From Vitrella brassicaformis CCMP3155 (lineage: Eukaryota; Protista; Chromerida), in NCBI GenBank assembly GCA_001179505.1, contig CDMY01000688.1, positions 231,376 through 295,375 of the forward strand: DNA of 64,000 nucleotides. The letters run 5' to 3'. The notes beneath the pieces were generated by a model. It worked only from the letters and a program-made list of their open reading frames with translations. It was not told the origin of the DNA and ran no database searches. Shown piece by piece: positions 1 through 64,000 of the stretch (positions within the stretch are counted from its first letter, which is position 1; each line of letters begins with the position of its first letter). The position numbers and the translations under genes are program-made.

Positions 1-3000
1 TCTTCGAACGGGGCCCTGGCGGCGTGAGTCCGCCCTCCCAGGGATTCCTCAAGCAGACTATCCAGAGGGAATCGGAATCGCTCATCAGAATGATATCAGA
101 GGTGCGCATCGCATTCAAGGATGGGCGAAGGGGGAGAAACTGATGTGATGTCGTGCGTTGTGGATGGGATTCAGCTGGAGGGTCGTATAGGTGTAGTAGC
201 GGAGCGGCAGCGGGCCGACCTCGAGCAGGCCCTGCACCGACTCACCATCCGCATCGAACGCATCACACAACGGCTGGACAAGTATACAAGGCATCAACAC
301 ACAAATGCGTCAATGTCAGCTGAGTGTGGACGTCTGTTTGCCCTGGGTCGTCAGGTTGTCACGTGACGGTGAGGACCGCCATGCCGCCCAGTCCTCCGAG
401 ACCGTCAAGAGCATGCAGACTCTCGACTCGCGCATACGGGCACTGGAAACCTCACAGGTGGCCACTCTGTCACAGAAAAAAAAGAAAAAGAACGGGGGCC
501 ACCAGCCTCTCGGGTCCGTCTCGGTGTTTGGTTCAGGGTGCGCTTCGTCGGTCGTTCTCTCAGCTGACATTTGGTGGTGGGAGTGCCAGCGGCAGCGGTG
601 AGGGTCTGGGCGGCAGGGCCGCCACACGCCAGTTGGTCAAAGGGGTCCCCAGCTCATCTGCTCAGGAAGGAACGGTCGCGCACGGGGCGCAGAGGGAGGG
701 TGCTACCACACCAGCACCAGCACCAGCTGCTGCAGCTGCTGGTGCGGCTCCTGCTCTGGTGGTTGCTGCCGAGGAGGTGTCGAGTGCCGATGCGATCGCT
801 ACACTCGAGCGCAAAGTCAACGGTGAGAGGGAGGGGAGGGCACCATACAATACATACATGCTGACAGAATGGTGCATGGGATGTCATGTGTGTGCAGAGG
901 TTGACGAGAGGGTTCAGCACCGTGTGATGCCACTGATCCAGGAGCTCTACAATCGTCTGGTGGCCCTTGAGAGCGATCGCAGCAAGGAGATGCGGGAGCC
1001 ATCGCAGCTTCAACACCGATTCAACGAAGAGATCGCACGACTGAGGGTGAGTGTGTCGATGGCGCAAGCAAGACAAAGCCGCAGTGGGTGGGGTAGGAGT
1101 ATTGTGTGTGTGTTCAGGATGAGATGGATGCCGAGCGCGAGAGGAACGCCGAACAGATTAATCGCCTGACACAGCAGGTGATTGCATCGACACACCACCA
1201 TCCATCCATCCATCCGTCCACGTCGTCTCTCTGTGTCGTCAGATGGAGGCCATGCAGCTCTCCCTGCTGCAGCAGGGCATTCACGTGGACATCCCCGCCG
1301 AGCAGCAGCCAAGCGAGGAAGCACCATCCTCTACGGCCATGGCAGGGCAGCCCCCGACAGCCATGGCAAGACCTCCCTCGGCTACCGCTGTCCCGACGGT
1401 CGCTGCTGCCGCTCGTCCTTGCGGCGACCTGGAGGGCCGCGTGAGGGAGCTAGTACAGGAGTATCTCGACAACCTGCAGCAGAAGGAAGAAACGATGCTG
1501 CAGGAGGGAGAGGGCATCGTCGAGGGTGTTCCTGGCGAGGGCGAGGGAGCATTCCCTTCTCAGGAGGGAGGAGCAGTGGGGCATCCCCATGAGGCAGAGC
1601 CTGTCATGCCCTCTCGCGTGCCGGATGAGAGTGCCGCGGCAGTGCCGTCTCGCGATGGACGGCCGGTGCCACGAGCCGAGGGCGCTCCTGGCGCCGCCTC
1701 GACCCCTTCTGCGCCTCCTGTCGGCGCTGCTGGTGCGGCCCCCTCTGGTCGTCCTGGTGGTGCCCGTCGATGGCGTGCCACGATGCCGCGTCAGCAGATC
1801 GTAGAGCTGAGATCGGCAGTAGACTCTTTGGCGGACCAACTCAGCAGGTATGGACCAATGGGAAGAAAGACACATTCTGAAAAGCCAGACGATTGATTGG
1901 GTGCGGTGTTTGTTCCATGCTGCAGCGTGAGGGTGGCAGAGAAGGTCGAGGCCAGCTGGGGCAATGAGCTGGCAGGTACTGTCACGCACTCAGCACAAGA
2001 GGCGAAGTGCTGGCGTACACACATGTCCGTGTGTGTGTGTGTGTGTGTGCAGGTCGGCTTGAGGGTCTGAGCACCGCCGTCCGCGACACGCTCGAGACCG
2101 TCCGCATGTCCCAGCACTACCAGACCGACAGCCACCAGAAGATCCGCGAGACCGTCGAGGCCTTCCACGCCAACCTACAGCCATACTTCGCACAGCAGCA
2201 GGACCTCGCTACCCAGATCGACGAACACTCACAGCAGCGGGCCGAGCTGGCCGAGTCCTTCGGTCGCATGGAAGACGCCATCGAGACGGCGGCGAGCACC
2301 GTGGACGGGCTAGAGGGCCGCATCGACAGCCAGCAGGTTGCCATCGAGAGTATTGTGGAGGAGGTGGAGAGCAGCGGCAGTGCTTTCCAGCACACAGCCT
2401 CTCAGATGTCGGAGCAGCTGACGGCTCGCGTGTCTGCTGTCGAGGCCAAGGTGGATCAGGCGCACGAGCAGACCAGCCAGACCCTAGCCGTGGTGCAGGA
2501 GGACCTGCAGCTGCGCGAGGAGGCCCTCCGCCACGACCTCGAGACCAAGATGACTGCGGAGCTCGAGAGCCTCCACGTCAGCATCGACCGTGACCGTGAG
2601 CGGCACATAGAGGTCGGCAACGCGCTGGACAAGAGCCGAGAAGAAACCGGCCAGCTCAAGGAGCAGCTCACCGGCCTGCAGCAGTCGTTCGACAGCGAGG
2701 CCGGCGAGCTCCGCTCTTGCTTCGCCCGCATGCAGCAGACCGTCTCGGACACATTCAAGTCCAAGATAGAGGAGAACGGCCGGCTGGTCGGGCGGCAGGT
2801 GGAGGCCATCCAGGCAACCACCGAGCGGCGCGTCACCGCGGAGACCGAAGCCATGGAGCGCAAAGTGCGTGACGGGGTCCGGGCGGAGGCCGACCAGCAG
2901 CAGCAGGCGGTCTCCCAGGCCATCGAGCGGCTCGACGCCCGAGTGGAGGAGACCGTCCGGGGCCGCTTCGCCATCGACCAGAGCCTCAAGAAGTTCCAGC

Positions 3001-5768
3001 GCGCCCACTCGGATGAGCTGCAACGGACCATCCAGCGCATCGAGTCCATCGAGCAGGGCCAGGAGCAGACAAAACGCGGCCTCACACGCGCACTGTCGAT
3101 GCCAACCGAGAAGGTCATGGAGGCGCATGAGGAGCTGAGGGGCGAGGTCCAGCGTGTGGCGCAGCTGGTGCGCAAGTCGACGCAGGAGGCCGACGAGAGG
3201 GTGGGCAAGGTGGCGCAGGACGTCATGGGTCACGACCGTGAGTGCGCTGAGCTGTCGGCCAAGCTTGAGCAGCTGGAGCGGCAGGTGCGGGAGGCCATCA
3301 TGGGTCAGCCGCAGATGAAGGCCGTCTCGGCCAAGGCCGCCGCGGGCGAGAAGGCACTGCAGGTGGTCGAGACGCTGCAGAAACAATACAAAGGTGAGAG
3401 AACCCACCATCCTACGTATGAGGTGTGACGACCCACGTGCGTCTTGTGTGCGTTCGTGTGGCTTAGGTATGGGTGCTGAGATGGACAAGGTGCGTGAGTT
3501 GCAGCGGTCGGTGAAGCTCCACGACGCCCAGCTGGCGGCCCTGGAGAAGATCGAGACTGAGGGCACGCCGGGCGAGAAGGAAATCGCCACAAAAGTGGAG
3601 CACCTCGAGGGCGAGATACGCAACCAACGACGGGTCAGGCAAAACTGCACCCTCACAACAGGCACATGGCAAGCTAGGTGTGTGTTGGTTTGCAGGCGTC
3701 TGAGGCCCAGGTTGACGAGCTGAAAGCCCAGCTGACGCTGGAGACCAAGAACATCAAGGTGAAAGGACGACAAAGAATGTGGTCCGTCCAAGCGTCACTG
3801 CCTCTCCTGCTCTGTTCAGGCGTCTCATGAGAAGGTCATGACGCATCTGAGGGAGGGGGAGAACTGGATGGCCACTCTCAAGGGCCACATTGATGACACA
3901 CACTCTCGTGTGCGGTCGGTGGAATCGGCCCACTTGCCCACCATTACACAGCGGCTGGACCGCCAGCAGACATCCTCGGAGGAGGTCGCGTCACAACACG
4001 ACGTGAGCGAGATAGAAGGAAAGAAAAGGCCAGGAGATACATTGGCAACAGATGACATGTGCATTCTCTCGATCAGGAGTTACGAGAGACGGTCAGGCGT
4101 TTGTCCGACCAGGTAGAGGAGCTCTCGAAGCGACCAGCCGGCCCCTCTGACGCCAACGACTCGCTCACACGCCGCCCAGCTGAGGCCAGGCACACACACC
4201 AACCCAAGACAGCCAAGGCGTCCCAGAGAAGAGCCCTCGAGGCCTCTCCCCGACCCACTGGCAGCCCACCCACCGCCCCCATTGGTCGATCTGTGTCGGG
4301 GCGAGGTCCATCGGGGCTGCCGGAGGCCCTGCAGCGAGTCGCATCCCTCGAGGAGTTCAGACACCAGACACACAAGGATGTACAGGTGCGCGGCAGATGA
4401 GTGCTTGCGTGATTTGGTATCTGTTGGTCGCATCTGTCTCGCCTTACCTTGTCCTTTAGAACGTGAGTCGTCATGTGGAGCAGCTGCGGGACAAGCTGGA
4501 GGCACGCACAAACCGACTGCAGGTGACGGACGTACCTGTGAATTGAGGAAGACCACACCACCAAATGCATACATGTGCATGCTGTGTGTGTCTATGCAGG
4601 AGGAGCAGCGGCGGCTCGGTGACAAGCTGGTGCGTCAGGATGGCGCCCTGCGGGCGATGGAGCAGCGAGTCGATGACGCCATGCAGACACACGAGGGGTC
4701 GGCACGCCACAACTTCACGCGCCTCAGCGGCATCATCCGCACCCTCGTCGCGTCATGCGAGAGCAATGCCGAGCAGACAGAGGTGCGCGTGGGTGTGGGC
4801 TGGAAACGGGAGGGTCCTTGTCGACTGTGTCAATGTTTTCCGTGTTGGTGTATGCAGAGTGTGAGGCGCCGCGTTGAGGAGCTGGATATGACGGTAGATC
4901 AAAGCGTGTCACTGGTCAAAGAACGCGTTCAGGTGAGTGATGCATCCCTGCACAACGACAGTGTGCACCTTGATCCCATCCATTTCCCTCTCTCTCTCTC
5001 TGTTTCCTCGCCCACCTGTGTGCAGCATGCAGAGCGTAGTGTGAGCGAGCAAGGCGGATGCTACAAACAAGAGATACACCAAATGGCAGCTGGTAAGCAA
5101 GACAACGATCGTGGGACCCTGAGGCGTGTCATACAAAAGCGTCTGTCTGTGTCCTCAGGGATGGGTCAGACCCGTGCTGACGTAGAGCTGCTCAAGGCCA
5201 GGAATCAGGAGCTGCTGCAGTCCATCGACCAGCTGCGGGGAGACGTCAACCACATTGGCGAGCATCTGGCGCGGACCGTGACCTCAGACACACGACCGAG
5301 ACACACATTCACGTAAAGAGAGAGAGAGCAGCACGCCCAACACACCCATACCTCCCCCATTCATGTGTGTGGATGTCCCCTGGCAGGCGTCATGTGCCTT
5401 TGGTAGAGGATGTGTGCACAAGTCGGACCAGCCGCCTGAACACCATCGAAGAGGTAACCACCAACACCGACACCACACCGCCCTGCACCTCAGTGAACAT
5501 CGCCACCTTGCGCACATGTCGATTTCTCCAGGCGTCATTCGCCACCCCCCGTTGCGCATCCACCGTCCCTCCCTGCGTCCGCAACGCTCTCGCCACCATG
5601 CCGCCCTGCCCCAATGCATCGTCGCCCTCAATGCCACCACTGCTGACTGCCCGCACCCACCGGCCCGAGAGCATGCCGCCGGGCAGTGGGTCGCTGACCC
5701 ATCGGGCGAGAGGGGGAACTGGCGAGGGTGCGACGGTGCTGAGGCCGCCACGGCTAGGGAGGAAGTGA
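1..5768 (+). CDS. Long multi-exon coiled-coil protein, 5' end outside the window
   Basis: GT-AG intron 102-174, then many exons. The large exon ~2053-3393 encodes E/Q/R/A/L heptad-rich sequence (LEGLSTAVRDTLETVRM...LEQLERQVREA). The last exon ends at TGA 5766-5768. No enzymatic motif seen. Confidence 0.75.
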
Positions 5769-6667
5769 GGCCCGGGGCAAGTGCTCCACATCACTTCCTT
5801 CGAAGTGATGCCTTGTGTTGACTATGGTCAACACAAGGCAGCATTTGCTGTTACCTGTGACAATGCTGCCCGGCATTTGTAAAGTGGGGGGCTGTGTGGC
5901 GTGAGGGTGTGAGATTGATGTGCATGGACTAGGGGTGACGTGTTTGCATGGTTGTTCCTCGTGTCAATAGCCTTTTCTCTAGCAAGCGCAGCAACACGGC
6001 ACTGACGGCAGGGCCACTTTCTGAGTATCCACTTCCTTCCCATGCAGGTCAGTCGTATCGTTGGCAGCACTTTCACTTTTCGAGGCGGCCGGCTTATCGA
6101 TAGGCATGCATCAGTGTCACATGTCAAAGTGTGCGTGGGTGCGTATTCACCTCCATTCAGATCCAGAGCGAATCATCCATCATCACACCGCAAGATTGAT
6201 AGAAAGGTGAACAATCCGAAGGCACGGCTGCCCATGCACTCATTACTGCTTCTCTCTCTGTCCGCCTTTTTGCATCCTCGCGTTGGAGGCGGAAACATCC
6301 GGCCACTGCCGCCATTGTCAAGAATCAGCACCCAGGGGCTCTCTCAGGCCACGGCCCTGGGGCAATGCATAATGATCGTGCATGACTCGTTGTCGACGGC
6401 CAATTGTGGAGGAATCAGCACACAGCCGAGCTCCGACTTTGTTTGTTTCATTGCAGAGAGGAGAGAGTGGGGGTACTGAAGCGGTGAATCGCCAAGAAGC
6501 GAACGGAGACGGCAAATGGAAACTGTTGCTTTTGTCTGTTATTCCCTGCTCTTCTATCAGCGTGTGTTCTCTCTCTCGTCCCCTGTTGTCTCAACGCGAT
6601 GCCTGCACGTGGGAAACCGCTAGTGGCGAGATTTTCGCGAGCCGAGACGGAGACAAAATGATTTACG

Positions 6668-6675
6668 AGCTCGCA
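6668..6675 (-). promoter_or_regulatory. TGCGAGCT motif ~140 bp upstream of ATG 6815
   Basis: AGCTCGCA on + strand; the same motif occurs in the divergent spacers further along. Confidence 0.4.
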
Positions 6676-6814
6676 GTCACTTTTCACATTTTCCGTCCGC
6701 GTTCGGCTTTCCAGCCTTGTTTCGGCCACATCTCCTCCGGTTCTCTTTCCTTTCGGCTGGTTGTTGGCTTGTGTTGTCCGCTGCGTCCTCCTCTACTCCT
6801 CCCAACTCGTCAGA

Positions 6815-7397
6815 ATGTCGTCCGCCACTTCTTTCTTCGACCACCGTACCCCGGGAGAGGCCTCGTTTGGTGGTGCCCTGCCTCCTGTGGAGCGGCTGGC
6901 GTCTCCCTGGCGCCTGCCGAGTGCGCACGCCCCTTCTTTTCGCCCAAACCGACCTCCAGCAGGTGAGTACATATGCGTGTGGCCTCGCGCGTCATCTCTG
7001 TTGGGTGCGGTGATGGTGTGGTGTGTGGATGATTTGTAGGGATGAATACGTGGTGCATTTCGTTGCCATGGGTGTGCTCAGATGCCCTCTGTTGCCGTGT
7101 TTGTGCGTGCAGATGAACTGGCGGCTTTTTCTTTTTATACCCGTCTCTTTTTCTCGACGCATTTCTCTTTAGGTGGGTGAGGTGGGTGACTGCCTCATTG
7201 AGTTTGGTGTTGACGCGCACGTCAGAGTCCCTGTCTGCTGCTTTCCAGATATGCGTTTCCTTTGGCCCGACGAAAAGAAAACCGAGAAAAAAAGACAGAT
7301 TTTAAGCATTTTTCTAATCAATCTTTCTGTCTTGCAGCAGGCCGGGAAGCTTCACTTCGATGACAACAACCTGCCCATGGAGGAGACATGCGCATGA
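6815..7397 (+). CDS. Short hypothetical spliced gene or first exons (MSSATSFFDHRTPGEASF...)
   Basis: ATG 6815, exon ends at a canonical AG|GTGAGT donor (~6962), and further small exons are plausible up to TGA 7395-7397. No homology recognised. Confidence 0.35.
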
Positions 7398-7399
7398 AA

Positions 7400-8140
7400 C
7401 ACAATGCCTTGGTACCTCGCTCCAGAAATTTTCTTGGCTCGGCCACAAGGCCACGCAGCAAGACGGTACACATTGACCGAAAAACGCGCCAGCCATCACG
7501 CCACCTTTGATGCGGTGTGGTGTGTGTGCGTTGTGGATGGGTGAGTGCAGGTCTGAAGGACGACATCGACACGACATTCGGCGGGCCCACCAAGCCATAC
7601 CTCGCTCCAGAGGTTGTCTTGGGTGTGCCGTACGACAAGAGAATCGACCTCTCAAGCCTGGGACAGCTTGTGGCCAACCACCCCCCACCAGCCACTTACA
7701 AGAAAGGGGTTCCGGGACTTGGAAAGCAGCGGGGAAGGACACAAAGGGCGGTGTGCTGTGTCTCGACAAGATCGACGAAGTCTACACGCAGCAAGACGGT
7801 ACACATTAACCGGAACACGGAACACACGCCATCACGCCACCTTTGATGCCCTGTGGTGTGTGTGCGTTGTGGATCGGTGAGTGCAGGTCTGAAGCACTAC
7901 ATCGACTGGACCAAGCCATACCTCGCTCCAGAGGTTGTCTTGGCTGTTCCGTACGAGTCAATCGACCTCCTAAGCCTGGGACGCCTTGTCGCCGGTCTGC
8001 TGTTGAAGAAGCCCAAGCACCACCCACCAGCTACCTTTAAGAAGGGGGTTCCAGGACTTGGCAAGCAGCGGGAAAGGACACAAAGGGCCAAGGAGGCCCG
8101 ACTGCGACGACAGGCAAGAAAACAATTGGATCACTCATAG
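7400..8140 (+). pseudogene. Three tandem remnants of protein kinase subdomains VIII-IX (CMGC/DYRK-like)
   Basis: WYLAPEIFL (~7405), TKPYLAPEVVLGVPYDKRIDLSSLG (~7590) and TKPYLAPEVVLAVPYESIDLLSLG (~7910). No ATP-binding loop, HRD or DFG found nearby. Confidence 0.6.
7453..8085 (+). repeat. Tandem duplication, ~333 bp period (7453-7750 vs 7786-8085)
   Basis: Both copies share ACGCAGCAAGACGGTACACATT...GGTGAGTGCAGGTCTGAAG, CCAAGCCATACCTCGCTCCAGAGGTTGTCTTGG and GGGGTTCC.GGACTTGG.AAGCAGCGGG.AAGGACACAAAGGGC. Confidence 0.9.
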
Positions 8141-8305
8141 CACAGATTCTCATGAGATGTGTGTGTGTGTCTGTCCGCTCGCCCTGCAGGCCTGCCTCGA
8201 CACAGCTCGGCCATCAGGGGATGTTGGCAAGTATGGTAAGGATGGGAAGGCATATATGTGGACTGTCTTCATCGCTCTGTGTGTCTGTGTCTCAAGGTTG
8301 AGGGT

Positions 8306-8382
8306 CGTGTGTTACGGCCGTTCAAGACAGGGCGACTTCGCCCATGGCTGCCTACATTTTATATCCACAGTCCCATTCTTCA
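8306..8382 (+). repeat. Dispersed repeat copy (partner 11413-11489) with a GC hairpin and TACATTTTATATCC core
   Basis: CGTGTGTTACGGCCG.TCAAGACAGGGCGACTTCGCCCATGGCTGCCTACATTTTATATCCA is near-identical in both copies. Confidence 0.9.
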
Positions 8383-8763
8383 GTCGTCTATTGCTGCTGT
8401 TGTCGTGTGCTGTGGTCGCAAGTCATATCGTGCTCTTGAGACAAGGCGGCGTAGGTCAAGGCACTGGCCATTCCGGCACTTCTCGCTCGTAAGAATGGAT
8501 TGAAGGGAAATGTCAGCCAGCCTGTGTGTCTCTGCGTGTCATGGTTTAGAGACGCCCTGGCTTCCTCTTCTGGCGGCGGCGACGGCGACACCCTCAAGCC
8601 CATCGCCGACGACGACAGCCTCAACAAATTACCGGGAAAGCCGAGAGGCAGCGAAGCAGGGAAATCGGGTGAAAGGGGCACGATGAGGTGCATACTACAT
8701 GAGAGAAGGCATCCAAACATCCCTCTTTCGCGGTCCGTGTTGGTTTCAGGGCAATCGGCCCAC

Positions 8764-8772
8764 AAGCTCGCA
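8764..8772 (-). promoter_or_regulatory. TGCGAGCTT motif upstream of the Vitrella-family fragment
   Basis: AAGCTCGCA on + strand within a pyrimidine-rich non-coding stretch. Confidence 0.3.
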
Positions 8773-8961
8773 CGAGGTGGAGCTGGTTTCTCTTTCTCTT
8801 TCCCCACGTTGTTCTCGCGCTCCGTAGAGTTAGACTAAGTTATTCTCACCATGAATAACGCAGCCCACGACTTGGCCCACCGCCAGGCCACCTCCTCCGC
8901 ACGGTTCGGCGACTCGCCTTACGACACACTCTGATGCAGCACACACTCTGCCGGCCCTCAT

Positions 8962-9720
8962 GTGTGTGCGTGGTGTGGGCAGGTCGCTCTTGAGTTCACG
9001 GGCAACGTGCTGCCGCGCCACGGCTTTGTGTGCCACCGGGCACTGGAGACCGTGGAGGGCGCGACGACCGTGGAGGTGGTGGACCAGGATGATTGGGAGC
9101 CCGACCCAGATGACGCCGAACAGCCCGACCCGCTGGTGTTCGAGCACTTGCCCCCCAACGCATTCTCCGCCGCTACACTCCTGTGGATTCACACCATCAA
9201 TGGGCTCGCGATTGCCCGAAGGCTGGTGACCAAGATGCCCGCCGTCAAACGCATTGACCTCTCCCAGCCCTACCCGACAGAGGAGGACGCGGTGGGGGTG
9301 CTGCAGGCGGTGGGCGGCGAGAGGGAACTGGAGCGTTTCGAGGCCAAGTGGGTGAAGGGTGTGGGCGAGGGGGGGCTGACGTGGGGCGACATAGCGGACC
9401 AGCTGCCGACCATCTCAAAAGTGGATGTTACTGTAGAAGGTGAGCTGCGAACAATTACCTCCTCAGCTTACCGGCTTATTCATTCGGTGCTGTGCTGTCT
9501 GTGTGTCTGTCTGTCTGTCTGTCTGTGTGTGCAGTGCCTGACGATTTGGGTGATGGCGATGCCGCCGGTGAGTTCGGCATCGCCTGCGTCACCGAGGGAT
9601 CAAGGAGCTCTCCTTCCGGCCGTGGCCCGGCGACGCCTTCAAGCGGCTGGTGGATGAGCGGACGCATGGCGACGCCATCGAGGGGCTGGACGGGCGATAT
9701 GACATTAGCTGGGGGGGATA
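8962..9720 (+). pseudogene. Fragment of an expanded Vitrella-type lineage-specific family, frameshifted
   Basis: VFEHLPPNAF...KRIDLSQPYPTEEDAVGVLQAVGGERELE...GGLTWGDIADQLPTI. Second exon VPDDLGDGDAAGEFGIACVTEG continues as IKELSFRPW only if one G is added at GGG 9596-9598. Family assignment is from memory. Confidence 0.5.
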
Positions 9721-9799
9721 TTTGGGACAACATGCGAAACGGCCTCCCTCCTTGATGTGTGTATCTGTGTCATATATGGGCTTCTCGTGTGTCTGGCAG

Positions 9800-10144
9800 G
9801 GCGATCGCCTTGTTCCACGAGAGGGTCTACGTGATGAGCCAGGAGCTGATGCGCGCCGCCAAGATGTACAACCACGTAACACCCAGAGACATACTGGTCT
9901 TCATCAAACACTTCCTTGGTACGTTTCTCGCGCCACTCAAACGACACACATACACCATGGCTAGGTGGCTGTGCGATTTGCTGTGTGTGGTATGTGGTGT
10001 GTGGCAACAAATCAGGTTTGGTGAGGGAGAAGCGGGAGCTGACCAAGTTCAAGGACACGGAAGAGCAAGTGGACGAGATGCTGGTCTGGCTGGCCGAGAA
10101 GGACAAGGACCTCGCGGTCCTTGCCGCCAAGAAACGACGCACGG
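9800..10144 (+). pseudogene. Cytoplasmic dynein heavy chain fragment (end of AAA4 into stalk coil 1), two exons, internal deletion
   Basis: AIALFHERVYVMSQELMRAAKMYNHVTPRDILVFIKHFL|GLVREKRELTKFKDTEEQVDEM aligns with the dynein-1 TPRHYLDFINHY...EKR...LRKIKETVDQVEEL motif, missing ~12 aa. Intron 9919-10015 is retained. Confidence 0.8.
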
Positions 10145-10203
10145 GTGTGTTTTTGTTTCCTTTTCCGTTAGCTTAGCATTTCCATCATCGCATCGTCTTA
10201 ACC

Positions 10204-11260
10204 ATGAATACCGCCAACCCCCACTTCCACGGAAGCCGCCAGCCTGCCGCTGTTGTAACCGCCAAGACCTCGTCATCCCCTGCCCTGACCCTCAAGCCCA
10301 TCTCAGACGAGGGCAGGGACGCCCAGAAGGCCAAGGACGCCCAGCCGCCCACGCCCACGGCCAACGGCAGCGATGCGACGGCGGACGGGGGGCTACATGT
10401 ACATGATGGAGAGGGCGGGGGAGGGACTGGTGATGTGGCGGTGTCGCGGATGGATAGCTCTGCGTTCAAGGCGCTGTGTGGCAGGGCCGGCGAGACCAAG
10501 AAGAGGGGCGACATCAACTGGCAGCTTAACAGGACTCGGTAGGCAAGGCGGACAGCGCAGAGCAGACCCCGACACGTATACATATACATGTATGTTATGT
10601 GTGTATGCATGCATGTATGTCCTGCATGTGTGTCCTGTTGTCTTGTCTGTCCCTGCCTGCGTGTGTCAGCATTGCGGTGGCCGAGTGGGAGGCGGCCTTG
10701 AAGCTGCTAGAGTCCCTGCCCTGCGCGTCGCTGCCGGCCCCCAAGGACACTGACGAGAGATTCTGTGCGAGGTGAGGTCACCGACCGACCAACCGACCGA
10801 CCGACCGACAGGCCACACGCACATCTATCTGTCTTGTGTTGTGTGTGTGTATTGGGTGTTTGGTCAGTTGTTGGCGGGCGACGCCGATGCGGCCCAGGAG
10901 GACACCAGCAAGGAGGACGAGGCCACCCCCGAGCCCCTTGCCACCGAGCCCCCCGCCCCCGAGCAGGCAGCGGCCACCGCCCCGAAGAAACAGAAGAAGA
11001 AGAAGAAGAAGAGCACCAACAAGAACAAGAACAAGGACAAGGCGCCAAAGGAGGCGGCGGGGGAGACTCTGCCATCCGAGGCCCCCTCTCTTGTCCCCGC
11101 CAAGACGCCGTCATCCCCTGCCCTGACCGTCTTCAAGCCGCCCATCCTTCCAGAGGAGGCCAAGGACGCCCAGAAGGGCAAGAAGAAGCCGCCCACGCCC
11201 ACGGCCAACGGCACCGAGACCGCCCTCGAGGGAGCGGCCACCGGCAACAAGAAGAAGATG
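10204..11260 (+). other. Two paralogous low-complexity K/P/A-rich coding segments
   Basis: AKTSSSPALTLKPISDEGRDAQKAKDAQPPTPTANG (~10260) vs AKTPSSPALTVFKPPILPEEAKDAQKGKKKPPTPTANG (~11100). A TLKPIADD relative lies at ~8590. Confidence 0.55.
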
Positions 11261-11361
11261 GCATTGGTGCCTACATTTTATATCCAGACGAGATTTTATC
11301 TCATACCCAGAGGTATCCGCAGGTCTGCATCTTTGGATTCATGTGTATACAGCATGAATAT
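11257..11361 (+). repeat. Dispersed repeat copy (partner 14275-14403) containing TACATTTTATATCCAGACGAGATTTTATCTCA
   Basis: Near-identical to 14275-14403 but lacks the 24-nt TGTGACGAAGCTGCGGTCTGTCGA segment. Confidence 0.9.
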
Positions 11362-11686
11362 ATGCCTCCTTCTTGGGTGTCGTATGTGTGAGGCTGCCCA
11401 GGAAGGAGCCCGCGTGTGTTACGGCCGCTCAAGACAGGGCGACTTCGCCCATGGCTGCCTACATTTTATATCCATAGTTTCATTCTTCAATCGATTGCCC
11501 GTCGACTCATACATACAAGCGCTTCTACAAGAACATTTCCACAAAAGGTACACACTTTATCGCCACATCTAGCCAGCTAGATTTTGTGTGTCCCCATGTC
11601 TGTCTCCGCATTCGTTGTGCTTTAGGTCGGTATCAGCTTGATCGAATATATGGGGGGCCTGATCCAATGGTGCACTAGTTCGAGGG

Positions 11687-12148
11687 CCCGATGTGGACAA
11701 GAAGCGGTCCGAGATGCTGAGACTCACCGTACACGTCCTTATGCGCGTCGATGTGATTTGTGTGTGCCTTGGCTCCCTGTCTGTGGTGGTGGTGTGTCAG
11801 GCGAGTTCCGTGTCAAGATTAGCGAGTTGGACGACAGCCTAAAGATGGCGCTTGCCAACGGCAAGGGCAACAGCACCACCCTAGACGACCACTCCGTCAT
11901 GGCCATACTGGAGACGTCCTTCGCCGACACATCCTTCATGAAGAGCCTCCAGAGCGCCCTCCAATTCGGCACACAGCTCCTCGTCGAGGTAAGATGACCA
12001 AATAGCATCTCACACCCATCCCCCCCATCCATCCACACGTGTGTGTGTGTGTGTGTGTCCTGTCTGGCAGGATGTTGAGCGTGTGGATCCCATACTGCTG
12101 AACCCGGTGCTGACCCGCAAGCAGGGCGGGCGTGTGCTCCTCGTCCAG
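11687..12148 (+). pseudogene. Cytoplasmic dynein heavy chain fragments (strut/buttress piece fused upstream of an AAA5 piece)
   Basis: PDVDKKRSEMLRL|GEFRVKISELDDSLKMAL...LDDHSVMAILET matches dynein-1 [29 protein letters not shown]...LDDD. It is joined to TSFADTSFMKSLQSALQFGTQLLVE|DVERVDPILLNPVLTRKQGGRVLL, matching [38 protein letters not shown]...GGRVLI. Introns at 11729-11800 and 11989-12070. Confidence 0.85.
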
Positions 12149-12567
12149 GTGGGTGAGCTTTGAAAGCACAGACATCTTCAATCTATGTGTGTCAGGCCCA
12201 GGACAACGTGCCCCATGTGACCAATCAATCAACACAGACACACACATACACACACACGCACTCACACAGAGGGAGAAGGCAGTGCTGCAGGCAGGTGTCT
12301 GACTGTGTGTCTCTTATGTTGTATGGTCTATATCAGGATTGGACACACCCTCTCGTGGCCAGGTCTGTGGTCCTCACTCTCAAGAAGATCATCAAAGCCA
12401 AAGGCAAACACGACCCACAACACACAGGCACTAAACCGACATGCGTCCAGCCTGTATATGTCTTGTTCAGCTGCGGGCCGCAGTTTGGTATGGCTAGGTG
12501 GGTTGCTGTGGCCGGAGGCCGTCTCCCTAGCGACGGCCACCGGCCACACGACTTAGAGGCCGACCCA

Positions 12568-13790
12568 TGACCCCTCTACCACCTTGTCCAAGACCGCGCA
12601 GAAGGCCGAGCAGGAGGAGAAGGCCGAGGACGACGCGGGTGCTCTGAAGGAGGGGGGCAGGCGGATGTCCAACCATGCCCGGCGAATACAAGAGGGAATC
12701 AGGGGGAGAGAGGAGCGAGAGGCCGCAGAGCAGAGGATAAGGGCGGAGAGGGTCGCAGCGCGAAAGGAGAGGAAAAGGCTGGGGAAGCCGCAAAGAAGAA
12801 GACGGCCAAGGATGAGAAGGAAAGAAAAGGCTGTAGGGAAGGCAGGCCTGAAGTGCTTCATTTGACGCTTGTTTGTCATATTCCCTCAGGAATGCAGCTG
12901 CCGTCTGCGTCGACCAAGATCGAGGCACCCAGCCAAGTGCCTAAGTTCGTCGCCGCCCCGGCAGGTGATTGTTGGCAACGTAAAGCGTGTCCTTGATCCC
13001 TATGGCTACTCTCTAGAGGACATCCAAGAGCTTGTCGAGATATGCGGATACGACCAGAGAGAGGTACGTACACACACCTGCAGCCAGCAGACACACGAGA
13101 CACCAAAGCTCATCACACACACACTCCCATTTACCGCATGAATCATCTGTGGGTTTCCCTCCCTTCCTTGACTCCTTAGGTCGAGATTGCTGTGTGGAAC
13201 ATCTTGCAGGACCAGAAGGGCCACGAGAGCGGGAAGCCACCACGCGAGAGCGGGCCAAGGCCAAGCGCGAGGAGTTGCAGAAGGAGCAGCAGGAGGCCGC
13301 CAAGCAGCGCCACATACCCGGCCTCACGGCAGCTCCCACTGCGAACGCATACGGAAGAGGGAGCTGCGGTGACGTGAAGCGGAGATGGGTCGTGAAGGGA
13401 GCGATTCCGACATGAAGCTGCTCGAGAGGGCGGCATGGACATCATGAAGGCAGTCGGCGTGCACCCACCTGCTGCTGCCGCCGAGGCTGCAGCGCCCAAG
13501 CCTTCTCAGCCCTGCCGCAGACTTGCACCGCCTGCCACCGTCCGGCCACCGCACCCCGGCAAGATATGGGTCGTGAAGCAAGCGGCGACATGAAGCTGCT
13601 GTGTGTTTATGTTTTGCGTGTTTGTGTTTATGGTTTGTGATGTGGGGGTCTTGCTGAGACCTGCCCCAAGGCCGCCAAGCGAGAGCGGGCCAAGGCCAAA
13701 CGGGAAGAGTTGGAGAAGGAGCAGCAGGAGGCCACCAAGCAGTGTGACGTCCCTGGCCTGATAGCAGCTTTCCATACGGCCTGCAGCAGG
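12568..13790 (+). pseudogene. Charged low-complexity and UBA-like coding fragments with a duplicated RERAKAKREEL module
   Basis: VKRVLDPYGYSLEDIQELVEICGYDQRE|VEIAVWNIL resembles a UBA-like three-helix bundle. RERAKAKREELQKEQQEAAKQ (~13250) and RERAKAKREELEKEQQEATKQ (~13680) are paralogous, and the frames are discontinuous. Confidence 0.4.
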
Positions 13791-13974
13791 CCATTCAGCG
13801 TCGAAAGCGGCCCAGCGGCAAGGCCCCGGTAGGCAGTAAGTTCGAATTGTATAAGCAAGCTTTATACCTCCACCACACCCGGGAATGTAATGTCTCTCAT
13901 TATCCGTTGCTTGCTGCGTGTGCTTGTCTGTTTGTCTGTCTGTCTGTCTATGACTTTTAGGGAGGGAGGATGAG

Positions 13975-15123
13975 ATGGGTGCCAGTACGCAAACGATGGA
14001 TTGGGTCAAGGAGGGCTTTGACGGCATGCGAAAGAAAAGCGGCAGGCCCCCCCCGGTAAGAAATTGTGCGTATCATGACAAGATATGTGCTTGCACTCGG
14101 TTGCTGCGTGTGGTTGTCTATGCCGTGCAGGGCATGAAGTGGGTGCCGATTCGGGCTTGGAAAGCAGCGGAAAGAACCCACCGAGCGAAGGAGGCCAGAC
14201 AGAGACAGCAGGCAAAAAAACGCGATGAAGCGCGGTAATGTAAGTCAGTTCAATTGTGCCTCTTATGTCTCGCAGATGCATCGGTGCCTACATTTTATAT
14301 CCAGACGAGATTTTATCTCATGTGACGAAGCTGCGGTCTGTCGATACCCACAGGTATCCGCAGGTCTGCATCTTTGGATTCATGTGGTTACAGAATGAAT
14401 ATGTGTTTTTTGACAGATGCCGGTAATTGCGCCGCATCTGGAAAACAATTGGAGCCACGCCTTTGATGACCTGATTCGCAAGACGGCCGACGATTATCAC
14501 GTGAGGTGGGAGGACTATCAAGAGCGCGGCGGTTACGACAACAGAATTGAAGTGAGCTTCGCAGGTGAGTGTACACGTAAAGGAACGACACAATGTCGTA
14601 GATGACTGTGGTCCTGTCTGGACCCGCAAGCACCGAAACAAATGTGTCATCCACCACGGCCTCTGCCGCCAGGCAGCAGTGCACCGGGGAACTCTTCACG
14701 GCTCTCAGGAACCTCATTGATGAGGAAGAAGCGGCTGCTGGCGTGCCCGAGGAGGACAGGTTTGCCTCCTGGTTCGGCGTCGGCTACGTCCACGAGATGC
14801 GGTGCATTGGGTGTGGACACGGGTGGTTTGGCGCCAGTCAGCATGAGGGCAGCGTGCTGGTGTGTGTGGATGAGACGATGGAGATGCACAAGGGCGAGTG
14901 GGACCTCATGAGGGCTGTCGACAGGGCGGTGAGACGGCCCGAGCCCAAGGAGGCCGTGTGTGGCGCACGAGAGACATGCGATTTGTGTGGCGCCCAGCTG
15001 CTTTGTCAAAGGTCAGCTCGACAGGAAGAGACCAAAGACCCATTGCCATATGTTCGTCTCCTTTTTGTTTTTGTTATCAGGCGGTCGTTCTTCGACTCAC
15101 GCGAAGTGGGCACCAATGGCTGA
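13975..15123 (+). pseudogene. Spliced hypothetical gene ending in a partial USP (ubiquitin protease) fingers-like segment
   Basis: FASWFGVGYVHEMRCIGCGH...DLMRAVDRAVRRPEP...ETCDLCGAQLLCQRS fits the USP CxxC...CxxC fingers pattern. No Cys box or His box seen, and one exon phase mismatch. Confidence 0.4.
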
Positions 15124-15595
15124 TTTCATCGTCTCGCTGCCTGTCGCCCCCGCCGCCACCTCCCACCCCTAGCTGACCATATCAACAAATCTGCCATATC
15201 AACACGGTGAGCGACCGATCACAACACAACACAACACAACGCAACGCAAGGCAACAACATTCGCGCGATAAGCAGAGGATGTCTTTATTTGTGTTCCCCC
15301 GCATCGCGCATGTGGGGCGCTGTGTGTATGTCTGCAGAGGGAGGAGAATGTCGGCATTTGCTGTCTACATTTTATATTCGTGGCATCTTCTTCAATTCCT
15401 CCGCACCCTATCAGTGAATCGATTCGGCTGGTGACAGGAGTGGTGCCTGTCCGTCTGCAAGAGCTACCCCAACTATGACGTCTTCTTCGTCGGCTTGACA
15501 CACACCGACACACCCAACGCCACGATCCCTTCTGCCTCCCTCTCCCTCTTCGTCACACACCAACACCAACACCAACACCAACACCAGCAGCTGAG

Positions 15596-15868
15596 GTGTC
15601 AATCATCGTGTCTCACGTTCTTGCGTCCGAGATGGAGCTGTTCGCTGGCTTCCCGGATCCCGCGCGCCCGCCATCAGTACTGCACTGGGAGCATTTCAAG
15701 ACCGAGGCAAAGAAGATGCTCCATCTGACGGACGAGGCGTTTGAGAACTTGCACATCGGCGCCCTCTTGGACCGCACCGCAGCCGTCGTCCAGTGGGGGC
15801 AGGCTATAACACAGCAACAGGTATTTATCCAGAATACAAGTCAGGCCTGGACATGCACTCGCACTTAG
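15596..15868 (+). other. Coding-like fragment of unknown family
   Basis: GC3-rich codons: SEMELFAGFPDPARPPSVLHWEHFKTEAKKMLHLTDEAFENLHIGALLDRTAAVVQWGQA. No clear start. Confidence 0.3.
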
Positions 15869-16009
15869 ACAGGCCAACGGTGTGGTCGCTGGATGTGTGC
15901 CTTTTTGCAGCTTTCTGCGTTGAAGCTCAGTGAGGCCCCTTCCCTGGGGAACATAGCATAGGTGCGGCCATTGGCACACGGAGATTGAGCGATGGCGTTT
16001 CCACCGACA

Positions 16010-16047
<38 letters not shown>

Positions 16048-16907
16048 CCTATCTCTCCGCACAGGTTGACCTGACGGGCGGCGCCGCTGCTGCGGCATCA
16101 GGACCGGTTTCGGGGCCTCCGCGATCCAAGGTGTGTAGAAGCACATACCCACAGGCCCCCTTTTGTCGCTCTCTCACTGTGGGTGCCTTCCTCGCTCTGC
16201 CAGGCGCCTCCTATTCTAGTGCGCCCACCGCCGCCCAAGCACCCGTGTAAGTGTGCGCACCTGCGACAGCAGCAGGCAGCCACAGAAGAGGGACACTGTC
16301 TGTGTGTTGTCTCTTTGTGGTGTCAGTCGAGATAGAGAAGTACACTCCGTGGATGCTAGGCCAGCGAGAGTCATCGCGGGTACGTATGAGCACGCAGATG
16401 GGGGAGAGCACCTACGCGTCATCCGCCCCCACACACCACACGTGTCTTGCCTGTTGGTTGCCTTGTCTGTCTTTCTTTCTGTCTATCAGGCGCCACTCAA
16501 GCAGAGACCCGGTGAGGCGGGGCTGGAGACGCTGGAGACGCCCCCTATGCCCATCCCTCCGCCTTGACATGCAGCACCGGGTGTGCCAAGGCCCAAGATG
16601 GCCTTCTACGGTACGTCCATTCAAACCCGCACTTGAGTCCTCTCAATGATTGTGTGTGTATGTGGGATGCCTCCAGAGACGTGCCAGCGTTGGCAAGAGG
16701 GCCGTCTGCAGGACCCCATGGCGACCATGCTGCAGCCGCGACACACGGAAGGGCCGACAGGGAGGCCTGCACACCGCCACGCCGCAAGACTGCCGCGCCC
16801 ACGCGACGTCAGCCAGCGGCAGGGGCACTTGCTTCTAGCCGATCGCTGTTTACATTTTATATCAGCGGTCTTCTTCCATTCCACTGCACCAGCGATCGAG
16901 CTGTAGT

Positions 16908-17280
16908 ACCCATGCCGAGTATGCATTTATCCGCGCGTCACGTGGCGCGTGTGTGACCTTTTCTCAGACCCTTCTGTCGCCCCACATACGGTCGCGCGTG
17001 TTTGTGCGTGTGTGCGTGTGTGTATCGACTCGACTCCTGCCCGTGGGGCACTTCAAGTCGATATGACTCCGAGGGGCAGAAGTCGATATGTCTCCCTCCA
17101 CAGCCTGTGCATGACATCAATCCACAACCCGCGGAGTCCCAATCCTCTTTGATGGTCTCTGCAGGTAGGCACAGACACATCGGCCTCATCCCTCCGGTAA
17201 GATAGAATATGGGACTGAGGGGTGAGTCGTTGCGGCGAGAGAGGGTTTGGCTGATGTAATCTCGTGATGGTGTACGTGTG
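16908..17280 (+). repeat. Non-coding duplicated element, copy 1, upstream of the secreted gene at 17650
   Basis: Shares GTCACGTGGCGCGTGTGTGACCTTTTCTCAGACCCTTCTGTCGCCCCACATACGGTCGCGCG, GGGGCAGAAGTCGATATGTCTCC, CCTCTTTGATGGTCTCTG and AGATAGAATA.(.)GGGACTGAGGG with 20248-20520. Confidence 0.9.
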
Positions 17281-17649
17281 TTGGTGGTCGGCATCATGAT
17301 CATGCTTGTCTGTGCATGAGGTGCACCCGTTGTGTCCACTGCGTTGTGCGGCCTGCCTGGCGCTCCTCCCCTTGATGTGCGTACGTGTACATGTATAACA
17401 CTCTGTGTGACACGTGTGTTTGCAAGTGAATGCATCAATTGCTGCATGGGGGATCGCGCACGCGACCTGGCAGCAATGGCCGTGACAACGCGTACGAGGA
17501 AATTGACGCCGCATGTTTTTGGCCCCCAGCATGAGACCTGTGGGCGTCTTTTCAGAATTTCACTCCATATTCTACACTCCGCTCGTCGCAAGGCTTCTAT
17601 TGACCGTCCATCCAGTATCCACACCCACTGCCAGTCTGACACACTCGCC

Positions 17650-19378
17650 ATGAAAACCGCTGTCTCCATGCTGTTTGCCGTCGCCCCTCTGCTGCTCCAC
17701 GTCATGGCCGCCACTGGCAAGCCTGTTCGGCCCCAGCTGAGCGCTAGCCTCGCGCTCATCCAAACCCAGGCGCAGCGGGCAAAGGCCATGGCCCTCGCCG
17801 CTAACGAGATGGCGCTCACCGCTGACGAGACGGCAGCCACGGCTGTCAAGACCATCAACGCGGCAGAACAACAGCTCAAATATCTCGCAGGTACATGCGT
17901 TGTGTGCATCGGAAGCAATGCACAGCTTGGATGCACGGGTTTACATAACCGATGTCTTTCTTGCGACAGGCCAATGGCCCACCAGCATGGAACCGCCGAC
18001 TGACAAAGGCCGGCAGAACGCATGCGCATGGATCCGTACATGAGAGTTCCTTTCTCTCTTTATTGGTTCAGATGAGATGTCTCGAATTCTGAAGTTCCAC
18101 TCAAAGCAGGAATACAAATGAACGGACTGGTTTCACATTCTGGGGCTCAACGTTCAATACCCAGACATAAGCACTGATGACGTCGCAAGGGCTTACACGA
18201 AGCTGAGCCAACTAGTAAGCGTCCACAGCCGATCAGAAAACACATAAACATTTGTACTCTCCGGTGCGTCCACATACAGATACAGCCGGCGAGAAACCAC
18301 CCTAAGCTACAGGAGAGATTCACAGCCGCCCAAAAGCTGGTACCACAAACCTCTACACACAGACAGACAGACAGACAGACAGGGGGAATTGGGCCTTCAC
18401 TCTATGACATGCATGTGATGCAGCTGGATATGGCAAAACAGCATTTGTTGGTCGAGTGCACAAAGGATCACCAGTGCGGGAAAGTCGGTTCGTGGGGACA
18501 AGCCTTCAAGTGCTTCGCGAAGAGAGACTTCACCGGTATGTGCAAGGTTAGAGACTTGATATGCAGATGCGGATCTGAAACCGTCATCTTTCTTTGGTGG
18601 CTCTCTTGCGCATGTCGCGAATGAAGATCGCAGGGGAGGAGCACGACCAATGTGAAGACGAAAAGCAAACGCACAGGCTGGCGCACAAGTGCAACCGCTC
18701 GCTGCCGGACATCGAGCTCAAATGCGAAGCAACCCAATTCGGCAAGGTTTGCGTGAAGCAGGGCTGTTACAGCGACGAGGACTGCCAGAACAATGAGAAT
18801 GAGCCCCTGTGCTTCAAGCCAGTCCTCTTTGAGTCCAAAAGATTTGGAAAAGCCGGCGCATGCCGCGTAAGAAATGCTGATCCAAGTTTGGCTTGCCTAT
18901 CTTTGGCATTCACGAATGAATTTCGTGTGTGCTGGTACATTTTCCTCGCTCAGAGCGTCGGAGTTGTGTCTGACCAGTGCAAACCAGATGGTACGCATCC
19001 CTGTGATGCCGGCCTTCAGTGCACACCGGTGTGGTTCGATAAGTCGAAGCACGCCTGCGTGCTTTCCCAGTGTTCGGACGACAACGACTGCTTGGGCAAC
19101 AAGTACGGCCACCTGTGCTTCAAGCAGCTCGGGGGAAATGGACGAGAATGCAGGGTCAGGAACACAGAGAGGGTAGCTAGCCAGACGAAAAATCCCTGGA
19201 TGGACCTTTCCTGCGTGTGCGTCCATGTGTGCAGGACAAGGGCGACATCCAGGTCCGTTGTGATGAGACACATCCATGTTATGAAGGCCTGGTGTGCACC
19301 GGAAAACGCGACACGCGTGGATGGGGCCCTTATCGGAATCGCCGGTGCCTCTGGCCGTCTGATATAGATGATGTTTAA
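17650..19378 (+). CDS. Secreted protein: signal peptide, Ala-rich helix, degenerate J-domain, Cys-rich CxxDxDC repeats; carries an in-frame TGA (possible pseudogene)
   Basis: MKTAVSMLFAVAPLLLHVMAA leader. Exons are phase-compatible (17650-17890, 17970-18035, 18072-18214, 18280-18339, 18424-...,19235-19378). Modules CTKDHQC, CYSDEDC, CSDDNDC. In-frame TGA at 18119-18121. Confidence 0.65.
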
Positions 19379-20247
19379 TGTTGTTCGTCTGCCCGTCTGT
19401 CTGTCTGTCGGTCGGTCGGTCGGTCGGTCGGTCTGTCGGTCTGTGTCTCTGCGTGGCTGTGTCACGTTACTGTCTGGCTTTCTGCCTGATCTGGCTGCCC
19501 AGTCTGGTGGGTGCCGCTGATGAGCAGTGGTAGATCTGCGCACGCTGGCTGGTGAGGTGTAGGTGTTGGCGGATTTGCCTGCACCCCTAGCACTCTCTCA
19601 CACTGACTGACCGACCGACTGAATCATGCAGACAGACACTGATTTGAAGTCCTGTCTTGTGCGTGATGGACATGTCAACCAACGGAACAGTAAATGGACG
19701 GAAAGACGGACACACGGCCTTAGGTGTGTCAGTATGTCTGTGAGCCGCTCGACGGCCACCACAATGAATGCGTCAGGTCACCATGGCACATCACAGTCAG
19801 CAAGCCAACACACGATGCACACCACACCGAAATCGAGAAGCAAGCATCGTGATGCCTGTATCTCTCACGCGCCCAGCCCACCTCATCTCTCCTTCACACA
19901 CACGTGTATACACACATACGGCCTGCGTTCATTCACCAACACGCCAGGCACCCACGTCGGCACATAGAGAAATAGTCAGGCAATACAAACCAACCAGAGC
20001 ACTCAGTCTGTGTGGTGTAACATGGCCAGGAAGCGTTCAACAGTCGGCACACCGACACACGGTGCGCACCGCACTACACCAACACCGAGAAGCAAACAGA
20101 CGCCTCTCTCACACTCGTGTGCGGGGCGCCCATCCCACTGGCATCTCTCTCTCTCTCCTTCCCCCACACACACAACAGTGTGTATGGCGCATACGCAGCC
20201 ACCTATATATCGGCACAGAGAGAGGGATACTCAGGCGCATCCACCCG

Positions 20248-20520
20248 CCCGCCGAGTATGCCTGTTATCCGCGGGTCACGTGGCGCGTGTGTGACCTTTT
20301 CTCAGACCCTTCTGTCGCCCCACATACGGTCGCGCGCGTCTGCATGCGTGTGTGTGTGTGTGTGTATCGACTCGACTACTGCGGGGCAGAAGTCGATATG
20401 TCTCCCCCACAGCCTCTCCCGTTCCTCTTTGATGGTCTCTGGGCAGGGGTAGGTAGATAGAATACCGGGACTGAGGGATGAGTCGCGGCGAGGTTTAATT
20501 TGGCTATATGTAAATACCGT
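20248..20520 (+). repeat. Non-coding duplicated element, copy 2, upstream of the gene at 20578
   Basis: Paralogue of 16908-17280. Confidence 0.9.
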
Positions 20521-20577
20521 GAATTTGCGCGAGCCGTAACGGTCACCGTACAGACCGTCGAAACGTACGTGCAAAAA

Positions 20578-21734
20578 ATGGCTTTCCCTCGCCTCGCACT
20601 CGTCGCTGCTTGCCTGGCCGCCTTGTCATTTGTCTCTGCGCAGCAATGTTGACGGGGCGGTTTCCGTTCAGAGTGGAAGAGCGGTGCCGAAACATTACGA
20701 CGGCACTCAGACAGATGCTCCTAGGTGTGATGTTTCTCTGCGCAGCTGCCTCCTAGTGTGCCCACACTTGTTCCTCCGGTAGAATTGCCCACGTTTCCCA
20801 CCTCTCCCATTTTGCCCAACGGAGTATGTGACCCAGAAGGAGCGCTCCGACGCGTCTGCAGGCGTAAGCACTGACCAACTGGACGTGGTGCGCACATATA
20901 TTGTGAACACACGAGTGTATGCTGTGTGCAGAGATTGTCGCGGGCAACCCCACAAGATGGCGCATTGACTCTGGCGATATTGCGGCCGACGACGATCTTT
21001 TGGCCGATGATGACGTCGCGGCTGGTGGCAACGTCATTGCAGGGGGCTATGTGCGTGCAGACGGCAATGTCAAGGCGGGTGGCAACGTAACTGTGGGAAA
21101 CTTTGCCTTTGACGACAGAGTCCCAGTTTTGCCTTTCTCATTATGGCGTAACTCTGACATCGAGGGCAGCATTATGGCGGCTGGCAACGTGTATGTGGGA
21201 AGCCCGAATGAGGAGGTCATCACGTCGCCCTTTGGCACCGAACGTCCCGCTTGGTATGCTCCTGGTGGCAATGTTTTGGCGAGGGGCAGCGTAATTGCGC
21301 AAACAGATCTTGGGGCGAAGCAGTGTGCGTGTGGAGGGGTGGTGACCCGCCGGGCGGTTGCTGATGCTTTCGAGGTGCCCAGCGACTCGCGCAATCAGCC
21401 CCCGACATCCATGGCCGAGTGGGGCGACCGCAATCGGTCGGCGGCCTATGAGGCCTTCCGGCAGCTGCGTGTGCGCTTCGATGGCGACGCCCAGCTCGCC
21501 CTTGCCCCTGCTGAAGTGCACAAGGTCTTCCCTTCGGCTGTCAAGACATTCACGCCACATAATAAGGATGAGAAGCCCGAGGGGCCGGCTGCCGCTGAGA
21601 TGACCATCGACCTCACTCAGCTGGTCTACACACAACTGGCCGTCATGCAAGGCCTTATAAAGGCCAACGACGAATTGAGAAAGGCCAATGACGCCTTGCG
21701 GGGCCGCGTCACTCGTCTGGAGAAGGGCCGCTGA
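20578..21734 (+). CDS. Phage tail-fibre-like protein: hexapeptide beta-helix repeats, Peptidase S74/ICA chaperone-like domain, C-terminal coiled coil; probable signal peptide
   Basis: Signal-like MAFPRLALVAACLAALSFVSA (20578), Pro-rich exon 20746-20863, main exon ~20930-21734. Repeats DIAADD/DLLADD/DVAAGG/NVIAGG/YVRADG/NVKAGG/NVTVGN, then PSDSRNQ...LALAPAEVHKVFPSAVK...IDLTQLVYTQLAVMQGLIKANDELRKANDALRGRVTRLE. The 5' exon junction is unresolved (TGA 20650-20652). Confidence 0.7.
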
Positions 21735-21796
21735 ACCGATCAAACCGCACCCGGTGAGTGGCGTCCGTATTTATCCATCGTACAGACCCCGCGGGA

Positions 21797-21831
<35 letters not shown>

Positions 21832-22594
21832 TATGCGTGTGTGGCAGGGAAGGGCGGCAACAAGGGAGAAGGCGGCAGGGGCGCCGATTCACCCTCCTCG
21901 ACCATTCGCGGGCTGGTCATGTTGTCATTCATGTATAATAGTGAATGTGGCGCTGCTGCTGGCCTCGGGAAGTGAAGTACAGTGACCGACAGGGCGAAGC
22001 CAGCCCCCCGTCGTCTTGGCTTATTATGCCTGTATGTGTGTGTCGTGCTGTGGTTATGGGGCAAACGTGCATTCTTGGATAGTAGTTATTTGTAGAATTC
22101 GCCCGCTCGCTGGCTGTATTATTTGTTTTATGGGGACTTTTCATCCAATGAATGCGGTGCTTGTGAAAGCTGGCGTCATCCATGCTTCCTGCGCCTATCG
22201 TATACATGCATGTTGTGCGTGTCCGTGTCTCTGTGTGTGTGGGTATGGCACGGTGAGTTAGATGTCGTATCTAGGTCCGAGTCGAGTCGAGAGATCGCAT
22301 CTAGGTAGGTCGTAGCGCGTAGGCAGGTAATCGATCGGCCCCCCGTGTGCTGCGTGAAGTTGTACTGTCATACAGGTAGACTGAGGACCCCACGACAGTC
22401 GCTCAACTCAATTGTCCAAATCCATCCATCCCCCCATCCATCCATCGTACTTGCGTCCGCCATCTATACACACGTCAGACACACACAGACAGACAGACAG
22501 ATACACAGACACCACTGCCCGCAACCATTCGTATGCGACAGACAAACGCACTCCCTTTCTCCCTCCCTCCCTCCCTCCCTCCCTCCCTCCCCGA

Positions 22595-22625
<31 letters not shown>

Positions 22626-22738
22626 CACCAGATGCGCCACATCCGATAGCCCCACATATGGACACGAAGGAAGGGAAAGAAAGCAGACTGTACCACACAC
22701 ATACAGACACCCCGCCCGCAGCCAGCCCATCCACTCCC

Positions 22739-24370
22739 TCACGGCGTGGCCTTAGCACGCCCCCTCCTGCCCGTGGCCCGGCCGCCCCTCTCGGTCGCCC
22801 CCACACTGGTACCGCGGCCACTGACGGTCGTGCCGGTCTTGCGCCTCTGCTTGCGCTCGGCGTTCTTGGTCACCTGGGTGTAAAAGAGGAAAATAAGCCG
22901 TATGTTTGTATGTATGGTGAGTATGTGTGTGTATGAAGCTGACCTGCGTGGCCGCGGGAGGCGGTGAGGGCGAGGTGATGGTTGTGCGGCAACGACGGAG
23001 CGGCCGGGAAACGGCGGCCGGAGCCAACCAGGTCTGCAGCAAACCCACCCATCCAGCAATCGATGGATGCATCGAGACTGAGTGCTTTCTTTCCCTGCCC
23101 ACACTTACTTACCTCTACTAGTCCCTCCAACACGCTGATCTGCTCCCCCTCCCCCTGCCGTGCAAACGCCGCCAACTGCGCTACAGACGGCCCCTCACAC
23201 AGGCCCGAGCGGCCGCCCCCCTGCTGCACCGGCATGTGGTGGTGGTCTTGGTGTTTGTCGTTCATGCGGTAGAGGTAGCACGTGTGTCGCTCGTTGGAGC
23301 CGTGCATTGACATGGGCAGCCGGGCGGCGAGGGTGCCGTCCAGACCGAACTCCTCAACCAGATCTGCAGGGGAGAGAAGACACACACACACGACACAGAG
23401 AGAGAATGAGAGCACCTGCTATGCTCATCCACCACCTACCACCGCGGAAGCAGCAGAAGGCGGTGAGAGTGCGCGTGACGTTGGCGATCTCCACGAAACT
23501 GACACATACAGAGCCGCAAAGCACATGTGAGCAAGAACGAGACCTCGATTGATTGGCATTTCCCTGTCTGTCTGTCTGTCTGTGTCCGCTCCCCTACCTA
23601 ATCATGACATCAGCAGGCATGCCCACATCGAATGTGTAGATGTGGGTGGCCGGCTCAAACGTGTCGAGCGCCGTGCAGTCGCCCTTCCCGAAGGCTATAC
23701 GAAGGGGAGGGGGATTGGCCTCTTCTCGTGACTGCACCGCACCATCCACACATGTGTGGACACACACACACATGGACGAACGCGCTGCCTGTGGTGATGC
23801 GGCTGATTGTGTGCGCACCTGCACGATGTTCTTGGCGAAGTGCAGCTGCTGTCGTAGCGATAGGTAGAACGAGGAGGCATCTATCTCCATGCCAACTGCA
23901 GCAACACACACAACGATGAATGCATTCACTCATGGATGGATGGATGGACGGTCTCTGCACTCTCACGTGAGATGATCTTGGGCCGCATCAGCGCCAGCAG
24001 AAGACTCGGCACGCCCCGGCCAGACCCTAGGTCAAGGAACACGGAATCCTGCAACCACAATTCACACGCCACGCGTGAGGCACATCGAATGCTTTCTCTG
24101 CCTGTGCTCACATACATCTTTCATCCCGAACTCGGTCTGCAGGGTGTCGTACAGCGCCGCCAGCGACGAACGCCTATTCTCGCCATACATGCCTGACATG
24201 ACACACCAACCAAACAGCCACACAGAGCCACAAAGCGTTCCACACGATGAGTGTGAGGCCCATTTTCCCGCGCCCCTTGCTGACTGACCATAGGTGGATG
24301 TGGCGAGGCGGGCGAGTTCTTTGCTGAAGAGGGAGGGGATCAACGACTGCAGAAACGCCGTGTCAGGCAT
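22739..24370 (-). CDS. Class I SAM-dependent methyltransferase, DOT1-like
   Basis: MYGENRRSSL, DSVFLDLGSGRGVP (motif I), VGMEID, AFGKGDCTALDTFEPATHIYTFDVGMP; basic C-terminal tail; multi-exon. Confidence 0.7.
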
Positions 24371-24500
24371 GTTTAGTGCCCGCTATCACCCAGGACGACA
24401 ACATTCACTCGCAGGCGTCTGGTCGCTTAATTCATCATCCTCCGAATGATGTGTTTCACGCCTCTGAACCCCAACGCGTAATAAATTTTCAGTGTCGTGA

Positions 24501-25181
24501 ATGGCGGCGCACAAGACGTTTCTTCTGGTCGCACTGACCATCCTCGTAGAACTCCTCGTCACCGCCAATGGCGCCCATGAGCAGAGTAAGTTCGTTTTGC
24601 GTGCGTCATGCGCTCATACGCGGTGTGTGTGGGGGGGCTGCACTGTTGCAATGCAGGGACGTCTGCCGAACTGTCCCTCGTGCAGCTGCAGGAGCAGCTT
24701 GACCGTTACCAGGAGGCCTTGACCTTCAAGTCCAACCGCACCACGGCGGCCGCCGACAACCTCGCCCTCCTGGCCCACAACGTCCTCCACCACGCTCAGC
24801 AATATTCCCGTAAGTGGCACTCAGCGCCCCTTGCATGCGCAGCATCCACGAATTCATCTTGTCATGGCTTTTCCCACTGCAAAAGGCGAAGTCGTGCGCG
24901 ATGCGACGCAGCCCGCCTACCCCGTCGACGAGTGCGCCCCCCCGAGTTTCTTCACTAAAGGCTTCCGCCTGGCAAAAAAAGCTGAGCTGGCCTCCAAGTA
25001 CTTCTGCTTCGTCCCGTCTGGCGAGGAGCACTGCCTGGTGTGGAACTGCGAGACCGGCTCCGATGGGCAGCCGCACTACGGCGACTTCCCTTACGACGCG
25101 CTGCCCAACCACTGCATCTTCTTCCCGACTGGGAACAAGAAGGAGGCGTGCAGGGTGGACAAGAAGTGCCCGGGGGAGTGA
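24501..25181 (+). CDS. Small secreted Cys-rich protein (3 exons)
   Basis: Signal peptide MAAHKTFLLVALTILVELLVTANG, helical exon SLVQLQEQLDRYQEAL, then a 6-Cys C-terminal domain ending CRVDKKCPGE*. Confidence 0.75.
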
Positions 25182-25904
25182 CAAGGAGGCAGAGACACTG
25201 GCGTGACGAGGAGGCAGAGACAGTGGCTGGCGTGACATGCGTGAGACAAACAGAACATTGTGTGCGCGGCCGGGATCGATCGGATCAGTCACAATGCATT
25301 CAACGCGTCCAATAGCACACAGAGTGACCCTTCGCATCTCATCGAGAGGGAAGGGCACACAGCAGAACAAAAACTCTCACACCCACACCCACACCCACAT
25401 ACCTATACATTGGGGGTCCCTCCCTCGTCAATCGACAAGCCCATCAGTACTCTGCACAGACTCACTGACACGCAGACACCCATTCGTCCATCCATATCCA
25501 AAACCGGCATGCGGCTCGTCTCCGCTGTGCTGTGCTGCCCCTTCCCAGTCGGCGTCATTCCTCTCTCTGTGCCCATCTGTGCCCTTTTCTCGCCCCCCAT
25601 CGGAACGGCTCTTGTCACACACAGTGGAAAGGCGGGACAAAGATCCCTTTTGATGGAGAACTTGAAGGAAAAGACGGGCATGAAGACGCACATCATCAGC
25701 GCAGCAACGAGAGCACCTGACTCTGATTCTTGCCTCCGGGTCTCCCTCCCCTGTCCTTCGATCATCTACAACGGAGCGGCGCTACGTGCCAACGATCTCA
25801 ACGGCAAGACCGCCAGCGCACAGCACGACACCCATGTGGAGAACCGAACAAGACAGAGAGGGAGACAGAGAGGGAGATCGACACCACGCAACGACGAAGG
25901 GCAT

Positions 25905-27283
25905 TCACCGGGGAGCTGCGCCACCTGTCCGCGGGAGGACGAACTTGTCCAAGAAAAAAGCGTGGAAACGGGCGTCCTCTGACAGATCTCACACACACGG
26001 ACACACACACACACACACACAGCGAGAGAGAGGAAGTGTGATGTGATTGATGCACGTCGGCGTTCTTGTGCAGTCAGTGTGTATGTGTGTAGCATACCCA
26101 CCCGTGAGCTCCGGATGAAAGATGGTGATGAAAAGATGACCCTGACTCGCAGCTGGACACCAACACAACGAGGGTGTGTAGAGCGAGCAATGACTGCGCA
26201 TCCATCACCTACCGGCAATGACGGGTTTGTCAGAGGTCGCTTTGGGCGATGACGGGTCTGCAGCAGCGGGGGGCAGATGGGCGATCACCTCCACCTGCAC
26301 ATGGACGGACATCCATGAGCCGTACTTTGACTCATGGGTGTGTGAGGGTGTTGGGTCATGCCTAGCCTAGCCTACATCGTCTGAGAGAGGCTGCAGGATG
26401 GCAGGCGCACGGATGCAGACAGCCTGCAGTGCACCAACCAGCCCAACACGTACATACCAACACACACACACAGCACAGCACAGCACAGCACAGACATCGT
26501 TCCTGTCCTGAACACCCTTCCTTAAGGGTGCCTGGCCTGCATCGTTCGGGTGACTCACATTGAATCCACTGGCAATGTCAGCGTATGCGCCACATCCAAC
26601 AAGGGGAGCCTCAAAGGAGTCCTTCTGCACACACACACACACGGACAGCCCATCCATCCATCCATCCATCCATCCACACATCGGGATGCCAGCTCACCTG
26701 CCTCCCGAAGAAGTTCCGCGACGTCCGAACGTCCACGCCGCCCAGGAACTCCCCATACTTGTCGCGCGCCGGCTCTCGCTCGCCATTCCGTGGCACGTCC
26801 TGCCCAGATATCACCTCGCTAGACAGCAGGATCGCCCCCGCACACGTGCCCCAGACGGGCTTCTTGTCGGCGTGGACGAACTGCTTCAGGGCCTCCATCA
26901 TGGCCCCGTTGTCGGCCTGCGCGATGATCCGCAGAGTCGTCGACTCACCGCCAGGGATCACCAGAGCGCTGCATGAGCTCAGCTCAGAGGGAGTGCGCAC
27001 CTGTGTTGTGTTCGGCCACCACCACACACACAAGCACAGCACAGACACCAACACACCCCGTAAGACAGAGACGACAGGACACTCATATGAGCATCTTGTG
27101 TGCAGATCACTGGATGCGCACCTGCACGACTCTGACGTTTGGCCTCTGCAGTCTGTCGAAGAGCTTCTGGTGCTCCTCGAAAGCGCCCTGGAGAGCCAAC
27201 ACGCCCAGCACGACTGCCGTCCGCGCAGGGGAGGCAGGAGGGCTCTCAGGACTGCACGCAGGGGACTCCGATGCCTCTACCAT
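25905..27283 (-). CDS. PDX2: Pyridoxal 5'-phosphate synthase glutaminase subunit
   Basis: VLGVLALQGAFEEH, LVIPGGESTT, VWGTCAGAILL, RNFFGRQ, IRAPAI, FHPELT(E)DARFHAFFL are all PdxT/SNO hallmark motifs. Confidence 0.95.
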
Positions 27284-27330
27284 CTTCTGAGCTCCACTTT
27301 ACTCGCGGGAAAGCAGCAGGGAAGTCGATC

Positions 27331-27351
27331 TGCGAGCTCAAGTGCGAGCTT
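27331..27351 (+). promoter_or_regulatory. Tandem TGCGAGCT x2 in the 126-bp PDX2/MFS divergent spacer
   Basis: TGCGAGCTCAAGTGCGAGCTT, about midway between the two ATGs. Confidence 0.55.
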
Positions 27352-27409
27352 AGCGAAGGAGGACAGCGAAAGCGAAGGCTGATCCACCCATCCTTCCTTT
27401 GCCGGAGCA

Positions 27410-29365
27410 ATGGCTTTGTGCGTCGGCGACGAGAAGGGGCGGACACAGCGAGGAGGGAAGAGCAGCATCGTGACGGACAGGAGGGGACGGGGAGGGGGAG
27501 GGGTCGGCTGCTGCCGCCGGTGTCGGTATGACGACCCTGAAGCCAACGGATGGCTGCTGTATGGGCTGACGAGGGGACCCTGGGTCATACACGCTGGCGC
27601 CATCCTCTCGCCTGTCATTCAGGTACACACACACGCACACACTCAGAGAGAGAGAGAGAGGCAGGGGTGGCGCACAGGACATGTGAGTGGTTGTTGTGTG
27701 TTCGTGTGTGTTCAGGTGATAGCTGAGGGTGCGGCAGACGAGAATGGTCGGCTGTTCTCCGGCAGTCTGAAAGCCACCTCGCTGCTGGCGGTGGTCAGTA
27801 CTGTGGGAGCATTGCTGTCCGCCATACAGGTACCCGCGATGACCGACCACTGCATTCAGTTTTGTGATGTGTCCATCCATCGTGGTTCTTTCGCGTGGGT
27901 GTCTGTCTGTCTGGCAGGGTCCCATCTTCGGTGCCTTCCTTGATTACACGCCCTACAGAAAACTGGCATGGCAGTGGTGCTCTTACATCTTCGGTACACA
28001 CACACACACACACACACACACAAGAAAAGGCCTGGTCCATCCATTGTCACCCCTGAGTCTGTGTTGCGTTGCTGTGTTGCCATTTATTTCCTGACTGGCA
28101 GGTGTGCTGCTGATGCTGACAGTGCTGCTCAGCGCCGAGACTTTGGCGCTGTATCTCGTTCTCGCGCCCATCACCTCAGTGGCCCTCGACATGAGCACCA
28201 CCCCGCACCTGGCCTATCTCCCTGAGATATTCCAGACACAGAAGGCCGTCACCAAGATCTCCGCTCAGCTGGTGCTCGTCACCAACGGCACGGCGCTGCT
28301 CTGGGCGGCCGTCTTTGTCGGCCTCACTCCAAGAATTGGACTCGGTGAGTGAGGGAGTCATGGGAGAAGAAAAGACCACACACACACACACACATGGGCA
28401 GAGGGGCTGGCCCTGTGTGTGTCGTGTGCAGAGGGGCTGTGGAACATGCGTGTGTCTGCGATTGGGTGTGGGCTGAGCGTCATACTGTGGAGCTACCTGT
28501 CGTTCAAACACATGGAGGGGCGGCCAGCTGTGCGGGCGCTGAAGCCTGACAAGGGGGAGTACCTATGGTCCATTGGCTTCATCCAGGTGGGCAATGGTGG
28601 TAGGGTGGGCAGTGGGGGGGAGCGGACAACACAGACACACGCATTATTTCCGTATTTCCGTGATTTATCGCTCAGACGTACCGGCGTCTGCTGACGGTGT
28701 GGAAGGACTACCCCATGGTGCTGCTGACTCTGTTTGCCTACTCTCTCTACTACGCCACCGTCATGACCTTCTTCCAGCTCACGGCAACCTTCCTCGTCTT
28801 TCAGCTCAATCTGTCAGCTGAAGAGGTCAGTCAGTCAGCCCCTTTCAATGACGTCTTTCCACTTGTTCATTCGCTTCGTTGGCTTTGTGCTCTCATCTTT
28901 GTTAACAGGTCGGTGCCATGGTGACTTTGGCAATGGTCGCGTCGCTCGCCGGAGCAGGCCTCGTCATCGCGCTCCGGAAGCTGGTGCCCCTCAAGGCCTG
29001 CCTCATGTCTATCCTCTTCTTCCTGGCCCTCCTGACCCTGGTCCCGCCGCTCTTCCTCAGCACATCCACAGACGGCGCCAAATTCGGCGGCCAAGTCGGC
29101 AGCCCATGGCCATACGTCTTTGCGATCGGGCTGGGGGTGCTCGTGGGCGGGATCTTCTCGACGTCACGCGCCTTCTTCGCCGTGATGACGCCTGGCGGCC
29201 ACGAGGCGGAGTTCTTCGGCCTGTACATCCTTGCGGGGCAGGTGCTGCAGTGGCTGCCGAGCCTGCTGTTCGTGGCGGTGAATGAGACCGACCCTGATGG
29301 GAAGGCCAGCACGGGATACTTCGTCTTGACGCCCTTTTTCATTATCAGTGAGGCAGGCGCCATTG

Positions 29366-29402
<37 letters not shown>

Positions 29403-30093
29403 TTTCGTCCCCAAGTGTGTTTGTCTGTGTGTGTCAGGTGTGATTCTGATCGGTTGCGTGAACATCCGCAGGGCCGACAGTGACGTGCGCGACACCCTCA
29501 GCGAGCGGAGATACGCGTCCTCCCGCACCAACACCCAGAACAACACACTCGCACACCCATCACTCAGGAGCAACGTCGACCCCCATCATCATGATGTCGA
29601 CAATGTGTGTGCTCAGCAACCAGGCCAAGGCAGCCAGGGCTGGATTGACCCTTCTCCTTGGCCCGCTCACCATTATGCCTTTCCCCCTCCCTCCCTCCCT
29701 CCCTCCGTGTGTGTGTATGTCTGTGCGCAGGTGATCCACCTGCCCGTCATCACCGAGGCCGACAAGCCACCTTCCCCGTCCAATAGGAGGCCGACCGTGG
29801 CATCCCTGTCAACGGCGGTCTTCTCAGAAGGCCCAGATCAAGACCCTGAGGCAGGAGAGGACAGCGACGACCGGCCCCCGACGGACCTCTCATCCCGGAG
29901 GACGGCAGCAGAAGCGTCGTGCCCGTCGTCCTCTTCGCCCAACGAGTCGCCATACAGCGGCCCGAGGGGCGAGGTGGACGTGGTGGCTCCGGGGGATGTT
30001 GCTGTTGGTGTGGGCGTTGAGGTTGATGTGGATGTGGATGTGGATGTCCTCGCGCAAGGGCATGTGAGGGGAGGGGGCGGAGGGAGTGTTTAG
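27410..30093 (+). CDS. MFS transporter, Atg22/UMF1-like
   Basis: About 12 hydrophobic helices across exons. YDDPEANGWLLY, GPIFGAFLDYTPYRK, AYLPEI and SRAFFAVMTPGGHEAEFFGLY match the Atg22/UMF1 pattern. Confidence 0.8.
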
Positions 30094-31646
30094 TTGCGTG
30101 TGTGTGGTGGTGGATGGGATGGGTCTTGTCAAGGATGGATGCCTCGGTCCAGTCGATGCTTTCAACCAAGGTTGGTCTGTCCATGGAGGGTTTGTGTTGG
30201 TTGGTTGCACGAAGTGCCTGCATTGCATGCCAACATGCACCATATCATTCCTGACGGTTGGCAGGGGCGGCCTTATTGCTGCGGTTGCTGCGGTCGGCAT
30301 TTGGTATTTCTCCTGTGGATGGATGTGGGTGAATGACTTTGACTGACTTTGCTCTCACACGTGAAAGAGAGAGAGAGAGGGAGGAGGGAGGGAGGGAGGG
30401 GAGGTGCATACACAGGTTCGTACTGCGGCAGCCGTGTGGATGGATGGATTGACGGTGATGCGAGCAACCGAGTGAGCTCGTGGGTCGAGACTGAGGTTGC
30501 ATTGCATTTTGTGGCCGACGGTCGGAGGGGCGATTTTGTCAGATCAGAGACAGGCGGACTGAGCGATAGGGAGTGCTGATTTCTCAGATGGATGGATGGA
30601 TGATGGCTCTACATACATTGCCCTGCTGAAGGGCAGGCAGAGTTTCACGTGTGGGTGTGGGTGAGTGTGGGTGTGGTCCTTGCTGTCCTGTGTGTGCATG
30701 TCAGTCCTGTGAACGGACGGGTGTCGTGTCGTGTCGTGTCGGGGCTCTTTCTCGTGTGTACGTGTACCATGTTGACTGACGCATAGCATATTCATACCGA
30801 TCGACCATTGAGTGGATTGCATGTGGGTGTTGTCAATGCATTGACTAAGTGTGGCGCTCACATGAAAGGCAGACAGACAGACAGACGGACAGACACACAG
30901 ACAGATAGATAAGAGCATTATGAAGACCCGCGAGTACCGTACCAGGGGGGAAAAATACGTTGGTGTCTCTCTTTTCTTTGTGCAGTGTCTCACTGCACTC
31001 GTGAGGCCCTCCCTCCCTCCCTCATAAGCCACTCATTACCCAGCCACAACCCCACGGACACACAAATGCCCGTACAAGTACACACCACAGCATCCATGGC
31101 TGGCTGGCAGCCACAAAAGCCGCCCAGCTCGCCTCGCCACGCCACAGTCACATCTCAACACACAGACATCTCAACACACAGCAACAAAACACGGGGATGC
31201 ATCGCGAGAGACAGACAGATAGACAGACAACCCCTCCCCCCGCTCCTCACCATTACAGCACTCCGACGTACCCTCTACGCTTCGACGTAGTCTGTACGTC
31301 TCGTCATCATCACACGACATGGACAGCTCACGCATGCACCGCACGTGTGTTATCTTACTATAAAGGCAGGCAGGCCACTATAAAGGCTCATGCAGACAGA
31401 CAGACAGACAGGAAACCTGCAAAAAGGCAGCTGCTGCGATCCGATGGGCCATCGATGCGATCCCATCTCCATCTCTGGGCTGACTGGCGGTGGGCCACAC
31501 ATACACAAAAGATGTAGGGTATGCCCCCTCCCTTGGCTGTTCTGCCCGAATTCTATCTACCACTCTTGACGACAGAACGCACAAATGCCTCCCACCTACC
31601 TAAGCTACCTACCTAAGTACGATCGACACGCCCGGCTCTCTCTAGT

Positions 31647-34600
31647 CTATGTGTCGGTGTCCTCCGAGAATCGCACCGACTTCTTGGACGCACAGGAGCC
31701 GGTGGTGCTCTGACGATCCACACCGCCCGCCATCGCCATCTCTCCCCTCTGCACAACAGCTTGGCCGGGGCCGGGGACGTGGTTGTGGTTGTGGTTGTGG
31801 GCGTCGTCACCCTCTGGGGACTGGTGGACGCTGCTGTGCTCTCTGGAAGCCATCTCCAGCAGCTCCTTGCTCACAGGGCCGAGCACCTCTGTCGGCTGTG
31901 TGCTGATGGTGCCGCCAGGGGTCCTGACTGCCTCGCCATCGGACTCCTTCTCCTTCCCATCCCCAGCAGCACCATCACCGTTGCCGTCCACGGTGCTGCC
32001 GGCGGTTGACGAGTGCAGCGGTGCCCGGGGTGCCCGCTTGAGGCATGGGCAGAAGGGTGCGAAGTAGGACTGGATGATCTCCAGCCGCTTGGACACGATG
32101 AGCATTGCCAGCCGCAGCCGCGACTTGGATCTCTTCGTCTTTTGCCGCTTGCGGATGAGGTCCTCCAAATCCAATTGCAAAATCTCAGACTGTCTGAGGA
32201 TTTCGGTGTGGACGCTGTCCTGACGCTGCAGCACCCGGGTGATGAGCCGCTGGTCGAGCAGCGCCACGTGCAGGTCCTCCACCGTCATGCCCAGCTGCAG
32301 GGCGTCCATCCTAGCGTCGCGCGCCAGCCCGTCAAATGCCTTACGAATCCCGATTATCAGCCGCACCTGCCACCACAACACACACAATGAATGCCCGTGT
32401 GAGTGTGTGTGCGGGTGTGTGGTATACCTTTTGTATGGCCCTTCTCCATCTGGCAATGGGGTGCATGTGTATGTCGTTGTCGTCGCCGTCGATTGTGTGT
32501 CGGTCGTGGTCACTGCTCTGAGAGGAGAAAGTCCGCAGCTTGGACGCTATCCGCCGCAACACGCCCATGCCGGCTGCACGAGCACAGAGCAGAGGAGTTA
32601 TATGTCCCTTTATGTCTCGAGTGGGGTGGATGTGGTGTACCGTTCCCGCCAGATCCGGCGGTGCCTTCATCATCGCCGCTGGTGCCTGCCCTGGGTGACG
32701 ACATCCGTCGGCCGATGTCGCTGGCCATCGACAGAGTGGTCTTCGTCTCGAAACGCCGCGACGCCCCAGCAGACCTGCAGCAGCGAAACAAACGACACAC
32801 GCGTGTGTACCACTCTGGAGGAGGAGAAGATGATGTCTCTGTGCAAAGGGCACTACCTGGCCGTCTGTGGTGGAGGTGTGACGTCTCCCTCTGAGCCCCC
32901 GGGCAGCACATGCCCCTCAGACACCGACCGCTCCACCTGCTCGGCCGGCAGCGTGGTGTCCTGCTCCTGCTGCTGCTGGTCTGCCGCGAGCACCTCATTC
33001 TCCTTCACACTGGCCAGAAAGGAGTGGCCCTTCGGCAGCAAGGCCGGCGGCTCGGTGGCGTTGACCACATCGGAGTCCGATGCGGAGCGGTCGAGCTGGT
33101 GAGGTGGGGTCGCGTCGGGCGACCGGCTCCTGGGGCTGGGGCTGCGAAATGCACCTACGGCATTCACCACCTTGCGAAGCCGCTTGGCTCCTGACACACA
33201 CGCACACACACACACAGAGAGAGATAGGGAAAGTGCCCCTTGTGTGTGTGTGTTGGATTGTCCCTGTCACCCACACACACACACCTGCGCCAGGCTGTGG
33301 CTGGTGCTCGTCTTCCGGCACGTCAAGTGTGGCTTGGGATTCGAACGTGCGGCTGATGCTGGGAGCGTTCTGCGATGGGGAGGTGGCGACCGAAGGACTT
33401 GACGAGAGGGCCTTGCTGCAGCCCGACAGACACGTAACAACGACACACACATCCCATGGTTGGCAATGATGTGCGTGAGATGGTGTGGTCACCTTGAAGT
33501 ATGGCTGAACGAGTTGTGCGACCCCGGAGCCAATTTCTGTATCCTTCGCCGCAGGTTGACCAGGTGCCGCAGCACCCGCACGCCCGGCGACTCCTGCTGC
33601 GTGCCCGACAGCAGCAGGTTCGGGTCGACCTGTCGGATCATCTCTCTCGCCTCCGCCAGTTTGTTCTGCAGCGCCTTTCGGCGGAACACCCGGACCAGCG
33701 TCTCGTGGACGAAGAACACGTCGAAGTAGGCCACGTGACGGTGCAGCTGCGGGATGATGGCCTCCTGCAGAGAGGGAGGAAGGAGACGAGAGAGAGAGAG
33801 ATGGAAGAGTGCGGTGTGTATATGTGTGTGTGTTTATGTGTGTGTGTCGTCGATCTCACGTTGAAGCACTCTCTGAGGAAGTTTCGCTCCGCCTCTGAGA
33901 GCTGCGATATGTCTAGCAGCTCGCCACCCTTACTGCACGCACAGAGGCACCACATGTGAGTAACACGTACGTGTGTGTGTGCGTGTGTGTGTGTGTACCC
34001 CGGTCTGAGGAGTATCCTGGCCTGGTCGAGCATTGTGAGGCGCCTGATGAGCTTCGGCACACGCCGCCGGGGACACGACCAGGCCTTCCGCCTTGGCCTG
34101 ACCAATGACGAATGCACGTGTGTTGTGTTGTCCGGATGGTTCTGTGCAAACAAACATGTGGCTGCCTGCACGACTCTCTCACATCTCGTTGTTGAGTTCC
34201 CTCTCTCTCTGCGCGTGGTATCTCTTCTCGGCCTTCTGGAAATAAGGCCGCAGAAACCACAGAGCCGCGCGAAAGACGAAGAACACCTGTGCACACAGAC
34301 AGAGACACAGACACATGTACGCCTTCATGTGTGTGAGTGCACCGCGCCCTACATGCAGGCAGACAACGAACACCACCACGGCGTACTCGGCGCCCGCCTC
34401 AGCCACCGCCCCGGTGTCCACGAGCTCCTCCTCCACCCTCAGGTTCTCCAGCACCGGGATACACAGGAGGGTCAGCAGGAAGGCCCACAGCGCCTGGGAC
34501 TCGAGATGGTCACATATCTTGAATGCACGGTTGTCATACGGCTGGAAGGCAGCTGCAGCGGACACACACACACACGGTCTGTCTTGGGGAGGGGTGGTGG

Positions 34601-37600
34601 GCGTGCTGACCGTTAAGGAAGAGGGAGATGACGGCGAGCAGCAGGAGGACAATCATTTCGTGCTCGGCGCCGAGGAAGGGGATGGCCGGGGGCAGGTCCA
34701 CTATGATGCGGCGGAACATGGCCCACGACTCCCACCAGTAGAAATCAGGCCTATATATAAGCACACAAACAACATACACACCACACATGACATGAGTGGC
34801 TGGCCGGTTCTCTTGCTCTCTGTCGGTGCTCGGTGCGGTGTCTGCCGTCTTTCGCTCACTCATAGCCCGCGAAGAGGAAGCCGAATCGCGCCATGACGCT
34901 TTCCTCATGTAAGCGGTGCCGATGCTGCGCCGCAGAATCAGAGGTGAGCCGTGGGGCTCTGTGTGTGTGTGTGTGTGCGCCAAGCTTGCCTGTCTGAGAA
35001 TGAGGTACATGGCGATGGGCAGTCCTGCTGTCCACAGGACCATGCCGACGAGCGACAGGGTGAACCAGTACTGGAAGTGGTGGCCGGTGCACTCGATGGA
35101 CGGATGGGACCTCACGCGCGGCCCGTCCAGCACCACACAGTCGAGGTTGTTGATGAAGCACTTGGTCATTATCGGGTGGAACAAAACCACACACACTACC
35201 TGGTGGACACACACAACACACAACACACAACACACATACACGGTGGCACCAATGGGGTGTGTGTGTGTGTCTGAGTGTGTGTGTTTCCCTCCCTCCCTCC
35301 CTCCCTCCGTCCCTCCAGCTGGATTGCATTGCACTAACCACGCACGAGGTGGCTTTGCGGTGGACCTCTGTGAGCCACGGTAGTGCCTCTGCGTCGTCCT
35401 TGCCCTCGAGGAAGCGCTTCATCCGGCCGACGTAGATGTTATCGTTCTCGCCGATTCCCGTCGACGGCATTCGGCTGATCCGACGGTTGGGGACATGTAC
35501 GGGCTGCTCCTGAATCGGTCAAATCAGATCAGACCACACCACACCACACCCGTACACAGCGTCACGTCGGGGTGTGTCTGTCTGCCGACCGTGCATGGGT
35601 CGATGCTGTTGGTGCGGTCCACGCCTCGCTCAGCATCAGGGGTCAGCGGCAGGCCGTGCCGCTTCCGGTCGAAATACACCTTCCCTGCACACACACACAG
35701 ACACAGAGTATTGCACAGCACACACGCGCCCGCCAGAGTCTCTGCGTACCCGCATAGAAGCCGTAGGCCAGGAGGACGGCCACAGGGGGAAACAGAAATG
35801 CCAGCAGCGCGTAGAAATGGATCGCCGGAAAGGTTCGCAACAGGCACTCTGCCCGACAGACAACACACCCAACACACAATACAGTACAGCATCCACTGAG
35901 CATGCCATCCCTGTCTCCCTCCGTGTCTCTCCCACCCACCGATGCCTATGAAGTTTTTCAGCGGGTTTGTGAGCGAGTCGAGGTAGCCCACCCCCTCTGT
36001 GAGCTGCCGGAACACGTCGAGGTTGACGTTCTCCATCGCCATCCCCACAGCGGGCCCACACATCTCCAGCCACGTCTGGACGATCTTCACAATCACCGCC
36101 TGCAGACTCAGCGTCTCCAGCCCCTCGCGCAGCGTCGACCGCACCAGGAAGGCGATGATGGTCAGTGCGACGACGGGGAAGAGCACGATCTGCCAACGGG
36201 CAGGCACCACACACAGACACATGCATCTCTTTCTCCCTGTGTGAGTGCATGTGTGTGTGTGGCGTACCTTTGACCATGACCAGATGGGGGATGGGCACTC
36301 CTGGCACTCTCCTCCGCCAGTGGGGGGCGCGTATCCACGGCTGCAGTCAGCACACAGCGGCCCAAGCGAGCCCTCGCCGCAAGTGTTGGCACCCATGCAC
36401 CGCGCGTCATTGGGACACTGCACAAAAGTGTACCTGCACCCAGACGCCCACCCAGGCGGCGCTTGAGTCGATCTATGCTATGCGTGTGTGGTGGATGTGT
36501 GGATGCGACGCACACGTACGCGTTGCTGGACTGAGCGACGGGGTCGAACCCATCGTAGAGGCGGAACATCGTTCCCTGCAGCCAGGCGTACCCCAGCCTG
36601 TTCACAAGTGCCTCCACCTCCTCGTCTGCACCAAGAATAAGGAAGATACACCCACGCGACGCGACGCAACGCAACGCTCTGGCTGTGTCGTGACCCACGA
36701 ACTCACTGACTGACCGGTCATGTTGTCGAATTTGTCTTCTCTCCGCTGCCTGTACAGATTGTCGAACCGGTAGAACCCCGGCAGTGCGTCAGGATCCGCG
36801 CGCTGACGCGGCAACGAGCAATTCGCTCCCACAGGACACTGACAAGTGACATCATCAACACACGCACACACACACACACACAGACACATGGCTTTCATCT
36901 CGCCTCTCTCCCTCTCCCCCCCCACACCCACACACACACACACACACATGCTCAGCTCAGCTCAGCTCACCAGCCGACATGTGGCTGCCCCGGACACCTC
37001 TGCAACAGTCCCCTCGACGCAGGCCGAACAATACTGGCTGGCGGAGGTGGCTGCGTATGTGCCGGGGGTGCACCTCAGACAAACCACCGCCCCCTCGCGC
37101 GAGAACGTCCCCTCCGGGCATACGTCGCACTGGCCCATCCCCATCCGCGGCGCCGCCTTGCCGGCCACACAGGGGAGGCAGAAGTCGATGCCATCGACAC
37201 GGAAGTGGCCCGGGGGGCAGGGCGAGCAGACGTCCATGGACCGCCACGTGGCGTTGTCGATCTCGAATCGGTGCCAGTAGTCCTCTGATGGCGGCTGGTA
37301 CCCAAGCCGGCAGCCGAACATCCGAGGGTCGATCTTAATCTGACAAATGGATAAATGGATGGATGGATGGCAAAAGAAACGTTTCGAGCCCTGTGCTGTG
37401 TGGAGGCGTGTGTGGCGCACCCTCAGTGGCTCCTCCCTCATGTGCCGTGCCAGCGATGCAGGGATGCCTAACACACACACAGACAGACACACAGACAGAC
37501 AGACAGACAGACAGACACACAGATAAGTACTACGTGCAGACATGCAGTAAGTCCATGTACCCACCTGGCTGGAGATTGGGGTTCTCTATGAGCGTGATGG

Positions 37601-40600
37601 AGTTGGTGAGAGGGACGTCGTCGAACACGTCAGGAAGCGGACCCGCAAACTGATTCCGCTGCTCAAACCAAACGACAACACAACAGAACCAACGAAATAC
37701 GCCAATTGACACGCGTCCGTCCGTCCGCTTCACATGGAGGAATATGGTGGAAGCCATCTTGAGGCCGCCAATGGACTGCGGGATCAAACCGGAGAACCTA
37801 CACACACACACACACGCGCGCGCGCGACGCATCAGGACATCTGTCTCTACTTGGTCGGTCGGGTGAACTTGCCGTGACACGTACATGTTGTAAGACAGGA
37901 ATAGGTAGGTGAGGTTTCTCATGCCGGGGTAGTAGTTGCCGTCCCTTCCCCAGCCACCCCCGATGCACGGCGGAAGCGGGCCTGAGAACAGATTCCGCTC
38001 CAGCCGAAACCTGCACACACCGAGACACACACGCACACACACGTGTGGATGAGTGATTGATGGTCAGGGGGGTGAGGCGGGTGGGGTGGGCTCACTCGAC
38101 GATGCTTGTGAGGTTGCAGATGGTGTCGGGCAGCTCCCCCTGGATGCGGTTGCCCTCTATGTTGAAGTCCGTGAGGGCGCCGCAGTTGCCCAGCGACTCG
38201 GGCAGCTCCCCAACCAGCATGTTCTGCTCAAGGAGCAACATCTTCAGCTTCGACTCGCGCCCGCTGCCCCTGCATTACATGGACACAGACACACACACAC
38301 ACACACACACCCCAGGGAGGGTGTAGCTGTGGGTGAGGACTGTTTTGTGTGTGTGTGTGTCTGTTGTGTGTGTGTACTTTGACGGGCATAGGTTTGGTTC
38401 GAGTGACGGGATAGGGCCGTCGAACCTGTTCCTCGCGAGGACAAGCCCCTGGCAGTGCTTCAGCTTGCCCATACTCTTGGGGAGCGGGCCGCCCAGACCT
38501 AAAGGACACACACGCGGAGACACTCGTATGTGTGTGTGTGTGTGTGTGTGTGTGTTATGTGTGTTAGTGTGGGAGAGGGGCGAGGGGCCGTACCTTCGGC
38601 GCCTTGCATGATGATGTAATAGGCGTCCCTCTCGCAGAGGATGGCGGCCCACATCGAACAGAAAGGCGAAGAGACGTTGAGTCGCCAGCCGGTCCACCGC
38701 TCCAACAGGCCAGTGGCGTTGTTGTGCGACAAGAGATCGAAGTAGAACTCGATGACCGACAGGCGGTCCTCGTCACACACGTGGCACCGCGCCCCGCACA
38801 AGACACAGTCCTTCGGGACCGTCACCGACCTAATCTCAACCCACACAGAGGCACACCCACAGAGAGAGAGTGTGGTGGGTCTGGTGGTCGGTGTGTTGCT
38901 GACCTGCCGGGCCAGACGGGCTGGTAGGTCCTGTTTCGCTCTCCCCGATCAAAGTTCCAGGTTCCTGTTTGTTTGTGTGGGTGGGTCCGCCACACGTCAG
39001 TGCTTGTGTGTCGACTGGCGTGTGTGCGTGTGTGTGTGTGTGTGTGTGGTTGCGTACCGTTCTTCCACTCGGCGGCTTCGATCCACTTGCCTTGGTCCCA
39101 CCGGTTGTTTAGCACCACATACCGGCCCTCGGCTACACACACACACACACACACACACACGGGAGGAATGTGAGTACCACCATCGCATCGCATCCCATTA
39201 GTGTGTGCGAGAGTGTTAAGTGTGTGTGTACCCTCTTTGTCGCTGCCCAGGTGTATGGGCCCCGTCAGCCCTTCCATGTGGACGTCCCTCAACGCGTCCA
39301 GCAACACCTCACCTGAACACACGCACACACGCACACACACACACGCACACACGTGTGCCTGCACGTTTCCATGGTGCCTGTCTCTCTGTTCACCCAAGGG
39401 ATTGACCATCCAGGTGGCCGGATCGGTGCTCGTCGGCTCAGTGAACGGAGGCAGCTCATCTGTGTACACACACACAGACACACAGACACACACAGACATT
39501 CATTTAACAATGCCCTCACTCACCGTCGAATCTTTTGAGCGCCTCGTCCACCCCTTTGGCTGCGAACATGGCGGCGTCGTACGAGTGCGCCACATAGTTG
39601 TCAACGCGACTGCGGTCGGCCTCAGACACGTTCAGGCGGTCAGCCAGCCTACACACACACACACACACAATGGACACTTGCGAACACACAGGTGGGAGGT
39701 GCATTATTGGTCAAGGATATGATATGTGTGTACGTGGCTCGAGTGTCGGTTCCGTTGGCTATGGAGGGGATGACGGCGAGGAAGCCGCCAGTGGCGTTGA
39801 GAAAGTCGGGGTCGGGCACTATGTCCAGAATGGTGTCCGTCCCAATCCTACACACACACGTGTGTGTGTGTGTTTGTATCCAGGCATCGCACGTCGGTGT
39901 CATCATATGGAGGGATGGATGGATGGCTACCGACCGACCATACCATGCGGTGCCTCTGTCGAGGACGCGGCTTTGTTCTGCCGCCCTGAGTATGGCGGGC
40001 AGCATGTCCTTGCTCACCGCCAGGATGAACACAGCGGCATCCTCACGGACATAGATCCCTAAACAACACAACCACGCCAACGCAGCAAACGATTGGTATC
40101 TATCGTGTGTCTGTCTGTGTGAGTTTGAGTGCGTGTGCGTACCCTCCAGTATTTCAACGAGCTCCTCTACAGGTCTGTCGCCCACTGCGTATCCCAGGGG
40201 GCTGATCTTGTATGAGGGCGCCAGGCTCTCAAAAGCCGTCTGGATGCCCTCACCTGCACACGCACAGCCAGCCATCGACAACACACCTACACACCCGCGC
40301 ATCGCAGACACGTGAGTGTGTTCACTGATCACCGACCGTATCCGTCATTGGTGTGCAGAATGACGAGCCGCTCCCACTTGAAGTGCTGGCACATGTCCAA
40401 GATCACTTTCACTTGGAACACGTCAGACGGCACCAAACGGAAAAAGGCTTTATACCTGCAGCCAGCCGGGGGGGAAGCACACACACCAATGAGCGTACAC
40501 AAAACAAGAGGGAACACTTTTGCTGCAGGGGTGGGCGGGGATGCATCTCATCTATCTATTTACCGGACGAGTGTCGGTGCGGTGGCAGTGGGCGACACGA

Positions 40601-41210
40601 GCGGTATGTGGAAGAAGCCGGCGAGCGGCAGGGCCGCCGCCGACATGCTGCTGCTCATCGGGCCCACCACTATGCTCACCTAATACACAGAAAGCAAGGC
40701 AACATCGGCGCAATGCTGTCACTCCGCCCTCCCGTCCTGACTCACCTCCTTCTCAATCATCTCCCGCACAGCCAGCAGCCCCCTGATCGAATCAGCCGTC
40801 GTGTCGCCCACCAGAAGCTCCACCTGCAGACGCAGACACACACACACACACACACGTACGTGTGTGTCCATGTTGATTGCTCACACACACGTGTGTGTGT
40901 GTGTGTCCATGTTGATTGTTCTCAGTGTGACTCACAGTGTAGTTGGTGAGAATGTCGGGGTCATTGTTGATGTCATCGATGGCCAGCCGAATGGCCGCCT
41001 CCCTCACCGTGTCCTTCTCGGCGTTCAGCAGCGCACCTGCACAATCACAAGCAAGCAACAGTCAAAATCACGATAGATGGACAGACAAGCAAACCACTCT
41101 CATTCAGTCAGTCACGATTGAGAAGTGCGCGCACCGAGGCGTATGGTGCTCCGCTGGGCGCTCGAGAGCCACAGGAGCGATAAGGCGCATAAGCAGACGA
41201 GAGATCTCAT
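31647..41210 (-). CDS. Large surface receptor: signal peptide, Venus-flytrap (ANF-receptor-type) domain, LRRs, Cys-rich repeats, multi-pass TM domain, cytosolic tail
   Basis: MRSLVCLCALSLLWLSSA; AIRLAIDDINNDPDIL, VVGPMSS, FFRLVPSDVFQ, FKWERLVILHTNDGYG, YDAAMFAA (class C GPCR-like flytrap); LxLxxNxLxGxLP LRRs; CPPGHF/CPEGTF/CTPGTY repeats; RFGFLFAGYEPDFYWWESW and QPY...LE (TRP-C-like TM block); stop at 31647. Confidence 0.8.
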
Positions 41211-41373
41211 GCTGGTCTGCGACGGAAGGGCCCTGTGACTCAGGGGCTCATGCACATCGTCGCGCCAGCGAGATAATCGATGAGAGATGTCGATCAATGG
41301 CAGATGGGCACATCGGCGGCATGTGAAAGCCGCGCTGTCGTGTTGATGTCCCTTCTTCACTCCTTTATTTGAC

Positions 41374-41403
41374 TGCGAGCTTCCTCTCATCCCCTGCGAG
41401 CTT
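41374..41403 (+). promoter_or_regulatory. TGCGAGCTT x2 in the receptor/CDGSH divergent spacer
   Basis: Copies at 41374-41382 and 41395-41403, central in the 341-bp spacer. Confidence 0.55.
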
Positions 41404-41551
41404 AGAATTGGCTGAGAATTCAAGAGATTTGCTCAATGGCGTTGGAGATCTGAAGCCGCAGAGGCCGTGCTGTGGCCGACACGAACAACTGGCGAGAAGG
41501 GCTCCCGCCCAGAGTTTGTCTCGCTGACTTTCGAGCAGGGAGATTGTGGCG

Positions 41552-42274
41552 ATGGGTGCGGGCGGCAGCAAGGCAGCCGCAGCGCTGCGGAAGCCGGGAG
41601 ACCCTCTCAATGTCGCCGGTGAATTGCCACACCGTCATGGATCCATCCATTCATTCATCCACTGGGTGTGCGGTGACGCTGCTGTGCTGTGTGGGTGTGT
41701 TGCAGGTCACAAGAATGTTCACGAGGCCATCATAACTGAGCCGTCTCAGAAGGCGTCCAAGTACTCCATCTGCCGGTGCTGGAAGAGCGCCAAGTTCCCC
41801 ATATGCGACAACACCCACCAGAAGCTCCAGAAACAGGGCATACAGTGCGGTACGTACGTGAGTATGTATCGACGAATAGCTAATGGGTGGACAGCCAGAC
41901 GGACAGTCGGAAGGCAGGCGTCCGCCCATTGTGGGTGGGTCCCTTCTCTCTCTCTCTCTCTTCTCTCTGCGTGTCTGAAGGTCCGTGCATGTTGGAGGTG
42001 AAGAAGACGATAGTGACTGCCTCCACCATGGTGAAGAACACATCGGCGGGAGGGGCAGGTGCGAAGCTCATCACGGTCGGAGCGGCAGGGGGCATCGCTG
42101 CGATGACCGGTACGTATGATAGATACGGTTGGCAAGCATATGACGGCAGATGGACGGCCTTGCCTATCTCCCGCCCTCCTTGATGTGTGTGCGTATCTGT
42201 GTGCGTGTGTGTGTGTGCGCGTGTGTGTGTGTGTGTTGCCTGCAGGCACTGCGCATTGGATGGGCGTCATCTAG
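41552..42274 (+). CDS. CDGSH iron-sulfur (NEET-family) protein
   Basis: CRCWKSAKFPICDNTH fits CxCx2Sx3PxCDx(S/T)H. Four phase-compatible exons, N-terminal MGAGGSK, hydrophobic Gly/Ala C-tail. Confidence 0.9.
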
Positions 42275-42603
42275 CATTGCCCCAACCACTCAGTGTGTGT
42301 GTGTCGCCGTGCCGTGCAGGTGTTGGCCTGCCTTTTGCGGTGAGGTGCTGTCAGTCTGTTCTTGACACAGCGAATGTAGTCCTGTAGCCAGCTTATTATG
42401 CGTGGGTGTTTCTAGCCTGCAACTGTCCCATGACCGATCTGACCGATCACACACATGACCCATCGGCTGACTTGCAAGGGGGAATGCAATCACACAAGGC
42501 ATGGCATGGCAAAACCCAAACACAGACAGGAAGAAAGGGCTAACAGTCCGCAAGACACAGGTCAGCACTGACTGACCAGTCTGTCTGCCCTGTCTAATCT
42601 AGT

Positions 42604-45482
42604 CTAGGCGAGTTTGGTGGACCGATGCACACGTGCCCGAATGCCCTGATTAACACAGATGAATGACAGACACACCAAAGCAAACAAACATGCTTGTCGT
42701 CAGTCATTTGAGCAGTTAGTTAAACTGTGCTGTCGGGTCGGTTGGCATACCGTTTCCTCTCCCGCGTAAGTGCCGTCGGCAGCACCCTCCTGCATCGCAC
42801 GGACCTGACCCTGCACACAACACACAACACACAACAGTCAGTAGGGCAAGCGCACCAACGTGGCTCTTTCTGGTGGGCTTGTTGGTCATTCATTCATCTG
42901 TGAGTACTCAGAGTGGTCAATCATATCATTGACTGACCTTTCTGCGTTTGAGCGCCTGGTCGTATTTGTATCGGTGTTTGACGCGGGCGTTGCCCTCGAT
43001 CTTCTTCCGCTTGCGAGTGAGACCCTTGTTCTTCATTATCTGATACGTCGTACCTGCAGCCATCGATGTGCGCGTGGACACGCACACACATGCAGCAGAT
43101 CTGCATGCCTATCTGTCTGCTCGCCTTGCGTACCTCTCTTGCCCTGTGAGGTCTCCTCGACGGCATTGATGTGCTGCAGTGACCTCTCCTTGAGCAGCTC
43201 CTTCTTGTGCACTTTCTTGGCCTTGTTGGCCCTCATCTGCTGAGCAATGATGTCGGCCACGTTGCCCCCCTCCTCCTCCATCTCATCCTCGCCGTCGTCG
43301 CCATCGCCCATCCCCACATCGACCTCGTCGGCGAACATCTGATAGATCCATCCACCCATCCATCCATCCATCCATGTGTGATGTGACGCGTGCTCACTCA
43401 CCTGTGTGTCGGGGGTCTTGTTGTTCTGAGCCGATGTGCCACCATTGCGTTGCTGGAGCAGGAGGTCCATGGCTGACGCCTTGTCGGCCCTCTTGCGTCG
43501 CTCCTTGAAGGCCACATTCTCGTCAGCGCTTTTCTGCACCTTGCTGCGGTCAAGAGAACCCTTCGCCTGCACACGCGTTGGCATAGGCAGAGACACACAT
43601 GGATGAGTGCACGGCACGGACGATCGGGCGTCGGCGTGTTTGCCTGTCGGGCGATGTTGAGGTACTGGGCCAGGGTTGGTTTCTTGCCGAACTTGGGCAT
43701 GAGAGAGGGGTCATCTAGGTCGCCGTCGAGACCCTCAGTAGAGAACCTGGCCATCTCTTGCTCCGTTGGCTCGCGTGTCAGGTCCGGCTCTCTCGTCGAT
43801 GGCAGATGCTCTTCGTCATTGGACAACGGCACCTGGATGGATCAAATTCGGCACAGACAGGTCAGCTGGTGGATGAGCTGAGGCTCTGTTCTCTCTGTGT
43901 GGACGGACGCCTGGCTGACCTCTTTTGTGGCCATCCTGCGCATGGCAGCCGCCACTATCTCACTCCGTTTCAACACACGAGGACCGTTGGCAGCCTGCCT
44001 CACGACACCACAGCACAGAATAGCATCGGTGGCACCCATCGTCCCTCCCCGAGGTACACAAGCCTCTTTCGTCCATGCGCACCCACACCCACCTTCGACG
44101 CGTTTGTCTCCCTCTGCGCCTTCCTGTCCGCTTCTCGCTTCTCGATGCTCTGTTGGCCATCATCATTGCCGCGCTTCTTGCCCGTTGCTGCTATCCTGAG
44201 CAGCGTGCTGATGTCCTTGTTCATGGCGTCGCCGCCCATCTTGCTGAGCTCTTCATCGAGCGTCCGCAGCTGCACCAGCCGCTCCACGACAGGGTGCTCC
44301 GTGATGCTCCTGCCCTCGCCCTTCATGGCCAAGTAATAGCAGAAGTGCAGGTGGTAACTCAGCAGCACCTGCGTCCACAACTCGATCAACTGCCGACCCT
44401 GAATGAACATACAACACGCACACAAGAAGCATCAGACACACACCAGCGGATGGATGTGGATGCGCACAGCTGACCTCGTGTGTGACAAGGGCAGGGTTAG
44501 CTCGGATGGCGTCCATGGCTGGCAGGAGGGTCGTCTGCAGGAGGTGAATCTTGTGCTTGAAGTCGGTGAGCAGGCCGACCATCTCGGGGTGCTCCTCCCG
44601 CACCAGCCGCCTCTTCTCGGCCACCGAAAGGCTCGCCACGTCCTTGCGGATGCGCTCCACGGACAGACCTCCACTCAGGTGCATCCCCGACGCAAGAGCC
44701 TCAAGCTCCTGAAAAAGACCAAACCACGCGGAAGGAAGGCAGATTGATGCACAAACAAGTGAGTGCAAAGCGGTGCGGACGGCCACGTGTTCACGTTTTG
44801 GACAGATTGTGCGAGGTTCTTCTCCTCGGCTTCATCTGGGAGCTCCCCGCCGGCCATCTCCTTGGCGAGAAGGTCCAGCTGGCCCGTCCCGATGTCCAAG
44901 ACCTGACTCATCTTGGCGGCCCGCTGCTTCTGGATGAGCCTGGCCTCCTCCAGAGCACCCGCCTCGTCACTCTCCTCGTCGGACTCGTCGACGCCTTCGT
45001 GATCCAGCCCCTCGTCGTAGAAATCGCGTGCCTTGCGGCCCCAGGCTGCGCGGGGAGCCGTCCCGCTGTCGTCTTCATCCTCTTCCTGGTCTTCACCCTC
45101 GTCAAACGCATCGTCGCCGGCAAACTCCGCCTCTCGTTCTCGCTCGGCGAGCTCCCTGAGTTTGCGGGTGTCCTCGTCTTCATCCTCCTCTGCTATCAGG
45201 CCCATCAGGGCATCCATCGCGTGGGCGTACTCATCTGAACACAGTCGACCAGCCGAGAAGCACATGCTGATGTGAGCATGTGTATCATGTGTGAGAGATC
45301 TTTCTCAGCTGCGTACCTTCTCCGGCGTCCTTCGGATGAGTGTCATCGTAGATCTTCAGGCCCTCCTCCGCTGCCGCTTGACGCCTCTGGTAGTGCGCGT
45401 CCACCTCTCCAAGTCCGTACTTCTCGATGCCTGACGACGATGCCCCTCCTCTGCCACGCTTCGCCTTCGCTGATCTCTTCAT
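42604..45482 (-). CDS. SAS10: Sas10/Utp3 SSU processome subunit
   Basis: Acidic N-terminal region. EHPEMVGLL...IELWTQVLLSYHLHFCYYLAMK...HPVVERLVQLR (Sas10/Utp3/C1D domain). C-terminal YQIMKNKGLTRKRKKIEGNARVKHRYKY...GQVR. Confidence 0.92.
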
Positions 45483-45537
45483 CGCTTCTGTTCTGTGAAT
45501 CAACAGCTGCCTCTTTCTTCCGTCTTTCCTTCTCCGA

Positions 45538-45545
45538 TGCGAGCT
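45538..45545 (+). promoter_or_regulatory. TGCGAGCT in the 112-bp Sas10/GPI-gene-A spacer
   Basis: 56 bp from the Sas10 ATG and 50 bp from ATG 45595. Confidence 0.5.
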
Positions 45546-45594
45546 AAACCTGCAGATGTTCTCGACGATTGACTCTCTTCATTCGCTCAGCGCC

Positions 45595-48500
45595 ATGATG
45601 GCTCGCCTCGACCTGTGCTTCTTCAGCCTTGTCAGTCTGGTGGCTCTTTCACCCGGCAAATGTGGACAAACGCTCCCCGACAGGATCAATCGGCTTTCCA
45701 ATCCCCTCCACAGCGTTCGAGATGCAGCCCGAATGATAAAGAGGCTGGCCAGCGTGAAGAAGAAACCTTCTGAGATCCTCCAAGCACCTGGTGAAGGATC
45801 GGGGCCCGTGCGTCGGCTGATGCGAAACCAGATGCGTGATCATGCAACGCGCCGAGCGGTCGATTCGGTGGGCAGGGCTCTCATGGGTCCAGGGCTGTCA
45901 GCCAATGGGCGGCTGCTTGGAGAGAAGAGGACAGGCAGCCGCCTCAGGGCATTCATCACCGGCAGCGAAGAAGATCTAAGGCAGCTACAGGCAGACGGCA
46001 GCACCAGCACTGAGTCTCCGCCGAAGGGCGATTGCCCAAGCCCCTGCATGGCCCACCCCATCGATGACCACTGCGTGCCCAACGCGACCGCCTTTCAGGA
46101 CGACATTGACGCACTGACGGACGACGCAGTGAAAGGCGTTCTGGAAAGGATTGCCAAGTGCCGGGATGCCACGTCTCGAAGCGCACATGGCAATTGGTGC
46201 GGGCCTGACACATCGGACGACTGCGAATGGAACGAAGAAAACGCAGTGTGCGACCCGAAGGGCAACATCTTGGTAGTCACATACACAGCATGTCTCGGAT
46301 TCTTGACATTTGTTCACCTACAGGTGCCTTTCTTCGGCCTTCCCTCATGTTGCCCGACCATTGACTGCCCCATCCATGGTGAGGGCGACCAAGCGGAATG
46401 CGAGGGAATCGACGGATGCAAATGCGTCCATGGTGACCAGGGAAGCAGCATGGGGCGTGCATGGCCAACTGGACTGCGGCCTATGAGGAGAAGCTTGTGG
46501 GCGTGAATGAGATGTGCAGACAATTTGCGCCCATATGGTCATGCGAGAGGCTGACGAGGGACGAATGCGACAAGGACTCGAGTAAGGAAACAAAGATGGT
46601 GGTCACTTGCGCGGTAGCGAAGCCTGTGTTTCTGCTTGCAGATTGTGCCTACGAGTCGTGGTTAGGATGTAAAGTGAAGAGTGCCCTTGAAGACGAGCTG
46701 AACGACATTCTGAAGGGCGCCCGCGATCTGTCGATCTGCGGCCCCCTTGTCCGCTGCCACAGCATCGGCTTTTCCAAGCAATACCAGTGCGAGGCTGATC
46801 TGGCCTGCGTGTGGACCAAGCTGGACAACGACCCGGGCGATATGGGTTTCTGTCACGCGCATCCCGCCGTCACTGTCGCCAATCCTGATCTTGTCAGCCT
46901 CGAGACTGAGAAATGTAAAGCGAAGCTTGGGTTTCACGTCGTCCCATGGCGATGCGGGAGAGAGCACATCTTTGCAAACGACAACGGGAAGACGTGCTTC
47001 GAGAATGGGGCGTGCACCTTGGTTTGTCCCGAATGGGGAGAGACCAGATGTGACAGCAATTGTAGGCCATTATGGACACAGCTGTATGCAATGCTATGCA
47101 TTCTTCATGTGTTCATACTGTACATTGTGCACATGCAGATTACTTCCTTCTCGACACGGTAATTGGTCAAGAATTGCCGGCTGCATGTGAGAGAACAAAG
47201 AGACACAAGGACATGACAGCCTCACATGTGAGACACAATGTCAATTTCAGCTGATCTTGTCGACCGAATGGATGAATGCTTCGCTGTCGGGGACAAGATG
47301 TATGTGTACAACGGTGAGGTGACAGCCGAGGGTTGGTCCGAGCACGGCTCTGCGATCCGCGACAAGTGCCCCAACATCATCGACCCGACCACACTCACCG
47401 TCAACAAGGCCGTCGATCCCGTCAGTGAAACTATCGCACTCGCACAGACCGCTGCCGCATTCCAGCCGCCCAGCAAATGCAGCCCGAGTGACGGCTGCAG
47501 GGTCACACAGACTGGCGCGTGTGTGCCCGACTCTGCGAAATTGTCGTCACGCATTGATGCACTCGCGGACGAAGAGAAGGCCTTCCTGCAGAAAGAGTTG
47601 GACTGCATTGAGCTGGGGGAGTCGGCGTGCACTGGCGACTGCGAGTGGGACAAGAATGACCAACTCTGCCAGCTCTCTGTCAAGGTCGCAATCAAGCTGG
47701 TGAGCTCGAGATAGACGATATTAACGCCAATCCAAAGTGCTCTTGTCGTTTTCTCGTCAGGTGTTTGGGGTCGATAGCTGTGGCAAGGCATTTGACTGCG
47801 GCCTTTCCATTACACAAGAGGAGTGCAACGGAGACGAAGCATGCTATTGGGACGAGAGGAAGGCCGAGTGTCTCGTAAAATGGAGTTTCATTCGAGACAT
47901 CTCTATCGGCACTGAAGACGAATGCACGGTTAGACATGACATGCATTCACGCAGAGCTTCCCGGTTGCAGACACATGTCATTTTGTATGTGACTCAGAAG
48001 TACAAGCCACTCATTGAATGCGGCGGGCTGACACCCGATGAATGCAAAACGGCTGACTGTAAGAAGCACAGTCGGTGAGAACGAAGCCTTGAACTTACTA
48101 TTCTACTTGTTGATCAGATTGCGAGTACCGTGAAGAGGGTGATGGCAATTGGAGCTGTGATAAATAGGAGGCGGTTTATGAGCCCCTCTACAGGGAGTTC
48201 AGAAAGGAAAAAGCGGAGGACCTGTTCAAGTGTGGTCCGAACATTCGGTGCCCCTCGATGGACTACGAAAGGGTCAGCAACTAGTTCTGTCTCAGTGCCG
48301 AGGAAGCTACGTTTCCCGGCTCCCTCTTCTTTGGGTACAGAGCTTGTGCAATCGCGACCAAGGATGCTTTCACTCTGGAGGGGCCTGCGGCAAATGCAAT
48401 CCAAACCCGATGGTAAGCATCCGCGAAAAGACATCAAGCGTCAGTCACAATTGGTCACCCGGCTGGCTTCGTTCAGGCGTTGTTCGGCCATCCAGATCTT

Positions 48501-49252
48501 TTCGATGTGTCGAATGAAGCCTGCAGTCGTCTGCTGGGTGCATTCATTATGCCTTTTCTTTGCTACACAGAGGTGCGAGAACAAAGAAGCGTCTCTCTCC
48601 TATCGGGCATGACGTGTTCTATGTCTCCATCTGTCTCAGCATCTGAAAGCTCGTGATGACGGCGAGACATGCCTGCACAATTCAGCATGTCAGCTATGGT
48701 GCCACACAGAAGGGAAAGAGCTGGAGTGCCACGGCAACGGTGAGCAGAACCGTCGATCGGCACGAGACATATGGTTGACGTCTTGCCATTTCTTGCTGTC
48801 AGAGGAAAAGCTGCAGGACGAGATATTGCCCTTCAGCAAAGATGCGAGTAAGCTCTCCCACACACCATGGCCCTATGGATGCACATTGGTGGGCGTCTGA
48901 TGCAGGGGACCTGCAAGCCGAGATGGAGAGGTGCCTCGATGTATATGACGATACTGCCGATGAGGAAGTAAAACAAGGCATCCTCCTCAACGACAACTAC
49001 GCTGAGGCGAAGGATGTTTGCGGCATAGTCGCCGACCCAGGGACAATCACGCCGGACTCTGACTACGAACAGGCGCTTTCCAGGGCCATGATGGCGGCCT
49101 CCGAAGCTGGCGAGTATCAACCTTCGCCTGCCTCTCTGCAGTGTGAGGCACAGATCGCCGCAGAAGCCGGGGCAGTTACCGCAGGACGGGATCTTGCTGC
49201 CCTTCATCTTGGTATTGCTGTGCTTTTCCTTTCGGTGTTTGTGGTGGCGTGA
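45595..49252 (+). pseudogene. Cys-rich GPI-anchored surface protein A, apparently disrupted
   Basis: Signal peptide MMARLDLCFFSLVSLVALS, repeated C-x-W..C modules, C-terminal GPI-like signal AGAVTAG...LGIAVLFLSVFVVA*. Frameshift at GGG 46440-46442, and in-frame TAG 48165-48167 where paralogue B encodes Met. Confidence 0.7.
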
Positions 49253-49487
49253 GGATTTCTTGTGCCGTGAGACTTGTTGTGGATATGCAGTGTGTCATTT
49301 GTCAGTGAGGCTCGGCGCCGAGCCTCACTGACACCATTTAGCGTGAGACACGAACAGCTTCAACTATGGTTTCAAATTGTCGCCGTGATGTCTCGAGCCA
49401 AGCGACAGATGCAAGATCTGGACGAACGCGGATTAGATCGCAATCTGAAAAATCCGTAATCACCACCACCCCAAAAATCCGTTTGCG

Positions 49488-52400
49488 ATGATGGCGCGCG
49501 TCGTGCTCTTCGGCCTCCTTGCCCTCGCGGCCTTCACCACCGTGCGGCCAGACCCCCTCGAACAAGCCATCATCCGTACGCTGCAGAGCAGCGTGTACAG
49601 TCCATCGTCCGATGTTTCTGACCCACTTGCAATCATCCGCAATGTGAGTGCAGTCCTGGTTTAATTGGGCACACTCTACACATTGAATTGCATTTCTTTC
49701 GATGCAGGCAACCAAAGCGGTTCGGGAGGTAGTCAAGAGCAAAATCACTGGCCTGCACCGACGCCGCCTTCACGGCCGTCGGCTATCGGCTTCACGAAGG
49801 GTCCTGATGCCCGACGCAGCCAGGGATGCCCTCGCCCGCATGCGCAATGGGACCCACTTGAAAGAGCTCCTTGACTCCGTGAAGGGAGCGCTGAAGCGGT
49901 CGCCAAATGGCAGACGTCAGCGCCGAAGAATGCAGATGGGACCTCATGGTCCTAATCCGCTGTTCGCCATCCACAACGACACACAGGATGTCAAGGATAT
50001 CATCAAAAGCAGACTGGGGGGGGTGGTGCGGAGATTGCACTCTGACTACCTGCTGGACAGTCTGGACGGCATGAATCTCACGGACGCCGTCAAGGAACAG
50101 ATCAGGAGCACAGTGCCTTTCACAAGGAGGCGGCTGCAGAGCGGCAACGCAACCACCACTGCCCCCACGACCACACCTGCCCCAGCCAGTCCATGCCAAA
50201 GTCCCTGCAAAGCCAACTCTCTCGACGAGTGTGTGCCTGACATGTCCGCCTGGAAGACCGAGATCGAAGCCATCACCGACCCCAGCCTCAGGCGGCTGCT
50301 TAACGACACTGCGTACTGCCGCGAGGGCACATACTCGTGGGGATCCTGTGCCGACAGCACCAAGTGCGAGTTCAACGAGGACGACAAAGGTGTGTCAGAG
50401 TGTAGAGGGTAGAATTCACTCATCATTAACACACGACGTATGAATGGTCTATCTTTGCCGTTTCTGCAGTTTGTGACTGGAATGGGAACCTCTTGACGCC
50501 TCTCCGTCACATGCAGTGCTGCCATTAATTCATGGACCGATCGTGCGGAACTGCAGGAGTGTGTGTGTGTGTGGACGATCGAAGCCAATGCATGTCATTC
50601 ATTTAAGGTCAATGAAACTCATCCAACACTCAATCTGTACACACCACGACGACCCGGTGCGCCGTGGAACTCACCAACACGTGACCACACATCTGAAGAG
50701 CGGGCCACCGTGTTTCACAGACACAAACCAGTGGCCGCATGTCAATCAACCAAGTCTGACTCGTCTCTCGTCTCGTCCATCCATCCACACACAGTGCATA
50801 ACAAGCATCTCCCGGGCGGTGAATTTGCTAGCAAAGAAAAGCACCAGTGTGGATACGTCCAGTACGCATACCAACCCGCTACACATGGTCCACAGCTCAA
50901 TCGAACCCGTCCTCGTCAGCGTCGTCATCAGTAGAATCCCTCCGAATGCAGCTCAGCCCGACATCCACGCACCTGTCGGGTGGGGGGGCTGGTGTCCCGG
51001 GCCGCCTGTGCCGCCACACTAAAGCCTCCCCACGTGGCCCTCTTTCAGTCCGCTCAAAGGTCCGGCTCTTGGGGATGTCGTCCAGGCGATCATTCCCCTT
51101 CAGGCCAAGATCGCCCAGCCCCTCTCTCTCAGCCAGATGCACCAGCACCCGCAGCGTAAAGCCGCACCCTTTCTGGCCGGCCCCGGCCGTGTGGAAGCAC
51201 AGCTCGATGACGTCGACCACCCACTGCACGACTCCAGCCTTGAGAGCCCTCATGGCGCCCGGGTTGAGCACCTGGTCACCCCTTGCAGACAAGGGAATGA
51301 CCGCCTTGATCTCCCGCGCATTGGTCGAGCGGCAGTGAGGTGGGCGAGTGGAGTTGGCCGCCACCCACTTGCCCATCTCACCGTCCCGCTCACGAATCCT
51401 CTTTTTAAGTGTGAAAAGCTCCCATCCGCCGAATGCGAAACCGACCCGAGTAAGTCAGCGTGAAGATGTGGGCATTCTCAATGGATGGAGTGCTGGTTGT
51501 CTCCGCAGGCTGTGAGTGGTCAGGCGATACTTGCCGAGCCAAGCGGCAAATCGCTGACGAACTTGAAGAAAAGCTTGACGATGCCCGGGATCTGTCGATG
51601 TGCGGCCCATTTGTACGCTGCCAGAGCATCGGCTGGTCCCTCGAAGCCACGTGTGTGGCCGACAAGGCGTGCGTCTGGTACACACAGACCGACTGGAATG
51701 GGTGGGGACCCTGTGGCACCAATGAAGTACTGGTGGTGGCCCATCCTGACCTCGTCACACTCGACACCGACAAGTGCAAGGCAAAATTAGGTGACACCGA
51801 CATGTGTGTGCACACGACTGTGCAGCTCTCCATTTGCTGTAGGACTTTACGTCACCCCTGGGGAGTGCGACCGGATCGTATGCATATGCGGGGGATCGAG
51901 ATCGACTAATGTGTCTCCCTCCTTCTCTCTGTCTGTCTGTGGCTGCAGCACGGAAAAGCGGGAGACAACGGAGAGACATGCTATCAGAACGGCGCATGCT
52001 CGCTCGTCTGCGAGGAGTGGGGTGGCTCGAAGCCGAAATGCCAGGCAAACAGTAAGCTGGTCTCTATGTTTGCCTTTCTACACTGCAACACAACTCCTTC
52101 CCTTCTGCTGCTGCGGACTGCGTCAGGCACACGTCTCGTTCACGGGCTCGGGGGCGCTGAATTCTCCGCCGGAGGTAGGTGGAGAAACAGCCACAAGGAC
52201 AGAGACAGACGAGAGACACTCCTTCCTCGGCGTGTGATGATGATGGTCAGCTGCGCTTGTCGAGGAGATGGACCAGTGCTTCGACAGAGACGACCAGGAG
52301 CACGACTACGAAGAGGAGGTGACAGCCGAGGGTTGGTCCGAGCACGGCTCTGCGATCCGCGACAAGTGCCCCAACATCATCGACCCGACCACACTCACTG

Positions 52401-54416
52401 TCGACACTACCGTCGATCCCGTCGCAGTGGCAATTGCATTCGCACAGACGGCCGCAGCTTTCCAGCCGCCCAGCAAGTGCGACCCCAACAATGGCTGCAA
52501 AGTCACACAGACCGGCGCGTGTGTGCCCGACTCGGCCCACTTCGCGGCACAGGTGGAGGCCCTGAGCGATTCAAACGCCAAGGCTTTCTTCATGAAGAGT
52601 CTGGAGTGCAACAACATCGCGAATGAAGCCGACTGTGCGGGGGACTGCGAGTGGGACAGCGACGAGGAGTCCTGCAATCCCACATTGATAACCGCACTGA
52701 ACCTGGTAATAAGTGGGAGAGACAGACACTCATCAACCACTTGTCTGTATGCATGTTTTTCCCGCCAGCTGTACGGTGTGAGCAGCTGTGGCCCTGGGCT
52801 GGACTGCGAGCTGGCCGACACCAATGAGACGTGCAAGGCCAACAGTGCGTGTTGGTGGGACGACAGCGACCAGGTGAGGAGTGGAGAAATCAGAACGGCA
52901 AAAGAAGGCACACTGCAAACCAACACACCAACCACACCTGGTCCCAGGAGTGCCACCTGAGATGGAGCTTCATTCGCGACTCGGTCATCGGCACTGACGC
53001 AATCTGCGAGGTATGTTCGTTGAAGACGCAGAACAAACAAAAACCCATGGACAGATTGAGGACCATCTCTGCTGTGTGTGTATAGAAATACGCTCCTCTC
53101 TACGAGTGCGGCGAGCTGACACCCCAAGAGTGCAAGACGACTCCCTGTAAGTCGTGTCTCTTCACCATGCAGCCACGGAATTTTGATGCATGAATGGCCA
53201 CACATGAGTGCTTACGTACGCAGACTGTCTTTACGAAGAGTACACTTGGGGCGACTGGAACTGTCGTGCGATGGAGAACGTCACCAAGGCGCTCCAGAAA
53301 GAGTTTGACAAGGAGAAGCCCGAGGATCTCCGATTGTGTGGACCGATTGTGAGATGCCCCTCAATGGGCAACGAAAAGGTTACACAGCCAGAAACCGTGT
53401 GTGTCATGGTGCCTCTGCATTGAGTGACTGGACGTTTTATGTATGTATGTATCTACGTATGTATGTATGTATGGTGTGCAGAGTCTGTGCAATCGGGACA
53501 AGGGGTGCTTCCACCTCAGCGAATGGTGCGGCGCCTGCACCACATCGCCACTGGTACCACACACACGAACACATGATGGGCCGCATCCCCGGTCCGTTCG
53601 TTCAGGCACTGCTGGGTCTCCCAAGCGTGTTTGACCTGTCCAACCCCGGCTGCAAGCGCCTCGTGGGCTCCATGATGGTCCCGGGACAATGCGGCATCGA
53701 CGTAAATGACCACTCCTCACTGTCTCTCTGTGAACATCGTGTTTGTATGTCTATTAATGCAGCATTATTTGGCAAATGATGACGGCGAGACATGTCTGAG
53801 CAACCCTGCCTGTACACTGTGGTGCAGCGGATACAGCAACGAGACAGAGTGCCGATCTAACGGTAGACTGTGAGACACATGGATGGATGGATGGATGGAT
53901 GCGTTGATGCCGGTCGTGCTGCATGTCTGCTGGTTGCAGACACGGTCATCTCAGAGAAGGCCCTCGGGCTATCGCAGGCAGCCAGTAAGTACAAACACAC
54001 CGGCACCGATCGACAACAGAGCAACATTCGTGTGCCTGCGCGTCCATGTGTGCAGATGAGCTTGAGAGACAGATGTCCACCTGCCGCGAGGCCTATGACG
54101 AGGACTACTCGCAATGGGGAATGACCGACGCAAAAATGATGGCCGTCAACGGGGCCAACGCCACCGAGCTGGACCGCGCCACGGCCCACTGCGGCACACT
54201 TGCCAGCCCCAACACCATCACGCCGTCGTCTTATGATCAGGTGCTGGCGGCCACGACAAGTGCCGCACAGCAGGCGGGGACGTACCAGCCGACGCCGGAG
54301 TCGCTGCAGTGTGAGGGGCAGCTGGTTGACGGGGCGCGCATGTGGCCGGGCCGCTGCTGGATGGCCATGGTGTCCTTCTCGCGGCATTCGTGACAATGGC
54401 CTTCCTCTTCTTCTAG
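49488..54416 (+). CDS. Cys-rich surface protein B, tandem paralogue of A; GPI signal lies in a shifted frame (possible pseudogene)
   Basis: Signal peptide MMARVVLFGLLALAAFTTV, RRL-rich propeptide, Cys modules colinear with A. Apparent frameshift ~50500. GAHVAGPLLDGHGVLLAAFVTMAFLFF* (TAG 54414-54416) is reached only by adding one G at GGGG 54331-54334. Confidence 0.65.
50897..51376 (-). other. Antisense coding-like fragment nested in gene B
   Basis: GC3-rich ORF AMRALKAGVVQWVVDVIELCF...FTLRVLVHLAEREGL; no counterpart in paralogue A. Confidence 0.4.
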
Positions 54417-54696
54417 ACAGACGACCACTGACCTGTGTGTGTGTGTGTGTGTGTGTGTCCATGGAGGGCGTTGGCCGAAGCGGTTGTGTTGTCGAATTTG
54501 AGGCAAAGCCCTCTCTCTCGTGTGTTGTTGTGTCTCTGCTCTGTGCGTCGATTCAATTCACCCACCTGTCGATCTCGACTCACAGGTGCACATAAATGCT
54601 TACACACGCTAGCTTAATTGACGCATCACGGACAGACACGCAGGCAATATTCACACGCAACCTACCTAACCAGCCGCCCCCCCTCGCTCGGTTAGG

Positions 54697-55511
54697 TTAT
54701 CCCCCCTCCCCTTTGGTCTCGGCGGCAGCTGCCTTCTCGACACGCCCGTTGATGGTTCCATGCGCCCTTGACGTCACCGCCGCTTTGTCAACCTTCTCTT
54801 CCAACTGACACACACACACACACTCTCTTATTGTCTGCTCGTTTCCCACCTCGAGGGCTCGTGAGTACCTGAATTGCCCCGCCCCTCTCGGCCTTCAGGT
54901 GCTGCCGGTTGTGCGCTGCCTTGGTGTCCAGTGCGGTCTCATAGACAATTAGGACAGCCAGCGCCGCCAGTGCGAGGGCCGCAGATGCGAAACCGATGCT
55001 GCTAAAGCCGTGCTGCTTAAGCAGGAAGCCCCCAAGGGTCGGGGCGATCAAGCCACAAGCGGATCGTGTCGCATGGCCGAGGCCGATGACGCTGCCCTGC
55101 CGTTCTGACGGGACGATCTCGGTGAGCAGGGCCGTACTGACGGTGTAGATGGTGCTGGTGGCGAAGCCCAGCGGCAGAATGAGCACAAACAGACTGGCGA
55201 GGCTCCACACGTAGGCGTAGCCCACCATACAGGCCACCAGGGTGCAGGTGGCGTACAGCAGCATCGACTTCTCGGACGTCAGCGCCACTGCCCAACCCTG
55301 CACAGCACACCACAGCACAGCACACACCATATAAGATAGATACGTGTGTGCACATTGCGGACACATCCAGGCCGGGCGGGCAGGCCTCTGTGTGTGTTTA
55401 TGCTGTGCTGACCACAGTGAATGAGTTATGCAGTGTGCCGAGGGCGGCGCTGTATGTCAGCACATAGCCCAGCTCACTCGGACGCAGCTGCAGCCTACAC
55501 ACCACACACAA

Positions 55512-55543
<32 letters not shown>

Positions 55544-56832
55544 ACACACACACGGAGAGAGAGAGAGGGAGACGTTGACAGATAGACCACGCGAGTGTGT
55601 GCTTTCATTTGATTCATCAATGGGTACTTACTTGTCGGCAAGCGCCATAGAGAGAGTGCTGTGGAAGACGGCGAAGCCCATGCCGACGACCAGCTTGAAC
55701 AGCAGGAGGGCGCTGACAGACGGGATGCCCACCAGGTGGGAGAATGCGGCCCACACACCTTCAGAGGCGCCGCCCTTTTTGTCCTCCTGCTCCTTGCTGC
55801 CCACATCCACGTCGCTGCCCGCCTTCTTGTGTGGCTGTCTGTGTGTGCCGGACGGCAGACACGCACCGTCAAGCACACCGAGGGCGAGCGTGATCACACC
55901 TGTCAGCAGTAACGAAACACAGACGTCTGTCTGTATGTGTGTGTGTGTGTGTGGATGAATCCACATATCTGTCTGTCTGTCTGTCTGTGTGTGAGTGCCT
56001 GATGTGAGAGCCACAGGTCCGTAGCCGATGCGCTGCGCGAGCAGCCCACCGGTTGACGAGCCGAGCACCATCCCGACACCATAAGACAAAGAGAGCCTGC
56101 CTATCGCCGCTGTGCGGTCAGCTGTGGTCGTGTAACTGGCCATGAAGGCCTGACACGGAGGGACATATAGATAGAGGACAATGCATTCAATGAGCAGACA
56201 GACATGCCGCCCGCCCGGCTCTCGCGTCGTTCGTTTCGCCGGCCCCTCACCTCACCTGTGCGACCTGCATGCAGTGCATGAGGGCCGTCGGTATCCTGGA
56301 CACGAACAGCATCAAGGGCGTCCGCGACAGCCTGCCCACCGGTGGGCACACACAACACACACACGCGCGCGAACACACACATGGCATGGTGTTCCGTGAG
56401 GTCACAGTCTGCTGATTGTGTCTGCTTGTTATGTTACCCAAGGATGACATATGAGAGGCCGCTGGCCATCTGCGTGACCACCATGGCGAATCGCGGAGAG
56501 GCCGCGTCAGACATGCGCCCCACCCATGGGCCGCCGATGAGCTGCATCAAGGAAAAGACCGTCTGGAAGCCACCTGCGCACACAACAAACAACCACAAAC
56601 AGCGTCACGGATGGGCGGATAACGTCGTGCATTGCCAAGCACACACACCGAATGCGACAGCGTCTGCGCCGAGTTCCTTCATGAGGAATGGCAAGACTGG
56701 CTGACACAGCCAGTAGCAGAAGGCATAGAGGACAATGTTGAGGTGCACGAGCAGCAGCACGGGCAGCGCTGAAGGCTCAGGAGCGAACGCGAAGCGGCAC
56801 AGGGCGCTGTGCAGCGTGTGAAGCGCCTTCAT
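54697..56832 (-). CDS. MFS transporter, DHA1/TetA-like (MFSD9/SLC22A18 type)
   Basis: QPVLPFLMKELGA, LMQLIGGPWVGRMSD (motif A), AIGRLSLSYGVGMVLGSSTGG, VPSERQGSVIGLGHATRSACGLIAPTLGG. Confidence 0.9.
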
Positions 56833-56869
56833 CTTGATTCTGGCTCGTGAATGATCGATGTGATGGAAA

Positions 56870-56921
56870 TGCGAGCGGTTGTGAACTCATATAGGGGATG
56901 ATCTGCACCCTTAAGCTCGCA
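56870..56921. promoter_or_regulatory. TGCGAGCG (+) and TGCGAGCTT (-) in the MFS/Mis12-like spacer
   Basis: Copies at 56870-56877 and 56913-56921 (AAGCTCGCA). Confidence 0.5.
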
Positions 56922-57053
56922 TCAGTTGGACACGCGGAAAATTGCCCGTACTCGTCATCCCTTGACGCCGCTATGAGCTGATTCCGCCTCGGCAGGCCAG
57001 ATCTATCGGCTCTTCGGCTGCGCGTCGGTGTGCACCCGGCCCGGAAGCGCATC

Positions 57054-57908
57054 ATGGCTGACAACGAGGAGATGGCGACGGAGGAATCCGCCCCTGCTGC
57101 TGCTGCTGTGGCTCCCTCGCTGCCCCTGTGTGAGCTGGAGGCCGCCCTGGGTGTCGATGTGCAGGGCATGACCAAGCAGGCCTGCGATAGACTCAAAATG
57201 CGACGTAAGTGAAGTGAAGTGGGCGGGAATGGCATGGCGCAGATCTGAATGAGGTGAAGATGGTCTGTGGTGGATGGGGTGATTCCGGTGTGTGTGTGTG
57301 CAGTGGGAGTGGTGATGGATGAGTTTGACCGGCACATTGGCAAGTATGTCAAGAGTATGCCGCCTGAGGAGCTCAAGAAGGTACGTACACACATTGGTGG
57401 CATCGATGGGATGGATGGATGGATTTTGTGATTGGCGCATGCAGCGTTGTGCGGCCATCCGGGCGTTCCTCCAGGACCACCTTGACGCCTCCCTCACCCT
57501 GTTCAAGGTATGTATGTGCACTGGACTGGAGTCCATCGCTCCCATCGATCCACTTGTGTGTGGATGTGTGTGTGAGTGCTGGCTGCAGAAGCATCTGTTT
57601 GAGCACATCCTGCAGTACCCCCTGCACCTCCCAGCAGCCATGCAGAAGCACGACGCACGGCCCGGCGTCCACGGTGACCATGACCCGCCTCCCACACTCG
57701 TGTATCGCCCGGGCATCGCCGACGAAGGACACCACCACCACCACCACCAGCAGCTGCAGGAGGGGAACGGCAACGGGAATGGTGAGAATGGGAGCGGGAG
57801 TCGCTCGGGGCGGACGTCTGGTAGTCAGAGTGTGGGCGCACGGCTCATCGTGGCCTTAGACAAGGTACGCAGGGGGCGGTGGGTGGTGGTCGATGCGTGG
57901 ATTAGTCG

Positions 57909-57939
<31 letters not shown>

Positions 57940-59092
57940 CGTGCGTGCGTGTGGACAGGAGGTGGTGGCTATGGTTGAGAGGGATGGGTTTGACGAGGTC
58001 ACCAAGACCGTCAAAAAACAAGTCAAACAGGAAATGGACACACACAACAAGGTAGGGTACCCACCACAACCACACACACCCGCACACACATGGAGGTCAC
58101 CTCATAGGACCACCACACTTGCTTCCGACCCCCCGCCCTGTGTCTGTCAGCTGTCGAGTGAGTTGCGTCGAAAGGAGTGTGCCTTGGCGGCTTACAAGGC
58201 CACCGATAGCAGCCGCAAGGACATGCTGGAGCAGCTCAATAGCATCACAGAGTACCTGCAGACACGTAAGCACCGAATGATAGATGTGATTGGGGATGGA
58301 TGGATGGATGGATGCCGGCACCCTTAAGCATATGTCATCCCTGTGTGTGTGCCAGATGATATGGGAGATGGTGGTGGTGATGGTGATGGTGGTGGTGGTG
58401 GTGAGGGCGCCATGCCCATGGCCCTGCTGCAGCAGCTGCAAAAGGCCACAGAGAAAATAGTACCCACACACCACCTAAACATCTGGGGCTCCGACGCATA
58501 CACACGTACTGCACTCAAAATTCCCTTCTCTGTTAGGGTGAGGAGTTGCGTCTGATCCGTGCGGGCCAGGCGGACCAGGAGCTGTTCAACCAGCAGCTCG
58601 ACGCCACACAGGCCGCACTCGTACAAAACATACATAAGAACACACACACACACATGCACACGAGATGCGTGTGTGTGTGTCTGTCTGTCTGTGTGTCTGC
58701 CGTGCAGGGCAGCGAGTCGAATGTGCTGCGATCGCTGGTGCAGCAGCTCCAACTGGACCTAGACACAGACACCGAGGGTGAGCGAGATGACATGCATGTG
58801 GCAGAGGGGGAGGGGATGGGCGGGTCGGACACACCACCGCCAGCAGTACCAGCCGCTGCTGCAGCAGCAGCAGCAGCGGCTGGCGAGGAGCGTGTGTCGC
58901 CCAACAAGTACGGCAAGCGCCTGACGGAGCCCCCCGACCAGAACCAGCAGCAGGGCGGGCAAGGTAGGTACTGTATTGCATTCACGGCCATGCCATGGGC
59001 TGCATATGCATGTGTGTGTGTGCTGTTGGTCAGATGAGTGCGGGGAAGGTGATCCCAAGTCGGCGCGCAAGACCGTCCCCGCTATGCAGTAG
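57054..59092 (+). CDS. MIS12: Mis12-like kinetochore protein
   Basis: MPPEELKKRCAAIRAFLQDHLDASLTLFKKHLFEHILQYP parallels human MIS12 [40 protein letters not shown] (recalled from memory). Followed by coiled coil; about 10 phase-compatible exons. Confidence 0.55.
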
Positions 59093-59575
59093 ACAGACAG
59101 ATAGACAGATAGACTGACGGGGTGGGGTGGGGTGGGTGCGTCGAGAGTGACTGACTGACTGACTTGATGAATGGAATGGATGGGACTCTGTGCTGTGGGA
59201 CGCACGGACATGTAATGATGATTCAACCAGCGAATGTCTGTCACACAATACCCATGTCTGTCTGTCTGTCTGTCTGTCGGATAGAAAGACTTTGTCCGTA
59301 GACTCGTCCATCGATGATCGATCGGTCAAGGAAAGGACCCCTCCCCTCCATCCCTCTCCCTTTCTCCCTTTCACAAGCCATACGACACGGACGGAACACA
59401 ACTAGTCTCGGTCGCACCACATGACATGTGTCCCTCCCCACTGTGTGGGTCGATGCACGAGCAAATCATGGCACGGCGGCATGCATGGCACGGCACACAG
59501 ACAATATGGAATGGGCACCCGAAAGATGCGCATCCAGGCACACCAGACAGAAAGGAACAAGCCATTCTTCATTCG

Positions 59576-60452
59576 TCATTCACTCGGATTTTCCCCCTTC
59601 TCCTCGCACACTCCCTTCTCCGTGCTCTCCTCAGTATCCTTACTGTGCTCAGTGCGTTCAGCAGCGGCCTGTGGCAAGAAGTCCTCCAAGTCCACCAGCT
59701 TGGGCTTCACGAGGATGTCCGTCTCCCGCGCCTCCTCCTCAGTCACCTGCCCTCTCTGCAGCCTGTCCCAGAAGTCTTTCTGGCTGGCCGGCACTGGAGG
59801 CGTCAGCACCTTGACAGGGTCGTCTTTGCTGGCGCCGACCGACGCCAGTGCCACATCCACCAATGCCGTCAGATCCACCTCAGTATTTTCGTAGGTGAGG
59901 TCAGTCACGTCATAGCCCTCCCTCGCGAGGCCGGTCTGCCGGTTGATCTCCGCCAGGTAATCCTGGGCGGTCATGTCGGGGCGATAAGGCACCTGGGCGT
60001 ACTGACATTTCCACGGCTGACGACACTCGACGACACACAGAAGACAAGACAAGACGCCGTGTAAGTCTAGCTCTATCATGCAAGACGACAGCGGGCGATT
60101 GGCTGACCTTATCGCTGCGGCAGGCTGAGACGTACTTGGACGGCTGTGCGGGTGTTTTGTCGCCGCCCTGCTCGACCGTATCCAGATCCGTGCGCTGCTT
60201 CTTGGCCGGCGGGCCGTCGTGTGCTGCACTCGAGGAGGGATCAACAGGGCTGGTGGCATCGCCACTGGCAGCGGCCATGTAGATGGTGCCTCGACAGCGA
60301 CGCGCAGTCTTCGACGACACCTGACGGACGGGAGATGATAGGACGGGCAGACGGCGGCTGCCGGGGAGGAACGCCGTCACTTGCACAGGCAGGCACACGT
60401 GCAGCGAGAGAACCAACACCGCTGCAGCTGAGACAGAGTGAGCCAGCGCCAT
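59576..60452 (-). CDS. Predicted plastid-targeted protein with a possible beta-grasp/ubiquitin-like fold
   Basis: Hydrophobic leader ending VTA|FLPGSRR, then a S/R-rich transit-like stretch. Second exon VPYRPDMTAQDYLAEINRQTGL...LTYENTEVD. Confidence 0.6.
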
Positions 60453-60558
60453 CGAGAAATGAATGAATCTTTCGTCCTCTCTTCGTGTTGCGACAGAACA
60501 GTTCATTTCCCTCACCTGTTAGCGAACGAACGGAACTTGCTGTCGGCGACCGATCATG

Positions 60559-60582
60559 TGCGAGCTGAAAGCAAAAGCTCGC
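60559..60582. promoter_or_regulatory. TGCGAGCT (+) and GCGAGCTT (-) in the 152-bp plastid-protein/HIBCH spacer
   Basis: Copies at 60559-60566 and 60575-60582, inverted relative to each other. Confidence 0.5.
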
Positions 60583-60604
60583 CGAGATCTGACGGGCCTC
60601 CCAA

Positions 60605-62705
60605 ATGCGACGTCTTCGCGGCCTCATCCGGCATCTTGGGATCCCTGGGTCGGCGGCGCAGGCGCATGGCCTGTCATGCGAGGCCACCACATCAGCTGCA
60701 GCAGGTGTGCCGGCGGGGCGGCGGTACCTGTCGAGTGCGGTGAAGGAGATGGAGACCATCAATGAGGGCGACGCCCCTGCACTGCTGACGGGTGAGCTGA
60801 ACCTCACGCAGCACCCCAACGGGCTGATGGAGTTCGTCCTCAACCGGCCCAAGGTCCTCAATGCACTCAGCGTCGACCAAGTGTGAGTGAGCGACGGAAC
60901 GCTGCACTCCCACAATGGGAGCAGAGGAACCACACAAAGGGATGAATCGAATCGACAGACCCATGTGTGAGTGTGTGTGTGTGTGTGTATGTGTCAGGGC
61001 GTGCATCGGCGAGTACTTGTGGATCCTTGACCACAAGAGGGGCAAGGAGTGCCAGGCCATCCTGATGCGCGGCGAAGGGCAGAAGGCCTTCTGTGCGGGC
61101 GGCGACGTGCGGCGCATGGCCGAGGGCGAGGCCGCCTACAGCGTCCGCTTCTTCAGCCGCGAGTACCTCATGGACTACCGCACCTCTCAGCTCAAGAAGC
61201 CCTACGTCGCTCTGTGGAATGGCATCGTCATGGGCGGCGGGGTGGGCATATCGGTCCACGGCAGCTACCGCATCGCCACCGAGAAGACCATGCTTGCCAT
61301 GCCTGAGGGCAACATCGGCCTCTTCCCGGATGTGGGTGCCTCACACGCACTGGCGCCGCTCAAGGGCTTTGGGCTGTATCTGGGACTCACGGGTGCGCGG
61401 CTGAATGGCGCTGACGTGTTGAGGCACGGTGAGATTACCTACTAAGCTGGCATCGTGCACTGCATGTGACAGACGGTCATGTGTGTGTGCGTCTGGTCGT
61501 AGGTTTGGCGACGCATTTTGTGCCATCGGAATCGGTGGAGTCGCTCATTCAGGAATTGAGAGAGGTACGTGCAGACACTGGCTGGGCTGGCTCACGTGTG
61601 TATCGTATCACACGTGCGCTGCGGTTCCCCTCATGTGTGCAGGCGCCGCTGGGTGACTGCGATGTGGGTGCAGCCCACCAAGCCGTCAAGACACTGCTGG
61701 CGTGAGAAACCACACACACCACTGACAGCACGGAGAGAGCGTCTGATGATGTAGTTGAGTTGCTGTTTGTTTGTGTCTGTGCCTGTCAGCAAGTACGGCA
61801 AGTCCCTTGACGAGGTCGCTAAGACGCTGCCGCCATCCGTCGACCAGGAAGCCCTGTCAGCTGTGGATCAGGTGATGTCCCCCCCGTCTGCATCGCTCTC
61901 TGAGGTCATGGGCCGACTCAGGGAGAGAATCGGCTCATCACAGGGGCAGATCAAAGACTTCCTCCAAAAGGCGGGTGGGTGAATCGCTTGGGTGGCAGGG
62001 CTCTGTGCGGAAGGCAGGCCCACACACGCTCTTGTTTCTGGATTGGCGTTGACTGATCAGAGTCAGCCATTCGCGCCAAGTGTCCCATGTCGTGCGTCGT
62101 GTGGCATCGCCTCTTGAAGGAAGTCACAAGTGAGCAACGCCAACAAAGCGCAACACCGGCAGAGCCCAAACACACACAGACGCGTGTGTGTGTGTTGGTG
62201 TGTGTGTGTGTGTTGGGGTGTGTGTGTGTTGGTGTGTCAGAGCCTGACGGTAGTGTGATCGATTTGGCTGACTGCCTGCGTTTTGACTTCGCGCTCGCCC
62301 AGGCCATGACCGTACACGACAGCTACAACTTCAGAGAGGTACGCGCTGCGCCATCCGTGTGATGGCGCATCTCTGCCATCTGTGGCGTGCTCTGCGATGC
62401 CGTGCAGGGTGTGCGTGCGGCTCTGATCGACAAGGACCAGCAGCCAAAGTGGCAGCCGCCCACCATCGAGGACATGGAACATGACACACAACGAATCGAC
62501 ATGTACGCAGCCGACAGACAGACAGATAGACAGACAGACAGACAGACAGAGAGCGAGAGAAGCCAATGTGCAACGTGCCCGTCCAGTCCTGGATGGATGT
62601 GCCGGATGGATGGATGTGTCTGTCTGTCTGTCTGTATCTATGTGTGTGTGCAGGCTGTTCCAGTGTCCGCAGGGAGAGCGGCTCGACGATGTGGTTAAGA
62701 TGTGA
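60605..62705 (+). CDS. HIBCH: 3-hydroxyisobutyryl-CoA hydrolase, mitochondrial (crotonase family)
   Basis: LNRPKVLNAL, KAFCAGGDV, KPYVALWNGIVMGGGVGISVHGSYRIATEKTMLAMPEGNIGLFPDVG, LGLTGARLNG, GVRAALIDKDQQPKWQP; Arg-rich presequence. Confidence 0.93.
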
Positions 62706-63161
62706 TTGATGCCACACAAACGGGCCCATCTATCTATGTGCGGCTGTCGTCGGTCCCGTGGGTCGCCTTTGTCTTGTGACCTAGCTACGGTTTGTTGATG
62801 CCTGACATTTTGTCGTTTGGTGCCCCATATCGATCGAATTCTGATACACGATGCGTGGCTCACGCAGCGAATTCGTCGGTGATCTCTCTGGCTTGACGTC
62901 CTGCCTCTGAGATTGCCGGCAGGTCCGCTGAGTGAGCCACGCACGTGACAGAGCGAGTCAATCGACAGACATGTGCTGACGAGAGCATGGGACGTGTCGA
63001 GTCGAATCCAATCGGAAGTACCGCATCAGATTCTATGCATTCATTCATTCATCCATCCATCCATATAAACACGTGTGTCTGGGCACGTACAAAGCACACA
63101 TAAACACTACTATTGTCCTTACACACACACACCCGCACCCCACAGCTGTCCTGCCCATCCC

Positions 63162-63539
63162 TCAAGCGACAGCCCTCTTGTCCATCTGTCTGGCCTTCTC
63201 AACTTGGTACACCAGCAGCCCAAAGGCCACGACGGTCACCACGCCCATCAGCCCCGACGGCAGGAACACCCGACTCCTCGCGAACCGAACCGTGAAGAAA
63301 ATGGTCAGCAGCAGCTTCACCGCCATGGCGAACTGGAGCCACCCTGTGCGGGCTGTGGCCATGGCCATTACGCCAGATGCGGTCAGGAGGGTGGCGAAGA
63401 CGCTCGACATGGCGATGGAGGGGATGGACCCCTCGCTGACATAGCCCGTCACGCCGCCTGCGAGCACGATCAGTGCAAACACGATGATGATAGCGCCGCC
63501 GAGCCTGTGCGGTGATGCCGAGGCCGCTGCCTTGGCCAT
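63162..63539 (-). CDS. TMEM14-family small membrane protein, intronless
   Basis: LIVLAGGVTGYVSEGSIPSIAMS...RFARSRVFLPSGLM fits the TMEM14 GG..GY..GS..SL and RF...F.P.G pattern. Confidence 0.85.
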   Translation of the reverse strand: MAKAAASASPHRLGGAIIIVFALIVLAGGVTGYVSEGSIPSIAMSSVFATLLTASGVMAMATARTGWLQFAMAVKLLLTIFFTVRFARSRVFLPSGLMGVVTVVAFGLLVYQVEKARQMDKRAVA

Positions 63540-63822
63540 ATCGGTGCTCGCGGTGCTGTTTGTTGTTTATGTCGTGGCGTGTGTGCGGGGAGCGGCTTCT
63601 TTGACCTGTCAGACAGCAACAACGTAGAGAGTGATGAATGAATCTAACACGCAGGCTCATATGTGATGATTACGGACTGACCTCGGTCCACGAGTGGCTG
63701 CTCCGGACCTCCCCTCTCTGGAAGCAACAAAATGGAGGGGAAATTGATGAGTGGAACTGTTCAGGCGTGTGAATCCCAGCTCCTTGCCCCCTTCTTTCCC
63801 CGGCAACCTTCTTTCTCTCTTT

Positions 63823-63831
63823 TGCGAGCTT
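63823..63831 (+). promoter_or_regulatory. TGCGAGCTT between TMEM14 and the next + strand gene
   Basis: Exact motif in a pyrimidine-rich spacer. Confidence 0.5.
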
Positions 63832-63887
63832 GGCTAAAGGTTCTCCTCCCCTCCCTCCTCGCCAGATCTGTCAGAAGTGCAAGTCGG

Positions 63888-63912
63888 TTCAGGGTTTAGG
63901 GTCTAGGGTTCA
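63888..63912 (+). repeat. Three tandem telomere-like heptamers
   Basis: TTCAGGG TTTAGGG TCTAGGG TTCA. Confidence 0.7.
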
Positions 63913-63982
63913 TAGACCGACGATCCACTGATCTGTGAGACAGGACGGCTGTTGAGTCTTTGTCCGTTCCATGAGACAGGCC

Positions 63983-64000
63983 ATGGCGGACAGGACGTCA
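63983..64000 (+). other. Probable start of the next gene (GCCATGGCG), truncated by the window edge
   Basis: Strong ATG context only; 6 codons visible. Confidence 0.25.

What the first reader, a model, noticed from the sequence alone, without database searches (positions are those of the whole stretch)
20930..21734. Intron-containing eukaryotic gene with phage tail-spike architecture (beta-helix repeats + S74 intramolecular chaperone), catalytic Lys replaced
Seen: seven hexapeptide repeats (20976-21101) plus further GNV/GSV repeats. Then PSDSRNQ (Ser 21381-21383), LALAPAEVHKVFPSAVK, IDLTQLV and a terminal coiled coil. Established: Peptidase S74/ICA domains of phage endosialidases and tail fibres, and of MYRF (PSDLRAK...GVIAQEVKEILPEAVK...coiled coil), trimerise the upstream beta-helix and self-cleave using a Ser-Lys dyad (SDxRxK). 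Here the Lys position is Gln (CAG 21396-21398, one base from AAG). Inference: a domesticated phage/viral-type trimeric fibre, probably secreted, whose chaperone stays attached. It could be a wall, adhesin or flagellar-hair component.
Basis: partly seen in the sequence, partly recalled or inferred. Interest (0 to 1): 0.8.

Follow-up and report, generated by a model that had tools for sequence, protein, structure and literature searches.

The report
Algal secreted fibre, dead phage-type cap
This is a real, intron-containing gene of the coral-associated alga Vitrella brassicaformis for a secreted, repeat-built protein; its tail end is a distant relative of the three-chain "chaperone" cap of phage tail fibres and has lost the lysine needed to cut itself off. 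It is one more member of a 13-gene family that this scan has already met elsewhere in the same genome.

Summary
Every motif sits at the stated coordinates.

**The gene.** It is larger than the finding: about 324 aa in three coding exons, with a signal peptide, a Pro-rich linker and a Cys pair. These are followed by seven perfect hexapeptides plus looser GNV repeats, a CxC, an ICA/S74-like domain and a short coiled coil. A fourth exon follows a 3'-UTR intron.

**The domain.**
- Pfam Peptidase_S74 never hits.
- 13 of 17 family members hit the C-terminus of the PHROG tail-fibre family 1980 (best E 2.8e-8).
- A Pfam-verified phage S74 domain hits the same profile positions.
- An AlphaFold model retrieves MyRF ICA first in the PDB, and S74 proteins in two predicted-structure libraries.

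**The Lys to Gln change.** It is not private to this gene. The family consensus is S-x4-Q and never Lys. Loss of self-cleavage and a permanent trimer cap are inferred, not tested.

**The family.** It comprises 13 Vitrella paralogues plus metagenome kin, and nothing else among 1.84 billion representatives. UniRef auto-labels several paralogues as S74; I found no paper.

**This copy.** It also carries a stop that removes an ancestral Gly/Lys-rich tail.

The scan found this family before on other DNA (s1-231063, s1-218456, s1-212003). Interest is moderate.

The parts
20578..20631 (+). Exon 1: start codon and signal peptide (MAFPRLALVAACLAALSF). The 3' end is ambiguous (20631, 20637 or 20643).
   Evidence: Read and spliced models translated. 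It aligns with the N-termini of paralogues P0004 and P0011 (MAFPRLAL..CLA). The NCBI gene model lacks it.
20632..20745 (+). Intron 1, 114 nt, GT-AG with a weak donor (GTCTCT). An 11-nt direct repeat TCTCTGCGCAG lies at both ends (20633-20643 and 20735-20745).
   Evidence: Three in-frame excisions are possible and only this one is GT-AG. No RNA contig covers it, so it is inferred.
20746..20863 (+). Exon 2: Pro-rich linker (LPPSVPTLVPPVELPTFPTSPILP) and the conserved Cys pair CDPEGALRRVC.
   Evidence: the motif C-D-P-E-x6-8-C-[KR]-x-I-[VI]-A-G-N-P is shared with P0002, P0004, P0008, P0010, P0011 and P0024, and it spans the exon 2/3 junction.
20864..20931 (+). Intron 2, 68 nt, GTAAGC...GTGTGCAG, phase 1.
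   Evidence: It is conserved in the orthologous metagenome contig L001 (88% identity). The NCBI model starts at an ATG (20919) inside it.
20932..21734 (+). Coding part of exon 3, including the stop TGA at 21732-21734.
   Evidence: ORF. The exon runs on to 21753.
20976..21101 (+). Seven contiguous hexapeptide repeats (x-V-x-A-x-G type), a beta-solenoid or triple-beta-helix stalk.
   Evidence: AlphaFold places a strand every 6 residues at pLDDT 63-73. Only weak Pfam FapA solenoid hits (E 0.01). The atlas structure neighbours are beta-solenoids.
21102..21323 (+). Irregular continuation of the repeat region (AAGNVYVGS, PGGNVLARGSVIAQ). It is the least conserved part.
   Evidence: dN/dS for the solenoid half is 0.66.
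21324..21332 (+). CxC motif (Cys-Ala-Cys) between the solenoid and the ICA-like domain.
   Evidence: C-x-C in most paralogues.
21381..21398 (+). SDSRNQ: the degenerate Ser-x4-Lys cleavage motif, with Ser at 21381-21383 and Gln at 21396-21398 in the Lys position.
   Evidence: Family consensus is S-x4-Q: Ser in 8 of 11 paralogue types, Gln in 8 of 11, Lys in none. The VIA alignment starts at model residue 24 against MyRF 591, which would place Gln160 opposite K592, but this is a low-confidence part of the model.
21381..21668 (+). ICA / Peptidase-S74-like domain core (helix, beta-hairpin, helix, two strands, start of the long helix).
   Evidence: PHROG 1980 E 7e-4 for this protein and down to 2.8e-8 for paralogues.
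21612..21728 (+). Long C-terminal helix with heptads (Asn or Val at a, Leu at d), a presumed coiled coil.
   Evidence: AlphaFold helix 97-135 of the C-terminal model at pLDDT 84-98. Sequence.
21732..21734 (+). TGA stop, premature relative to the orthologue and paralogues.
   Evidence: L001 has GGA here. The spliced read-on would encode TDQTAPGKGGNKGEGGRGADSPSS, homologous to the Gly/Lys-rich tails of P0010 and P0012. The TGA is also present in the contig of run X1.
21754..21847 (+). Intron 3, 94 nt, GTGAGT...GGCAG, now in the 3' UTR. It contains the (TC)n(TG)n microsatellite.
   Evidence: Record 2 of run X1 joins 21752/21753 directly to 21847/21848 with no other differences. Ends checked.
21848..21964 (+). 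Exon 4 (at least to 21964): formerly the coding Gly/Lys-rich tail, now 3' UTR.

Best explanation
A nuclear, spliced gene of Vitrella brassicaformis CCMP3155 encodes a secreted protein of about 324 aa. After the signal peptide come a Pro-rich linker, a Cys pair, a stalk of hexapeptide beta-repeats and a CxC. The protein ends in a strongly diverged intramolecular-chaperone (ICA / Peptidase S74 superfamily) domain and a short coiled coil. It is one of 13 Vitrella paralogues. In this family the catalytic Ser-x4-Lys dyad has become Ser-x4-Gln. The most likely mechanism is as follows. The coiled coil and ICA-like domain bring three chains together in the secretory pathway and template the upstream beta-repeats into a three-chain stalk, as in phage tail spikes and MYRF. 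Without the lysine the cap is not cut off, so it stays as a permanent trimer clamp on an extracellular fibre. Shown here: the gene structure (in part), family membership, homology and fold of the C-terminal domain, and absence of Lys. Inferred: trimerisation, lack of cleavage and extracellular fibre function. This particular copy has also lost an ancestral Gly/Lys-rich tail through a stop codon.
For: Organism and locus: GCA_001179505.1 contig CDMY01000688.1. Gene model: the spliced 324-aa model has no internal stop, and its N-terminus aligns with paralogues across the exon 2/3 junction. Intron 3 is seen spliced in a contig of run X1, and an exon-3 fragment is seen in run X2. Paralogue P0004 has GTGAGT...CAG introns. 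Family: 19 representatives at E<=1e-3 among 1.84 billion, all named ones from Vitrella. ICA homology: PHROG 1980 is hit by 13 of 17 members with best E 2.8e-8, covering profile positions 339-445 of 449. A Pfam-verified S74 domain (PF13884, E 3.9e-12) of a Citrobacter phage tail fibre hits the same PHROG positions, 323-444, at E 3e-16, and also PHROGs 5481, 5668, 6921 and 6578, which the Vitrella proteins hit too. hhalign of the family profile against that S74 domain gives P 4e-5 on the G-x-x-A-Q-E-V..P-x-A-V motif. Fold: AlphaFold model at pLDDT 66. The Foldseek PDB top three are MyRF ICA 7dc3 (E 0.1, prob 0.89), with VIA Z 5.5 over 101 residues. Every named row in the BFVD top 50 is an S74/ICA, tail-fibre or other phage structural protein, but about half the rows carry no name (best E 2.4e-3). 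Six of seven family sets in the atlas search are S74. ESM features give 30 of 30 hits as S74 at 0.94. Dyad: S-x4-Q consensus with no Lys. K592A and S587A abolish MyRF cleavage, and the coiled coil drives its trimerisation (PMC8326128). Selection: the coding region is 80-92% identical to orthologue L001 against 57-76% in the flanks, and dN/dS of the ICA core is 0.27.
Against: Pfam PF13884 gives no hit for this protein or any paralogue, even at E 10. Family profiles do not reach any solved S74 chain by sequence, and the exhaustive profile search reached no canonical S74 protein. hhalign against endosialidase-type and T5-type S74 domains is not significant. For this protein itself the PHROG E-value is only 7e-4. 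The fold matches are individually weak (TM 0.4-0.6, Z 5.5), and the motif region of the model is below pLDDT 50. No multimer model or experiment supports a trimer. RNA support is thin: two short contigs from runs whose RNA nature is a guess. The premature TGA, an overall dN/dS of 0.48, and a frameshift plus a stop in orthologue L001 leave room for a decaying gene.
Confidence: 0.72

Rival explanations
1. The locus is a decaying or recently disabled paralogue (a pseudogene in the making). Whatever the family does, this copy contributes little.
For: The TGA at 21732-21734 removes a tail that the L001 orthologue and paralogues P0010 and P0012 still encode. The L001 orthologue itself has a frameshift near window 21240 and a TGG to TGA change inside the invariant MAEW. 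dN/dS is 0.48 overall and 0.66 in the solenoid half. Only low-depth RNA-like contigs were found. The donor of intron 1 is weak and ambiguous.
Against: A 324-codon reading frame is intact across three exons, with all family-invariant residues kept. The ICA core has dN/dS 0.27, and coding DNA is clearly more conserved than the flanks. The stop lies 19 nt before the last exon junction and removes only a low-complexity tail. The defects in L001 may be metagenome assembly errors.
Confidence: 0.15
2. The domain still processes itself by a variant chemistry, for example Ser with Gln, His or Arg or a distant base. The mature fibre would then shed its cap as phage proteins do.
For: Ser is kept in 8 of 11 paralogue types at exactly five residues before a conserved Gln. 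This copy also keeps Asp+1 and Arg+3 of the canonical SDxRxK. Conservation of the site suggests that it still matters.
Against: K592A abolishes MyRF cleavage, and the equivalent Lys is described as indispensable in endoNF (PMC8326128). P0002 has Gly at the Ser position and P0011 has Thr at the Gln position. Gln is a poor general base.
Confidence: 0.08
3. The C-terminal region is only a coiled-coil-rich module that resembles ICA by convergence. The protein would then be a monomeric beta-solenoid with a helical tail, unrelated to phage fibres.
For: There is no Pfam S74 hit. VIA wide search is dominated by generic long helices at Z about 5.5. The best solved-structure matches are not formally significant.
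Against: The PHROG matches extend about 100 residues upstream of the coiled coil, at E down to 2.8e-8, and coincide with the S74 part of those profiles. hhalign gives P 4e-5 on the non-helical AQEV..PxAV motif. Two independent models, ESM and AlphaFold, retrieve S74 proteins almost exclusively.
Confidence: 0.05

Closest known systems
[quoted passage not shown]
   Same: It sits at the C-terminal end of a beta-repeat stalk. The order of elements is the same: helix, hairpin, 'AQEV..PxAV' helix, two strands, then a long helix or coiled coil. Sequence homology to tail-fibre C-termini is detectable (PHROG 1980, E to 2.8e-8), and the fold matches.
   Different: The host is a eukaryote, and the gene has spliceosomal introns and a signal peptide. 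The Lys of the Ser-Lys dyad is replaced by Gln family-wide. Pfam's model does not recognise it. The hairpin loop is shorter. No enzymatic or receptor-binding head is recognisable upstream.
MYRF / MrfA ICA domain with its beta-helical stalk (PDB 7dc3)
   Same: This is the only well-studied eukaryotic use of the domain. A stalk of hexapeptide repeats lies upstream, a trimerising coiled coil lies downstream, and it is the best solved-structure match (Foldseek rank 1-3, VIA Z 5.5 over 101 residues).
   Different: MYRF is an ER-membrane transcription factor with an NDT80 DNA-binding domain and an active Ser-Lys dyad that releases it. The Vitrella protein is secreted, has no DNA-binding or transmembrane part, and lacks the Lys.
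S74-capped fibre proteins of polinton-like viruses and other protist viruses (PMC12220804)
   Same: These are eukaryote-associated fibre proteins ending in Peptidase_S74, and so a possible source of the domain in protist genomes.
   Different: Those are viral genes recognised by Pfam. Here no viral neighbours are seen, no relative was found in IMG/VR, and the gene has introns and 12 dispersed paralogues.
Other Vitrella S74 genes reported earlier by this scan (s1-231063, s1-218456, s1-212003)
   Same: Same genome and the same dead-lysine family: secreted, spliced and repeat-built.
   Different: This is a different paralogue on another contig. It keeps the most canonical-looking motif (SDSRNQ) and carries a private premature stop.

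Membership tests
Peptidase S74 / ICA (Pfam PF13884) | Score above Pfam's gathering threshold for PF13884 | tested here: not met
   No hit at E<=10 for the window protein, its C-terminal piece or 14 paralogues. Controls hit: endoNF CTD 5.7e-10 and Citrobacter phage gp23 3.9e-12. PF13884 has 58 positions and covers only the SDxRxK..PeaV half.
Peptidase S74 / ICA superfamily (remote homology) | Significant profile similarity to the C-terminal chaperone region of phage tail fibres | tested here: met
   PHROG 1980 is hit by 13 of 17 members, with best E 2.8e-8; the window protein scores 7e-4 to 8e-4. The same profile positions are hit by a Pfam-verified S74 domain. hhalign gives P 4e-5.
Peptidase S74 / ICA superfamily | ICA fold (helix, hairpin, helix, two strands, long trimerising helix) | tested here: met
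   The AlphaFold model (pLDDT 66) has that element order. MyRF ICA is Foldseek rank 1-3 in the PDB, with VIA Z 5.5 over 101 residues. BFVD and atlas neighbours are almost all S74, as is the ESM model. Individually these are weak; together they agree.
Peptidase S74 (as an autoprotease) | Catalytic Ser-x4-Lys dyad (S911/K916 in endoNF, S587/K592 in MyRF) | tested here: not met
   SDSRNQ: Ser present, Lys replaced by Gln. No paralogue has Lys at that position.
Peptidase S74 (as an autoprotease) | Self-cleavage of the cap after trimer assembly | not testable with these tools
   Needs expression and immunoblot or mass spectrometry.
Tail-spike-like trimeric fibre | Homotrimer with an intertwined or triangular beta-helical stalk | not testable with these tools
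   Only monomer prediction was available. The monomer model of the repeats shows strands at period 6 with pLDDT 63-73. Pfam solenoid hits are all below threshold.
Vitrella secreted dead-ICA family | Signal peptide, CDPE..C-x-x-I[VI]AGNP, hexapeptide repeats, CxC, MAEW..AYEAFRQLRV..FPSAV..TIDLTQL[LV]YTQ, coiled coil | tested here: met
   All blocks are present, with E 2.9e-53 to the family core profile. The GLMAP or Gly/Lys-rich C-terminal tail is missing because of the TGA.

The most novel reading that the evidence does not exclude
The conserved Ser-x4-Gln site marks a deliberate 'frozen' version of the phage assembly device. The ICA cap would never be released and would serve as a permanent trimer clamp, so that Vitrella builds a set of 13 secreted three-chain beta-helical fibres by a phage tail-fibre folding principle. 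These could be parts of its laminated cell or sporangium wall, or adhesins. That would be a second, independent eukaryotic use of the domain besides MYRF, and the first structural one.
Probability: 0.3. Interest if true: 0.55.

Novelty: new variant of a known kind. Interest (0 to 1): 0.4.

Why it matters
Outside viruses, the ICA/S74 domain is studied in only one eukaryotic protein family, MYRF, where self-cleavage is the whole point. Here a free-living relative of apicomplexan parasites has expanded a secreted family in which the same device has lost its catalytic lysine but keeps the serine and a conserved glutamine. If the cap really stays on, it offers a natural experiment on what the chaperone does apart from cutting, and a candidate for unknown extracellular fibres of chromerids. 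Practically, the public gene model for this locus (271 aa, single exon) misses the signal peptide exons. Pfam-based annotation will miss the whole family. For this one gene the gain is modest, because the scan has already described sister genes.

Tried and rejected
- Pfam, NCBIfam and PDB sequence searches of the protein, its pieces and family profiles gave no S74 hit, only coiled-coil noise.
- The first AlphaFold run on the whole protein with 6 sequences was useless (pLDDT 41).
- VIA wide search was swamped by generic long helices.
- hhalign against endoNF CTD, an 11-sequence endosialidase-type S74 alignment built from phage records, and T5 pb1 was not significant. That S74 subtype is too distant; a typical 'GLVAQEV..PEAV' S74 worked.
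- A word search with endoNF CTD to collect S74 sequences returned only 3 near-identical fragments, because of the length window.
- tblastn of the Vitrella domains against 50,697 phage records found nothing significant.
- The IMG/VR scan with the family alignment found no viral relative.
- A MAFFT alignment with one phage S74 did not place SDIRLK on SDSRNQ reliably, so positional equivalence rests on spacing and on the start of the structural alignment.
- A search for a downstream PIEAL/GLMAP exon found none.
- Logan contig L017 is plain genomic DNA and says nothing on splicing.
- Contamination or a viral insert is rejected. The contig is a 295-kb nuclear scaffold with unrelated host genes on both sides, and the family has spliceosomal introns.

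Full report
**1. What is in the sequence**

The window is part of Vitrella brassicaformis CCMP3155, assembly GCA_001179505.1, contig CDMY01000688.1 of 295 kb. The ORF at 20919-21734 is the public gene model, a single-exon protein of 271 aa.
- Seven exact hexapeptides lie at 20976-21101: DIAADD, DLLADD, DVAAGG, NVIAGG, YVRADG, NVKAGG, NVTVGN.
- Looser GNV/GSV units follow them.
- PSDSRNQ has Ser at 21381-21383 and CAG at 21396-21398.
- LALAPAEVHKVFPSAVK, IDLTQLV and a terminal heptad helix are all there.

**2. Gene model**

The ATG at 20919 lies inside an intron. A canonical intron (GTAAGC...CAG, 20864-20931) joins an upstream exon (20746-20863) to 20932. The junction rebuilds the motif CDPE-x7-C-R-Q-IVAGNP, which is contiguous in paralogues P0002, P0004, P0008, P0010, P0011 and P0024.

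Further upstream, 20578-20631 encodes MAFPRLALVAACLAALSF. This is a classic signal peptide, nearly identical to the start of P0004 (MAFPRLALLVGVCLAF).

The intron between exons 1 and 2 is ambiguous. An 11-nt direct repeat lies at both ends, and three excisions keep the frame. Only 20632-20745 is GT-AG, and its donor is weak. No RNA contig covers it.

The resulting protein has 324 aa, or 326 or 328 with the alternative junctions.

Downstream, a contig of run X1 joins 21752/3 directly to 21847/8. That is a GT-AG intron of 94 nt in what is now the 3' UTR. Run X2 has a 163-nt contig inside exon 3. Both runs are only guessed to be RNA, so expression is likely but thinly supported.

Paralogue P0004 has GTGAGT...CAG introns at other positions. 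This is a resident nuclear gene family, not a contaminant.

**3. The family**

- The word search found two Vitrella proteins at 36-39% identity plus metagenome fragments.
- An exhaustive profile search with the C-terminal core found only 19 representatives at E<=1e-3 among 1.84 billion proteins, none of them a canonical S74 protein.
- Cluster look-ups show that every named member is from V. brassicaformis CCMP3155. With this locus that makes 13 paralogues.
- The unnamed members come from ENA and JGI metagenome contigs.
- UniRef automatically calls six of the paralogues 'Peptidase S74 domain-containing protein' and one 'polymer-forming cytoskeletal protein'.
- I found no paper that links S74 with Vitrella or other myzozoans.

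**4. Is the C-terminal domain an ICA/S74 domain?**

Direct tests by Pfam fail for every member. Sequence profiles against the PDB also fail. Three other lines agree, however.

(a) PHROG profiles.
- The window protein hits the last 70 positions of PHROG 1980 (tail fibre protein) at E 7e-4.
- 13 of 17 family members hit it, with best E 2.8e-8, over profile positions 339-445 of 449. That is about 100 residues, starting well before the coiled coil.
- A Citrobacter phage tail-fibre C-terminus is a bona fide Pfam S74 domain (PF13884, E 3.9e-12). It hits the same PHROG positions (323-444, E 3e-16).
- It also hits PHROGs 5481, 5668, 6921 and 6578, which the Vitrella proteins hit too.
- So the part of those profiles that the Vitrella family matches is the S74/ICA domain.

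(b) Profile against sequence. The family profile against that S74 domain gives P 4e-5 on the GLVAQEVQEVLPEAV / LGLAAxEVxxLFPSAV motif.

(c) Fold.
- An AlphaFold model of residues 136-271 with 17 family sequences reached pLDDT 66. Its element order is helix, hairpin, helix, strand, strand, long helix.
- The top three Foldseek matches in the PDB are the MyRF ICA domain, 7dc3 (E 0.1, prob 0.89). VIA-align gives Z 5.5 over 101 residues.
- In BFVD, every named row among the best 50 is an S74/ICA, tail-fibre or other phage structural protein, though about half the rows carry no name (best E 2.4e-3).
- In the ESM Atlas, six of seven family sets are S74, including MYRF.
- The Atlas's own model and the language-model features also point only to S74.

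Pfam's failure is understandable. PF13884 has 58 positions and covers just the SDxRxK-to-PeaV half, which is the part that has decayed here.

I conclude that the domain is a divergent member of the ICA/S74 superfamily, with confidence about 0.85. It does not qualify as a Peptidase_S74 by Pfam's rule or by its catalytic residues.

**5. The catalytic site**

In endoNF (S911/K916) and MyRF (S587/K592) a Ser-x4-Lys dyad does the cutting, and S587A or K592A abolish it (PMC8326128).

Here the only candidate is S-D-S-R-N-Q. Right-aligning the paralogues on the invariant AEW shows Ser in 8 of 11 paralogue types and Gln exactly five residues later in 8 of 11. The others have Arg, His or Thr there, and none has Lys.

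The replacement is therefore old and family-wide, not a single recent base change in this gene. This copy and its orthologue L001 (SDSRDQ) simply keep the most canonical-looking remnant: Asp+1 and Arg+3.

The spacing from this Ser to the LRVR strand is 25 residues. That falls within the range seen in real S74 domains: 18 in the Citrobacter phage and about 30 in endoNF. The VIA alignment begins at model residue 24 against MyRF 591, which would put Gln160 opposite K592. That part of the model is below pLDDT 50, however, and a MAFFT alignment did not settle it.

Loss of self-cleavage is thus a strong inference, not a result.

**6. The N-terminal repeats**

The hexapeptides are generic beta-solenoid material:
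- Pfam hits to FapA, MinC_C and an ice-binding-like adhesin domain are all weak and below threshold.
- The language-model hits score below 0.9; the few with a family name are bactofilin, T4 tail fibre, a phage pectate-lyase domain and hyaluronidase, and most have none. The structural neighbours are beta-solenoids.
- AlphaFold places a strand every six residues at pLDDT 63-73.

MyRF's stalk just upstream of its ICA domain is also made of hexapeptide repeats forming a triangular prism (PMC8326128), so a three-chain stalk is the attractive reading. I could not run a multimer model, and a single-chain solenoid is not excluded.

**7. State of this copy**

A 2.6-kb metagenome contig (L001, ENA ERZ893895) is collinear with 20806-23346 at 78% identity. 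Coding DNA is 80-92% identical and the flanks 57-76%.

dN/dS against L001:

| Region | dN/dS |
|---|---|
| Whole exon 3 | 0.48 |
| ICA core | 0.27 |
| Repeat half | 0.66 |

L001 has a frameshift and a stop inside MAEW. These may be assembly errors or decay.

Conversely, L001 has GGA where the window has the TGA stop. The spliced continuation of both copies encodes a Gly/Lys-rich tail (TDQTAPGKGGNKGEGG...), homologous to the C-terminal tails of P0010 and P0012. So the window gene has lost that tail through a nonsense change, which is also present in the X1 contig. All structured domains remain. I put about 0.15 on the locus being on its way to a pseudogene.

**8. Mechanism, comparison and verdict**

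Most likely the protein enters the secretory pathway and trimerises through the coiled coil and ICA-like domain. These template the beta-repeat stalk, as in tail spikes and MYRF. Lacking the lysine, the protein keeps its cap. The Cys pair before the stalk and the CxC after it could lock the chains by disulfides. What the fibre does (wall layer, adhesin, hair) is unknown.

Compared with phage S74 and MYRF, the architecture and fold are the same. The catalytic lysine, the cellular context and the absence of a recognisable head domain differ.

The scan has already reported sister genes of this family in the same genome (s1-231063, s1-218456, s1-212003) with the same reading. My calls reproduce it independently for this locus. 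What they add:
- the PHROG-to-Pfam bridge
- the S-x4-Q consensus
- the corrected gene model
- the private stop codon

Novelty is a new variant of a known kind at the family level. For this single locus the interest is moderate (0.4).

Noticed in passing
window 20919-21734 (public model) against 20578-21734: The NCBI gene model for this locus is a single-exon 271-aa ORF whose ATG lies inside intron 2. It therefore misses the signal-peptide and linker exons. Other members of the family may be mis-modelled too; P0026, for example, is a 1154-aa fusion with a tubulin-tyrosine-ligase-like gene.
   Followed up: partly
L001:1-2601 (ENA ERZ893895 metagenome contig), equal to window 20806-23346: This is a collinear orthologous locus at 78% nucleotide identity, so an uncultured close relative of Vitrella exists in public metagenomes. 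Its copy has a 1-nt frameshift and a TGG to TGA change in the invariant MAEW, but lacks the window's TGA.
   Followed up: partly
window 20633-20643 and 20735-20745: An 11-nt direct repeat, TCTCTGCGCAG, lies at both ends of the first intron, 102 nt apart (a multiple of three). This is reminiscent of target-site duplications of introner-like insertions.
   Followed up: no
window 16969-17070 against 20307-20405: A stretch of about 100 nt just upstream of this gene is 84% identical to the edge of the mosaic cassette region that other first-stage notes describe (6815-16925).
   Followed up: no
window 18594-19367 (+): An upstream ORF has two copies of a Cys-rich unit (C..D[ED][DN]DC...LCFK...G.CRVRN) and no Pfam hit. 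It overlaps an annotated 294-aa gene (about 17668-19263).
   Followed up: partly
window 22700-22900 and 23100-23346 (- strand gene, about 22739-24370): Blocks that are 89-98% identical to L001 mark the conserved exons of the neighbouring minus-strand gene (328 aa, with only a faint DOT1 hit on record).
   Followed up: no
family alignment A4; P0002, P0003, P0004, P0005, P0008, P0009, P0013, P0017, P0018, P0020: Most paralogues end in a conserved GPIEALQK..GLMAP motif. A subgroup (P0010, P0012, the window gene's lost tail and L001) ends instead in a Gly/Lys-rich tail. So there are two kinds of C-terminal tail, both of unknown role.
   Followed up: no
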